A stretch of DNA of 64,000 bases from Fistulifera solaris (GCA_030295235.1 AP026128.1:1302001-1366000), one strand, 5' to 3'. Shown: positions 1 to 64,000, counted from the stretch's first letter. Translations and numbers: made by a program. Notes: generated by a model from the letters alone, not told the origin.

Positions 1-16
1 CATATCCTTATTATTA

Positions 17-2413
17 ATGTTGTCATGCAGTGCGACCGAACATCTGCGATCGAAGAAAAGAACGTCGGAAAAGGCTGTAAGGAGAAAACTCTCATCTCAT
101 CCATCGTCGGTCGAAGAGGCAAATAATGGTTTCATAGATCGAAAAATCACTTTAATCAAAAACTGGATTGCGAATCGTGAGCGGGCTGCTGTGAGGTCAC
201 AAACTGACAGCTCACTTCACGATATCAATGCCGGCTTGTTTGTATTCGCAAATCCTGAATTCTTCGACACGGCGGATTTTGCTGGATTGGGTGGATTACC
301 CATTGAATCTTCTTTCGAAGCACAAAAGAACGCTTTTCTTACAAATAGCTCCGAATTTATGAGCTCTATTGAGATCTTCGAAACCATAGGTACTGACTTT
401 GGTAACTATAATACACCTGGACTAGGAAAGTACGGACCCGATGGCGTAACCAAAACGTTTGGAGGAGACTGGGATTTTGTCCTTACCTTTCTGTCTCCAA
501 TACTTTACCACTTCATTGACAGGACGGATGTTCTGACCACTGATATGCGTTGGGCTTTACTTCGACAGGGCACCGTCGATGGTGATGTTCCGTATTCAGG
601 AAACTCGCTTGCTTACCTCGAAGCCAATTTGTTCTTCTTCCGATTCAAACCTCTTCTCAATGTTCGCGCCAGAATGATAGAAACCGAAAATCATATTTTG
701 CAAATCTACACATGGAAGTATTTGATCAACAATTACGTCCGTTACATCGCCCTACTCGATCCTTCGGATGAGCGCTACGATCCACGGGTCGCTCAATTGT
801 ACGCCAATAATCCGGATCAATACAACAACAGTCCCGAGCTGGTGGATTTGATGCTACAGATGACTGGTATCATATTATACAGAGACTTGTTTGAGACGAA
901 CTCTAAGCCCTATGAAGCCTACTCGGTTTTACCTTTGCTGATATTGTACTCATACGTCGACAAGTTGTTCCCCGAAGACGAAAACAACCAGAAGATAAAA
1001 ACAGCCACTCAAAACGCGCTCGATTATCTGGCAGCGAAGTTCACCTTTCAAACGTTTGAAGGTAAACGAGTTGCCCCGATGCGACGGAACTGGAGTGCTC
1101 GAAAGATATTGGGTTTCTATGAAAACGATCACATACCGACAATGTTCGCAGTCCTTTCGGGTGTCAATTTCTTCCCAATGCCATCAGAGATTTTTTATCA
1201 TCGTCGAGAAGGTGTGACGATGCAGACAGCTCTGCTGGACTATAGACTGCCTGCAGAGATCCTCGATTACATGGTCGACCGCCACGACGGATTCTGGGCA
1301 AGAATGCAGTCAAGTTATTATTCGGACCACTTTCATATATCATATGATGTCAGCCTTTTCGCGAACAAACCACCTCCAGTTCCGGATCCTAGTCCAGCGA
1401 CTTTTTTCCAAAACGATGGCAGTATCTATAGGTCTGGCATCTTCCGACCACTCCCACAGGTCTATTTTGGGACCGACGACTTTCTGAACTCCGCGGGCGG
1501 TTGTGGCCAAGATTTCTTCGAATTCGAAGCCCCGCTTCGATTTCTTCCGATTGAAATACAAAAAATATCTGACTTGCGTACCATTGCCAAGCCCAACGTG
1601 CTGCTGAACAGAGGTGATTACCGATTCTACGACGATAATGTGACCCAACTGGAAGAGGATTATCTTGTCATGCGTGGCGAAGTGGATCCTTCGATGAGCA
1701 AGAACCTAAACACGTACAAAAGCTTCACCTTTGGGTATTTGAGAGGGAGCCGCGGATCCGATAAGTATAAAGAGTGGCCCATGACCGTACCTCGCGACTG
1801 GGAAAGTTCCTTGGCTCATTCCTTTTCCATCAACCGCGCAAACTTCCGCATCTATGACTTTACAAATTCAACCGAAACCCATCCCATGTCTGGCTATTAT
1901 TTGATTACCGCAAAGGTCAGTAAACTGCCGATCGGACGCGACCTTCGCACCGTGGCACGGGGCTTTTGGGAAATTGTTCCTGCGCGCATGTATGTTTCAG
2001 TAGACGCACTGACGACTAGTGTGCGTCGGAAGAATCCAAGTCCCCATTTCAGCCAAAGCATTCTTTTACCGTACAAGTACGTCTTGGCGACGACAGGGGA
2101 AAAAATTAAGATCGACGCACGTGCTGGAGGCTATGGCCCCCAGAGATGCAGCGCAATCCGTGCCATCTGGAGTCGCGATGGACGAAAACAGAACTTAGAT
2201 AAGTATCATTTTGATACTTTGAGCTTAAGAAAGATGGAAGACATTGGAATTCTCGACGTTTGGGAAATTGATTCAAGTTATACGATCGGAAACAAAATAG
2301 TTAGCGCACCAGGAGACGGCCGTGTTTTCGTTAAAAACAAGCACCGTGGATCGAGTATTGAGATTGATGGAAGCGACTATCGAAATCCTAAACGGCAGGT
2401 TGTTGCGTTGTGA
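17..2413 (+). CDS. Uncharacterised ~800-aa secreted protein, tandem copy 1 (true start probably just upstream of the window)
   Basis: Intronless 798-aa ORF that is colinear with the paralog at 3166-5600. The paralog's signal peptide suggests this copy is 5'-truncated by the window edge. Shared motifs are GGDWDF, ETENH and FETNSKPY. Confidence 0.85.
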   Translation: MLSCSATEHLRSKKRTSEKAVRRKLSSHPSSVEEANNGFIDRKITLIKNWIANRERAAVRSQTDSSLHDINAGLFVFANPEFFDTADFAGLGGLPIESSFEAQKNAFLTNSSEFMSSIEIFETIGTDFGNYNTPGLGKYGPDGVTKTFGGDWDFVLTFLSPILYHFIDRTDVLTTDMRWALLRQGTVDGDVPYSGNSLAYLEANLFFFRFKPLLNVRARMIETENHILQIYTWKYLINNYVRYIALLDPSDERYDPRVAQLYANNPDQYNNSPELVDLMLQMTGIILYRDLFETNSKPYEAYSVLPLLILYSYVDKLFPEDENNQKIKTATQNALDYLAAKFTFQTFEGKRVAPMRRNWSARKILGFYENDHIPTMFAVLSGVNFFPMPSEIFYHRREGVTMQTALLDYRLPAEILDYMVDRHDGFWARMQSSYYSDHFHISYDVSLFANKPPPVPDPSPATFFQNDGSIYRSGIFRPLPQVYFGTDDFLNSAGGCGQDFFEFEAPLRFLPIEIQKISDLRTIAKPNVLLNRGDYRFYDDNVTQLEEDYLVMRGEVDPSMSKNLNTYKSFTFGYLRGSRGSDKYKEWPMTVPRDWESSLAHSFSINRANFRIYDFTNSTETHPMSGYYLITAKVSKLPIGRDLRTVARGFWEIVPARMYVSVDALTTSVRRKNPSPHFSQSILLPYKYVLATTGEKIKIDARAGGYGPQRCSAIRAIWSRDGRKQNLDKYHFDTLSLRKMEDIGILDVWEIDSSYTIGNKIVSAPGDGRVFVKNKHRGSSIEIDGSDYRNPKRQVVAL

Positions 2414-3165
2414 TATCGTTGTTGTAAAGGCTGAATTTCCGAAGCACACCTTCCTTTTAAATTTAATAGGTTGTTGTCTTTCCAGTCCTTATTATGCGGC
2501 TTCGATGAATTGAACTCGCTTCATTTCATGTGGATGAATCATCGTACAGAATTCAAATCTAATATCGCGATAAACATCTAGCAACAAATAATCACATTAC
2601 TATAGTAAAATGTCTCACTCGCGTCGACACCAAGACAACACAATCGTAAAAGGAAGAATCGAATTCCTGATTGTCATCAAAGAATGAATCGTCATTGCGA
2701 TGATCGATTCAGCATTGCTAATATGCTTATTGTGTCATAACACTCGTGACTCGTGACTCATCGTTTGATCAGCGACTGAAGAGAAGACACTCGCGCCTCG
2801 CTCCATTGACAATAACATGGAAAGTAAGTCTTAGAACGACGACTAATGACCAAAGCCCAGTAATCACAAAACAGCATAGGGGTGAAATGTACTCGGGTGG
2901 CACGTCGACGTTTATTTGAGTAAGACTCTTCAATAACCATACTGTAACGCATAACCGTCGTAAAAAGCTGTAACCTTATACAAAACAGAACAAAACAGAG
3001 CGAACGAGCGCATTATAACGACGAAAAGGCTTTATCGCTCACAGAACGAGAACCAGATAATGATTACCAGGTATATTCATTCTTCTTTCATTCGATCCGA
3101 GATCACCGCGAGCTTCATGAATTGTAGAATTATAGCTTAGACTAGTACCACTGATAAAGAAAGAC

Positions 3166-5600
3166 ATGAAGCTCGGAATCTCTGTGTTAACCATCACACC
3201 AGTGCTTTGCACAAGTAGTGCAACAGAGCATCTGCGATCTTTGAATCGACCGTCGGAAGAGGCTGCAAGAAGAAACCTTGCCTCTCATCCATCCTCTGTC
3301 GAAGAGGCAAATAATGGCTTTATCGATCGAAAAGTCACTTTGATTAAGAACTGGATTGCGAATCGTGAGCGGGCTGCTGTGAGGTCACAAACTGATAGTT
3401 CACTTCACGATATCAATGCCGGTTTCTTTGTCTTTGCTAACGCGGATCTGTTCGACACGAACGATTTTGCTAGCTTGGGTGGATTACCCGAAGATTCTTC
3501 CTTCGATCAGCAAAAGATGCGTTCCTCAGAAATGTTTCCGAGTTTGTAAGCTCCATTGAAATCTTTGAGACCGTAGGTACAGACTTTGGGAGTTTTGATA
3601 CGCCTGGAGTAGGAAAGTACGAACCTGATGGCGTAACGAAAACCTTTGGTGGTGACTGGGACTTTGTCCTTACCTTTCTGTCTCCAACACTCTACCAGTA
3701 CGTCAACAGAACCGACCTGCTAAGCATAGACATGCGTTGGGCTTTACTTCGACAGGGCACCGTCGACGGTGAAATTCCTTATTCAGGAAACTCCCTCGCT
3801 TACCTTGAAGCCAATTTGTTCTTTTTCCGATTCAAACCTCTCATGAAGGTCCGTGTCAGAATGATAGAAACTGAAAACCACATATTACAAATCTACACCT
3901 GGAAGTATTTGATCAACAATTACGTCCGTTACATCGCCCTACTCGATCCTTCGGATGAGCGCTACGATCCACGGGTCGCTGAGTTATATACCAATAATTC
4001 GGATCATTACAACAATAGTCCCGAGCTGGTGGATGTGGTTTTACAAATGATTGGCATCATTTTACACAACGATTTGTTTGAAACCAATTCGAAGCCGTAT
4101 GAAGCCTATTCCGTATTATCATTGCTGTTATTGTACTCCTACGCCGACAGGTTATTTCCTGACGACGAAAACAACCAGAAGGTAAAAACAGCCGCTCACA
4201 ATGCACTCGACTTTTTAGCAGTGAAATTTGCCTTTCAAACGTTTCAAGGCAAGCGCATATCCCCCATGAGACGGAATTGGAGTGATAGGAACATTTTGGG
4301 TTTCTATGAAAACGACCACCTGCCCACCATGTACGCGGCTCTTTCGGGTGTCAACTTCTTCCCGATGCCGACAGAAAGTTTTTACTTTCTCAGGGAAGGA
4401 ATGACCATACTGACAGCTCTGATGGACTATAGATTACCTGAGGAGATTCACGATTACATGCTCGACCGTCACGACGGGTTTTGGGCACGGATGCAGTCAA
4501 GCTATTACACAGATCACTTCCATCTTTCGTATAATGCAAGCTTTCTCGCGAATCGTCCAACCCCGGTTCCGGATCCTAGTCCAGCTACCTATTTCAAAGA
4601 AGATGGCAGTGTTTACAAGTCTGGCGTTTTCAGACCCATACCGCAAGTTTACTTCGGAACTAACGACTTCCTAAACTCCGCGGGCGGGTGTGGCCGGGAC
4701 TTCTTGAAGATAGAGGCCCCACTTCGATTCCTTCCGTTCGAAATTGAAACCCTGTCCGATTTGCGCGCGGTTTCCAAGCCCAACATATTGATCAATAGAC
4801 CGGATTATAGCTATTACGCCGATAATATTACGTTGCTGGAGGAGGACTACCTTATCATGCGTGGCGAAGCGGATCCTTCAATGAGCAAGAACCTGAACAC
4901 GTACAAAAGTTTCACCTTCGGCTATTTGAGAGGGAAACATGATTCCGACAAGTATAAAGAGTGGCCTATGACCGTTCCTCGAGACTGGAACAGTTCCTTG
5001 GCCCTTTCCTTTTCCATCAACCGCGCGAATTTCCGCATTTATGACTTTTCGAAATCAGTTGAAACCCATCCAATGCACGGATATTATGTGATTACGGCGA
5101 AGGTCAGCAAACTGCCTGTCGGACGCGATCTTCGTAGCGTGGCTAGAGGCTTCTGGGAAATTGTACCTGCCCGCATGTATGAAACAGTTGAAGCACTTGC
5201 TTCGTATGTGCGTCGAAAGAATCCAAGCTCATTTTTCAGCAAAAATATAATTTTTCCATACAAGTACGTCTTGGCAACGACAGGAGAGAAAATCAAAATC
5301 GACGCACGTGCTGGGGGCGTTGGCGACGAAAGATGCAGCGCATTTCGGGCAATCTGGGGCCCCGATGGACGAAGAAGGAACTTGAAGGAGTATCACTTTG
5401 ATACTTTAAGCCTGGAAAAGATGGAAGACATAGGGCTTGTCGATGTTTGGGAGATTGATTCCAATTATATGATTGGCAACAAAATAGCCAGCGCACCAGG
5501 AGATGGTCGTCTCTTCGTTAAAAACAGACATATTGGGTCGAGCATCGAGATTGATGGGAGTGACTATAGAAATCCAAAGCGAAAAATTGTCCCGTTGTGA
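3166..5600 (+). CDS. Uncharacterised secreted protein, tandem copy 2 (1-nt frameshift at ~3512-3515)
   Basis: Signal-peptide-like start MKLGISVLTITPVLCTSSA. Adding one A to CAAAAG joins ORFs 3166-3549 and 3732-5600 into a protein colinear with copy 1. The 3' flank (to ~5677) also resembles 2414-2490. Confidence 0.85.
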
Positions 5601-5687
5601 TATCGCTGCAGTCAAAACAGGAAATTCGAAGTGCACCTTTTCGTTAACTTTAGTAGGTTGTTGTCTTTCCAGTCCTTAAGTGTTTTC

Positions 5688-6974
5688 TCATTGTCCCAGA
5701 TATCGCGTATGATTGTCACCTGCGGCGATTCGGAAATCACGAAGAATGGGCTTTGTTGAATTGAACTCAGTCCTCTTGGTGTGAATGAACCGTCCCCAAT
5801 TCGAATTCAGCTCCCCGACAAACACTTGAGAACGAATCATGACCTCCAAGTCAACAATCGCGTCGATCGTCATGTTGTAACGCGCGTGACAATCGGGTTC
5901 GGTATTCATGTGACCGGACTGCAAACGCTGATTCGCCAACAAATGAAACGTCCAAGGAGTTGCCGTCAGCTGTTCTATTTCGTCTCGAATTGTCACTGGA
6001 TCATCCGTAGCGATGTACACAAGCGATGGATCTTGACCGGGATGGAGTTGAGCGACGTACGCTTCGAGGGGAATGTAATTGGGGTGATTGCGCGGATCGG
6101 TTTCCCCCCGTGAGGCCCAGTAGTTTCGTACCATCGCTGCCGCTTCGCGTTTTAATTTGTCGCCCCGTCGAATATGTAAAGCGGTATAGCTCTGCGGCAG
6201 GTTAAATGTTTGCAGATGATGGGCGATGAGGGGTTGTAAGAAGGGTTGCCACTGGATACGAGGCGCTAACAAGGCTGCCACCCCCAACCACGGGTCGTCG
6301 TCTTGCTGATGTTCTTGTATTTGTTGAAACCAGTCAATTTGTGTTGATGTCACGCCACCAATGGACGATACCCATTGCGTATAATTCATTTGTTGTGATG
6401 TTTCATGCAATCGCTGTAAGTATTGCCGTCGTAACCTTCTCCCGCCACTGACCATGACAGAAACATCATCACACGTGAGGTTGACAAAGTCATTTGTCGA
6501 AGAGGACAGTAAGCGTGTCCATTCGGAATGATTGAACGGACAGAGTGCACTTGCACAAGCATGAGAGCGAGAAGACGGAACATCTAGTATCTGTGACAAG
6601 CCCGTCGAAAGATGTTCGGCATCAGGAGAGCAACCAAAGATAGGGCGCGTCGTTGATTCGGTTACAGGATCCCATACAATGAGTGTCCGGTGAAAGGTCG
6701 CCGCGACATGTAAAGCCAATATATAATTTTGTAATTGCGAGCAAATGCCGTTGTTAGAAATATCGTGGGGAAGGTACAAGAATAACTGCGAGCAGTCCGG
6801 CCGTGATGCCTTTGCGAGTGAATCAATGTCCTTGCTAGTTTGTGGGCGAATAATCGGAGACACATTCGTTTCCGAGAAGAAGAATTGCAAAGAGATGATT
6901 GAGATGAAAGCAAATGTTGCCATAAAAGAGGAGATTACATGAAGCGATGCCTTTTGGCAGCAAATAATCCTCAT
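5688..6974 (-). CDS. GT23/alpha-1,6-fucosyltransferase-like type II membrane glycosyltransferase
   Basis: N-terminal TM helix, motif I ALHIRRGDK, motif II VYIATDDP, motif III DLEVMIRSQVFVGELNSNWGR. Start is ATG 6974 or 6923. Confidence 0.75.
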   Translation of the reverse strand: MRIICCQKASLHVISSFMATFAFISIISLQFFFSETNVSPIIRPQTSKDIDSLAKASRPDCSQLFLYLPHDISNNGICSQLQNYILALHVAATFHRTLIVWDPVTESTTRPIFGCSPDAEHLSTGLSQILDVPSSRSHACASALCPFNHSEWTRLLSSSTNDFVNLTCDDVSVMVSGGRRLRRQYLQRLHETSQQMNYTQWVSSIGGVTSTQIDWFQQIQEHQQDDDPWLGVAALLAPRIQWQPFLQPLIAHHLQTFNLPQSYTALHIRRGDKLKREAAAMVRNYWASRGETDPRNHPNYIPLEAYVAQLHPGQDPSLVYIATDDPVTIRDEIEQLTATPWTFHLLANQRLQSGHMNTEPDCHARYNMTIDAIVDLEVMIRSQVFVGELNSNWGRFIHTKRTEFNSTKPILRDFRIAAGDNHTRYLGQ

Positions 6975-7380
6975 GGCAATGTGCGCTGCTGTCGAGAGAA
7001 ATTTGATCGACCTTCTTTGACTTTGCTGATTCAAAGCATCCTTAAATAATTTTTAAAACAACGGCGTATCAGAAATGCTGTTAAACGTTGTTTGTCTTCT
7101 CAAGTTTGACGATGTCGAGTAAAAGCAGCGCAATGAACGCAGAGTGTTTTTTGGTTCAAAATATCAACGCAAAAAAGCTCGCGCAGTGCTTTCCGTCATC
7201 AGTCATCATGCATCGCGGTCATCGTCGCGATCAAGATTTACGGGACTGAAATTTGACTGACGCGCGTAATGGCGAAAGATACAGTCTCTCTATGGGAATT
7301 AACACTGTAACCAGGTAACCAGGTACCTTCATGACAACAAACGAAGGTCGATATCGAACAATCGATTGCAAGACGTAAGA

Positions 7381-7463
7381 AGCATAAAAGATGCAGCGCT
7401 TCGAATGTCTACGTGATTTCACGTAGCTCTCGTAGGGAAATTTATCGACAGAGGGGGTACCCG
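7381..7463 (+). repeat. Dispersed ~85-bp hairpin element, copy A
   Basis: Sequence AAAGATGC..GAATGTCTACGTGATTTCACGTAG..CGTAGGGAAATTTATCG..AGGGGGTACCCGG. It aligns by eye to 20720-20798 (-) and 29812-29898 (-), with degenerate copies at ~7600-7676 and ~7876-7917. Confidence 0.8.
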
Positions 7464-8147
7464 GACATTGGGTTATTTTGATCATACCATTTTTCGCGTC
7501 GTTTGAGCACCCATGTCAACAGTCTTGTGCCCAACATCGCTTTTGCGAGCCAAGAAACAATATTCGACTTTGGTTGACAGCAAAAAAAGGAAACAGTGGA
7601 GAGATAAAACGCTGCCAGTGGCTACGCGTAACTTACGTGACCGCCGTAGGAAATTTATCTCTGTAGGGTAACCCGGATAATGCGTTTTTCGCCATACTAC
7701 CAGGTAATAACGACAAGCCGCGAAAACACACGCGACGACGACGATGATGGTGATGATCATGCATCCCGCATCGTCGCGTTCTCGTCGTTGTCGTTCTCGT
7801 CTTTTGCCCATAATGATGATCTTAATGATGATTAATAACTCGGTTGATTTGTATTTCGGTTCTACGTTGCTTTCTTCAAATGTCTACGTAGTTTTCACGT
7901 AGCGCTCGTTGGGAAATCCCACATAAAAGAACATCCAGGAATCAGTTCTATAGCGGTCTACTTCGACAAGAGTAGATCCCTACGACGGATAGGACTTCAT
8001 ATGTTATTTGTTTACTTTTACAGCTCTTACCTGTGAATGAATGAAGAACGCGCTGGTATGTTTCCGGAAGCTGCTTTTGTTTGTTTTCGTCGTTCAATTC
8101 CCTGCACAGACGAGTTTCGAAATTTCTTATTACTCACTATGGTTTCT

Positions 8148-9956
8148 TTATCTTTTCTCTACCGTTATCTTTTCCTCGCTCACGCTTTCAGTCGTCGATG
8201 CTTCTTGCGGAGTGACTGCTGGAGTTACGCTCATGAAGCTTCCGTTTTCGCTACGCTGCTTATCGATGGTGGAAGTAAGCGCCAAGTTGTATTCCATGCA
8301 ATCATGAACCGACTCGAATAAGGTAGATGCCCCAGCAAACCACGTGCGCAAACTTCCCTGACGCCTCATGAGCTTGACAGGAAATCCCTTGTTCAATCCC
8401 TCCTGTGTCCAGTGTTGAAAATAGGGCCACACTTTCTGCTCATGGACTTCGACGTCTTTGAAACCGGCTGCCTTCAAATCCTTTAGCAGCGTATCCTCTA
8501 ACTCCTGGCGGTATTCTGTCGTGTTGGGGCGAGCCTCTTCCACGTATTGGTAGGAGATCAAGAAGTCGCGATCACGGGTTCCGACATCTTCTGGAAAGAA
8601 TATCTTGGCAGAGTTCCGAACGGTCATGAGGCGGGCCTGCTTTTGGGGATTTAGCGAAGTTGTCCACGAGGAAATGGCTACCGGATCTGTAGAATGCTCG
8701 CACGAAAACAAGGTGGTAATAAGGTTGGAACGATCATGAAGTCCATCGAAGATTTCCTTTTCTTCAGGTCTTGCATCCAAGAATTGCAAGGCGTCTTTCA
8801 GGTTGCAGGTGATGACACAAAAGTCATAGTCATACTTGTTGCCGTCCTTGGCAGTGATCACAACTCCGTCATCCGAACGCTCCATCTTTGATATCTCGAA
8901 ACCTTCTTTCACATTGATGCGGCCAGAATTGTTGATCCACTCCCAATACTGTACGAATCCGTTCCGCAGAATACTGGCAGGCTGCTTCACCATGCGCAAC
9001 TTGGTCGCCAAGAATCCTTCAATTTCGGCAGGTGAATTCCACCATAAACCGTACAAGGCAGGAACGCGGTCGATGTAGCCATAGCCTTGAACAGTATTGG
9101 CGAGAGAAATGGCAGGAATTAGGTCATCAAATCCATTCTTGATGAGCCACGCCTTGAGATCCATATTGGTTGCACTGATGATATCATCGATGGGTTGGGA
9201 AAAGAGGCTATCATGTTTCCGGATAAAGCGAAGCATGTCAACAGCCACAGCAAGCTCGGAAGCAAAGTCCGGAAGAAGGCGGAAAGGGAATTTCTTTTTC
9301 TTGCTTGAAATGAGCCAGTCTGTCTGTGTGATGGGTTCTTTGTCCGTGTAATCGGTATAGACGTGACGTTCCGGAACAGGAATCTCCTCAAAGAAAACGT
9401 TTCCCGTTGCTGCCGCAATTCGACGTAGTTCTTGGTACTTGTACGGAATTGTATAGCACGTTCCGAACTCTTGAGGCACTTCCTTTTCGTAAATATACTC
9501 GGTGAACGATTTTCCAGCGATACGAACATCTTTTTCCAACACAGTAACATGCTGAAAGCCGAGTTCATTGAGTTTGAAAGCCATGTGCAAACCCGCGGGC
9601 CCTGCGCCGACAATCGCAATCTTGTCGGTAACTTGTGGAGTGTATTCCGGATCCAACAATTCTTCCCACTTATTGAACCTTTGTGCCTTCGATGGGACAT
9701 AGCCTTCATTCAGCTTCTTGAGCTCTTCTTGTTTCTTCTTAAGCTCCAAGCCTTTCTCTACTCCCTTTCGAACCATAAAAAGAGAGGTCTTGGAGACTTG
9801 AAACGTGGTGTGAGGCAAGAGAGCCGAGTTCCTTTCTCCCAGAAAAGAACTTGTTGTCTGGGTCGAAGGGTGTGGTGGGGAAACCACAAAAGCGGCACCT
9901 GTATCCCATGTCGCTAGGAGACCTGCGATGGATAGAGTAAGAGATAAGTGTTTCAT
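8148..9956 (-). CDS. Plastid-targeted FAD-dependent oxidoreductase, polyenoic fatty acid isomerase-like
   Basis: Signal peptide plus GAA-FVV transit motif. Rossmann motif KIAIVGAGPAGL. Also QGYGYIDRVPALY, VWPYFQHW and RQGSLRTWFAGASTLFESV, which parallel the PAI/PFI isomerase motifs. Confidence 0.75.
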   Translation of the reverse strand: MKHLSLTLSIAGLLATWDTGAAFVVSPPHPSTQTTSSFLGERNSALLPHTTFQVSKTSLFMVRKGVEKGLELKKKQEELKKLNEGYVPSKAQRFNKWEELLDPEYTPQVTDKIAIVGAGPAGLHMAFKLNELGFQHVTVLEKDVRIAGKSFTEYIYEKEVPQEFGTCYTIPYKYQELRRIAAATGNVFFEEIPVPERHVYTDYTDKEPITQTDWLISSKKKKFPFRLLPDFASELAVAVDMLRFIRKHDSLFSQPIDDIISATNMDLKAWLIKNGFDDLIPAISLANTVQGYGYIDRVPALYGLWWNSPAEIEGFLATKLRMVKQPASILRNGFVQYWEWINNSGRINVKEGFEISKMERSDDGVVITAKDGNKYDYDFCVITCNLKDALQFLDARPEEKEIFDGLHDRSNLITTLFSCEHSTDPVAISSWTTSLNPQKQARLMTVRNSAKIFFPEDVGTRDRDFLISYQYVEEARPNTTEYRQELEDTLLKDLKAAGFKDVEVHEQKVWPYFQHWTQEGLNKGFPVKLMRRQGSLRTWFAGASTLFESVHDCMEYNLALTSTIDKQRSENGSFMSVTPAVTPQEASTTESVSEEKITVEKR

Positions 9957-10601
9957 TGGATAATCTTTTGCTTCCTGTCTTTTTGTGTCGTGTCGGAAGA
10001 GATGACAAAGTATCTTTGATCTTTGCCTCGTTGGCAGCTCAAAAGCGAAAACAACCAAAAACGGCATGCATTTTTGCACTGGACTCTAAAACATGGACGC
10101 TATAGAGCGAGTCGTCCTGCATAAGACACCAATCTATACAATTAGTACACAAATAGAGATACAACTGAATGACATTACATTCACGGATTCACTCCTGCAG
10201 TAGTTTGTTATGACGAGCTTCAATCTCCAAAATATGTCAAAGCTACAGAACACAAAACATAGAAAAAGGTACAAGGCGGAAGTATCTGAGAATAAGTCCA
10301 GACACAAGCGAATAACGTTCAAGGTTGAAGCCCATGGATCTTTTTTATTTTTTAATAAATTCTAAATTCTGGATCTTGCATGTTGCATCTTGCATCCTGC
10401 AAGACTGCACACTGCACACCAGCAACGACCGGTTGTTGTTTGTTGCTCACTGGATCTGTGAATCCTGCATGGAGCTTTTCCTAATTCACGGTCACAAAGC
10501 ACGTGGGCTGAAAACGTAGTGGCTAACTGATTTCGCCCGAAATTTTTTCAGCAAAATCTCATTTTTAAAAAGTCTCACTGGATCGACACCTCATTTTTAA
10601 C

Positions 10602-12129
10602 ATGACGCTCTTAACGCACCAGTATGCTCTATCGCTATTCGGCCTTCTCTCGGCCTCTTTGCTCTGGACTTCAGGAGCCTTCCAACCCAGCTTTCCTCGT
10701 CTTCCTACTCGTTCTTCTTTTCCAATCGATAATCATTTTGGAATGAAGACAAGACGCTTGATGACCGCGAGTGTTGCAGACTGGAGTCCTCCTTCCAAGG
10801 ATCAAAGCATCGGAATCATTGGCGGCGGCCCTTCGGGCATCGCTGCTGCTTGGTTCCTGATGAAAAAAGGATATTCGGATGTGACCGTTCTGGAAGGAGC
10901 GGACGAAGTGGGCGGCAAATGCCTCACAGTGAATTACACCGACTCCAAGGGAATCACCAACAACTACGAACTAGGTGCCGAGTACATCACTTACGCCTAC
11001 GAAACCTTGTTCGAGTTTATGGATGAAGTCGGAGAGAAATGGGTCCCAGCAGGAGGAATCGAAGTCATTTTGGGCGGGGGCAAGTTCATCGAAGCACTGA
11101 AATACAGTCCGATTCTCAAGGTTCTTCCGGCAGCGATCAAGTATCTCTTTATTCTCATCAAGTATCGCAACATCATTTCCAACCCAAGTAATGCAGGCAT
11201 TGCAGCGATTCCATTCCTTTCCCAAAGTTCCGACGAATTCATCGAGAAAGAGGGGCTACAGGCTCTCAAGCCGATCTTCTTAGTTCGACAATTTGGATAT
11301 GGACCTTTCCCTCAGTTTCCTACCATCAATTTGCTTCGAACTGTACCTTTGCCCACACTGCTCCGTTCGCTTGGTGAACAGATCCCGGTTGTCAAAAATT
11401 TCTTCAAGCGTCCGATTGCGGCCTTGGCTGTTGACGGTACACAAGGGTTGTTCAAAAGATGGCAGTCTCGCTCAACGAGAAGAAGGCCGCCGCTGGTCAG
11501 TCCGTTGATGCCGTTTTAGTGGGACAAAAGGTCACAACAATGACACGAAAGAATGACAAGATTCTTGTCGACACCGCCTCTGGCAAACAGCACACGTTCG
11601 ACAAAGTCATTTGTGCTATTCCTCCGGATTATGTGGAAAAGCTTTTCAAATTTCCCGAAGAAGAGAGCAAATTGATGAAGATGATTGGTTACGATCCATA
11701 CTTTGTGGCCTGCATCGATCCGGACTACAACTTGGAGCGTGCCTACTACCAGAATCTTGAAACTCTCGAGGATGATCCGGTGCAGTTCAGCAAGCGATGG
11801 ACGGATAGTCCTATCGTCGCTTACGGCTACAACTGGAAGACTGCCGAGAAGGTCTTGAACAAGAAGAACCTCGAAAAGCTTTATTGTGAATTGTCGAATT
11901 ATTGCAAGAACAACATGAATATTAATTCTTTTTCCTTTTGCCAAATCCGGCTTTGTGGGAAACATACCATCCCAACGTCCCGATTGAAGCATATCAAGAT
12001 GGATATTACGACAAACTAGAAGCTATTCAGGGAAAGTATGGCTTGTATCTGACGGGGGACGGTATGGCCGCCGAAAGTATGGAATACAGCTGCAAGTACT
12101 CGAAACAACTGATTGATCGTTTCTTTTGA
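10602..12129 (+). CDS. Plastid-targeted FAD-dependent PUFA (linoleate) isomerase-like protein (frameshifts at ~11454-11457 and ~11936-11939)
   Basis: Signal peptide plus SGA-FQP. Motifs IGIIGGGPSG, VGGKC, YELGA, FGYG, DGTQ and a C-terminal GYYDKLEAIQG...YSKQLIDRFF, matching my recollection of Cutibacterium acnes PAI. The three ORFs join with two single-base additions. Confidence 0.75.
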
Positions 12130-12284
12130 GGGTTGCTCACAGGGAGGACAAGCAGCAAAATTAGCAAAAACATAGAACGTAAGGCTAGCTGTCATTATTT
12201 GATTCTTTGTTGGTGGTTATAATAAGCTTTGTAAACACATAAAGTTGGCACAAGCGGCCGAGCCTAAATCTATTACAGTACGCT

Positions 12285-12500
12285 CAGATTTTCTGGAGAA
12301 GTAAAAATACCACACCCCCAGATTTTCTGTAAACTTCAAAATACCAATCGCCCAGATTTTCTGGACACGTCAAAATACCAATCGCCCAGATTTTCTGGAG
12401 ACGTCGAAATACCAATCGCCCAGATTTTCTGGACAAGTCAAAATACCACACTACTAGATTTTCTGGACACGTGAAAACATAACTCGCCCAGATTTTTACA
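12285..12500 (+). repeat. 34-bp tandem array (6 units plus a partial unit)
   Basis: Unit CAGATTTTCTGGACACGTCAAAATACCAATCGCC starting at 12285, 12319, 12353, 12387, 12421, 12455 and 12489. Confidence 0.95.
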
Positions 12501-12606
12501 AATACCGCAAACTGCAATAATCAAAATCCACCCAAAAACATTGCATTCGATCTTTGAATGTCTTTTACCTGTAACTAATTGGTAATCGTTGTTATACTTC
12601 TACAGG

Positions 12607-13069
12607 ATGAGTGAAGTACGCGCTGGTACGTTTACCGGTTATCTTTGTGTCGAGTTATTTGTTTGCACGGCCTATGAAAGATAGTTTTCTTAATTGACAA
12701 CAATGCCATTCTTACACAATTGAATCACGTTTCTCTCTGTACAGCACATTTGCTGATCAAACACACGGGAAGTCGTAATCCTGTTTCGAGACGAACGGGT
12801 CAGACGGTCACACTCACTCCTGCAGAAGCACAAAAGAACTGGAATCGTATCAACAAGCTCTTCTGCAGAACGGATTATCGCAATTCCCCGAGTACGCCAA
12901 ACAGCGTTCCGATTGCAGTTCGTATCAGAATGGGGGTGATTTGGGGTTATTCGGACGTGGGGCTATGCAAAAACCCTTTGAGGAAGCAGCATTTGCTTTA
13001 GAGCCCGGACAAATGAGTGGCATTGTGTCGACGGATAGTGGATATCATTTAGTGTATCGTATTGAATAA
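12607..13069 (+). CDS. PIN1: Parvulin/Pin1-type peptidyl-prolyl isomerase without WW domain (intron 12626-12744; frameshift ~12832-12835)
   Basis: Spliced product MSEVRA|AHLLIKHTGSRNPVSRR...RSDCSSYQNGGDLGLFGRGAMQKPFEEAAFALEPGQMSGIVSTDSGYHLVYRIE. GT-AG intron. Confidence 0.9.
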
Positions 13070-13266
13070 TGGACTAAGCATGGATGCTCATGAATGCGTA
13101 AATCAGTTAATGAAATACTCTAAAGAGCGACTTTGCAAAATTGTTTTTAAGTTCTATTTCTACGTCTCTTTCTCTTTGATTCACAATGCATCTGTTTCTG
13201 GCGGCACAATTCCCTCTTCCTTCCAATTACCTCAATATTTAAAGAGCCGGGCAACTTACTTTGAGT

Positions 13267-16052
13267 TCATCTTCCGTCGCCACTTCGGTTGCGCGGTGTT
13301 CCTCGACCGCCTCGACCATTCATCATGTTCGCGTGAGTCCATCCTCCTCGTCCACCACCACGGCCGCGTTGCGTTCCTCGACCGCGACCTGTGGAGGCAG
13401 CACGATAATTGTTTGGAGCTCGTGCCAGCACTTGATTCGGTTGTGGTAACGATATTTCCATTTCGCGACGAAACGAGGTATCACACAGAATGCAGGTTGT
13501 CACGAAAGATCCCAAATGCGGTGGCACACTCCCACGTTTCCACGTAAACTTCATTTTCAACACCAAATGACCTGGACTCGAACAGGTCGCACAAAGGCCA
13601 TCTGCATTCTCATTTGAAGTAACATCCAGCACTGTCACTTGTTCACACTCTTTGGGCAACCAAATGGAATAGGGACACCGATCACCGCGCTGAAAATGAG
13701 TACAGGACACTACGTAACCACGCGACGTTTTGCGCAAGGTTACACTTTGGGTCGGATTGCCTTGACTGGCACAAAGGGGCAATGGAACACGGTCACGTCG
13801 GGTGTCCCAAGCGACAATGAACATTCCGTGTTTGTGCAATTCAAGCAGCGGAAATCGGGAGCATGACCCGGTGGAGGATTTGAAAAACAATGAGGACAAA
13901 CAGAGTACCCACTCCCCGTATAACCATCCCCGGTAGTAATTTGGACCACCTGATACTGACACAAGGGACAAATAAATGGTTGATTTTGTGCATCTCGTTT
14001 CGGTTGTGGAATTCCGCGCGGCAATGCCCAAGTCTGTGAGCAAGTTGTGCAATGCAGCATCTTTCGTGTCACTCGCCCTTGTATGCTGTGTTTTAATGCC
14101 ATAGGATGACGACACGCCCCACATAAAGTGAACTGCTGTTGCACAACAGTACTCGTTTCCCCGAGCGATTGATAATGCCGCGCCACGGCACGATCAAGTA
14201 AATGAGCTTCTTGAACCGCGGTTCGATAGCACTGTTGCATTTTCTCCAACAACCGAAGAACCACTTCTTCCGCAGTCTTCTGACCCGCCGCAATTAGATT
14301 GCATTCCGCTTCCGTTTCGCGTCGTAGATCCGGTTTATTCAATTGATATCCCATACTGTTGTACCCTTCCACCAAGGCAATGCCCAATTGAGTCGGCGAG
14401 AATTTCAAGTTGCCGTCTTTTATTGCGTATTCTCTATCTTGAATGGTGGCAATGTGTTGAGCAATCGTAGCATCCGTTCCAATACCGTGGCGATCCATCA
14501 AAGAGATCAGCTCTACTTCAGATAGAGGTGAGGGCGGCGTAGTACGGCCTTCTTTCATTGTCAAGGATGTGGGCCGTATCCGACTTCCGACTGGTAAGGA
14601 TGGTAGTTCTCCTTGTCCTGTAGACCAACGTTCCCATGGACGATAGGCATCAAGCCAGTTACGTTCTAAAACCATAAGACCCGTAGCTTGAAATTCCTCT
14701 TCTCCCATGCGAACAACTAATTGTGTTTCCCGCCCTACCGCATCTCGAGAACAGCAGGCCAAATAATGCTTCACGACCAGTTCATATACTCGTCGCTGCT
14801 GAGGGTTGCCAATGGAAGCGGGATCTACAGCCTTGCAGGGTGTAATGGGCGGATGTGCTTGATCGTCGTTCGGACCAGCACGCGGATTTTGGAAATGTCC
14901 TGGTTGTAGCAATCGCTGCGCCGACTCTCCCATTTCTCCTGGAATGGTTGCCAGTTGTTCCAAGAGCGGTCGATGTTGGAATTCGGGACGAAAGCGTTCT
15001 GTTTCTGTTCTCGGGTAGGAAATGTATCCTTGTTGATACAGTTCTTCCGCCGCCGTCATCAACTGCTCACTGCTAATCTGCAGGAAACGACTCGCTCGTT
15101 TTTGCAACTCTACCGTCGCCAGCGGAACCGGACGCCATTTGTGCTTTGGCCGACCATTTGCAGATACAACAATAGCTTCTTGTGCATCGAGACAGGCTTC
15201 GTATAATATGAGTGTGGTGAGTTGATCGTACAGTCGAGTACGCTTCCACTGAAAAATGATGGGTCGAGCATTCGCCTCGTCTGCCGTCAGGGTCAATTCT
15301 AAAAACCAAAAATCTTCCGGTACAAAGGTTTGTATTCTGGCCCATCGCTCTACTACGAAACCCAAAGTAGGAAATTGACAGGGCCCGTACGAAACAACCC
15401 CTTCTGTCGGCAAGACAAATTGTCGTTGCAATCGTTTGGTTTGAAAGCGCGTAAAGGCCGCTCCAACTCGTAAATCTAATTCCATTCTCGCCTGTACTGC
15501 CTTGACATGATATTCATTAAGTCTTCCCAGTGATCGCAACGCGGATTGTATTTCTTGCGGCAGAACTGTACTGAAGCGAGCTCGATAAATTGGCATTTGT
15601 GGATGTACTTGCAACAGTACGGTGCGCACTTCATCCCCAATGGCTTCCCCTTCTCGATCGCAATCGAGCCATAATATACACGCTTGTACTTCCCGCGCCA
15701 GTTGTTGTAAATTGCGGAAGATCGGTTGCATATCTTCTTTGTATTGTGTTTCTAAAGGAACTTGCGGTGTTAAAAGAACACTCGGATCGCATTTACTCCA
15801 TCCGTACGCTTCCGGGAAATCGATACTTGCTAAATGCCCGCGTACACTCGTTGTAATCATAGTATGTGATGCAATAGGACCGTCTAATCGCACACCGTTG
15901 CCTTGTTGGAATATTTGAGGAAAATCGACACGTTCGTGACGAAAGACTTGAATGTTGTGATTTCTTTGCATATCACTTTGACGTCCAAAGACTTGCGCTA
16001 AAGAGCGAGCGACGCTGGGTTTCTCGGCTACATTTAATACTTTGATAGTCAT
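13267..16052 (-). CDS. TOP3A: DNA topoisomerase III alpha (frameshift ~13773-13779 joins the C-terminal Zn-finger/RGG part)
   Basis: VLNVAEKPSVA, WLDCDREGE, SYGPCQFPTLGFVVER, GYISYPRTE, GIGTDAT, and C4 zinc ribbons. Confidence 0.93.
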
Positions 16053-16483
16053 TCTCGTAAATGAGAAGCAAAGCTGTAAAAGAATCGCAAGAATAAGGGG
16101 ACTTTCGAGTGCCCTTTACCTTTACAAGTACCAGGTACCAGGTACTTTCTCTTTTGATCTCGTCATCGTGCATCGTGCATCGTGCGGATCGAAAACTTGG
16201 ATCGAATGAGGCGCACCGAAAACAAATGACGGACCGGTACACGAAAGAGCTATGGTTTTTGAAGGACGTTTTTCAGATAATAGTGTGGTTTCTCATTTCC
16301 GTTGTGCTGCGCCGGACACTCGAAAAACTTTTTTGCCGCCGCGCGCCGTCGCACCTTTCGTGCTGTGTGCGGCGGTTGAGAGAGCAACATTGCAACGCAA
16401 AGTGCTCGTAAAACTATCCATCATTCATCATTCTATCGGTTTCAACTGAGTTTTCACAATCATTTATTACAACAATTAACAGC

Positions 16484-18130
16484 ATGGGAACTCCCTTGAC
16501 TGGGATACTAACCAATACAGTGAGTCACGACGAAGACGATGCAGTCGAAAGGATCGCGAATCATCATCAGCAGCAAGAGCAATTGAATGCGCAAACGCCC
16601 GATGATATTGCGTCGACACCGCAACATAAACAACGAACAGCAGAAGATGATGATGCCAGTCTTCCTTCAGTTCCTTCTCTGCCTTCACCATATTCTCCGC
16701 CGTCGCATTCATTAATGAGTGCAACAGAAGAATGGATGATGCGACGTCGTTCTCGTACGAATGCAACAGATAGTTTGAATTATCACAGAAAGACTCAGAC
16801 AAAGAATCACAATCAGACTGCAAACAACAATGACAACAAACCACCCGATCTTATTCATACAACATCTTCATCATGGCACGAAGACGACGATGATGAAGAT
16901 GAAGAAGATCCGATTCTCATGCAACAAAAACAAACTTTACAAAAACAAAAAGCAGAATGTCAAAAACTATCCAAAGAAAATCATGAATTGAAACACCAAC
17001 TGCAGAAGCAGACGCATACTCTGCTACAGCGATCGCGGGATCATGAACAAAGACAAAAGGCACTGCAACAAAAATGGCAATCCGCACTCTTGCAATTGGA
17101 TAAAGCCAAAGCTATGAATCATGAATTGAAAACGAATTTTCAAAAGCAACTGCAACAGGTACAAGTACAAGCCGATGATTGGCAACAACAGTATCAACAA
17201 TTGCAAGAACAGCATCAACAGCAGCAGTCGCGAAGAGGAAAACATGTCAAAGAGCCCGTGGATGCGGCCTGTCAAACCGATATCATTCCAGCAACCACGC
17301 GATCCCCACAGAACGCGGTGGCGTGTCAAACGGAATCACCGAAATACGCTTGTAGCAGCATTGCGTGTCAGACAGATGAGATACCTGCAGTACCAGCAAT
17401 CGACGCAGGAACACAGACGGATCCCACGCAATTTGCTTCGACATTGGAAGAACGGTTGGGTCGAATTCGAGATGCGGCCGAACGAGCTGCGTTAGTTCAA
17501 GAACACCAGACGGCATTACAGCAACTGCAAACAACTCACGATGAAGAAATGGAGCGCGTGGAGAAACGGCACGAGGCCGCCTTGGCCCAAGTAGTGCAAC
17601 AGGCGCGACAGCATGTTCAAGAACAAGTGACGGAGTATCAACAAAAGCTGGAACAACAACACGCTACAAAGTTGGCGGCTTTGGAAGCCAAGCATCAAGC
17701 CGAACTATTTCGTGTACGTCTTTCTTTTGTCCCTTTTCGATATGACGTTGGCTAACCTCACACTGTGACTTTGCAGATTCGACAGGAATACGAAAAAAGT
17801 GCCAACGTCGCAGAGGAAGTCATGCGAGCAGCCGTATCCGAGGCCAATACCACAGCTCAACAATTGCAACGCGAAATGGAAGCACGCGCCGCTCTAGAGA
17901 AGCAACTAGAACAAATTCAAAGGCAACAACATGATCACTCGCACGAGCGACAATTGCTGCTTTCCATTCAAGAAGAATGCAATGCCATTTTCAATCGACA
18001 GCGTGGTGTTATTTCGTCGAAGCCAGCTGCTGTTTCGCCTCTGAAAAAGTCAGAGTCCACGACATGGGCAGAAGCGGATCGTACCTTGGGTGATTTGGAA
18101 GCATTGGTGGCGTCCTTGACTAAGAAATAG
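16484..18130 (+). CDS. Q-rich coiled-coil protein (intron 17714-17776)
   Basis: GTACGT..CTAAC..TTGCAG intron joins the two ORFs in frame. Repeated xACQT/GTQT motifs. Confidence 0.75.
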
Positions 18131-18249
18131 ACTATAGGCACACATCATTTTGTCGAAGTATGAATGGACTTAAACGTGCAACGCAATGGGAGTTTAGAGC
18201 GATGTGGAAACTGGAAATAAAGTAACTAATACATCTGGCTTATCCCCGC

Positions 18250-19374
18250 TTAGTTAGACTCGCTGGAAATCAAAACATCCAATACTTTTTCGCGACCGTT
18301 TTCTTCCTGCCACAAATCGAAGATTCGGATCGAATCCACAATCTGTTTCTGGTCGACCTTGGAAATAGTTCCAAAAGTAGCACTGAAGGGCATCGTCATG
18401 TAAGCGTAAGTACCAGCCGTAAGAACTTGTTGCGCTAGAATGAAGCGTGCGTACTGCAGTGCAATGGACTCACTAGGAGGACCGCGTACGTTGACACGAG
18501 CTTGTGGGAATCTCTTTTGTAAGTATAGTTGCAAAGCGTAGACTAAAATTGCGCAGCGACTTTTCTCATCTTGAAAGTCCTGGATGACGATACCGATCGA
18601 AGATGCCGCGTCTGAAATTAGGTCAGCCAAGGGAGCGAAGCGAGCATATCCATAGTTGAGATGAGGAGTCTTTTCCAGAATATCTCCACAGCGGAAATGA
18701 ACAGCGACATCGTCCACTTCTACTTCCGGAACCAGGGGAGACGAAGACACCACACCAGTCTGCAGCTGGCGATCAATATTGGTTGCGGACGAATGGGCAG
18801 ATACCCCTACCAGAGAAAGCGCCATGCGCCGAAGATCGTTGCGCAAATCTTCCAAGGTAGAACCTTCCAAAAACCAAACAGGCTTACAAGCGACCTCACG
18901 ATTTATATCCCATGCCGTTTGTGCTTCAAACGTCCCCATCGCCCAAGGGAGAATCAAATTGTGCTTCGTGTCCGCAGCATCAATACATTCCATTTGAAGT
19001 TCTACATATCCGATGAGGCTCGCGGCTCTGCGTAGATTGTACACGAACAGCAGCCATTTGCCTGTACTGAAGTTGGAATGATCGTGTAGATCTTGACAAT
19101 GGAATGAGTAGCGTACTCGTAGCGGCACGTGGGACACATCATTCCTTTCACGCAAGTCGCGACAAAGGATGAGCTGACTGTTGTGAAAGAACTCTTGAAT
19201 ATGCTCTTCCGCGTGATCTGGGTTATAGGTTAAATGTAAAGCTTCTTTAGGACTCAACGACGCAGAAGCAAACGTCTTAATAATCTTGGTAGAAACAAGG
19301 AAGAAAACATGCTTCATTGCAAGTTCACCTTGCGTAGAAACTAACACGATCACCAGGGGAATCACCAGTATCAA
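18250..19374 (-). CDS. Hypothetical glycosyltransferase-like protein (start uncertain)
   Basis: 374-aa ORF with DDVAVHFRCGDIL, which resembles fucosyltransferase motif I. Confidence 0.55.
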   Translation of the reverse strand: MILVIPLVIVLVSTQGELAMKHVFFLVSTKIIKTFASASLSPKEALHLTYNPDHAEEHIQEFFHNSQLILCRDLRERNDVSHVPLRVRYSFHCQDLHDHSNFSTGKWLLFVYNLRRAASLIGYVELQMECIDAADTKHNLILPWAMGTFEAQTAWDINREVACKPVWFLEGSTLEDLRNDLRRMALSLVGVSAHSSATNIDRQLQTGVVSSSPLVPEVEVDDVAVHFRCGDILEKTPHLNYGYARFAPLADLISDAASSIGIVIQDFQDEKSRCAILVYALQLYLQKRFPQARVNVRGPPSESIALQYARFILAQQVLTAGTYAYMTMPFSATFGTISKVDQKQIVDSIRIFDLWQEENGREKVLDVLISSESN

Positions 19375-20719
19375 GATTACCTGGAAGCAAAGAGCTTCTT
19401 GCGTAGTAAGTTATCATCATCCTGCGTTGCTTATGGTAAAACTAGAAAACAATATTATGGCTGGTACGGTAGAAAGCAACGTAAATGATCAATGGCTTGA
19501 TTGACGATACGGAAGATATTGAGTACCAGTAATCGCAGTAATCAGGATTATTCCACGGGCGCACGGGCGACAGAAGACAGAAGACTGAACAGTGGCATCA
19601 GCACTTGTCGGAGTTCGATACAAAGTACAATTCAAAGACGACAAGAGGGACGAGGGACGAGAGACACACGAGACACGAGAGACACGACGACTACTGACTA
19701 CTGACTACTGACTACGTAGTAGGTAGTATTTGGTAACGGTCAACGGTCAAAGGTCACCTGTTACCGGTCTGGTCATACCGTTAAATAAAAAATTAATTAT
19801 GGTTGATGGACGAGAAAAACCGTCGCCCGTCGCCTCTGAGCTGTGAGCTGTGAGAATACTACGTACCTAGTCCCAGTAAGTAGCATGTAATATGTAAGAT
19901 GTAAGCCTTTGCTGTTTACTGCTAATTTTATGCGTTACGCCTCAGTAATCAGTGATTAGTGACCTTTTAATTAATAACGTAATTATTGGACACAGTCACA
20001 GGTTCAATAAAGAATTCCCTATTGTCAATACCGGAGAATACTTGTCCTTGCTGCACGCCGCCGCGGGCTGTTAATTGATACAAAAGAAAGATGAGAGGAT
20101 AGAGGATAGAGGATGTACTTGTAATGCAATGTGTGCTTCGCAGAACAGTATTTCACAAGAGGTACGTACGACTGTGATGGGCAAGATTCGCCGTCATGGG
20201 TCGCCATAAACGTAAAACCTGTAAGAACGCAGCACGCAGCACGCAGCATCGGCTGGGTGAGACAGTCTAATTATTAACGAACACAACGAATATAATTGAA
20301 CGTACCTTCCACCATGGTGCAGGCGCAACAATTTCCACCATTCGTGGTGGAAATGACGATGATGGTCGTTTGGGAAAACGATCGGAGTTCTTTTCGCCAG
20401 TCTTCTTCATGTTCCTAGCTTTGTTGTATTAGTTTGACGCACTTACCAGGTACCGCCGGAAATTGTTTTTGCCGCTTTTTAGGGCTCATAGCCTGTATTT
20501 TTACACCAACTACGAGGGAAAGCTTCGACTCTGTTTCTAAAGACAGATTAAGCAACGCGTGTAGTGTAGTGGGTAGTCGAAAGATGTTCGACTGTCAAGT
20601 GTCAAGACGATGAAGAAATTTTCTTTGTTTTGAAAATGGGGCAAACAGACCCGAAAATGGAGAGAGAACCCCCTCCTCCCGAGTACTGTACCAGTACCGG
20701 TACCGTACCGGTACTTAAC

Positions 20720-20798
20720 TTGTGCCCCCTCAGCCGATAAATTTCCTTACCAAGCCTACGTGAAACTCACGTAGACTTTCAAAGTGTTGCATCTTTCA
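20720..20798 (-). repeat. Dispersed ~85-bp hairpin element, copy C
   Basis: Reverse complement aligns to 7385-7460. Hairpin CTACGTG-AAACT-CACGTAG. Confidence 0.8.
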
Positions 20799-21242
20799 TC
20801 CTGTTTTGCTTTTTGAGCGGATGATTCATGTCGTATTTTGCGTACGGTAACGACAGACTATAATGTTGGAGTGAGAAATGATGCTATTTGTGGCAAGCGG
20901 ACCCGAAAATGGAGAGGTCGAGATAACACAAAGTACGGGTTCCTTCAGCGTCAGCCCATAATTTTCCGAACCATACCAGGTAGCCCCACCGGTACCATAG
21001 AATTTCGGCTCCACCACGTGCGTACCACGTACGCGTATCACATCACATACCTCTTTTTCCTTGCATTTCCTCGACAAAAAGACAAAAGAGAATTGATCGA
21101 CTAGTAATTCTACATTCGACCTGGTAGTATTTACGTTTTGGTGTTGTACGTAATTTATTTCTTGATTTGGCTGCGTTTCGTCTCGATTGCCGAAGTTGCG
21201 ATTCGGCTGGTCTTTCTTTGAGTTCTCTCTTTGATCACCAGA

Positions 21243-21737
21243 ATGAATGGCAATTGGATGATCTTAGTGTCTCTCGCTCTGCGGGTGTTTTCGTACACGA
21301 CGCAATTGCGACGGCGACCCAAATTTATTCTACGCTCACAAGAATCCTCCGAGGAAGAAGGAACTAGCACGATGACCGACCGATTCAAATTTCAAGTAAA
21401 TGCTTTATTAGGCATGTATGACCCAATCGGAGATCCGGAACAAGACACGGAACATTCCACGGCACACAATTTAGCCGGAGCTCTTTTGCAATTTCCGGCT
21501 CCATTTATTTTTACTGTCGTGGGTCGGACTATGGGAGAGAATCGTAGCGAATATACCGAACTCGTACAAAGGATAGTGCGAGAGGAGACGGGCGACGACG
21601 CGATGGTGTGTGACGTTGTTCCTCGAGGGAGTCAATTCACCAAAGTGACGTGTACGGCGACTGTCGACAGTGCGGAGGTGATATCGTCGGTACACGAGGC
21701 ATTGGGAGCTCTCGAAGCTACCGTGATGAAATTTTGA
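21243..21737 (+). CDS. DUF493/YbeD-like ACT-fold protein, probably plastid-targeted
   Basis: N-terminal leader followed by LLQFPAPFIFTVVG...RGSQFTKVT...VDSAEVISSVHEAL. Confidence 0.65.
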   Translation: MNGNWMILVSLALRVFSYTTQLRRRPKFILRSQESSEEEGTSTMTDRFKFQVNALLGMYDPIGDPEQDTEHSTAHNLAGALLQFPAPFIFTVVGRTMGENRSEYTELVQRIVREETGDDAMVCDVVPRGSQFTKVTCTATVDSAEVISSVHEALGALEATVMKF

Positions 21738-22255
21738 GTGCCATTCAGAGAGAAGGATGATCGCTTTCGCATTCATCGCAACAAAAATGCAAGGTAGCTA
21801 GTGATTCAATGGGCGATCTTGGCTGCAAAGGATATTTTTTTAAAAAAGCACGTCAATTCAGCGCCTTTCTTGGCACCCAACAAATTCTGACGGCGACATT
21901 GAATTAATGAACGTACTTACTGTGAGTAGTGCAGTGATTTCTCTAGGTTATGACGTTGATGTGAATGCTATGCGCTTGACCTCAAGAGCTTGCTCAAACG
22001 AGGAAGACATTCTGAACAAGGAGAAAATATAATACTAGAGTGACTTTAGCCTTGGCACTGACTTGTATCTTGTTCCTTGTACGGAGTATTCATGAATTCA
22101 TGTTTTTGTTGCTGCTGTGCGCACGTTTCGCGCGGTAGATATAAACTCCACCCATCATCGTCAACATCAATTATTGATTCCTGTAATAAAAGGCCCCATA
22201 AATATAGAACGAAAGGACAAGGAAAGCGTTCTTATATTTCTTTTTGCCCTTGATT

Positions 22256-23509
22256 ATGAAAGAACCTTGTATCGAAATCACACGACAATTGAAAGGCCAT
22301 ACCGACGCGATCAACTGCTTGGATGTTCAATCTTCTTCGTCGACTGCTTTGTTGCTCTCAGGATCGGAGGACGGAACGGCCCGTATTTGGGACATTCGTT
22401 CTTCTCAATCATCTACAGCTACATCCCAAGCCTGTTGTACGGCACAAGGTCCTGTCACAGCCGTCGCTTGGGATACACACGATGACAAAGCATATTTCAT
22501 TGCCACTGAAACAGTGCTTTCTTGGTATGATTTGCGCATGCAACGGTCCATACAAATATTTGAAAGCATTGACGAAATTAATCAAATCATTGTAGCTTCT
22601 CCGTCTAGTAATCGACTTCCGCTTGAACAAAAACAGAAGAAACACCACAAAAAGAACAAAAAAGCTGCTGCTGTTGACTCGAAAATAATACCGACCATGG
22701 CGTGCGCGGATGACACGGGTCAAGTGAATATGTGGAGGCATCATCGCAACAGACGACCGGAAAACAGCATCACTGACGGATCGTGTACGAGTCTTTCGTT
22801 TCAACAGTGTCGAACGCTACAGCATAATGCCGATACGTTGGTTTTGTCCTGTGCGTTGGATGAACAGGACAAATATTTGGTCACCGGTACCTCGGATTGC
22901 TGTGTTCGCATATGGTCTTGGACGACGGGGCAACTCTTGTCCCAATCCAGTGTCACAGCAGTGCAACAAGAACAATCGCAATTGTGCAATCCACCGATGA
23001 TACATTCCTTGACATGGATGCCGTCTTTTCCTTGCTTTGTTGCCGGTTGTGGGGATGGGAGTTTGGCGATTGGCAATACCCAAGGTGTATGGCTGTCGCG
23101 TGTCGATATGGCGCACGGAGCCGCGATAGCTGCGTGTTGCCCATTTGCTGCCAAAGAATGGGGATGTTTGGCGTCAACGGGGAATGATGGACGCATCGTC
23201 TTATGGGATATGCAATCCTTATTGTGGTCTTTCAAGTCCAATGCTAGGAATGATGATCGAAAACCGTCTACGTCCTGTCGAGAATGGCTGTTTGGAAGTG
23301 ACCCAAACAGTTCTATCAAGCATGAACAAGAAATCTCGACGTTAAACGATGCGATGGAGTCGTGGAGTCTGCAACAAGAACCGCAAACACTCTTGGCGTG
23401 GGATCATGGAAAGAAACCCAATGATATGGTGCATGCTTCAGAGACGGCACTGCTGCTTGCGGATATATCGCCCGACATTACCATGTACACAATTCGACCG
23501 GGATCTTGA
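22256..23509 (+). CDS. WD40-repeat protein (WDR53-like)
   Basis: LKGHTDAINCL, LLSGSEDGTARIWD, LVTGTSDCCVRIWS, LASTGNDGRIVLWD, NPPMIHSL. Confidence 0.85.
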   Translation: MKEPCIEITRQLKGHTDAINCLDVQSSSSTALLLSGSEDGTARIWDIRSSQSSTATSQACCTAQGPVTAVAWDTHDDKAYFIATETVLSWYDLRMQRSIQIFESIDEINQIIVASPSSNRLPLEQKQKKHHKKNKKAAAVDSKIIPTMACADDTGQVNMWRHHRNRRPENSITDGSCTSLSFQQCRTLQHNADTLVLSCALDEQDKYLVTGTSDCCVRIWSWTTGQLLSQSSVTAVQQEQSQLCNPPMIHSLTWMPSFPCFVAGCGDGSLAIGNTQGVWLSRVDMAHGAAIAACCPFAAKEWGCLASTGNDGRIVLWDMQSLLWSFKSNARNDDRKPSTSCREWLFGSDPNSSIKHEQEISTLNDAMESWSLQQEPQTLLAWDHGKKPNDMVHASETALLLADISPDITMYTIRPGS

Positions 23510-23571
23510 ACTATGAATGAATAGACTTGTGAAGGGAAATAAAGGGCTATGCTAGAAAAAGTATTGTATTT

Positions 23572-24005
23572 TTAGATAGTCGTTCGTCCTATTCCGTCAC
23601 CTCCCGAAACAACTACATCGGCAGCTTCCTCCTTGACAACCTTCACTTTCTTCTTTTCGGCTTTTCCTGTTTGACAGGCGATGCCGGTAAACCCGCTCGC
23701 ATCCTTCGCTTTCGTTCTTGTACTTGTCGACACAATTCTTCCGCTCGTTCGTACGATAAGACACCGTAGTTGACACACCATTCTTGAGCCATGAACGAAT
23801 CGGGTCGTTGCTGTAAGAGTGTTTCATAAAAAACGCGATCACCGAATCCTGCGGAATAGAACAGAAGAGAAGAAAAACAAGCATCAGCGATGAAGCAATT
23901 TAGAGCTCATTGCCAAATATTTTTTTGTCGCTTTGACTTTAACATACCCGGAGTCGGTGTAGGAAATTTCTGTCCCGGTTTCAAATCCGTTCCGTTGTCT
24001 GTCAT
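23572..24005 (-). CDS. Small uncharacterised protein absent from the ORF track (intron 23849-23947; frameshift ~23654-23657)
   Basis: Exon 1 MTDNGTDLKPGQKFPTPTP and exon 2 GFGDRVFYETLLQQRPDSFMAQEWCVNYGVL..., joined by a canonical GTATG..CAG intron with a polypyrimidine tract. Confidence 0.75.
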
Positions 24006-24708
24006 TCTGAGTGAAGGTCAATTGAGTTAAAGGAGAATTAATTTATACCAGGTAATGGAGAACGGACGAAGTTTGCTCTCGTGTGGTTTTTTTTTGTCCT
24101 GTGTCGTCCGCCATGGTCGCTCTCACACGACACGCACGACGTCCGTCGTGTTTTCATGAAGCGGCTCGAGCGACGATGGCGATAGAATAATCTTATTGTA
24201 CTTTTACTATGAAACAAAATGTAGGTTGTGGGTTCCACGACTGGATTTCAGCCATGAGGCAGTCTTTGATTTTCGTGTTTAAGCCGATGTTCCGTCTCTC
24301 TCTTCGTGAAAAAGATGAATTGAATGATCTAACATTCACAGATGATAAATTATTTATCTGCAATCAGAAAAGTATTCGTAATAGACTCCGATCTTTATTA
24401 TTTACGTCAACACGTCTTCCCGACCTATCCTATATATTTCTACTATAGACCAAAGTGTTGATTTGCGGAGTATTTTCTCGACTGACATTCAGTCAAAAGA
24501 CTAAGGGCATATAAGGCTAAGGTTAACGTAGAGATAAGAAAAGAGGACGGTCGTACAGACGTGAGAGGGCGTTTTCTTCCATCCGTCTTTATTATTCATT
24601 CGTCGCCTACAAAAAGCATCACATGCAATCGAACGAACAAACCTTTGTTTAGTTTCATTATCTCTTTCTCTATTCTCCTTTTACGACAAACTTATACTCT
24701 ACACGAGA

Positions 24709-25069
24709 ATGGGAGGATTAACCGCCAAAAAGAAAGGAATCCGTTCAAAAAGAAACAATACAAACGCAAAGTATGGTTGTGTCATCGTGATAAAGATGTC
24801 GATCAAATTCAAGACGAGATAGAAAAGGGAATGCACAGTGAAAAACCAACATTTGATGACGAATTGCCGGGAGGAGGACAGTTCTATTGTGTCGAGACAG
24901 GAAAGCATTTCATCAACAGCGAAGCCTTGGAGAAACACAAAAGACCAAATTCTTTAAACGAAGACTGAAGCAACTGCAAGAAGAGAAATATACGCAACAA
25001 ACGGCGGAATGGGCCGGTGGTATGACGAAAGAAGTATTGCCCCCGGCGCATCCGGACTTACAGAAATAA
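24709..25069 (+). CDS. ZNF593: ZNF593/Bud20 ribosome biogenesis factor (frameshifts at ~24746 and ~24939)
   Basis: KDVDQIQDE..FDDELPGGGQFYCVETGKHF...LEKHKKTKFFKRRLKQLQEEKYTQQTAEWAGG. Confidence 0.85.
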
Positions 25070-25466
25070 GATTTTAGAAAGGATATGTGTCTTGTCATCG
25101 TGGCAGGATGTGTTTCATAGGAAAATAGGGTGTGTGTGGGCTTGCTATAGAGAGTCATCGTTTTTGTAATCAGTGAAAGAGTGGTTGATTCATTTTAGCA
25201 ACAGTTATAAGGATCCAGACGACGTTTGATGTAGGTCGACTGCAATTCTTTGATTGACGACTCTAGAAAGCTCATTCCAACTTACCAACTAGCGAAATTT
25301 GCTTCATGATTAAATTCCTATTTATATCAAGTACCAGTAGTAATAAAATTCAAATTCTTTTGACAATAGTAAAGTTTGAAATGCACCACCTCTCTCCTTT
25401 GAACTTGTCAGCATCAAAAATCCGTTCTTTGTTTTCATTTGCCCAGCTTTTCTGTAAACTTAACTA

Positions 25467-25600
25467 CCCACGTGAAATATCACATGCCCACATTTTCGGG
25501 ACACGTGAAAAACCTCCTGCCAACAATGTCGGGACACGTGAAAAAAATCAAAAAAGCACATTCCCACACTTTCTGGCAACGTGAAAATTACACACACCCA
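25467..25600 (+). repeat. Degenerate 33-34-bp array of the same family as 12285-12500
   Basis: CACGTG at 25469, 25502 and 25535. CCCACATTTTCGGGACACGTGAAAA resembles CCCAGATTTTCTGGACACGTGAAAA. Confidence 0.75.
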
Positions 25601-25699
25601 GCAATAAATCACCGCACATAAACATTTTTTCAGCAGGTTCTTCGAGTGCCTCGTCAAAGGAGAAGAGGACAAGTATAGTTTTAGTACAATCCTGCAAAC

Positions 25700-27846
25700 A
25701 TGAAGTCACCTTCTTCATTACTCTCGCTGCGGAGTCAAGTTTTGGTGCCCTGTAATACCTTAAATGCTGCCTCTTCGTCCTCATCAACAGCAGCAGCACC
25801 GCTTCTCGTTAGTGACGTTGGGTTGTCCTTTTGGGGCGGAATTGACCCGATGACATCGCAAATTGTCGATACACAACATCCCCTGCACGGACAGTACGTA
25901 CACGACAAAATATTGTGCATTCCGTCGGGACGAGGTTCTTGCACGGCATCACAAGTCTTGTTGCAACTCATTTTGAATCACAAAGCACCCAAAGCTATTG
26001 TTTTGCGTCAGAATGATCCTCTGGTGGCAGTCGGGGCGCTCGTCGCACAACATGTGTTTCAAACGGATGACGATTATTTGCAAATTCCTACAATTGTCAA
26101 CATTGGTGTCGACGGATTTGCGCAGTTGTTGAAGTGTGAAGGCAACGTATTCGGACAAATTGATTCGCGTGGAAGAACGACAGCGCTGCTGGTGGCGTCG
26201 GATTCTGATTTGCTCGCAAGCGATAGTATGAACGATCGTACTTGGACGATAAATGAGCAATCGGTGACTGATGACCAAGCCGAACCAAATTGGACAGATT
26301 ATGAACAAGAAAGATGGAATCAAGCAAAAACGGGAGCGGAACGGCTGGCGCTGCAAATCATGTATCAGTATGCTCGGATTGCTATGATGGACGATTCATC
26401 ATCCATTTTAGATTCGGAGGGACCATCGTATGTCTCTGTATCGCGTGCTCACATTGTACGTAAATTGAACCTTATCACTTGCTGCTATGAGTTGTCGTTT
26501 TATGGAATACCGACGGCTAATTTACTTACTCATCTCTGAACATTCGTGTTCCTTGCCATCTAGGACGCATGTACCTACATCGGATCGGGCAGTCTCGCTT
26601 TGGTAAAACGGTTCGTCGAAAAAGGTGGTCAAGTTCGAATACCTACAACGTTGAATGCGGTCTCGACTGATCGAAGACAGTGGCAACAATTGGGCGTCCC
26701 TTCTCAATATGCACACAATGCCAATGCCTTGGGCGATGCCTACCTGCAATTGAATTGTCAACCAACATTCACGTGTGCACCTTATCTTTTGCTGTCGCCG
26801 TCCTCGGAACCGGCCACATATGAAGCGGAAGACTGGGTTTGGGGAGAATCCAATGCCGTCGTATATGCCAACTCGGTTCTTGGAGCGCGAACGAACAAGA
26901 CAGCTGATTATCTCGATTTGTGCGGGGCACTAACTGGGATTGTTCCGAGAACTGGAATGCATTGTCCCGAACAGCGTGTACCGATGGTGATACTCGATGC
27001 CACAGCATTGATTGAGCAATCGTACATGGATCGCTGGGAGTCATCTTTATTCTTTGCCCTGTTGGGACATGCATGCGGGACGTTGAGCGATGGAGCTGTG
27101 CCTTTGTTGGTAGGCTTGGAGCAGTAGCTGATCAAATCACTCGCGATGATTTGAAAACCTTTTGCGCTGCCTTCGGAACAACCGGCTCATCTCCATTGGT
27201 TCATATTGCTGGCGTCACAGCGGAAGCAAAAGATCTCGAGCGAGTTGTACAGCCGTGGAAAGAATCAATTCTGGAGAAGGGAGGAAATCCAATTGTCGAA
27301 GTGACTGCTCACTTTATGGAGAAAACATACATTTCACTGAATTCAAGTGATACGAATGGGCAGAAAGTGGACCTGATTGCATTGGGGAACCCCCATTTGT
27401 CGGTATCGGAATGCCAAACTTTAGTTGATTTGATTACGAAGACGGATCAAAATGAAGAAAGAAGTTCTCAAGTCCGCATTATGGCATGTATCTCACGTGC
27501 CGTTCAAGCTCAGGCTGCAGAAAAAGGTTTGATCGAACCCTTGCAGAACTTCGGAATCGAATTTATTAATGATACTTGCTGGTGTATGCTTTTGGATCCT
27601 CCTGTGATACCAGCTGCCCCAGAAGCTACTATATTGACGAACAGCGGAAAATATGCACATTACGGACCCGGTCTCACGCAGCGCAAGTACAAAATTGGAA
27701 GTACAGCAGATTGCATTAGCGCGGCCCAGACCGGCGTATTTCGTCCCTCTCTTCGTGAATTTCATACAAATGCGCAACAGCAACTTCGTCGACCGCAAAG
27801 AGTCCTTTTGCTTGCTTTCCGCTTTGTGTCTCGTTCATTGCGTTGA
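25700..27846 (+). CDS. acnX: Aconitase X, fused DUF126+DUF521 (cis-3-hydroxy-L-proline dehydratase-like; intron 26456-26563; frameshift ~27120)
   Basis: LSFWGGIDP, PSGRGSCTAS, AHI|DACTYIG, PTTLNAVS, TFTCAPY, WGESNAVVYANSVLGART, LGNPHLS, DTCWCML, TNSGKYAHYGPG. Confidence 0.9.
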
Positions 27847-28448
27847 TCTCAAGAAGCGGGTAAGGCACCACCGCAGTGTATGGGTGATCAAAGTGATATT
27901 TATTATACATGCCATGGCTATGACACCGTTGCATGTTCGTGGATTATAATCAAAGCGCCGTCAGATTCGACGGGCAAATTGACAACAAAGTGAGTTTCGC
28001 CTTCCGACAGGTCGAAATTCTTTTTATTCGAAGTCTGGTTACTGCTTAGCCACATCTCCGCTACCAATTCATCCAATGTCAACAATGATGTTGACAAAGG
28101 AAAGTGTGCAAGATAGACTATTACGATTTGAACTGATACATCACTGTTGCTTCTTATCGCCCTTCGCATCACTAAGCAGTATCTGGAACCAATCAGCATC
28201 GTTTTTTTCGACGTGGAGCTGAGCTCACCAGCGCACCGTTCACCAGCTGCTGCTTTATTTGCTGGTCAATAGTTCATCGGTTGAGGCATCTTCTCAATCT
28301 TGAAATCTTGTCGACCCGTCGCACTTTGCATGACGACGAATGCTTTAACAACCATAGCTTGTCATAGTCGAATGAACTTTGCCGTGCCTCGTTTCATTAC
28401 TTGTAATAAGCCATTTTTGCATTGACCGGAATTATGTTTATTCGTGAG

Positions 28449-28590
28449 AAATTCTACCGTTCGCGCCATTAGTCACTTAAAGACAGAGGCTTTACTTTGG
28501 GAAGATCAGGATATGCTTTAAATTCTACCGTTCGCGCCATTAGTCACTTAAAGACAGAGGCTTTACTTTGGGAAGATCAGGATATGCTTT
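28449..28590. repeat. Perfect 71-bp tandem duplication
   Basis: 28449-28519 is identical to 28520-28590. Confidence 0.95.
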
Positions 28591-29496
28591 CCACTCTTGC
28601 CAGCTTCCATCGTAAACAGACATTGCCTCACGTCTCCCGCATTCGTACAAAGCGAGATAAATGGTACAGGCTGAAACGCCACTGCCACAAGTACAAATGA
28701 TTTCTTGCGACTCGTCAAGGGGATCCACGCCAATCTCTTGAAAACGATTCTTCAAATTTTCTTTCAACTTCACCGTATCACTTATGCTACTGTATGGCAA
28801 ATGTATAGCACCGGGCATATGCCCATCTTTCTCAAAGCTAGAACCTCGAGCATCCAATATAACAGTGTCTTGCCGACCGACAACGCGCTCCATCATATCG
28901 AGATCAACCACTTGTTGAGCCCGTTCCTGTAATAGGGAAGGTTGCTGTTTCACTTTGAGTTCATCCCGACGAACGGTCGTAACGGGATGCGTTTCTACAA
29001 CTCCTCCGCCTTGCATCCACTCGTTTAAACCAGCCTCGAGAATCGATACTTGCGTATGACCCAATGAGCGAAATGTAAACCAGACGCGCGGCAAAAACCA
29101 CGACCCTTTCTGTCCGTATAAAATCACATGGTCTAAAGTAGGGCGAATCTGGTGGTGTTCCATCCAGGCCTCTAATAGAGCACCAGATGGTAGCATGTGC
29201 GACAGTGACGACGCATTGTCACAAATGTCATCGATATCAAAATATACGCCGCCAGGAATTCGCGGACCTTCCTCAAACGACTTTCGCGGATCTAAATCTC
29301 CTTTGTGATACCAAGTTGCATCTACGAATCGCGCAGCTCCTTGTTTCTGGATTGCCTCTTCCAAAGACATCCGAGCAGGGACGTTCGCGTGTAGTAACAA
29401 TGACTGTATCTGAGTCTGCCTTCTCGCCGGGGAAAGAAATGCCACCGGTAAACTAAAGAATGACTGTAGGACGATACACAAAAGTGATTTCTTCAT
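28540..29496 (-). CDS. Two-domain rhodanese / 3-mercaptopyruvate sulfurtransferase, plastid-targeted
   Basis: Signal peptide plus VAFL, FVDATWY, IPGGVYFDIDDI, HMLPS, TCGSGVSAC, VYDGSWQEW. Confidence 0.9.
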   Translation of the reverse strand: MKKSLLCIVLQSFFSLPVAFLSPARRQTQIQSLLLHANVPARMSLEEAIQKQGAARFVDATWYHKGDLDPRKSFEEGPRIPGGVYFDIDDICDNASSLSHMLPSGALLEAWMEHHQIRPTLDHVILYGQKGSWFLPRVWFTFRSLGHTQVSILEAGLNEWMQGGGVVETHPVTTVRRDELKVKQQPSLLQERAQQVVDLDMMERVVGRQDTVILDARGSSFEKDGHMPGAIHLPYSSISDTVKLKENLKNRFQEIGVDPLDESQEIICTCGSGVSACTIYLALYECGRREAMSVYDGSWQEWKAYPDLPKVKPLSLSD

Positions 29497-29541
29497 TATA
29501 TCATAGCAACCAAACAACAGCATTCACAACACAAACTATTA

Positions 29542-29759
29542 CTCCCTCTGTTCGGAAAAAAAAAAAGAGGTAGGACATTTTTGGGTACTGATTTATTTTT
29601 CTCAAAATTCAATGCAATGCTAACAAATTTAGGGTTGTTAAAAAGCTTAAAATGAGTAGTTTCTATCTATATATTTATATTATTTTGAAATTGATTTTAA
29701 AAAGGCGAAAATCGAGTACCAAAAAATGTCCTACCTCTTTTTTTTCTGAACGGAGGGAG
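29542..29759. mobile_element. Stowaway-type (Tc1/mariner) MITE, 218 bp
   Basis: TA|CTCCCTCTGTTC...GAACGGAGGGAG|TA. Imperfect TIRs of ~50 bp (GAGGTAGGACATTTTT / AAAAATGTCCTACCTC) with an AT-rich interior. Confidence 0.92.
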
Positions 29760-29811
29760 TAGTTGACAAGCTACGTAGTAGTTGATTGTTGTCGGCTATT
29801 ATGAGCCAACT

Positions 29812-29898
29812 CCCGGTGACCCCTTCGCCGATAAATTTCCCTACGATATCTACGTGAATACAACGTAGACATTCAAGGCATTGTATCTGTCAGGCTTT
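29812..29898 (-). repeat. Dispersed ~85-bp hairpin element, copy D
   Basis: Reverse complement GAATGTCTACGTTGTATTCACGTAGATATCGTAGGGAAATTTATCGGCGAAGGGGTCACCGGG aligns with copy A. Confidence 0.8.
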
Positions 29899-30470
29899 AT
29901 GTGTAAAATGCCATTTTGATACTCCAGGGGTATCAATAACTTCTAATTGCATGAAATATCCATGTCGGCGAAAGCGGTGATATCACTGGTGCACCATAGA
30001 CTTGAAGAAAGATAGTATCGCAACTGCGCGATATCCGGGTAAAAAGGGTAATCACGTAGACATGCGACACTATGCTGAATTTAAGTGTTCCACTGATTTA
30101 GCTCAACTACTGTCAACTCCCATCTATAAAAAGGATGCATTCTTTTTAATAAAAATAAATGACATTGAGGATCGCACCCGTTATTGCAATTGACGTCAAG
30201 GATTGACGAGGAGGTCCTGGTAAGATGCTTAGGTCTACTTGTACTATCATGTAGATTGTAGATTACTTTTTGAATACCGCACTATGTACGACTCAAAATT
30301 TGCAGTCCCGGATATTATCTACAAACTACAAACTTTAAGGCTACAGAAGATAGCAGTGGAGACGGGAGCTGCCCTCGGTTTACTCCCACGCTAATGGTTG
30401 CATCACTGTCGTTTCTCTTACGAAACGGCGTAAGAATTCCTTCGATTGCTTTGTGAACTCTGCCGCATAT

Positions 30471-31406
30471 CTACGATTCCATCAGACTGGGGCCCTTTAC
30501 TCGTTCACTTCTTCGCCGTGACACACCAGATAAAAGGCTTTGTGATTCAGAGTACTTCATATGATTTCCGGCTGTGCCTCCATACCCCGGTGACGACATC
30601 GACGTGTTGATTTGCTCCGCAAGTTCTTCTTCTTCCTCGTCGTCCTCGTCCTCAACTGTAGTCACACGAGGACCGAAACGTAGTAATACCATCAAAAGCG
30701 CTACCGTAAAAGAAGCAGCGTGATATAGCCCTCCACCACAAGCGATACCCACGGCTGCACTCATCCATATCGACGCGGCCGTCGTCAAACCATGAACAAT
30801 CGGCTGCCCTCCACTTCCTTCACGCAGCGGTTCTTTGAAAATCATACCAGCTCCCAAAAACCCGACTCCTGACGGAATAGCCGCACTCACACGACTGGAA
30901 TCCCATCCTTGTGGTCCATCGCGAAACGCTAATGTCGAGCCGCAAGTGAATAAACAAGAAGCGAGCGACACCAAAGCCATGGTCCGGATACCGGCAGGAC
31001 GATCGGCTTGACGACGTTCCCAGCCAATGGCACCGCCGAGTATACAAGACACTAACAGTCGTCGTGCATAGAAGATTTCTTCGCGGGTAAAATAGAGTAA
31101 TTTGGGACTACGGAAGATACTGACACAAGGATCGTATCGATAATCCGGATTGGGATATTCTTTCGATTCTCCTTGCCAATTGCAATTGATTTCCATGAAT
31201 GGTTCAAATACAGCCAAAAAGAAGACAGTAGCACAATAGAAAACCGCGGCTGCGCAAGAAAATGACGCGGTGTCATTGGTGAATGTTGAGCAAAAGCACA
31301 AACAATTTTCTTCACAGATCTTACCCGCATAAAACAGCGCTTTGCTGTAAGTTAGCTCTGTAAAGTATGCATGTCGTCGGTTCATATTTCTGGGGCTGTC
31401 AGTCAT
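30471..31406 (-). CDS. mgtC: MgtC/SapB family membrane protein
   Basis: IGWERRQADRPAGIRTMALVSLASCLF, DSSRVSAAIPSGVGFLGAGMI, GLTTAASIWMSAAVGIACG. Start uncertain. Confidence 0.88.
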   Translation of the reverse strand: MTDSPRNMNRRHAYFTELTYSKALFYAGKICEENCLCFCSTFTNDTASFSCAAAVFYCATVFFLAVFEPFMEINCNWQGESKEYPNPDYRYDPCVSIFRSPKLLYFTREEIFYARRLLVSCILGGAIGWERRQADRPAGIRTMALVSLASCLFTCGSTLAFRDGPQGWDSSRVSAAIPSGVGFLGAGMIFKEPLREGSGGQPIVHGLTTAASIWMSAAVGIACGGGLYHAASFTVALLMVLLRFGPRVTTVEDEDDEEEEELAEQINTSMSSPGYGGTAGNHMKYSESQSLLSGVSRRRSERVKGPSLMES

Positions 31407-32125
31407 GTCATGCAAATCGAATGCAAATGATAATTAATTATAAAAGGGAGAAGAGTTAAGTTCATATTGTTTGCAACGAGTGATGATATTTTTGTATTTT
31501 TGTGGAAGAGATGCGTAGACTACTTCAGTTATAAAAATAATAAAAATCAGTCACGTGTAATAACGTCGCAACGAGTTCAATATCCTTTAACCTTACTAAG
31601 GTTACGGAGTATCTTGTTGAGGCCTTCGTACTACTTTGTATAAAAGCAAAACGACAAAGAGGTTGTTTTCCGTTGAATTCTTTAAGTCAACATGTTCCGC
31701 GTTCTCATTTCCTACTTGAAAGTACTAAGAGATTCCATTGGGCATTGGGCCTTGTGTCTTGTGTGTTCACCTACAAGCTACAAGTAGAGTGGTTTTAATC
31801 GTTAAAGTTCGACATCCCATTTTTGGTTGACGTTCGTTGAAAGCTGAAAGGGTCTTCGGGTCTTTTTCTTTACCAGTCAACACTACGGATCGCAGCAGGC
31901 TGTTGGCTGTTTGCTCTTGAAAAATGAGCCACATTAGTGTAAACTAAAGTCAGAAAGCAGCATTACCTTATTAAAAGGAAGAAGCAATTCGAACGGCAGC
32001 TTCCGCTCCGCTATTAATCCGATCAAACAACATTTCAAAAGGCCTTGCCATTCCAACTCAAGCCCTCTCTATTTTCGATTACAAGCATTTTGTCTTCTCT
32101 CTGTTAAGAGACGCAAACAATCACC

Positions 32126-32704
32126 ATGACTGCAATTGAAATTTCCAACAAAAGAGTTACCTTCTCGAAGGCTCTTTCGGAGCTGGAAGCCGCCGATAAT
32201 CTTACGTCGCTCAAGTTGGAGCAAGTAACCTTCTTCGGCTCCGAACAAGACATGCGCCGTTTCAGTGGTTTCCTCCGCGGTCACCCAACGCTGGAAACCA
32301 TTCACTTTCATCAAGTCAAGGTCGGAAACGCCAATTTTGATTTGACGTTGATTGTTTCTCAAATCTTGATTTCCGTACGATCCTTGAAAGACTTTACGCT
32401 CGATGGATGTGACTTCAAGCCTGCTGCACTCATTTGCCTCGCTTACCGACCTTCGCTCGTCAACTTGGCGTTGCGCAATTGCAATCTCAGTGACACGGAT
32501 GCCGAGATCTTGGCCAAGTCGATCCCCGCCGGCTCTCTGGAAAGTATCGACTTGACTGGCAACAACATGTCCGATTTGGGACGCCATGCGTTCTCTACCA
32601 TCATCAAGAACAACAATGTCTTGGTGAACTCGATCTCCTTCGGGGCGAGTATCAAGTCTACCGATGGATTGGAAGCTAAGAAAGCTTCGGCAATTGCTGC
32701 CTAA
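32126..32704 (+). CDS. RNI-like leucine-rich repeat protein
   Basis: LVNLALRNCNLSDTDAEILA and LESIDLTGNNMSDLG. Confidence 0.75.
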   Translation: MTAIEISNKRVTFSKALSELEAADNLTSLKLEQVTFFGSEQDMRRFSGFLRGHPTLETIHFHQVKVGNANFDLTLIVSQILISVRSLKDFTLDGCDFKPAALICLAYRPSLVNLALRNCNLSDTDAEILAKSIPAGSLESIDLTGNNMSDLGRHAFSTIIKNNNVLVNSISFGASIKSTDGLEAKKASAIAA

Positions 32705-32805
32705 TGCTGAGCCATCTTCAAAAAGAAAGTGTACCGAATGGTCATCGAGTAATTCATTTGCATACTTAAAAGAATTTCATTTAAAACAGCTTATCAAAGT
32801 AGTCA

Positions 32806-35214
32806 TTACCGAGTTGAAATATCTAAACAAGTAGCGGCCAATTCGATACTTCTTGAAATGTGAAGTACGGAATAGCGATTGTCCAGTCCCAAAACATACT
32901 GTAATAACTCCAGGCGCAAACATGGCGAGTGCATTCGTTGCAGCATACCATGAATGGCATACAACATGTGCATTCCAGTAAAGTCATTTGCACTAATGGC
33001 TTCTCGAAGTTGCGATGCGAATGCTTTGCGATTCGCTATGGCCTTGTTGCTCACAAACGCCATGAATTTGCTGTTCTGAGCGGTCGCTATCTTCAGATCT
33101 CCTTGTGCAGTCCTCTGATCGTGCCAAGACGAAATGCGGAACGCCACATTGTGTTCGCCATGATCGATCCATTCTTCAATCGCATCAATGGACTCGTGAA
33201 TGCGTCGCAACGCACTTCCATCTTGTATCACGCGCAACACTTGCGCTGCACCCAAGACAGCCAGTAATCCGTCTGAGTTCGTCGCACTCCGTAAGCGATC
33301 TGTGTCAAGCGCGGGAGGAAGAGATGGACTAATAGTAGATGCATTTGAAGCAGGTGCTTCTTTCCCGGTGGCACGTTTTACAATATTCATATCTCGTTCC
33401 CACGTTTCTGGTTCTTGGGGTACCCTAGTCGAGTCTTCCTTTTCCAACACATGGCGATGCATCGGTTCATCTTGTCGTATAAGATGAGGCTTCTGGAATG
33501 TTTTGGCCTTATCGGCTGTCTTCTGATCGTCGTCTAGTTCCTTTCTGCGGGAAGACACAAGAGAATACAGGAGAAGTAGCTGACGGGACGTATGATAATC
33601 TCCGGCGCGAAGTGCCGAAGAAAGACCCTCATTGACAAAGTCCTGCAACCGATGACTTTTCTGTCTCATTTCCTGATCAGATTCTGATTGCTCTTGGTCA
33701 ATTTGTTGATCGGTTTGCATCATCATCTGTAGGATATGCGCTAAAGATTCATCGGTAGCACCGAAACCACCCGCAATGTGCGCTAACTCCTCCGGGGTCA
33801 ATAACCTTTGTATGTTGTCGTCTAACTCAAGCAGTTCTTCCACTTTTTGTTGAAACGAATCGGGTTCGGTCAAACGTAACGTTGTGCGGTAAGCAATAGT
33901 CTGGTTTTGAAATGGATTGAGCTTACTCGATGCATCTTTCCACAATTCGTCTTGTAATTCATGTGTCAATACTTGCACTCCGTGCTCGGGGGTCACGAGT
34001 AAGAGTGGAATATCTTTCATTGCAGGCTCTTCCTGGAAGACATGTATAAGTCGCGCTTTTGTTCTCAACATGGTAATCAAATGTCCATAGCTCGGTAGAC
34101 GAACAAACAAAGCCACAGGAAGACCAATGCCGTGTTCTAACGAACTTTCTTTCGAACTGTGCGTGCCTCCCACGCGAATATAGACTTCATTGTAAGGGAC
34201 GGTATGAATTCCGGTTGCTCGTTTCGTTCCAATAAAGACTGGATCGTCGCTCCCGGCCAGGCAGTATTCTCGATTGTATTGCCGCAAAATCTGAAACGAC
34301 ACCAAGGACTCTTGACGACCATGGGTGAGATGACCATGGGAATCGATATTGAATTCCGTCTTGGCCGAGTATCCTGCCGGCCACGCCCACGTCTCGGTTC
34401 TCGTGATGGAATCGTTTTCTAGCAATGTGTCCTGGAATGAGGGAAGTTCGAAAACGACTCCCACTGTATATTGTGTCGGTGATCCATAACACCTCATCTT
34501 CTTTCCGGAAGGCGGGAGCAACGAAGTACTGGAATAAAAGCTGTTGTAAAGATAGCTATCATGCGGTGCCCGATCATCATGTGCGGTGGGAAAATTATGC
34601 TTTGACAATTGTGGTGTACGAAATCGCTGTAAAAATTGTGTCCATTCCGTGTTTTTGATAGTCTTGACGACACATTGTTGCTTTTCGAATAAATGAAGTA
34701 CATGCTGCTCCGATAATGATAGTTTGCTGAGCGTATACGAGTTGCCGCTGCTTTGTTGCTCATCTAGCAGCGGTGCAAAGACATCATCATAGCCATACGT
34801 TAGCGAAGGCAAGGGAGCAATCGCGGGTGCCAAGATATCACCACCAGTGGAAGACATTGTATAACTTGTCTCGGACGAATGCGTGGAATCACCGCTCAAT
34901 TCATCAGTGATTGTAGATGGAGTGGTTGTTGCCCTTGATTTATTTCCTGTGTTCGGCGGCAAGGGCGCGAGAAAATCGTCCTCTTTGAATTCATTTCCAT
35001 CACTGGATTCCGCTAATGATGATTCAGCGTGCTGCATAGTAATATGATTGCGAAAAACAATGCTACGTGCCGATGCATGATAGAGCAGAATCGGTGCTTC
35101 TAATGCTCTTGAACTGGTGACGGAAGAAAGTGAATTACTTCGACTGCGGTTGTTGTGATGAGATGACAAGGAATTGCTTCGACTGCGGCTCGGACGATGC
35201 GTAGAAAATACCAT
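32806..35214 (-). CDS. Hypothetical 802-aa protein
   Basis: Long uninterrupted ORF with an S-rich N-terminus. No family recognised. Confidence 0.75.
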   Translation of the reverse strand: MVFSTHRPSRSRSNSLSSHHNNRSRSNSLSSVTSSRALEAPILLYHASARSIVFRNHITMQHAESSLAESSDGNEFKEDDFLAPLPPNTGNKSRATTTPSTITDELSGDSTHSSETSYTMSSTGGDILAPAIAPLPSLTYGYDDVFAPLLDEQQSSGNSYTLSKLSLSEQHVLHLFEKQQCVVKTIKNTEWTQFLQRFRTPQLSKHNFPTAHDDRAPHDSYLYNSFYSSTSLLPPSGKKMRCYGSPTQYTVGVVFELPSFQDTLLENDSITRTETWAWPAGYSAKTEFNIDSHGHLTHGRQESLVSFQILRQYNREYCLAGSDDPVFIGTKRATGIHTVPYNEVYIRVGGTHSSKESSLEHGIGLPVALFVRLPSYGHLITMLRTKARLIHVFQEEPAMKDIPLLLVTPEHGVQVLTHELQDELWKDASSKLNPFQNQTIAYRTTLRLTEPDSFQQKVEELLELDDNIQRLLTPEELAHIAGGFGATDESLAHILQMMMQTDQQIDQEQSESDQEMRQKSHRLQDFVNEGLSSALRAGDYHTSRQLLLLYSLVSSRRKELDDDQKTADKAKTFQKPHLIRQDEPMHRHVLEKEDSTRVPQEPETWERDMNIVKRATGKEAPASNASTISPSLPPALDTDRLRSATNSDGLLAVLGAAQVLRVIQDGSALRRIHESIDAIEEWIDHGEHNVAFRISSWHDQRTAQGDLKIATAQNSKFMAFVSNKAIANRKAFASQLREAISANDFTGMHMLYAIHGMLQRMHSPCLRLELLQYVLGLDNRYSVLHISRSIELAATCLDISTR

Positions 35215-35895
35215 TGTTTACTCGTTGTTGATCTTGTTGACGTTGTCGATAATTGCAATTAATTGCAGGGTGAAAAGTATAATTGGATGTAACATGATGT
35301 GAAAAGATAAAAGATCTGCGTTACAGGAGGTGTCAAACGTGGAACAGGAACCCATTCTTCGGAGAATCGCGATTCTCCGTATACTGTTCGTTGCACACTC
35401 ATCGCGTGCCGCAGAAGGTAGCGATCGTGACTGATTTACTTCAGTCGTGGTGAAAAAGGACAACACTTTTGTCTATAGTAAATACAGAAATATTGGGACC
35501 GTAAATACTTTCTACGTCATGAATCGTCGCTGCATTGCAAAAACTGCTCAATGCTGCAATCTTTTCAAAGACAATATTCACATCTTTTAAAGTAGCAGAA
35601 TCATTTGGAAAATAGGTAGCAGTGTTGCTGGAAAAAATAATGGTTCACTGCAATGATCGTGACTGAAAAGTTGCAGTCGTGGAGAAAATGGACAACAGTT
35701 TGCGGCTATAGTCGAGAATAACCGCAACCTCCTTTGTCGTAGTCGCTTGTCGCGCGCCGCCTTCCATTTTTTTATTGCATTGCATCGATCGCACAAACGC
35801 ATCGATTGATATTCATTCTTAATAAAATTCGTCATTTACTAGCAAATACTAGCGCTTTCTGCTTATCGATAATCAACAATAAACGGCTATTAGTT

Positions 35896-36547
35896 ATGCT
35901 GTCGACGCGCGTGTTGCTTCCTACAATACTACGATCGACGACTCGTTTACAACCTCGGTCCTGGCAAGTTCCCCACAATGCTAATACGTTTGCTTCATCT
36001 TCCGCTCCTTCTTTCTCGTCATTCTCACCACTCGGTTGGTGGCAGAATCGACAAGAGAACAAAGAAGCGGAAAAATACAAACAACGCGTATTACAAATGA
36101 GCCAACAAGAGACTTGGACGTTGCAAGATTTGCATGCCGAAGTACAAGAAGCCGCCAATAGTTGGCTTGCGAAAATGTCACAAACGAAAGAAGCAGAAAT
36201 GGCGCAACAAATGAATCAAACACTCATTGGATTGATGCAAGTTGTGGGAACAGATGCGGATTTAGAGCGTTTGGAAGGCATCACGCGAGCGGAGAAATTA
36301 AAAGCAGCGGTAGCAGCCAAAGTCACCGTCGAAGATATTGCGACGGTCATTGAACAATTCAGTTCCATGACACTTATGCACAAAGTCTTACGACATCGAC
36401 ATTTGGAAGGAAAACCAATTCCTACGTCGGCGGAAGCGATGCAAACGGTCTTACAGGCCGAAGGACCCAATTTTTGACCAAGCAGCAAAGAGTAAATTGC
36501 AACGCAAACAAGTGCAGCGCATGAAAAAGGCTATTCGTGGGCGTTAA
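35896..36547 (+). CDS. Putative mitochondrial protein with an SRP54/Ffh M-domain-like region (frameshifts ~36471 and ~36487)
   Basis: R/S/L-rich presequence MLSTRVLLPTILRSTTR. WTLQDL..EVQ and TRAEKLKAAVAAKVTVEDIATVIEQFSSM resemble M-domain helices. Confidence 0.55.
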
Positions 36548-36673
36548 ACTTAAAGTCTCACTCAATAAACGTTCGAGCTTATTCGAATACGTATAAAGTC
36601 TAATTCATTATTGCAAGATTACGAATGCTACTCCCATAGCCCTACACATCCTTTCGCCACTTTCCTCGCTCAT

Positions 36674-37524
36674 TTAAGTTCCCTTGGTAGGGAGAGTGAA
36701 GCGTCCGCCACTCTTCTTCGACTTGAAGTAATAATAGAAAAAGTCAACGTACAATAAGGTCTGCAATACACCGCAAATGTAGACCACCCAATGATGCTGA
36801 TAATGCGCTTCAAAATTGGCTCGATAGATCCAATTGAGAATGTACAAGAATCGGTAAGCACCCATGAAGAAAATGTAATTTCCCGTCAAGTTTTCTACTT
36901 CGCGATAACGCTGCAATACAATCAACTGCGGCAAAATGGCAATACTCTCCAAATAAATGGAAAACGTCCATAACAGTTCGATGAAGGAAAATCCGGAGAT
37001 TCCCGACCCAATCAAATGAGTCGCCGACGCCAAAACCGCACACGGAGCGACCGCAAACTGCCAATACAAGAACGAATCTTGCGATTTGTCGTACGTCGAT
37101 TTGATGGGTTCCTGAAATTTGATGGTGTAAATGATGGAAGCTGTACTGGCAATGTAAAGGATCTTCATGATCGAATTGTACAAGCTGTAAAAGGTAGTAA
37201 AGAGATCCAAGTACCGCGTCAAGAAGACGATCAAGAAGAGTTCGTGCGTGCGCACCGAAATGCCTGAATGAAGAAGAAGCACAAACGACAAAAAGGGGAA
37301 ATGTGAGACATACGAGATGTGTATCGCCATTAACGAAACACAAACATATCTTTGAAAATTGATGTTGCTGTTGAACTCTCTCCTTCTCTTTTCTCTTTTA
37401 TGACTAAAACCACACATGACTGCATACCTTGCGCATTCTTGGCGACGCGAAGTCGCAACAACAAGACCAGAATGCTAAAGACATGTGACATGTCTCCAGC
37501 GAGACGAAAAATGTTCATGCTCAT
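36674..37524 (-). CDS. ERD2: ER lumen protein-retaining (KDEL/HDEL) receptor (intron 37264-37427)
   Basis: MNIFRLAGDMSH...Q|GISVRTHELFLIVFLTRYLDLF, WTFSIYLESIAILPQL, YRFLYILNWIYR. Confidence 0.95.
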
Positions 37525-38026
37525 TCTGCAAATAAGATTTCTTTGACAATGAAAGCTCTCTTTCTCCCTCTTTTATTCCCCACAACAAAGAGCTGCGAAA
37601 ATGACAGTCCTTTGCCTTTTGCTTTCGCAACCAAAAGCAAACAAGTCTATTGTTTTGTCGCTCGTCGTTTTGTCATTCTCCGCAACGCGCGCAAAATCGC
37701 TACGCCGATGATCCTCTGCGGCTTTTACGAATGACCGTTGGCTGCGTGTCCAGCTCACATTTATTATTATAGTAAAAACCTGACAGTGCACGAAAAAGAA
37801 GTCGCGTGCAGTGAGGTAATCGTCTGACCGTACTTCCGTCACATTCATCGCCAAGAAAAACGTGACCTCGCCTCAACTCGTCGCATCTGCATCGCGAAGA
37901 GAGCATTTTTCATTTTCTTGCAAAAGTGAAGACTAGACCTACCCTTATCTTGATTTCTATTCCGTACGCGCCGTTATCTAGATATTATTCACGTCTCTAT
38001 CGATTATTCGTTCGAATTTGCGGAAA

Positions 38027-38892
38027 ATGAGCAGCACCGAAACAGTAGCAGAAAACAGAATATACAACGATGCTATTGACAAAGAAGAAATCATAGACGA
38101 CTGGCAGTTGGATATGAATTTTCACGTCTTCTCGAAACATACACGGCAAACAATATCGGCACAGGATACTTTGGTACATCTGGAGTGTGTGGAGCAGCTA
38201 ACTCCTGTGGATATGATGAATTTGGCCAATGGAGAACACGATGCCACCGGTCATTGTGTCTGGATGGGGGCCTTCCTTTTACTCGATGCACTCGGTGTGC
38301 TATTACAAGAGTGCTTTACTGGAAAAAGAATATTAGAACTGGGTTGTGGCACTGGGATTGGTGGTATTGGTTTAATGTGTGCTCACGAAAAGAACGACGA
38401 CCGAGCTATGTCTTGTTGACCGACGCAGATCCAGACGCGTTACAAGTATGCCAACGCAACTGTCAGCAACACAATCAGCTTTCAGAAAACAAATACGATA
38501 TAAAAGAGTTAACGTGGGGAGAGCCGTTGTCGCCCGAGAATTTGAATGCATCGTTTGATACTACTTTGGCGACGGATGTATTGTACGACATTGCGTTACT
38601 ACCACCTCTGTTTCAAACCGCGCATTCGGCCCTGAAAGCAAATGGTCTTTTTGTTTTGTCACATGTACCCCGAGCTTGTTATAGTTCCCAGCATCCGCCA
38701 GTCGATGATTTGGATCAGTATATTATCGATCAGGCAACACACAATGGCTTTCTGTTGCATCGGCACATCTTTCCCAATCAACTTCCGAGGGAGTTCCGCA
38801 CGAAAGAGTCCTTGAATGAATCGGTTTCATTAACTGATATGCAAGAAGTGGGTGCTTCCCTTTTTGTCTTTCGTAAAGCACCGGAGAAATAA
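38027..38892 (+). CDS. Family-16 (METTL21/22-like) SAM-dependent lysine methyltransferase (frameshift ~38388-38391)
   Basis: DATGHCVWMGA, ILELGCGTGIGG, VLLTDAD, ELTWG, ATDVLYD. Confidence 0.85.
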
Positions 38893-39263
38893 GTAGGAGT
38901 ATAAAGGATGGAAGCAATGGTTTGTTATCGATTATCGTTCATTGAATAGAGGTCGGGTTTTGTTTTGAAACGGACACAACGGACTAGAAAGTGTCACAGC
39001 GCCAAACCAATGCTAAGAAAGTTTTGTCCTATACATGACGATGCACAAAACAGTAGATTTTCCTAAAAATCCTAAATATTTATTCCTAATTTTCCTGAAA
39101 TTACTTTTTGAGAGCATAAACAAACAACAAAAAACGCGACGAAAAAGCGTCGCACGAAGAGACAACTCTTTTGTTATCATCATTCATCCTCTATTCCAAT
39201 CATTTAATCTACTTTCGTCTGATCGTATTATTTCAAAACCTCAATTCAACTGTTCTCCACACA

Positions 39264-39656
39264 ATGAAGCGCTCGAATACGCCCAATTCATCGAATAAAG
39301 GCAATAATAACAACAGACCGTCGCATTACTCGTCATATCAACAAGGCACTTATTATGCCGCCGAGCAAACAAAGACACTGGAAGATTCTCACAAAGCATT
39401 TCATGAAGCCGATCAAACCGCCGCTGCTGTGTTGCAGCAAATGACGAATCAACGAAGTCAACTAAAAGATGCACACGAGAACGTATGGGATATGCGAATA
39501 GCAACGGAACAGGCCAAACGTGAATTGCAAGAGTTACAAGTCAAATATCGACAAAAGAAACATCGATTGTATACGATGATTGGCATTTTGGCGTTCACAG
39601 ATATCGTACTGTTTCTACGGCTTGTTCATTGTCACGGAAATTTCTATTGTTTATAA
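39264..39656 (+). CDS. Small tail-anchored SNARE-like protein
   Basis: Coiled coil with central NQRSQL, a basic stretch, and a C-terminal TM helix. Confidence 0.55.
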   Translation: MKRSNTPNSSNKGNNNNRPSHYSSYQQGTYYAAEQTKTLEDSHKAFHEADQTAAAVLQQMTNQRSQLKDAHENVWDMRIATEQAKRELQELQVKYRQKKHRLYTMIGILAFTDIVLFLRLVHCHGNFYCL

Positions 39657-39723
39657 AGAAAAATGAGTGATAAATGCGTCACATCAATAATTTTAGTTAG
39701 TGCCTATTAACTGCCGTTGTTCA

Positions 39724-40918
39724 CTAAAAGAACCTATGCATGGGCACATAAATCGCCAAACTCAATAGCATCGCTCCTCCCAAACTGATCACAGCATACA
39801 GCCAATTCGAGGGAGGATCATGACAATGAATTTCTTTGATCCACGTTGACACTGTCGATAAGCTCCCGAGAAAGCCAGTCGTCCATGGAGACATATCTAT
39901 ACTCTGTATCTCCAGTCCTGTTATTACCGCTAAGAGCATGCATGCTGTCCAGTTGGCTATCAATGTACCACGCATCGGTGTCTCGGCTGTATTGTAGTGA
40001 ATTGACAAGAAGTATCTTGTTAGAGCACCGCCTGGAGCTGTCCATGCCAATGGAGCCAAAGTAGTAATAAATGCCGCACTATTCGTTGTGGTGAAGGTCA
40101 ACGAGAACAGCAGGAGTCCGCACGCCAATAGAGTAGGCGGGATGAGCCATATTTCACGAGGAAACGTGGTTTGCTTCCGGCTCGCATTCGTGTCACTGCT
40201 GTTGCGATGCGTACTACTGTGATCGTCGTTTTGTTCGTTACTGCCATCGCTCAATCTTACAAGGGTCGAAAGAGCTGTCCCCAAGACGAAACTGCCATAA
40301 GCTCCAAACGTTCCGAGAATATAGCCAACTATTGCCATGGCAATGTCTCCTTCTTCCAACATTGTCACCATTTGCATATTCCACGACGAGACTATTGCCA
40401 GAGAAATGTAAGATAAGTGTGATACGATGGATAAAGAGAAGCACCCTTGAATACGTACAAGTCGTGAGAGATCCACAAAATCCGACTTGCCAGGCTTGGC
40501 AATAAGGAACTGTATCATGATTCTGATGCAATAAAACACCCATTAAAAAGCTTCCGAATAGATTTGCCGGCAAATCCACAAACAACGCGGACTGCGAAGA
40601 CGTGACACAAGCGGTAGATTGTTGATGCGATACCGCAGGGGAATTGTCGCATTGCAGGTAGTAGGCTAAAGAAGCACGAGTGGACGCACCCAAAAAGGCA
40701 CAAATGGAAATAGCGTACAATAACCAGAACGTCGTGTAATAGGACGAAGGAGAAGAAGTCGTTTCTTCTGGAACATTCTCAATTGTGTCGTCTTCAGAAA
40801 CTGACGGCTGCATCATATTCTCATTAACATTCTCGTGCAGCTCATCCTGATGATAAAGATGAGGATTTGTTTCTTGACGTTCGTGAACGGATGACGGGCT
40901 TTGATCTATGTTCAACAT
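39724..40918 (-). CDS. FEX: Fluoride exporter FEX (two CrcB/Fluc domains; intron 40392-40458)
   Basis: DLPANLFGSFLMG, GFCGSLTT|FSSW, GGALTRYFL, GTLIANW, TGFLGSLSTVSTW. Confidence 0.88.
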
Positions 40919-41018
40919 CCAATGCGCTTCACCTGCCCCGTAAATCACATGAGCTACATGTAAAGCTACGAGAACAATGGTGTTGTGATCGAAAAGAACC
41001 GATTGCAAAAATTTTTTC

Positions 41019-41970
41019 TTCTGGAATCATCGCTGTTTTGTGTCTTACAGAGATTCTGTGCAAGTTTTGGAAAATAATTCTGGAATCTGTTTTGGGTCAT
41101 ACAGAGATTCTGAGGAAGTTCCAGAAATTCTGGAATCGCTGTTGTGTATCATACAGATATTCTGTGAACCTCCAGAGATACTGAAATCCCTGTTTTGTGT
41201 TTTGTGTCATGCAGAGATTCTTGTGGACGTTCCAGAAATTCTGGAATCGCTGTTTTGTGTCATACCATTTCGCGGTCGGGTCATACAGAGATTCTGTGGA
41301 CGTTCCAGAAGTTCTGGAATAATCGCTGTTTTGTGTCATGCAGTGATTCTGTGGATGATCCAAAAATTCTGGAATCGGTGTTTTGGGTAAGACAGAGATT
41401 CTTTGAACGTTCCTGAAATTCTGGAATCGCTGTTTTGTGTCATACAGCATTTTTGCGGTCGTTCCAGAAATTCTGGAATCGCTGGGTTGCGTCATGCAAA
41501 GATTCTGTGAACTTCCAGAAATTCTGGAATAATCGCTGTTTTGTGTCATGCAGTGATTTCTGTGGATGATCCAAAAATTCTGGAATCGGTGATTTGGGTA
41601 AAACAGAGATTCTTTGAACGTTCATGAAATTCTGGAATCGCTGTTTTGTGTCATACAGCATTTTGCGGTCGTTCCAGAAATTCTGGAATCGCTGGGTTGC
41701 GTCATGCAAAGATTCTGTGAACTTGCAGAAATTCTGGAATCGGTGGTTTGGGTCATTCGAGATTATACAGAATATCTGTTAGATCAAAATCATCGCCTCC
41801 GGAAATTGAGGAATGTAGGAAGAATTTCTGTAAGCAAATAATTACCTGTTCCAGAATTTCTGGAACATACACAGATTTTCTGTAAGATCAAACTCATTCT
41901 TCCAGAATTTCTGGAACTAAGACAGAATCCCTGTAAGATTATTATCACTGTCTCCAGAACTCCTGGAGCG
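41019..41970. repeat. ~52-bp minisatellite array (14 units) followed by three more palindrome-cored units
   Basis: Consensus CCAGAAATTCTGGAATCGCTGTTTTGTGTCATACAGAGATTCTGTGGACGTT. The 210-bp block 41312-41521 recurs at 41522-41731. Confidence 0.93.
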
Positions 41971-42367
41971 TAAAAATGATTATTTCTGAAGGAACATAGA
42001 GGCCGCTAATCTACATCCTGTAGTGAATGTGGGGCAAAAAGCGTGATTGCATATTATAACCTTACCCTTACTCCGTACAGCGTGCGTTGTGTCTACTACC
42101 AGTATTGTGCTCGTGACTCGCGAGCTCATGATTGAATTTACGCCGACTGACGCACCGCGCGCTATGCGACGCTTCTTCTTTGTTTCTGTTGATGGTTTTG
42201 GGAGGAGGCGAGAATGATTCATTCGTCATCAAACAATAGACTAGCCCAAGTCTACATTTCAGTACTTACCTTTCAACTAGCTCTATCGCTGTTCCGAGAT
42301 AGCGGCGAGACAAAAAGTAAAGGAAGAAGAAGCGACGGAAGAATTCACTCGACGGCCTCTCATTCAC

Positions 42368-43978
42368 ATGTTGCTGCTGCCATCGCGTGTCGTTTTTCCA
42401 ATGGGAATTATCTTCTTGGGGACGATGCATCGCTTGATACGCACCGCTGTTTCTTTCTCGGTTCCTCCTGTTTCGAGTAGTCGAAGACTGGTGACTACGA
42501 CATCTACAACACGCCTCTTTTCGACCACTCCGGGAACCTCCACTTTAGCTTCATTTGCGCCCCGTATCAAAACAGTAGATGCTAAAGAACCCACTGATTC
42601 AGACATCACTATCAAAGGATGGGTGAGAACTATTCGCAAACAAAAGACGCTCGCCTTTGCTCAAGTTAATGATGGAAGTAATTTGGGAGGTATACAATGT
42701 GTCTTGAATTTCGACCAATTGGATGAAGCCAGTCAAGCTGCAATCGACCAAGTAACGACTGGATGTGCTGTTCAAATCACCGGTCCACTTGTTCCGTCGC
42801 AAGGTGGTCAGCAAGCTGTCGAAGTCGCCGCCAAAACACTCCGTGTCGTCGGATTGTGTCCGGCCGATACTTATCCACTGGCTAAGAAACGTCATTCCTT
42901 GGAATACTTGCGCAGTATTGCCCATTTGCGGCCCCGTACCAATACTATTGCGGCGGTCGCCCGTGTTCGCTCGCAACTGGCAGCCGCCATTCATTCCTTC
43001 TTTCAATCGCAAAACTTTGTCTATGTGCAGACACCCTTGATTACGGCCAGTGATTGTGAAGGAGCCGGTGAACTCTTTCGTGTGACAACCTTGGATTTGG
43101 AACAAGAATTGCCGCGCTTGAACAATACCGACCGTACCGTAGATTACAGTCAGGATTTTTTCGGCAAACCCGCGTTCTTAACGGTGAGCGGGCAGTTAGG
43201 TGGTGAAACTCACGCTTGTGCGTTAGGTGATATCTATACCTTCGGACCAACGTTCCGGGCTGAGAACAGTCAAACTACCCGCCATTTGGCAGAATTTCAC
43301 ATGGTAGAACCGGAAATGGCCTTTGCGGATTTGCAAACGGCCATGGAGAATGCCGAACAACTGTTGAAGTACACAGTGTCGCATGTGTTGAAGAATTGCC
43401 AGGAAGATTTGACGTTCTTTTCGTCGTTCTATGACAAGGAATTGTTGGATCGATTGCAAAAGTTGGTCGATCAGCCCTTTGCACGTGTTTCGTACCGTGA
43501 AGCGATTGCGTATTTGCAAGAAGAAATTGCCAAGGATCCCTCCAAGTGGCAATACCCGCATGTTGAATTCGGTACGGATCTTGCCACCGAACACGAACGT
43601 TGGTTAGCGGAAACCAAGTTTGAGTCTTGCGTCTTTGTGTACAACTATCCCGCCGCCATAAAAGCGTTTTACATGCGCGCCAACGATGAAGACAATGGTG
43701 AAACAGTGAATGCTATGGACTTGTTGGTTCCCGGCGTCGGCGAGCTGGTGGGTGGCAGTCAACGAGAAGAGCGCTTGGATGTCCTCGAACAGAAGTTGCG
43801 CGACAATAATTTGAACTTGGACGATTATTGGTGGTACTTGGATTTGCGTCGGTACGGAAGTGTCCCTCATGCGGGCTACGGCTTGGGCTTTGAACGGTTG
43901 GTACAGTATGTGACGGGTATTGAGAATATCCGCGAAGCCATAGCTTTTCCGCGGTATCCCGGCAATGCGGAGTTCTAA
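42368..43978 (+). CDS. asnS: Asparaginyl-tRNA synthetase, organellar type
   Basis: OB fold [66 protein letters not shown]-terminal targeting extension. Confidence 0.95.
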
Positions 43979-44428
43979 GAAGGGAACTATGAGTTGAACA
44001 AATCGACTATGAGGAGAACTAGATGTTTTGTTTGTTCTGGCTATTTTTATGCAGGATCTTACGACGATTCACTTTGTCACACCTGGTAGCGTTTAGAATC
44101 GTAGATTGTTTATCCAAAATCTTGCTCCCATATGTTACGAGTATTTTCAATTTTTATATGATAGATCAATCTGCTTTGATCTTGTTTTAAATTACTGGTT
44201 CAAGAGAGCCTAAAAGGCATGAGGGCACAGTATTTCCCAAGACATTCTTCGTTCGAGATCCTCCGGGACTGAAGACGAGGTGAGTCACAGCATGTTGCGC
44301 CTACACGTTATGGCTATAGTGCCACTTAAACAGTAACCTTATTGTATCAATCGGGCTCACATGCGACAAAAAATTAGAAGCATTTTGTTGACGATGAGGA
44401 TTCTCATTTACAAAATCAAATTACAACA

Positions 44429-45265
44429 ATGACTGAGTCTTCTGTTCTTCCTCAAATAGCACCTCCTCTCTCTCTACTAGAACCGTGGACGTTACAGGGA
44501 CGCCATTACGTTGTAACTGGAGGAGCTGCGGGAATCGGTTGGGCTGTTGTGCAAGCTTTACTAGCGCACGGAGCATCGACTGTCTTATTTTGTTCGCGAA
44601 GTCCCGTCGATCTCTCTGAATTGCAAAAGACCTACCCTGATGCAACAATCTATCATGTTGTTGCTGATGTTTCGACGGAAGAAGGACGATTGTTACTTAC
44701 AGAAGCAATTACAAATAAGTTGACTTTTTTACACGGTTTAATCTCGAATGTCGGAACCAATGTTCGGAAATCATTTGAAGCGCAAACAGCGGAAGAATAT
44801 CACACAATGCTTCGCACTAACGTAGATTCGGCTTATTTTCTCTCAAAATCCTTGTCGCCTTTATTCATTTCAGGATCGACAATCGTACACGTTTCCTCAG
44901 CCGCCGGTGTACAAAGTTCCGGAACAGGAATTGCCTACGGACTCAGTAAAGCGGCCTTACACGGATTGACGCGCGGCTTGGCGTGTGAATGGGCACATCG
45001 AGGCATTCGTGTCAACGCGGTCGCTCCTTGGATGACCATGACACCTTTATTAGAAAAAGCCATTGAAGAGAATCCGAATCAACTCGACAAGGTCAAGGAA
45101 TGGACTCCTATGCACCGTCTAGCGGAAGCCAAGGAAGTGGCAGCGCCAGTTGTATTCTTGTGTTTACCGGCGAGTTCTTACATTACAGGACAAATCCTGG
45201 GAGTTGATGGAGGATTGACGGCACAAGGTTTTGCGGGGCCATGTGTTGATAGTACGGGAATCTAA
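44429..45265 (+). CDS. Tropinone reductase-like short-chain dehydrogenase
   Basis: [52 protein letters not shown]. Confidence 0.9.
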
Positions 45266-45322
45266 AAGGTAAATAATGAGACATCATATGACTCCCTATC
45301 TTTTCAATAGCTTATTGTATTA

Positions 45323-46630
45323 CTAATTTGAGGGTCTCACGTTGACAAATGAATCCTCTACAATTGGATCGGGAACGCAAATGTCACCAACTACTTCCGA
45401 CCCCTCACACCAAGATTGCGATACAGCTTGATCCAACAAACGATGAATAGCCGCATGCAATGCTGTACGTTTCTTTTCATCCAAAGGCCACAACAAAGCT
45501 AAAGCATTCCAAGCCGGTTGTGCATGCAACAATAGATAAGTGTTTTCGGGATTTTGTTGATAGGAATAAAATCCCAAAGTGACCGATGTCGCCAAACGAC
45601 AAGCAATCAATAAAGGTATGGCTCGTCGTTCGGCTTCTGACAATTGCGTGACGCTATGATATCCACGCAAGACAGCGGCCGCCGCCGAAAAACCTCGTTG
45701 CGATTTTCCGTACGAGGATAACATGGCATACGCCATGCATATGGCGACATCTGCGGCGCGCCAAGTTTCGACGGCATCACCATAATCAATTACACCCGTG
45801 ACGCGACATTGCTCATCACAGAGAATATTCGCATCATTCAAGTCATTGTGACACACTCCAACGGGCAACGTTTGTTGGAAATCCGGTAATTGAGCTGAAA
45901 ATACATCCAGAATCGACAAAATTCGAGCTTGTTTGTCGTCGGCTGTGGGCAGATACTGTATCACAAAGGGATGAATATCCAGAACATGCCGAAGATTCCA
46001 GATGTGATAGCGTTGCGCTGCCTTTTTCCATGGAGCATCCTTCTCGGCATGTTGTTGAGGAAACGCGACATCGAATGCTCGATGCAAATGTCCTAAATAA
46101 GAACCCGTGAGAAGGAGTGTTTCGACGGGCAAGAAGAGAATTGTCGACATGGGTCGTCCCGGAACCCACGATAAGAGACGACAACACAGCATCTGGGGCG
46201 AATGTTGCTCCGAAACGACGGACAAGGAAGCGGAGATAACTGTTGGTGTAGAATTGTTGGGATTTTCAAGTAAGTTTTTGGCCCTTTCGACCGGTAGATT
46301 GGAGGTAATATGAGGCTCCGGACGCAAAGCTTCCATAAGAGCATTCTGAAAGGCAATACAAGACGTTTCGGCATCTTGGAGGAATTGTTTTGATTCAACA
46401 CCATTGTGTATCTTGAATAGATAGAGCGTATCATCCAGTTGCACTTTATAATTCGCATCATCGTACGAGTCAAGCTGTTGTAGGACTCGGTATGTTTGGG
46501 CCGTGAAGTGCTGTCGAAGAAGCTCTTCTACTGCTTCCAGAGAAACTGACGGTACAAGAAGCTTTCGCCATTCTTCTTCAGTTCGTTCTGCGTCGCTTTT
46601 CCTGTTGTTATCACCGGAATTGGGGGACAT
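45323..46630 (-). CDS. HYKK: Hydroxylysine kinase-like (APH/choline kinase family) protein
   Basis: QLDSYDDANY, CRLLSWVPG, HNDLNDANIL, GVIDYGD, PENTYLLLH. Confidence 0.8.
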   Translation of the reverse strand: MSPNSGDNNRKSDAERTEEEWRKLLVPSVSLEAVEELLRQHFTAQTYRVLQQLDSYDDANYKVQLDDTLYLFKIHNGVESKQFLQDAETSCIAFQNALMEALRPEPHITSNLPVERAKNLLENPNNSTPTVISASLSVVSEQHSPQMLCCRLLSWVPGRPMSTILFLPVETLLLTGSYLGHLHRAFDVAFPQQHAEKDAPWKKAAQRYHIWNLRHVLDIHPFVIQYLPTADDKQARILSILDVFSAQLPDFQQTLPVGVCHNDLNDANILCDEQCRVTGVIDYGDAVETWRAADVAICMAYAMLSSYGKSQRGFSAAAAVLRGYHSVTQLSEAERRAIPLLIACRLATSVTLGFYSYQQNPENTYLLLHAQPAWNALALLWPLDEKKRTALHAAIHRLLDQAVSQSWCEGSEVVGDICVPDPIVEDSFVNVRPSN

Positions 46631-46829
46631 TTTCTATCTTGTAGCTTCAATTCAGAAAAATATGCAGATCGTTACGTGATAAGTAACAAAAATCTTGAAT
46701 TCGTTGAGCGAGCGTTCTATTTGGATGTGATATTTGTAAGCGATTGAATCATCATTGATTGAAGATTGATGATGCAACAACAGGCTTTGTAGATAACAAA
46801 AGTGCTGCAAAAATGAAAATGCGACGATT

Positions 46830-46930
46830 TTTTGACGTCTCCAGAAAATGTGGGAGTGTGATGTTTCCTCGTCCCCAGAAAATGTGGGCGCGTCATATTA
46901 TCACGCCTCCAGAAAATGTGGAAGCGTGGT
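46830..46930 (-). repeat. 34-bp array (3 units), same family as 12285-12500, reverse orientation
   Basis: CCAGAAAATGTGG at 46841, 46875 and 46909. Confidence 0.85.
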
Positions 46931-47169
46931 AATAAAAAAAGTACGGAGTTAGTCTTTACATTGGCTTACGCAGTGCTACAGTGCAAACTTGGTAAGGAAA
47001 ATATTTCATTTGAATTTTCGGCGTGCATTTGAAATGCTGCCTCAACACTTTGATTATGAATTATAATAGTTAGTTGAAGTTTAAGCAAGCTAACTGAGCG
47101 AACGAATTTAGATAAAAATCTGGCTCGGTACAGTAATACTACAGCTGGTGTCCGACCGTCTCAACACCA

Positions 47170-47596
47170 AGTAGCCCTCGTAGAACATGTACCAGAAAAT
47201 TTCTCCCGTGTAATTTTACGTACAAAATGCCCATTTTTCATACCCTTTTTCTATTTCACCAGTAACTCGTATGAATAATATTTTTATATAGATAAATTCA
47301 GAATTTTACAAGGAACAACAAAATAGGGGGATGTCCACGAGATTGGCATTACCTGTGAAATGACAGGAATCCAAGTTTCAACCTCTGTAGCTCCGGAAGT
47401 AATGCCAATCTCGTGGACATCCCCCTACTTTGTTGCTCCTTGTAAAATTGTGAATTTATCTGTATAAAATGATTATTCATACGAACTATTGGTGAAATGA
47501 ATAAAGGGTCTGAAAAATGGGCATTTTGTACGGAGTACGTAAATTTACACGGCAGAAATTTTCTGGTACCGGGTACATGTTCTACGAGGGCCTACT
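47170..47596. mobile_element. Foldback/MITE-like element with ~180-bp imperfect inverted arms
   Basis: Arm 47170-47352 (GCCCTCGTAGAACATGTACC...GGGGGATGTCCACGAGATTGGCATTAC) pairs with 47399-47596 around a ~46-bp spacer. Confidence 0.88.
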
Positions 47597-48045
47597 TTGT
47601 TTTATAGGAAACACGGACAAATTCTTATAAAAATGATCCGCAACAATAAGATCATGGAGTCCTGCGTTGAAGTCCAGAACGAATCTACATGCCTCCATTG
47701 AATTGATTTACAAATCAGCTGCAGGGCTTGGTACAGTAACTTTTTAAAAAAAAGTTAAAGGACCTTTCAGACTGGTAGAGCCAACGGAAAATAGGAATCA
47801 TTCAAAATCTGCGATCCTTTATATTTTCTGTTGTCTATAGAATTGTAGCTGCTGCTTCACATCTTGCGATGATTAGTCAGCTATATGAAAGAACGTTGAA
47901 GAGCACACACTTATCACAACAATCCAGTCATTTACACAATCCCTTTTCTTCCGACCATAATTCATTTTGTTCTGATCGACAAAATGGGGAACTTCTTAGC
48001 TTGTCGACATCTACAGAATACAGGCAACTCGATCTCACAAGCTCA

Positions 48046-48543
48046 TTATTGCGCTACATGACTCGCTGACTGCAAAAACTCCACCATGGCTTTCAACTGC
48101 ACTAATTCTTCATCGTCGTCTTCGTGATCCGGATCATCTAATATTTCTTGCAACTCGGCCTGCTTTGCCTCTAATGCAGTTTGTTGTTCTTGATTGCGCT
48201 GATAAAGAAGTGCTGGTTGTTTTTGTAGAAGTATTTGTGCTGCGGGGACCGTTGTAGCATGATGCAAAGCCGTATCTCCGTCATGATCTGTAGCATCGAC
48301 GCGGACTTGCGGTTGCTGCAACAACCATTCCATAACTGATATTTGACCGTAGGAAGCAGCCGCTTGTAACAATGTGTAGCCATTCTCATCAGCACAATCG
48401 GGAGTTTGTTGCAAAGTACGCAAACAGTCTTGTAGTATGGTCAAATAACCTTCCGATGCAGCACTCCACAAGGTCGAAGGATCATCCAAGGGCCAATCGG
48501 GTGTGTTGTTGTTTACACTGGGGCGTCCTAAGCCGAACGACAT
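48046..48543 (-). CDS. Small ankyrin-repeat protein
   Basis: LWSAASEG, DENGYTLLQAAASYGQ, DHDGDTALHHA. Confidence 0.85.
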   Translation of the reverse strand: MSFGLGRPSVNNNTPDWPLDDPSTLWSAASEGYLTILQDCLRTLQQTPDCADENGYTLLQAAASYGQISVMEWLLQQPQVRVDATDHDGDTALHHATTVPAAQILLQKQPALLYQRNQEQQTALEAKQAELQEILDDPDHEDDDEELVQLKAMVEFLQSASHVAQ

Positions 48544-48960
48544 TTCTTTGTAATTTGTTGAATAGAATAGTGTTTGATGAACGAAGGGAAAGGAAGAACG
48601 GATAGGGCAGCTATAAGGTTACTTTTATTGAGCTTGTTGCTCGTAAAGCGTTTGTTGCTGTTCTTTACGGAGTACTATTAGACTACGTATTTATTTGCGG
48701 CGAAAATGATGGGTGCGGAGTGCGGAGTGCGGAGAATGAATCGAGGCGGACGACTGTTGGACGAAAGGCATTCGTGACTGCTATTATGAGACCGTTGAAC
48801 CGTGAATGCGACTCCGTCCACGTCAGAGAGATCGATATCGATCTGCTCGTCGCGCCATTTTTCTCATTAAACCGACGTTTGTGGTTCTCTATCATTTCTT
48901 CAGTTCATAATCAATGCTGTTTAACCCTTCTACCTCCTCCATCTTTCGTTTAAAGAAAAG

Positions 48961-50445
48961 ATGCGGGGCGTTGCAATAATCTGGCTGCTATCAAGCTACT
49001 ACTTAATATCACTCACGTCTTACGAACTGCCAACGAAGCCTTCTATTTCATTGGCATCACTGCAGCGACTCAATCAAGTCACTTCTGCTACACAAGCACA
49101 GCAAATACTACAACAAGCGACACAAGACAGCCCAAATCGTCTCTTTGCATCGATACAAATACCTGCTGGTGCGAGTAGCCGAGGAATTTCCGATGGGGAT
49201 TTGGCCATTCAGACACGGCTTGTCAACAAACAGTATTCGATCGAAGAACTCTGTTTTGATGCCGTATCGGGGCACCGCGATGCGAATCGAGCATCCTGGG
49301 CTGTGGTTTGTATCATGACTGCTAGTGTTTCATCGACGATATTGGTACAAAGTATCACAGTCGGACCGGAAATTCTGCGTTTTGTTGTGGCTTGGTGTAC
49401 TTGTTTTGCCCCCTTGTTCTTCGCTGGATACGGAATTGCGCGAACGGAACAATTGCAGGCGGTCTTGGCCAATGTACAACGCCAGCTCTTTCCTTCTTAT
49501 CGGAAACGGTTACTGCAGCATGAAGCTGGTCATTTTCTCATGGGGCATTTGTTAGGATGGCCGATACAGAATTATCAATTGGAGGCTGGATTGCAACAAG
49601 CGGTGCTATTTTATCCGTTGGCGGATGAGTTTGTCGGAGTTACACGGGCACAGCAACTTGGATTTGATAGCAATAGGAAGCAAAGAGATGAGACATCACT
49701 AGAAGAGCAGAGGGAAGCGAGTGCTCCATTTTACAGTCCTCAAGGTCGTGGTCGACGAGAGTTGTTCGAACAATCTGTCTTTCGTAAGAGCACCAACAAG
49801 GACGACAAGGACCAGAAACGACAAGAATTTTCACGCTTACCCAAACTTCAAGATCCTACGACTGTATGGCCGTACAAAGGATTCTCCGATGCTGTTTTGG
49901 ATCAGATTACTGTTGTAAGTGTAGCGGGCGTTTGTGCCGAGCTATTGCTGACGGGCAGTGCAGAAGGAGGTGTTGCCGATTTACAACAGTTAACCGTCAT
50001 TTTAAAAGAAGCTTCGGCTGAAACTCTCACGGAACGTGATGTGCGAAACAAAATACGGTATGCACTAGGATTCACAATGAGTCAGTTGCGAAGACATCTG
50101 GGGGTTTTGGATGCACTTGCTGAGGCTATGGATGAAGGCAAGAGTGTAGCTGACTGTGTTTATGTGATGGAGACATGTTCGAATGTTAATGGCCAAACAC
50201 TGACTGTTCCAGATTATGAGTTGCAGCGACGGCGGGCATATCGGGAGGCTAATTGGTTAGAACGGGCTCTCTTAGGAGAAAACAAACATTTAGATGTCGA
50301 CGAAAACCGATTCGTGCAAGGCAAGGGCGGAGGTTCGCGGAAGCAAACCGTTCGACTCACAGGAGACGATCCCCTATATCTTGCGCTCGCAATTTCGTTT
50401 TGCTTCTTTGTTTGGGCCAGCAATGGTGGACTGTCTTTACACTAG
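48961..50445 (+). CDS. Peptidase M41 (FtsH)-like domain membrane protein without ATPase domain, probably plastid
   Basis: Signal peptide, two TM helices, QHEAGHFLMGHLLG, VSVAGVCAE, AEGGVADL. Confidence 0.75.
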   Translation: MRGVAIIWLLSSYYLISLTSYELPTKPSISLASLQRLNQVTSATQAQQILQQATQDSPNRLFASIQIPAGASSRGISDGDLAIQTRLVNKQYSIEELCFDAVSGHRDANRASWAVVCIMTASVSSTILVQSITVGPEILRFVVAWCTCFAPLFFAGYGIARTEQLQAVLANVQRQLFPSYRKRLLQHEAGHFLMGHLLGWPIQNYQLEAGLQQAVLFYPLADEFVGVTRAQQLGFDSNRKQRDETSLEEQREASAPFYSPQGRGRRELFEQSVFRKSTNKDDKDQKRQEFSRLPKLQDPTTVWPYKGFSDAVLDQITVVSVAGVCAELLLTGSAEGGVADLQQLTVILKEASAETLTERDVRNKIRYALGFTMSQLRRHLGVLDALAEAMDEGKSVADCVYVMETCSNVNGQTLTVPDYELQRRRAYREANWLERALLGENKHLDVDENRFVQGKGGGSRKQTVRLTGDDPLYLALAISFCFFVWASNGGLSLH

Positions 50446-50534
50446 AGAAAGAAAGGAAAGAACTACACATGCCAGAAGCTACGACAAAACTACATCGCTA
50501 CGTTGAATTTATATTCTTGATTGGCAATAAGCAT

Positions 50535-52710
50535 TTACTTTTGGATGATGGTGAGAATCTTGTTGGTGCGGGCCTTGATAAAGTGTTCACGAACAACGTT
50601 CCACTCGTTCATTTTGTCTCCCTCGTCAATCAGAAGAGAAACCCAGCATCGCTCTTGTTGTCGAGGTAGCGGTTCACGATCTTTGGAGCCCTTGTAGTTA
50701 CGATTGATATGAGGTAGACTACGGTCTTCGGCGACCTGCAATCCAAGTGACAGCTGCACAAAGATCGGGAGACGCGACGGTTGACTCTCGGTTTCCGCTG
50801 CAGATTCACTGTGATCAAGATTGGGAATCATTGGACAACCAAGGCTTGTTGAAGCGTCCGAATCCTGGTATTTCATATCGGCGAAGCCTTTCCAGATTGT
50901 CTTTGTGGGGCTGTCGATGTCGTTCAACTGATACTCACCGTCAATACTAGGGACCGGAGTTTTCTTGTCGGTCACTTCGCGTCCTCTATTGACTGGCCAT
51001 TCCCAACGCAACCAATGCTGTTTCTGAAGCTCGAACCGTTCTTTCAGTTGCTCCTTCTTCTCATCTAACAATTGCAAGGACTCGTACCGATCCTTCATGT
51101 TGCTCATGAGTTCGGTTTGCAGAACCTCGAGACGATGCTTCAGCATGTCGGTTCCGAGGTAGAATGCATCCCCGTCATGAGAACGGATCATGGTAAAATG
51201 ATCAATCGAATCAAATGCGGATGGCTTGACAGGACGGTCGTTTTCTTCGCGTTTGAGAGAACGCTTCCAACGAAATCGCTTGGCTTGCTGGGGTGTGCAC
51301 ATTTCGACACTTGCTTCGTCGATGTTGAACCACAACGCCACTCCGCGCACAGTAGGATCCTCATCCGGCCCGAACGCTATCTCTCGCACCAGAATGTGTT
51401 CATCTTTGTGGGATCGATATTCCGAAATCGGAATTTCATGAACCACAAGGTTCTTGACAGAGAAGGCTCGCTTTTGAAGCACCATACAAAGCTCTTCGTA
51501 AATGACATGCTGCGGACGGTACTTGTACTGCCACTCGGGAGAGGAACCGCGCATTTGCAACGCAACTTGTAGCTTGACGATTGCATGGACCGCTTTCTTT
51601 TGACGTCGACTGTCGACCCATCCGTTCTTGACGTAATTTATGTTGCACACGAGCTTGTAATAGTCACTCCAATTCTCGTTGACCATGCTGAACTGATGGC
51701 CGAACGGGTGTCCCATCAAGATGTGATTCTGGCGCTTTTGATTGAGAGCTTCGACGTTGATATCGGTAGCCATGGTATTCCCTTGTGTCTCAGTCTGTGG
51801 TAACCACGAGTGATAGGTTCCGCCGACCCTAGGATCGTGAATACTCGTACAGCGTTTACCGAAAGGACTGCGTCGATAGTCGAGAGTGAGTTGAGGTATA
51901 AAAGATGCTTACAGAACAGCTGGCCTCGTGATATTAAAGTTCTTACCATGAACCCGTGGAGATCCAAGTAAAGCACGGCTTAATGCGATACGTATCTTTA
52001 TCCACCAACCCAGCTTCATGCAAATCCCACAGTTTGGTCATTTGCAATTCTTCTTCTCCGTGCGCATAAGTACATTCTGTTGCAAGCAAGTCAAGAAAGA
52101 GTCAAGTGAGTGCGAATACGCAACAAATACAAGCAATCATCAAGCTATTTTGCTTTCACTTACCCGAACCGAACGGACACATTTTTCCGTTCATGTAATG
52201 GATGCACATTTCTGTTTTAATCCGAGTCTTCCGATTCAATTCATCATCTGTGGTAGTGGTGGTCGCGACTTGTTTGAACGGCGATTTCTTTCCGAGGGGA
52301 CTTTTGAGTCGCGGCGAAGCACGAAACGTGCTGTTGCCTGGACTACAACTCCAACGCATCATCCCGAACGAATCATCTCCCCATGACTCGGATACTGTAT
52401 CTTCTGTGACGAGACTTCGCATGGAAGGGGACGTTGTTCCGTTCTTATGATAAACGGGAGGCGTATAACGACCCGCTGTATTGCGTTCCTCTTTGATGGG
52501 TACAAAATCGTACGGAGAACGGGGTTGCGGAGTGCTCCAACCTCGCGAAACGACTGTAACAGGACTGGTCATTCCATCTTCTCCAGTATGAGGAATTTCA
52601 ATGCATTGTATGCTCGGTGATTGTGTGCGGGAACGGGACGGGATAGGACGACGAATGTGAAGAGGGGATTGATGATTCTTCGATGATTGTTGCGGACGAT
52701 ACGGTAACAT
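50535..52710 (-). CDS. Tandem CCCH zinc-finger (TIS11-like) RNA-binding protein (introns 52077-52163 and 51868-51945)
   Basis: Splicing gives [24 protein letters not shown] and [22 protein letters not shown], in frame with the 412-aa ORF. Confidence 0.88.
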
Positions 52711-53258
52711 GTTACGGCTTTCTGTGCACAGACGAAAGAGTATTGCTTGTTGTATCGATAAACAAGTGAAGAGAAACAAACAGGAGGCACAATACACTCT
52801 TAAATGAAATGCTTTGTCTCTCGAGGAAGTGAGAACCTGTTTGTGATGATGAATGAGAAAGTAAAAAGGAGTTTGTTGGATGCAATTCTCGTTCTTGGGT
52901 GGCACAACGAAAACAAGACGCTCCCATACGCCAGTTTCGAATCTTATCTACTTTGTACGTTAGGCTAACTTTCTACTATAACGATTAATGTTAGTTTAAG
53001 CATGGTCATTTCACAGTTGCAGTCACGCGAAAAACGTTATACACTTGATACAATACTGTAGAACGAGAATTGAACACCGCTTCAACCTTTCTTGGCAATA
53101 GAGTGTTGCATCTGTGATCTTTGCAAATGATCCTCATCCCTTGTCGTGGCTCCTTTATGCACCGCAAAAATAGAAACAGTCGAGACGAGGCGCATTGACT
53201 TGCAAGTGAAGCTACAGTTATCTCATATATATTAACAATAAACAACAACAACTACACC

Positions 53259-54725
53259 ATGATACAAAGAATTCAGTTACAGTTAAAGCAGTTGTGGTAC
53301 AAAATAATGGGACCTACAACAAAGCACTTTGAATTGGAAGTTTATTTATGGCTCGCGTCGCTACTTTTCACCATTTCCAGCTGGCAAGGTCTTTACAAAG
53401 GTTTTCCTCCTTTGCGACTATTACTCATTGTAGGAATTGCTTCATTGCGGCCTCTTTTCTCAAGGTGGTTTATATCACATTACAATCCTCGTTTACTGTC
53501 AGCGGGGCATGTCATGGAAGTTACAGAAGTTACTCCGCCGACACTCCTCTCAATTTACTGGACACGTTATTGGCCTCAATGGATGCCGCCATTGCCAGCT
53601 TTCGCTACTTTGCTTCCCATTTCGGTATTACTACTTCATATGAAAGCTTTTTGGAATTTGGAAGAGAAAGGGGATACTATTTCGTGGAATTTATTAGCCA
53701 TGGAGCATCGACCGGATTCAAATTTGCCTGGCCCGGCTGGCTTTTACTCGACCGAACGTCCTGATTGGCGACATGTATTCTTTTATTTCACGGTTGGAGG
53801 TATTATGGGAAGTATTCTGGTCTTTGGAAGACTTTTTCCGCCGTTACCGGATTTTGTGGCCGGCTCCACTGTCTATCAAACCATCAAATCAACCTATCCG
53901 AAACAAACTTCATCGCCTTCGACAATCACCGGTCCCGAACGTTTTCGTCCCGTCACTAACTGCGATCGACTGGATCTTCATTTGAAGCTACTCGCACTTC
54001 GGTTACTCGAAACCGTTTGCGTGTGTGGGTGGCTTCCTCGATCGGAATGGATGTTGCGATTCCTTCGTCAACGAAACACCATGATTGGCTTGGAATACTT
54101 TTTATTTTTTGCGGGTATCACAGAACCGCGTCGCAAAGATATACCCGAACCGCTGTCGGATTCGTTTTCGGCCGTGTGGAGTTATGCGAGTCTTGTCTCG
54201 GCGACGGTGTTTTTACTAGTGGCACAGTCTCTGTTGACCGATCGCTCTTATCTTTCGACTCTGGCATTTTGGTCGACTGAATGGAAACTCACAGAATCTC
54301 AGCAACAACCACAGCAAGCTTCACTTTGGGACGCTCGACACAAATACAAACCGGGTGATGTTTGTGTCTACAACAATCTTACGTACCAGGCTGTGTTACA
54401 CCATCCGCAAGGTCCACCTATGCGACGGTCAACACGGTGGATGAATTGGCTGTATGAGTGGTTGCAGGCCGAAGTAGGACACGGTGTGATGCATTCCCGC
54501 ATTTGGTCTGAATTGCTACGCATTCAATCTATCTTGGTGATGGTTTTTCTCGCGCTTTGGTGTTTCGCGTCTTCTTCCTGGAGCAGTGGCTTGGGAACGG
54601 CCTTCTTAGCACACTTGGTGGTGTGGTATGGCTTGGTGCAAGTGGGTTCCACCGATTACGTTGCGTTACAGAAACTGGCGACGGAAGTCCAAGTGACTTC
54701 CGAAATTGCGTTAAAAGTGTCATGA
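53259..54725 (+). CDS. Multi-pass membrane protein, possibly TMEM39-like
   Basis: Several TM segments plus the module WDARHKYKPGDVCVYNNLTYQA before the last two helices. Confidence 0.6.
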   Translation: MIQRIQLQLKQLWYKIMGPTTKHFELEVYLWLASLLFTISSWQGLYKGFPPLRLLLIVGIASLRPLFSRWFISHYNPRLLSAGHVMEVTEVTPPTLLSIYWTRYWPQWMPPLPAFATLLPISVLLLHMKAFWNLEEKGDTISWNLLAMEHRPDSNLPGPAGFYSTERPDWRHVFFYFTVGGIMGSILVFGRLFPPLPDFVAGSTVYQTIKSTYPKQTSSPSTITGPERFRPVTNCDRLDLHLKLLALRLLETVCVCGWLPRSEWMLRFLRQRNTMIGLEYFLFFAGITEPRRKDIPEPLSDSFSAVWSYASLVSATVFLLVAQSLLTDRSYLSTLAFWSTEWKLTESQQQPQQASLWDARHKYKPGDVCVYNNLTYQAVLHHPQGPPMRRSTRWMNWLYEWLQAEVGHGVMHSRIWSELLRIQSILVMVFLALWCFASSSWSSGLGTAFLAHLVVWYGLVQVGSTDYVALQKLATEVQVTSEIALKVS

Positions 54726-54917
54726 CACGTGGGTAGTTAAATAAAGGGAACCATACGTTACGTTTTATTAGAGAGCAAGAGGCTATCCTAATGATAGTGC
54801 GCTCTTGATTTATAGTACATTGATTTGACGAGCTGCTGAAAAGAATCAAGTGTTTCGATTCGACTAAGAAGAGCCAACACAAGTTGAAATCTTTTCCTTG
54901 GTTTAAACGGACTCACT

Positions 54918-55316
54918 TTACTTGGCTTGTTCTAACGACTTCAATCGCTCCATAGCCTTTTCGTACTTGTCTTTCCATTCATCCAGTTCGTCTTCCAATT
55001 CATTGATTCTCGATCGAATTCGCTGACGACTCGCTGCAGCACTCTCTCGATTGCGAACTCGTCGAGCTTCCCGTCGCCATGCGGCAAGTTGATCTTTGTT
55101 CATCGGTACGGAAGGATCATAACGAACTTGTGTTTTCTTTTTGCCTTTGTTGTGATGAGGAGGCGCGTCATCGGCTTTGCGCTTCTTGGGTTCACTCGAG
55201 TCCGTTTCTGTTTCCATTTCGTTGTCGCCCTCGTCACGTTGTGATGTAATGATGGCTTTACGACGTTTGCGAGCTTCCGCTGGATCTGTCTTTTTTGTAT
55301 CCTTATCGTCCTTCAT
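54918..55316 (-). CDS. Short bZIP transcription factor (132 aa)
   Basis: RYDPSVPMNKDQLAAWRREARRVRNRESAAASRQR followed by a zipper that ends at the stop. Confidence 0.9.
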   Translation of the reverse strand: MKDDKDTKKTDPAEARKRRKAIITSQRDEGDNEMETETDSSEPKKRKADDAPPHHNKGKKKTQVRYDPSVPMNKDQLAAWRREARRVRNRESAAASRQRIRSRINELEDELDEWKDKYEKAMERLKSLEQAK

Positions 55317-55551
55317 TTTCCTTTAAATAATGAAATGCGTGGGTTGAAAATGTGAAGAAAGACACAACTGCAAAGAATGCGCCGTCTGTAACTATCTTCT
55401 TTCGTCGAAGAAAGTAGTTCAACAACTCAATCCGTGCAACACGCGGAAGTCCTCCTTGCCTTACACGTTGAATGCAATGGATGTCAAAAGTAGTGTCGCT
55501 GCTCGCTGCTGTGTCCGAAATTTTGATGGCTGTTTTTCGGCGAAGCAATAC

Positions 55552-55688
55552 TGACGTAGCGGTACTGAAAACGACGAGAACGTCAGAGTGACGTTCATGC
55601 TCCTCGCGCGAGCGCTGCGCGGAAAAAATTGCCGCGTGGCATTTTGACAGTTTTCTTTGACATCTTCTTTCGCCGGTTTGCTACGTCA
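55552..55688. promoter_or_regulatory. Cluster of four TGACGT (CRE/bZIP) boxes in a bidirectional promoter
   Basis: TGACGT at 55552 (+), 55580 (-), 55589 (+) and 55683 (-). Confidence 0.55.
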
Positions 55689-55828
55689 CGCTCTACTATC
55701 CGTCATAATGTAAGCGAATCGTGTTGCAGACCCGCACCTTTTTTCTTCTTCCACCTCCTTTTTCATTTTCATCGAAAGAACCGTTCAATAGTCATACTTT
55801 TTCATTGCTTTCATCAGAAGTGAGAGAC

Positions 55829-56750
55829 ATGCGATTATCGACTCCTCTCGATACTGACACACTTGCTCCTACCGCTGTTCGTAAACGGCGTATTGAAATG
55901 CGCCAACTGCAGCGGTTTGGAAGTGAGGACGACTTCAAGTCCTCCAACAGGAAGCGCGTCCGTTACGATGACTCGCTTTCGAGCTCGAGTAGTACGAGCG
56001 GTGACGAGGAATCTTCTTCTGCGGGAAATACTTCGATTCGAGGATACAAGAAGCATGCTCGGTACGTTCCGGAAGTCCCCATGACGAAAGCAGAGCTTTC
56101 GGCTTGGCGGAAAAGAGGCACGTCGGGTTCGCAATCGTGAAAGTGCGGCGGCGTCTCGACAAAAGACGCGTTCGCGCATTGAAGAGCTCGAAGGGGAAGT
56201 CGACAAACTTCAGGAGAAGTATTTGCAGGCGCTACAGCGGATTGCGGATCTAGAAAATGGTGTTCGAGGTAGTTTTACCCCGGCGACATTGTATCAAGAC
56301 ATGATGAAGCATTTGGGTCATATTAGTACTCCTGCAGCCGATGTGTTCGTCCAGCCAGAACTCTCTGTCACCGTTTCTCCTCCACAGTCACCGCGCTCGG
56401 AACCACTTTTCATTTCGGAGGATCTCAATCAGCCGCAGCACATGGATATGTTCTCACGATCAACTGACGTTTGATTCGTGGACTATTAATGGTTGTTTAC
56501 AACCAACTTTTAACATTTCCTTCCAGCAGTGAAGACCTGCCATGATGCTGCACCTTCTGACTTGAGTCCTCTTGATTTGATTGGTTCATCCGATGTTGCA
56601 TTGACGGTCGACGAGAATCGAGTTTCGGAACCTTCTCCGTTGGATACCACACACATCGCGTTGAGTGATATGCACGATTATGAACTTGGGGAATTTCTAT
56701 GTGAAGCTTTTGCGGAACACGATGCGGAAGACACTTTGAACATTCTTTGA
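55829..56750 (+). CDS. bZIP transcription factor, HAC1/XBP1-like candidate (extra A at ~56111-56114; unspliced stop 56474; predicted non-canonical intron 56467-56526)
   Basis: RYVPEVPMTKAELSAWRKEARRVRNRESAAASRQK plus zipper. Removing 56467-56526 fuses in frame to the acidic ORF 56529-56750. Confidence 0.8.
56435..56551 (+). other. Predicted IRE1-type bifurcated stem-loop / unconventional intron
   Basis: Loops CTG|ACGT (56464-70) and CAG|CAGT (56524-30) on stems, closed by basal pairing of 56435-45 with 56540-51. Confidence 0.7.
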
Positions 56751-57045
56751 CGTTACAGACGTTTGTGTGTCTTGCCAGCTTCTTCGTGTAGATGTATCCG
56801 ACGACTTTCATCCGCTTTTCGTTGTCCGAAAACAAATCACTGAAGAACACTTGCATAGTAACCAAGTTAGTTTATTTTAAGAAGTATCAATCTCTAGAAT
56901 TTTTAATACGTGCATTGTGCAAATTGTATAGGTTCGATCCACTCTGCGATATTGTTCTTGTTGATCAAAAACCAGCGGGATAGTTCAGGTCTAGGAGTTA
57001 GATTGTCGACCAGTCATTGATTGTTGCTAACTGCTTGGCAAGTTG

Positions 57046-58892
57046 TTAAGCTTCGAAAAACCTTCTTGACCTTGGTGTCTTCTTGGTCGCCACGACCGCA
57101 GGAACTTCAAATAGCTTCGGGGTCTTCAATTCGCTCTTGATCGCGGCGTGAATCTCGCTTTCAATTTCTTTCACCGCATGTGCTGTGGCGCCGTAAAATA
57201 TTGATCCACGTTTCACACATTGTCGGAGATTTGAAACGTACGACTCAGCGACAGACCGCATCGTACTTGTATCCATTACCGTTGCCTTGTGAACCGGTTC
57301 GTCACTTGTTGTTTGCGTTTGAGCGTTTCTAGCCGCAATCAAGTGTTGAACGAAACTAGCCCGTACAACTTGTGAGCTATGGACCTTTTCCGGGTCTAGT
57401 GCCTCGTGCTTTTCCTGGTTTTCTGTCGGTGCGAGGCCAGTTAAACTCTCAGATAAGCATTCGATTTGCTTTTTTACTTCCTGTATTCCTTGCATTGTCT
57501 TAGTCTCTGCGGTTCGAATTTCTTGTACAAACTCCTCTTTACTCAATTCCAGCGCAGTATCGATTTCTGTACGAATTTGTTCGATCGCTTCCTCACTCAA
57601 ATGTTGGATTGTTGTGTCGTCAGGATTCAAGTGGGCCGAACTAGCAACCGGGTTCATCTCCTCTGTTCTCTCAGTCCGAACTACGTCCTGTCGCTCAAAG
57701 GAAGTGATTTCGTCTCGTTCCTGTACTGTATCGGTGGAAAGAAGATTATCAGCATGTTGGAAGTTTGGTGCTTCATTCAACGGACCCGGGCAATGAAGAG
57801 TCTCACTTATCGGGTCATCGACTTGTTGATAAGTATTAGAGTTTCTCAATGTGTCAACGATGTAATCATCCTGTATTCCGCAGTGCTCTTGCAACACGTT
57901 GGTCTCGAGATTTTGATGATATGAGTCTGCATCAATATATACAGCCTCTTGTCGGTGTTCGTCCTCTTTCATAGTTGTAACGGCCTCCGAAAGTATTTGG
58001 ATAATCAGGTTGCGTGGCAAAGTCACTTTGAAGATACTCATCCTAGAATCGACATCGGCAATGACACCCTGCATCAATCCAACGATGTTCATCGGCAGCC
58101 GAAAGTGAAAAATCTCCGCATTTTTGGCGTCACTATTCCATTGCGATGGTTGCTTATCAACATCATCATTTGATAAACTCGATACTGCTACTTCTCGCGT
58201 TTCAGGTACCGCAAAAGGTTCCAGAAAGGAAGAGTCGATGGGAATGTGGTTTACGAATGGCGATTTGTGATGGGGTGTCGGACTTGATCCCCAAAAATCT
58301 GATGGCGTTGGACGCCCCCAAACATCGTTGGCCATGAGATACGCTCCATCTTGCGGTATTTGATACTCTGCGCCGTGTCCAATTTTGGTAAGATCCTCTC
58401 GATACGGATCAATTCTACGTGCCTGTCGAAAGAACTCCGGATCAGGTGCCGATCCCAACAAGTCCGACGCTCTTCCGATCCGGGGAAACTCCATAGTATA
58501 CCTTGACGAGCAAGAAATCTCCTCTTCAGTCGATTTGCCATCTGAGTTTGATGTGAAAAATTGATGCAGTGCTTCTGTAATGATCGCATCCACGACTGAG
58601 TGCGGCAAATTCCATGGTAAAGGGCATCCTCTGGTGGAACGGATTCCAGCAGCATTCGTTTTACGAGGTGATGTGACAGAGATATTGAAACAGACTGCCT
58701 CTCTTCTTCCTGCTCCAAGTCATCTGATGGCTGAAATTTCACTAGCACAGGATCTAGTGATGCGAATAATCCCGAAGACGAATGAAAGCGGATCTGAAAT
58801 GTGTGTTGTTGTTTGATCGAGCTCTTTAGGGAAAATGGTGTCACCCAAGCCCCGACGGAGGCAACGAACAACCCTGAAATTGCACTCCTCAT
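57046..58892 (-). CDS. Hypothetical plastid-targeted protein (probable frameshift ~58619-58621)
   Basis: Signal peptide plus VGA-WVTP. One added T joins the 5' ORF to the 520-aa ORF. Confidence 0.6.
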
Positions 58893-59395
58893 TGCACTTC
58901 TTCTTTAGAAAGTCCAAACGAAGACCCGAGAAACTTTAATAAAAAGTTACTAGAAGGCTTTCTATTCGAAGATATGCTTTTCGCACCTCGTTGTGATGAC
59001 AATGAATGTGCATCAACCATCGCATCTCATCGCGAACATGTGGAAAAAGAGGGATGTGTTTTGAGTTTTCGCATCCGTGATCGCATCATCTGTTTCTGCC
59101 TTTACATCTACTCATTTGCTGTCGGATCGCGATTGAGGAAAAGATTCTGTGTATACTTTGGACAAAAGTGTAGTAGCGTTTCAACGCAAGAAGTTTTGTC
59201 ACGAGAACTGAGGACTGCGTAACTGCAACTACCCCCAGGTACCATCGCCATCACGCCTACTACATGTTGAAAGAAGATCCAATTATCATTTAGTCCTAGT
59301 CTGTGGCTTGGCAGCTTCTCTTCCCGATACTAAGCTTGTCTTTGACTGCTAATACTCGTTAGTATCATGGATCGGAAGACCGAGTCACCACCTTC

Positions 59396-59806
59396 CTAGA
59401 AGCACATGTCAAAGAGACCTCCACCTCCACTCGAGGGCTTCGAAACAGTCAAAGTAAGTTTTTGCTGACCACCCGTGCAATGGCCACCTCCATAGACAGA
59501 ACATCCGTAATAGTATGTATTGCCTTCAGACAATCCCGTCAGCTCGCAAGTGCTATCTGACAGCTGCGGGCAGATCTCAGTCGCCCCAGTAAAGTCGCAG
59601 TTATCGTGGGCAGTTTTATCCGCAAACTTCATCACATTGTGGGAACCAGTCCAAGTGAGCGTCACCGGCAATTTGTCGCTTGAAACGGTCTTTTTCTTAG
59701 CAACGCCGTCGTTCGACCACGGAATTTCGACGGCAACAAGCGAAGGTACGGTTGCCATCAAGGTTGTCAAGGCGAGCAAGGACAGATACATCGAAGTGAT
59801 CTTCAT
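59396..59806 (-). CDS. Secreted phytocyanin/cupredoxin-like blue copper protein
   Basis: Signal peptide, SHNV..NCDF and YYYGCSVYGGGHCTGGQQKL. Confidence 0.75.
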   Translation of the reverse strand: MKITSMYLSLLALTTLMATVPSLVAVEIPWSNDGVAKKKTVSSDKLPVTLTWTGSHNVMKFADKTAHDNCDFTGATEICPQLSDSTCELTGLSEGNTYYYGCSVYGGGHCTGGQQKLTLTVSKPSSGGGGLFDMCF

Positions 59807-60848
59807 ATTTAAGTGGGGAAGCAAGAGCAATGAAGTAAAAGGAAATGGTTTCCAAGTCGAAAAAGTGAAAAAAATGGAAAGATCGCTTTGCAGCAAGATG
59901 ATTCGTTTCTGCCTGTCAAAAGTGCAGGAAAAAAGATCTCTCTTGCTTGACCCGCTGCTACGTGTCACGTTACCTTGTGTCCGGATTGTGGCTCGCCAAG
60001 AACATTGTCCAACATAAGATTCCATAGTCGTGATGTCGGAATTTGTTCGAAGTTCTTTAGTCGGTAAAAATTCATTTACAGTATCGGTAAGGTTTTTTTT
60101 AAATATGCTTTATACGGAGTAATGCGCTTTGCCTCCAGATCTTATTCAAGTCACGTAAAAAGCATTGATTAGACTAACTTTTTATATTAAAAACTAAAAT
60201 AAAAAATGATTATTGATTTCAGCACGACTACACGAGGTAAGGCCTAAGGATATCGGTTACGCCTGATTACTTTTACATGTCGTCAGGAAATAAATCTGCG
60301 TTCACCTAAGGTTTGGAATTTTCGACGGAGAAGCCGTACTGCAAGTCGCAGGCAATATTTCACTCTTCTACCTTCTACCGGGTAACGGGTAAAGTAAATG
60401 GAGTGGAAGCTAATTGTGAGATAATGAAGAAGCCGTTCTCGTCTCTTTGGTCGTTTGAGTGTTGCAAGGAAAAAAAGAAAAAAAGATCAGTCACTGGTCT
60501 TAGTCACGGTCACAGACCTGGAGTTGAAACCGAAAGAACAATTCTCCCACAAATGAAGGATGACCGCTTTATAAATTGTATATAATCATAAGTAGCAGTG
60601 TGCGTCAGAAAGTCATGCGGTCATTTAACCAAGATTTCAAGATATTGAAAGGAATTCGCTCGGAGAAATTACGACGTCGAAGTATAATGGAGATTGTACC
60701 GACATCAGCAACAAAAGCACTAGCAATGAACGACGAACGGCCAAGAACCAAAACATGGCATCCATGTTGTTGCGTCAAAAGCGATTATTATTTCTTTCAT
60801 TGCTTCATTTTTAAAGGGTAAACGAAGTCTTAGCTTCTCACTTCATCA

Positions 60849-62048
60849 ATGGAACGGCGACGCAGTAACGACAACGTTGCTTTATCTCAGCCAAATTACA
60901 GAGAGCCTGAGCAATCAAATCCCGATTTCGAACTCGATCCTCGAAATGCTCGGCGCTTGATCCGTGCTGCTGAAAAGACATTGCCACCGGCTATTGTCAA
61001 AGCGGACGCATCATCTGGCAGTTACAGGCGACAGGATATCAAAGTTGGAAAGGTTCTCGGAATTGGGGGATTCGGTCACGTAAGCGAAGTTCTTTCGATG
61101 AAAGGCTCGAATGACATGTTGGTCATGAAGACACTCGTGCCGCACAAAAACGCGGAGCATGCATTGTTTGCCTGTCATCACATCGCAATGGAAAAGTATA
61201 TTCTAAGCCAATTGGATCATCCCAACATCATCCGTCTCCGTGGAAGCAACAAGGGCGGTTTGAGTGCCATCGCTGAAACAGCTCGAATGGACGCTTGTTT
61301 CTTGCTTCTAGATCGTCTGCCAGAAACACTATCGGATCGCATTGAGCATTGGCAGCGACAGCAGGCGAAACCGAAACGCCGACGAAGTTTTACACAATCA
61401 CTTTCTGCGTTGGTGATTTCGAGAAAGAGCTTCGCGCAGGACCCTGACATCTTTCGCGAAAAACTAGGAATCATGATTCAAATCGCGTCGGCGTTGGAAC
61501 ATCTTCATTCCAAGCGCATCATTCTCAGAGATTTAAAACCGGTAAGTATCTTTCAACACGTCAACATTATTGTTTCTCGTCTTTCTTTTGTCTCACTTTC
61601 GATGTCAACGAAAAAGGATAACGTTGGATTCGATATGAAGGAACGACGCGTCGTCAAGCTCTTTGACTTTGGAATGGCAGAGCCACTCCCTGAAAATGTT
61701 GATTTAGAGAAAACGCACGATTTGGCCGGCAGAGTGGGGACGACACGATATATGGCGACAGAGGTTCTTCGAGAGGAACCGTACAATGTCAAGGCTGATG
61801 TTTTCTCATTTTCTTTGGTTGTGTGGGAAATCTTGACTTTGGAACGTCCCCATGAGCGTTCCAGTCCTGATGCTTCTGTCTTCGGTGAACGCCCGAAGAT
61901 TCCGAAGGAATGGCCTTCAGCTTTGAAACGAATTCTCCAACGCGGCTGGTCCGATGATCTTGAGACGCGGCCTTCGATGATTGAATTCAGATTGGTTCTC
62001 GAGGACTTGAAGCGTCAAGCTGATGAAGAGTCTGATGAAGAGCTTTAA
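60849..62048 (+). CDS. TKL-type protein kinase (75-nt intron 61542-61616)
   Basis: LGIGGFGHV, VMK, LDHPNII, RDLKP|DNVGF, DFGMA, GTTRYMATE, DVFSF. Confidence 0.9.
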   Translation: MERRRSNDNVALSQPNYREPEQSNPDFELDPRNARRLIRAAEKTLPPAIVKADASSGSYRRQDIKVGKVLGIGGFGHVSEVLSMKGSNDMLVMKTLVPHKNAEHALFACHHIAMEKYILSQLDHPNIIRLRGSNKGGLSAIAETARMDACFLLLDRLPETLSDRIEHWQRQQAKPKRRRSFTQSLSALVISRKSFAQDPDIFREKLGIMIQIASALEHLHSKRIILRDLKPVSIFQHVNIIVSRLSFVSLSMSTKKDNVGFDMKERRVVKLFDFGMAEPLPENVDLEKTHDLAGRVGTTRYMATEVLREEPYNVKADVFSFSLVVWEILTLERPHERSSPDASVFGERPKIPKEWPSALKRILQRGWSDDLETRPSMIEFRLVLEDLKRQADEESDEEL

Positions 62049-62139
62049 GTAGTGCATACTATTAGGTAGAAAACACAGCAGCTAATAAAATAATTACTTC
62101 CATTTTGCCGATACGTAGAGCTAATTTATTATTATCTTG

Positions 62140-62833
62140 TTACCATGCTCGCTGACCTTGAGACGCCGCTACGTAAACTGGCTCGGGCATAGGAACTCCC
62201 TGCGGTTCCGAACCTTTCGTTTGCGATTGAGGGCCTTTGTAGGGCAGGAAGTTGGGACCTTTTAACTTGTTTTCACTCTCTTGTTTCGACGAAGCCGAAA
62301 GAGCATCCAAGTAACTCAGATACATGGCAGCTGCTTCCGCCTTTGACTCGATTGGCTCTCCCCTGCGCAGGAGGCAAGCTAGCAAAGATTTCTTGTTTAC
62401 GGCGTTCCGCCATCGAGGGAGTCCCGATGAGCCAGTCATCTCCTCTCTTGTGAATGACAGGTGCATACGTTCCGATTTGAACCGTCTCCAAAACGTCGGC
62501 AGGTAGCAACCACGTTGGAGGTTTGTAAGGGGAATCAGCCATAGCCAAAAGTCGCAACATGTTGGTAACGGCGATAGAAGGATAAATTCGAGGAGGGCCG
62601 TCGTGCGTTCGTCGTCCATCTTTATCGGATCGGCCGATTTTGTGAGAGGTAATAACATCGGCGGGATAGAAAGAAGGATTCTTGGAAGATCTCTCATAGT
62701 CGAAATTGTCTCCTACTTTAAGAAATTCATGTAGCGCGAACGATTTCTGCGACGATCTGATTTCCTGATTCATAAAGGCAGCAACGCTGCTAAAAGACGA
62801 AACGGCGAAAGCGGTGAAAAGAAGTCGGAACAT
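62140..62833 (-). CDS. Hypothetical plastid-targeted protein (possible frameshift ~62360)
   Basis: Signal peptide plus VAA-FMN. Two overlapping ORFs; the true end is 62273 or 62140. Confidence 0.5.
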
Positions 62834-63442
62834 CTTGATGATTTTCTTGATAATAACCTCGATCGATTCTTGCTGACAAGTGTTGTGAATAGCTTAATTG
62901 AAGCTTGATTGCACACGCAAGAGTCTTCAACTTGTTATTGAAATAACAAAACAGGTGAACCTTTGAAAGATCTTGTGCTTGTTGGCTGCTGTCGACTGTC
63001 GATCGAAGTGCGCTTTCGTGATGCTTGCGTGATGGGTGGCCGGGTTCGCTTGCTGGATCCAAAACCGTTGCGGAGTTTCATTTTATTCAGAAATCGAAGC
63101 AGATGTTGCTAGGAACGAAACGTGTTCCGTCTACTCATTTTGAGTGAGGTTAGTTGCACCGGTACTGCAAGACGTAATTTACTTAACGGACTTAAGTCGG
63201 TCGCTGAAAACGACTTGATTCAAATGTGTGACGTGTGACGACGTGTGACACGCCACAGGGAATAAGGAATCATCATCCGTGAGCAACTTCAAAAACTCCG
63301 GATCCTACAAGCTAAGGTGCGTTCTATATTCCTTTAAAAACTTGTTTCATTCTACTGCAGTTTACGCAACAATCAACGTATAAAAAGTAGCCTAGATATG
63401 TAATTTAAATGCTCGACCATTTAACCAACTCATGGTAAAAGC

Positions 63443-64000
63443 TCATTGCCGATCCTGCAACAGTAGTTCCTTCAGAGTGAATAAGGCCATCTCTCGAACC
63501 TTTGTTGATGTTAGCTTGTCTTTTTCTGTTTCGTCCTCTTCATTGTCTGGTGTTTCGACTTTTAACAGAGCGATGTCTTGCGTCTCACTCGCACTCAGTT
63601 GTTCGTTTGTATCCAATGATTCGCTTTTATCCGTCGGTTCGCTGAGGCCGTTGCTCGAACTTTTAGCAACTTCGGCGACATTTTGAACGGAATCATCTTC
63701 TGTGACTCCAAAAGAATGTCCAAGAGTTTCTCTGTCGAAGGTGTGGCACTGTCACTCTTACCGTTGTGTAAACTTGTCACATCATCAACCGTGCGTTCCC
63801 CGTGATGACGATCCCCATTGACAAATGATGTTCCTTCTACCCCATTCAGCTTAGCAAGAACGGAAGAAGGATCGGCGAGATATTGACTGACCGTCTCGTC
63901 CGTCAACTGATCAGAACCATCGGGGCTCCCTGTAAACAAGTATTGCAAAAGTTCCTTAGTTGATGATTTGGCATTGATGGGTGCCGTGGATTCCATCGTT
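63443..64000 (-). CDS. 3' end of a gene continuing beyond the window (frameshift ~63710-63713)
   Basis: Open frame from the window edge. One added T gives an acidic tail ending REMALFTLKELLLQDRQ-stop. Confidence 0.5.

Follow-up and report, generated by a model that had tools for sequence, protein, structure and literature searches.

The observations reported here are best explained by a diatom bZIP mRNA that, very probably, contains a non-spliceosomal, IRE1-type intron, comparable to those of HAC1 and XBP1. [quoted passage not shown] When we refer to a HAC1/XBP1 equivalent, functional analogy is meant rather than proven orthology, because we infer both the role of IRE1 as the nuclease and the induction by ER stress.

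The features of the locus are collected in the table below. The sequence translated from 56112-56471 matches the Pfam models bZIP_2 (E 8e-9) and bZIP_1 (E 1.3e-7), generic bZIP models that are the sole Pfam matches for the encoded protein, and the mRNA encodes a bZIP transcription factor. A point missing from the earlier note is a 1-nt frameshift at 56111-14 that, in the window, breaks the reading frame ahead of the basic region. In two sequencing runs (X1 and X3), contigs are without one letter there, and P0001, an 88%-identical protein, reads SAWRKEARRVRNRES unbroken across the position of the A run; hence, an intact bZIP gene is most likely, with the extra A being an assembly error or a strain difference.

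The surroundings of the gene present some further features. A short bZIP paralogue is arranged head-to-head with the long gene, a pairing seen also in one orthologous locus (L016), and in six cases the long and short bZIP matches of the protein search report an equal longest-contig size. Four TGACGT sites are clustered at 55552-55688, between the two bZIP genes, and a further TGACGT cluster is found at 21611-21956, where the neighbours are one DUF493 ORF and one WD40 ORF, without a link to ER chaperones. Autoregulation via TGACGT was considered and dropped because none of the nine orthologous loci with at least 500 nt of upstream sequence contains any TGACGT.

Table. Features of the bZIP locus and its candidate IRE1-type intron (positions counted from the first letter of the window)
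Feature	Position	Strand	Remarks
Short bZIP paralogue, head-to-head	54918..55322	-	Context, outside the switch; Pfam
bZIP gene, N-terminal coding part	55829..56113	+	ATG at 55829-31, last codon the Lys of the A run; alignable to P0001-P0004 at their N-termini
A4 run with one extra A in the window	56111..56114	+	Frame broken just ahead of the basic region; X1 and X3 contigs omit 1 letter at 56111
Basic region and zipper	about 56112-56258	+	Inside the unspliced bZIP ORF
bZIP part of the unspliced ORF	56115..56471	+	Pfam bZIP_2, bZIP_1; ORF ends ...QHMDMFSRSTDV
5'-exon arm of the long exon-exon stem	56405..56446	+	Visible in the 241-nt fold; duplex with 56535-56588
5' splice-site hairpin	56455..56480	+	CACG-ATCAA[CTGACGT]TTGAT-t-CGTG; loop CUGACGU at 56464-70; predicted cut G56466/A56467
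60-nt unconventional intron (candidate)	56467..56526	+	AC...AG ends; also contains TAA at 56511-13; X5 RNA contig skips 60 nt
TGA stop of the unspliced ORF	56472..56474	+	Inside the excised segment
Central hairpin of the intron	56490..56505	+	RNA folding
3' splice-site hairpin	56520..56534	+	CUUC[CAGCAGU]GAAG; predicted cut G56526/C56527; present in 78/80 orthologous loci
3' exon coding part, acidic tail	56527..56750	+	Read only after splicing; stop at 56748-50
3'-exon arm of the exon-exon stem	56535..56588	+	241-nt fold and duplex energy
ELGEFLCEAF, conserved acidic-hydrophobic tail motif	56682..56711	+	Putative activation motif

In known IRE1 substrates, twin hairpins with 7-nt loops are cut on the 3' side of the G that occupies position 3 of each loop (PMC4891664, in part), and yeast Ire1 needs CNG^(C/A)NGN in a 7-nt loop, with A allowed at +1 (PMC8104961, in part; here and below, the caret marks a bond that is cut or joined). 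Both loops in the window, CUG^ACGU and CAG^CAGU, match this motif. The two hairpins are closed by a basal stem in which GCAGCACATGG (56435-45) pairs with CCATG-a-TGCTGC (56540-51), and the coordinates previously given for the stop codon, the hairpins, and this stem all proved correct. RNA folding reproduced the basal stem and both hairpins and added the central hairpin of the intron, and the energy model places an extra C-G pair that closes loop 2. The minimum free energy (MFE) of a 126-nt fold is -34.0 kcal/mol (z -2.72), a value reached by 4 of 200 shuffles, and for a 241-nt fold, it is -73.7 kcal/mol (z -3.98), a value that none of 200 shuffles equals. In the latter, the exon-exon stem extends much beyond the basal stem described before, and the duplex between its two arms amounts to -41.6 kcal/mol.

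Twin loops by themselves are not beyond chance: the window has 40 hairpins that combine a CNGNNGN loop with a stem of at least 4 bp, and a second twin CNGNNGN pair, presumably a chance occurrence, is located at 50795/50954. The exact 15-mer CTTCCNGCNGNGAAG is found once in the window, against 0.01 expected. A comparison of 56200-56800 with Rfam yielded two sub-threshold snoRNA matches and no match to a family of the HAC1/XBP1 type.

The element recurs across diatoms. With the bZIP part as the query, we obtained 120 protein matches, the diatom sources of which include Cyclophora, Trieres, Mayamaea, Stephanodiscus, Nitzschia, Bacillariaceae, and Tryblionella; all 24 proteins that were fetched are about 130-210 aa long and end within a few residues of a shared ...QHIMDMISRPTA(V) motif. 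When metagenome contigs were scanned by alignment, there were 184 pattern matches and 122 relatives, and among the best 80 of these 122, the pattern [CT]TTC-NNGNNGN-G[AG]AG is present 42-162 nt past the stop in 78 loci, the two exceptions being a 6-nt loop variant (L040) and a locus that is already spliced (L044). The 3' loop reads CAGCAGC in 43 loci, CAGCAGT in 20, CCGCAGC in 8, CTGCCGC in 3, CCGCAGT in 2, and CAGCCGC and TAGCAGT in 1 each, so that 77 of the 78 match CNG(C/A)NGN; the stem is CTTC/GAAG in 74 of the 78, and the base after the cut is C at every one of these sites.

The 5' sites were located by homology and frame in 67 distinct loci, the join itself being observed only in the window and in the L043/L044 pair. 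Position -1 is G in all 67, and position +1 is C in 66 and A in the window. Nevertheless, only 23 of the 67 match CNG^NNGN, whereas 44 do not, and 29 read UUG^CUUG in an 11-nt loop closed by GAC/GUC, which is the 5' class with the most spliced transcripts. In these comparisons, the 5' site is looser than the 3' site across the diatom loci. A lack of conserved loops and stems in orthologues, which the earlier note had named as a refutation of its proposal, was not encountered: the 3' loop and its stem hardly vary, and 43 de-replicated loci retain the exon-exon stem through different sequences (see below).

Conservation extends to the pairing between the exons. The arms compared were anchored on both sites, with 42 nt of the 5' exon before the 5' hairpin and 54 nt of the 3' exon after the 3' hairpin, and the 66 loci with full flanks were reduced to 43 representatives less than 80% identical to each other. 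Over these 43 loci, the mean energy of the exon-exon duplex is -32.0 kcal/mol for cognate arms versus -15.0 kcal/mol for non-cognate ones, and -14.2 kcal/mol when the 3' arms are shuffled; all 43 representatives exceed the median of their own non-cognate pairings, and none of 2000 permutations reaches the observed mean. The arm sequences vary by lineage while the pairing is kept, as in TATCAGCAC/GTGCTGATA, TACCAGCAT/GTGCTGGTA, and CAACAACA.../...TGTTGTTG. Folds of the whole element have a mean z of -3.5, with z < -2 in 34 of the 43 loci. The MFE folds leave the 5' cut site unpaired in 41 of 43 loci, with 39 showing it in a hairpin loop, and the 3' cut site in 28 of 43, with 26 showing it in a hairpin loop; in these predicted folds, the two cut sites belong to separate hairpins and are mostly unpaired, which is not the bulge-helix-bulge arrangement of the tRNA type, where the cuts fall in two 3-nt bulges on either side of a 4-bp helix. 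RNAalifold applied to a plain MAFFT alignment of 28 elements recovered the invariant 3' hairpin only, with 0 compensatory pairs; such an alignment fails because the intron length varies, and accordingly, the anchored duplex comparison was used instead.

Cuts after G56466 and G56526 remove 60 nt and produce the reading ACT-GCA-GTG-AAG, which opens a tail of 74 codons ending ...DYELGEFLCEAFAE..LNIL, as had been predicted for a D/E-rich tail. Across the orthologous loci, a G^CA join sets a frame that is longer than the other two in all 70 complete tails (60-206 codons, median 141), and in the remaining 8 loci this frame runs open to the end of the contig. A motif resembling [DE]LGEFLxDxF is kept in all 30 orthologous tails inspected, which is selection at the protein level, in a frame to which the unspliced mRNA gives no access. 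The orthologous introns, as deduced from the two sites, are 59-189 nt long and occur in any phase, so that the tail is unreachable by readthrough. The conserved acidic tail joined by the splice is a putative activation domain. When the tail was used as a query among the longer proteins, there was no match, which is weak evidence given that the tail is short and of low complexity.

Joined molecules were sought in sequencing reads, for which seven runs with this locus were found and four were aligned (X1, X3, X5, and X6). In X5, a soil metatranscriptome recorded as RNA, one contig skips 60 nt; the skip was placed at 56465 to 56526 with 1 nt of slack and, consequently, equals the predicted join 56466^56527. 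The ends of the skipped segment are AC..AG or GA..CA, not GT..AG. This single contig has a depth of 4.8, 27 letters on its shorter side, and 90% likeness; joins of this sort can stem from related organisms, and we take the contig for the spliced form either of the gene in the window or of a very close relative in the sample; taken alone, this join on the window's own sequence is weak. Further X5 contigs terminate at 56466 or begin at 56526, and others match 56364-56560 only, diverging beyond. The read variants in the intron, at 56485, 56508, 56511, 56516, and 56518, are all mid-intron, and none falls in either splice-site hairpin or in the basal stem. An X1 contig covers 55771-56890 with the 60 nt retained (the type of this run is uncertain, RNA being a guess), and the one contig of X6, with a depth of 2.8, spans 56329-56531 unspliced, this run being probably DNA.

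Orthologues supply joins of the same kind. L044 reads ...IIRPIA^AKISPGANEK... through to a 406-aa product, and in comparison with L043, its closest unspliced relative, the flanks abut over a clean 100-nt gap, G^C to G^C, with CT..AG, GC..CA, or TT..GC as the possible intron ends. The same RPIA^AKI junction is present in 7 of 12 longer proteins (P0121, P0160, P0163, P0164, P0166, P0168, and P0203), one of which is near-identical to L044; P0166 is an MMETSP transcriptome protein of cultured Tryblionella compressa. Among the 12, P0128 and P0140 are unspliced, and P0195 contains neither motif, whereas two genome gene models have other, guessed joins (RPIAC^ILPG in P0174 and RPIA^SKI in P0179). A single 90% cluster contains both spliced (P0121, P0244) and unspliced (P0243) forms. 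Thus, joins at the two loop bonds, without GT-AG ends, are observed in X5, in L044 versus L043, and in 7 of the 12 longer proteins, so that the 60-nt deletion which the earlier note had named as the signature to look for in RNA is found in X5 and has its counterparts in the transcript data of orthologues.

The most conventional account of the distal frame would be an ordinary, often retained spliceosomal intron with GT-AG ends at 56469-56534, which is 66 nt long and in frame, leading from ...ACT GAC to ACC TGC. The earlier note had maintained that the nearest GT (56469) joined to either AG gives an immediate stop; a third AG, at 56533-34, gives an in-frame 66-nt intron with an open frame, and the note's account of GT joins was therefore incomplete. 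The 3' site, which in most loci follows a CTAAT/TTAAC box and a pyrimidine run, resembles a spliceosomal acceptor with its CAG, an in-phase GT stands before the stop in 64 of 78 loci, and the genome gene model P0174 has exactly a join of the GT-AG type, RPIAC^ILPGAD. However, 14 of the 78 loci have no in-phase GT ahead of the stop, and the loop is enclosed in 74 of 78 by the CTTC/GAAG stem, a palindrome that an acceptor site does not need. The observed joins are different: that in X5 skips 60 nt rather than 66, and the transcript-derived ones all keep CAG(C/T)GAAG, reading RPIA^AKI in L044 and seven proteins. The retention of CAGCGAAG in L044 and these seven proteins excludes a GT...GAAG^ model, and the observed joins do not fall at GT...AG ends. 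Canonical GT-AG versions of 58, 61, and 66 nt conflict with the joins that are observed and were rejected. The distal ORF is not accounted for by a GT-AG intron, and we regard this alternative as highly improbable.

Two other scenarios dispense with the spliceosome. In one, the hairpins are a product of chance, and the tail is reached by stop readthrough or frameshifting, or else is untranslated. Twin CNGNNGN hairpins indeed arise randomly at about this density, and both ORFs share the same frame within the window, but two stops (56472 and 56511) lie between them, the spacing in orthologues occurs in any phase, the tail is conserved at the protein level, and joined transcripts exist, so that the probability of this scenario is vanishingly small. 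In the other, the excision is unconventional but is performed by a nuclease other than IRE1, for example, the tRNA-splicing endonuclease or another RNase, or is triggered by something other than ER stress. The 5' site with the best transcript backing, UUG^CUUG in an 11-nt loop, speaks for such an enzyme, as it has neither a C at -3 nor a G at +3, both of which are required by yeast Ire1 (PMC8104961, in part). Conversely, 77 of the 78 3' loops conform exactly to the Ire1 motif, being 7 nt long and borne by a stem of 4-5 bp; both cuts come after G, with C following at 66 of 67 5' sites (A in the window) and 78 of 78 3' sites; for the promiscuous Ire1 of S. pombe, the minimal motif is G^C, and this enzyme cuts UG^C where the loop has 3-9 nt (PMC8104961, in part); and the cut sites are mostly at hairpin tips in the MFE folds rather than in the 3-nt bulges of a bulge-helix-bulge. 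Another nuclease or another trigger is thus unlikely, and IRE1-type excision from the bZIP mRNA is the preferred reading.

The following sequence of events can be envisaged. The unspliced mRNA would be translated into a bZIP protein of about 214 aa that ends a few codons after the conserved ...MISRPTA-like peptide and is devoid of the activation tail. The long exon-exon stem would present the two hairpins to an IRE1-type nuclease, which would cut each loop after the G at position 3, that is, at 56466^56467 and 56526^56527; the 60-nt piece carrying the stops would be lost, while the exon-exon stem would keep the two halves together until a tRNA-type ligase joins the exons. The spliced mRNA would then encode a bZIP protein of about 286 aa with an acidic tail of 74 residues containing the motif ELGEFLCEAF, and this tail would activate transcription of UPR genes, with ER stress as the presumed trigger of the cut. 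Shortly ahead of the stop lies the invariant ...QHIMDMISRP peptide, which might act in the nascent chain as a signal for bringing the mRNA to the ER.

The XBP1 intron is 26 nt long and always shifts the frame, whereas the diatom element differs from both XBP1 and HAC1 in having an intron of intermediate length (59-189 nt) with a central hairpin, in any phase (in frame in the window), and a relaxed 5' site, with no evident membrane anchor; unlike in XBP1, no hydrophobic pausing region is evident after the splice site either. The splice in bZIP60 removes a membrane anchor, whereas the unspliced diatom protein has no membrane-anchor segment and, by the predicted splice, gains a tail instead. Apart from these differences, the likeness to metazoan XBP1, which is processed by IRE1alpha and RtcB, includes a bZIP mRNA that is translated unspliced, twin 7-nt loops of the form CNG^CAGN, exon-exon pairing, and a splice that adds a C-terminal tail, an activation domain in XBP1 and a putative one in the diatom (PMC4891664, in part); nematode XBP1 loops are of the CAGCAGN type (PMC12530127). 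With S. cerevisiae HAC1 (Ire1/Trl1), the diatom element appears to share a long intron between two Ire1 hairpins, the XBP1 intron being some ten times shorter than that of HAC1 (PMC4891664, in part), and the replacement of a short C-terminus by a tail, which is activating in HAC1. The HAC1 intron pairs with the 5' UTR and blocks translation (PMC4891664, in part), whereas the many database ORFs of the unspliced type suggest that the unspliced diatom mRNA is translatable. The closest parallels for the relaxed 5' sites, UUG^CUU, UAG^CUU, and AUG^CAU in loops longer than 7 nt, seem to be the targets of S. pombe Ire1 (RIDD, BIP1 mRNA), where, however, the cuts lead to decay or truncation without exon ligation, whereas the diatom cut would be one half of a splice.

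Among photosynthetic eukaryotes, bZIP60 (PMC4891664, in part) and, according to a review, CrbZIP1 of Chlamydomonas (PMC13545648, in part) are IRE1-spliced bZIP mRNAs; diatoms are stramenopiles, not Archaeplastida. Our full-text literature search found no IRE1 substrate of a diatom or other stramenopile, although one may have been described elsewhere; the portion of PMC4891664 available to us has no mention of diatoms or other stramenopiles, and PMC4736632 samples bZIPs of diatoms and other heterokonts, none of them tied to IRE1 splicing. The comparative evidence supports the view that IRE1-type bZIP splicing in diatoms is a known class of mechanism in a new lineage, with a pan-diatom spread. 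More tentatively, and with slightly more doubt than conviction, we suggest that IRE1-bZIP splicing could be native to stramenopiles and much older than its distribution in animals, fungi, and plants suggests, predating the split of SAR from the known lineages, and that the diatom IRE1 could combine a relaxed 5' rule (G^C, 8-11-nt loops) with a strict 3' rule, one enzyme uniting the stringent mode of the HAC1 type with the promiscuous mode of the S. pombe type.

Several practical and evolutionary implications follow from an intron of this kind. The public gene models of this bZIP gene (P0174 and P0179) are wrong at the join. The contrast between the strict 3' loop and the relaxed 5' loop would amount to a natural experiment on IRE1 substrate specificity, and the join could serve as a reporter of ER stress in diatom biotechnology. 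An IRE1-type intron in diatoms, conserved and supported by transcripts, would place the mechanism in a fourth, very distant lineage and would supply the long-missing output of the UPR in an ecologically dominant group of algae.

The peptide QHIMDMISRP is encoded ahead of the 5' splice site of the putative IRE1-type intron. Among the C-termini of the orthologues, its amino acids are kept despite variation at the third position of the codons (caa/cag, cac/cat, tct/tcc, cga/aga, and cca/ccc/cct). Judged from this combination of constant residues and variable third positions, the peptide itself seems to be under selection, beyond any constraint acting on the RNA alone.

In most of the orthologous metagenome loci (the best 80 of 122 relatives), GATC occurs three times, namely, as ATGATC in the 5' exon, as GATCAC just 3' of the 5' hairpin, and as GAAGATC past the 3' hairpin. 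Of these, the ATGATC and GATCAC copies lengthen the 5' hairpin, and the GAAGATC copy could provide an alternative pairing once the RNA is cleaved. On the 5' side of the 3' hairpin, most loci contain, in this order, a CTAAT/CTTAA box, a run of pyrimidines, and CAG (alignment columns ~190-212). This tract resembles a spliceosomal branch point and acceptor, but the joins that are observed are of a non-spliceosomal kind. The tract may be a source of stops in other frames, or else a relic. At the element, the gene models available for the orthologue from public genomes include an intron that was guessed, yielding RPIAC|ILPG in P0174 and RPIA|SKI in P0179 (the bar marks the join), and the predicted proteins therefore differ from the RPIA|AKI form of the transcript-derived sequences. 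Only one other pair of hairpins with CNGNNGN loops, stems of at least 4 bp, and a spacing of 40-200 nt is present in the window, and we take it as chance background.

Features in and around the bZIP locus (window coordinates)
Feature	Position	Strand	Description
Other hairpin pair	50795 and 50954	+	CNGNNGN loops
Short bZIP paralogue	54918-55322	-	134 codons stop to stop; basic region same as that of the spliced gene; without tail
TGACGT cluster	55552-55688		four sites within 137 nt
Second gene version	55828-56113		19 differences in 286 nt; TCT insertion behind 56011
A run	56111-56114		one extra A
Acceptor-like tract	56505-56523		box, pyrimidine run, CAG

Compared with the matching contigs of two sequencing runs, X1 and X3, as well as with the reading frame implied by the orthologous proteins, the A run of the window contains an additional nucleotide that divides the bZIP open reading frame between two frames. 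The extra A probably reflects a homopolymer error of the assembly or a strain difference. Both runs also contain, at one third to one half of the depth, another version of the gene's 5' half, either a divergent allele or a homeologous copy.

The TGACGT cluster lies in the intergenic region common to the two bZIP genes, with 32 such sites in the whole 64 kb; there are none within 500 nt upstream of the orthologues in 9 loci, and the cluster is thus not conserved. The short paralogue and the spliced gene are oriented head to head, an arrangement found also in one orthologous metagenome locus (L016, around 479). The orthologue protein matches include six pairs of ~205 aa and ~145 aa, with the longest contig of equal size within each pair. 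The short paralogue may act as a dimer partner.
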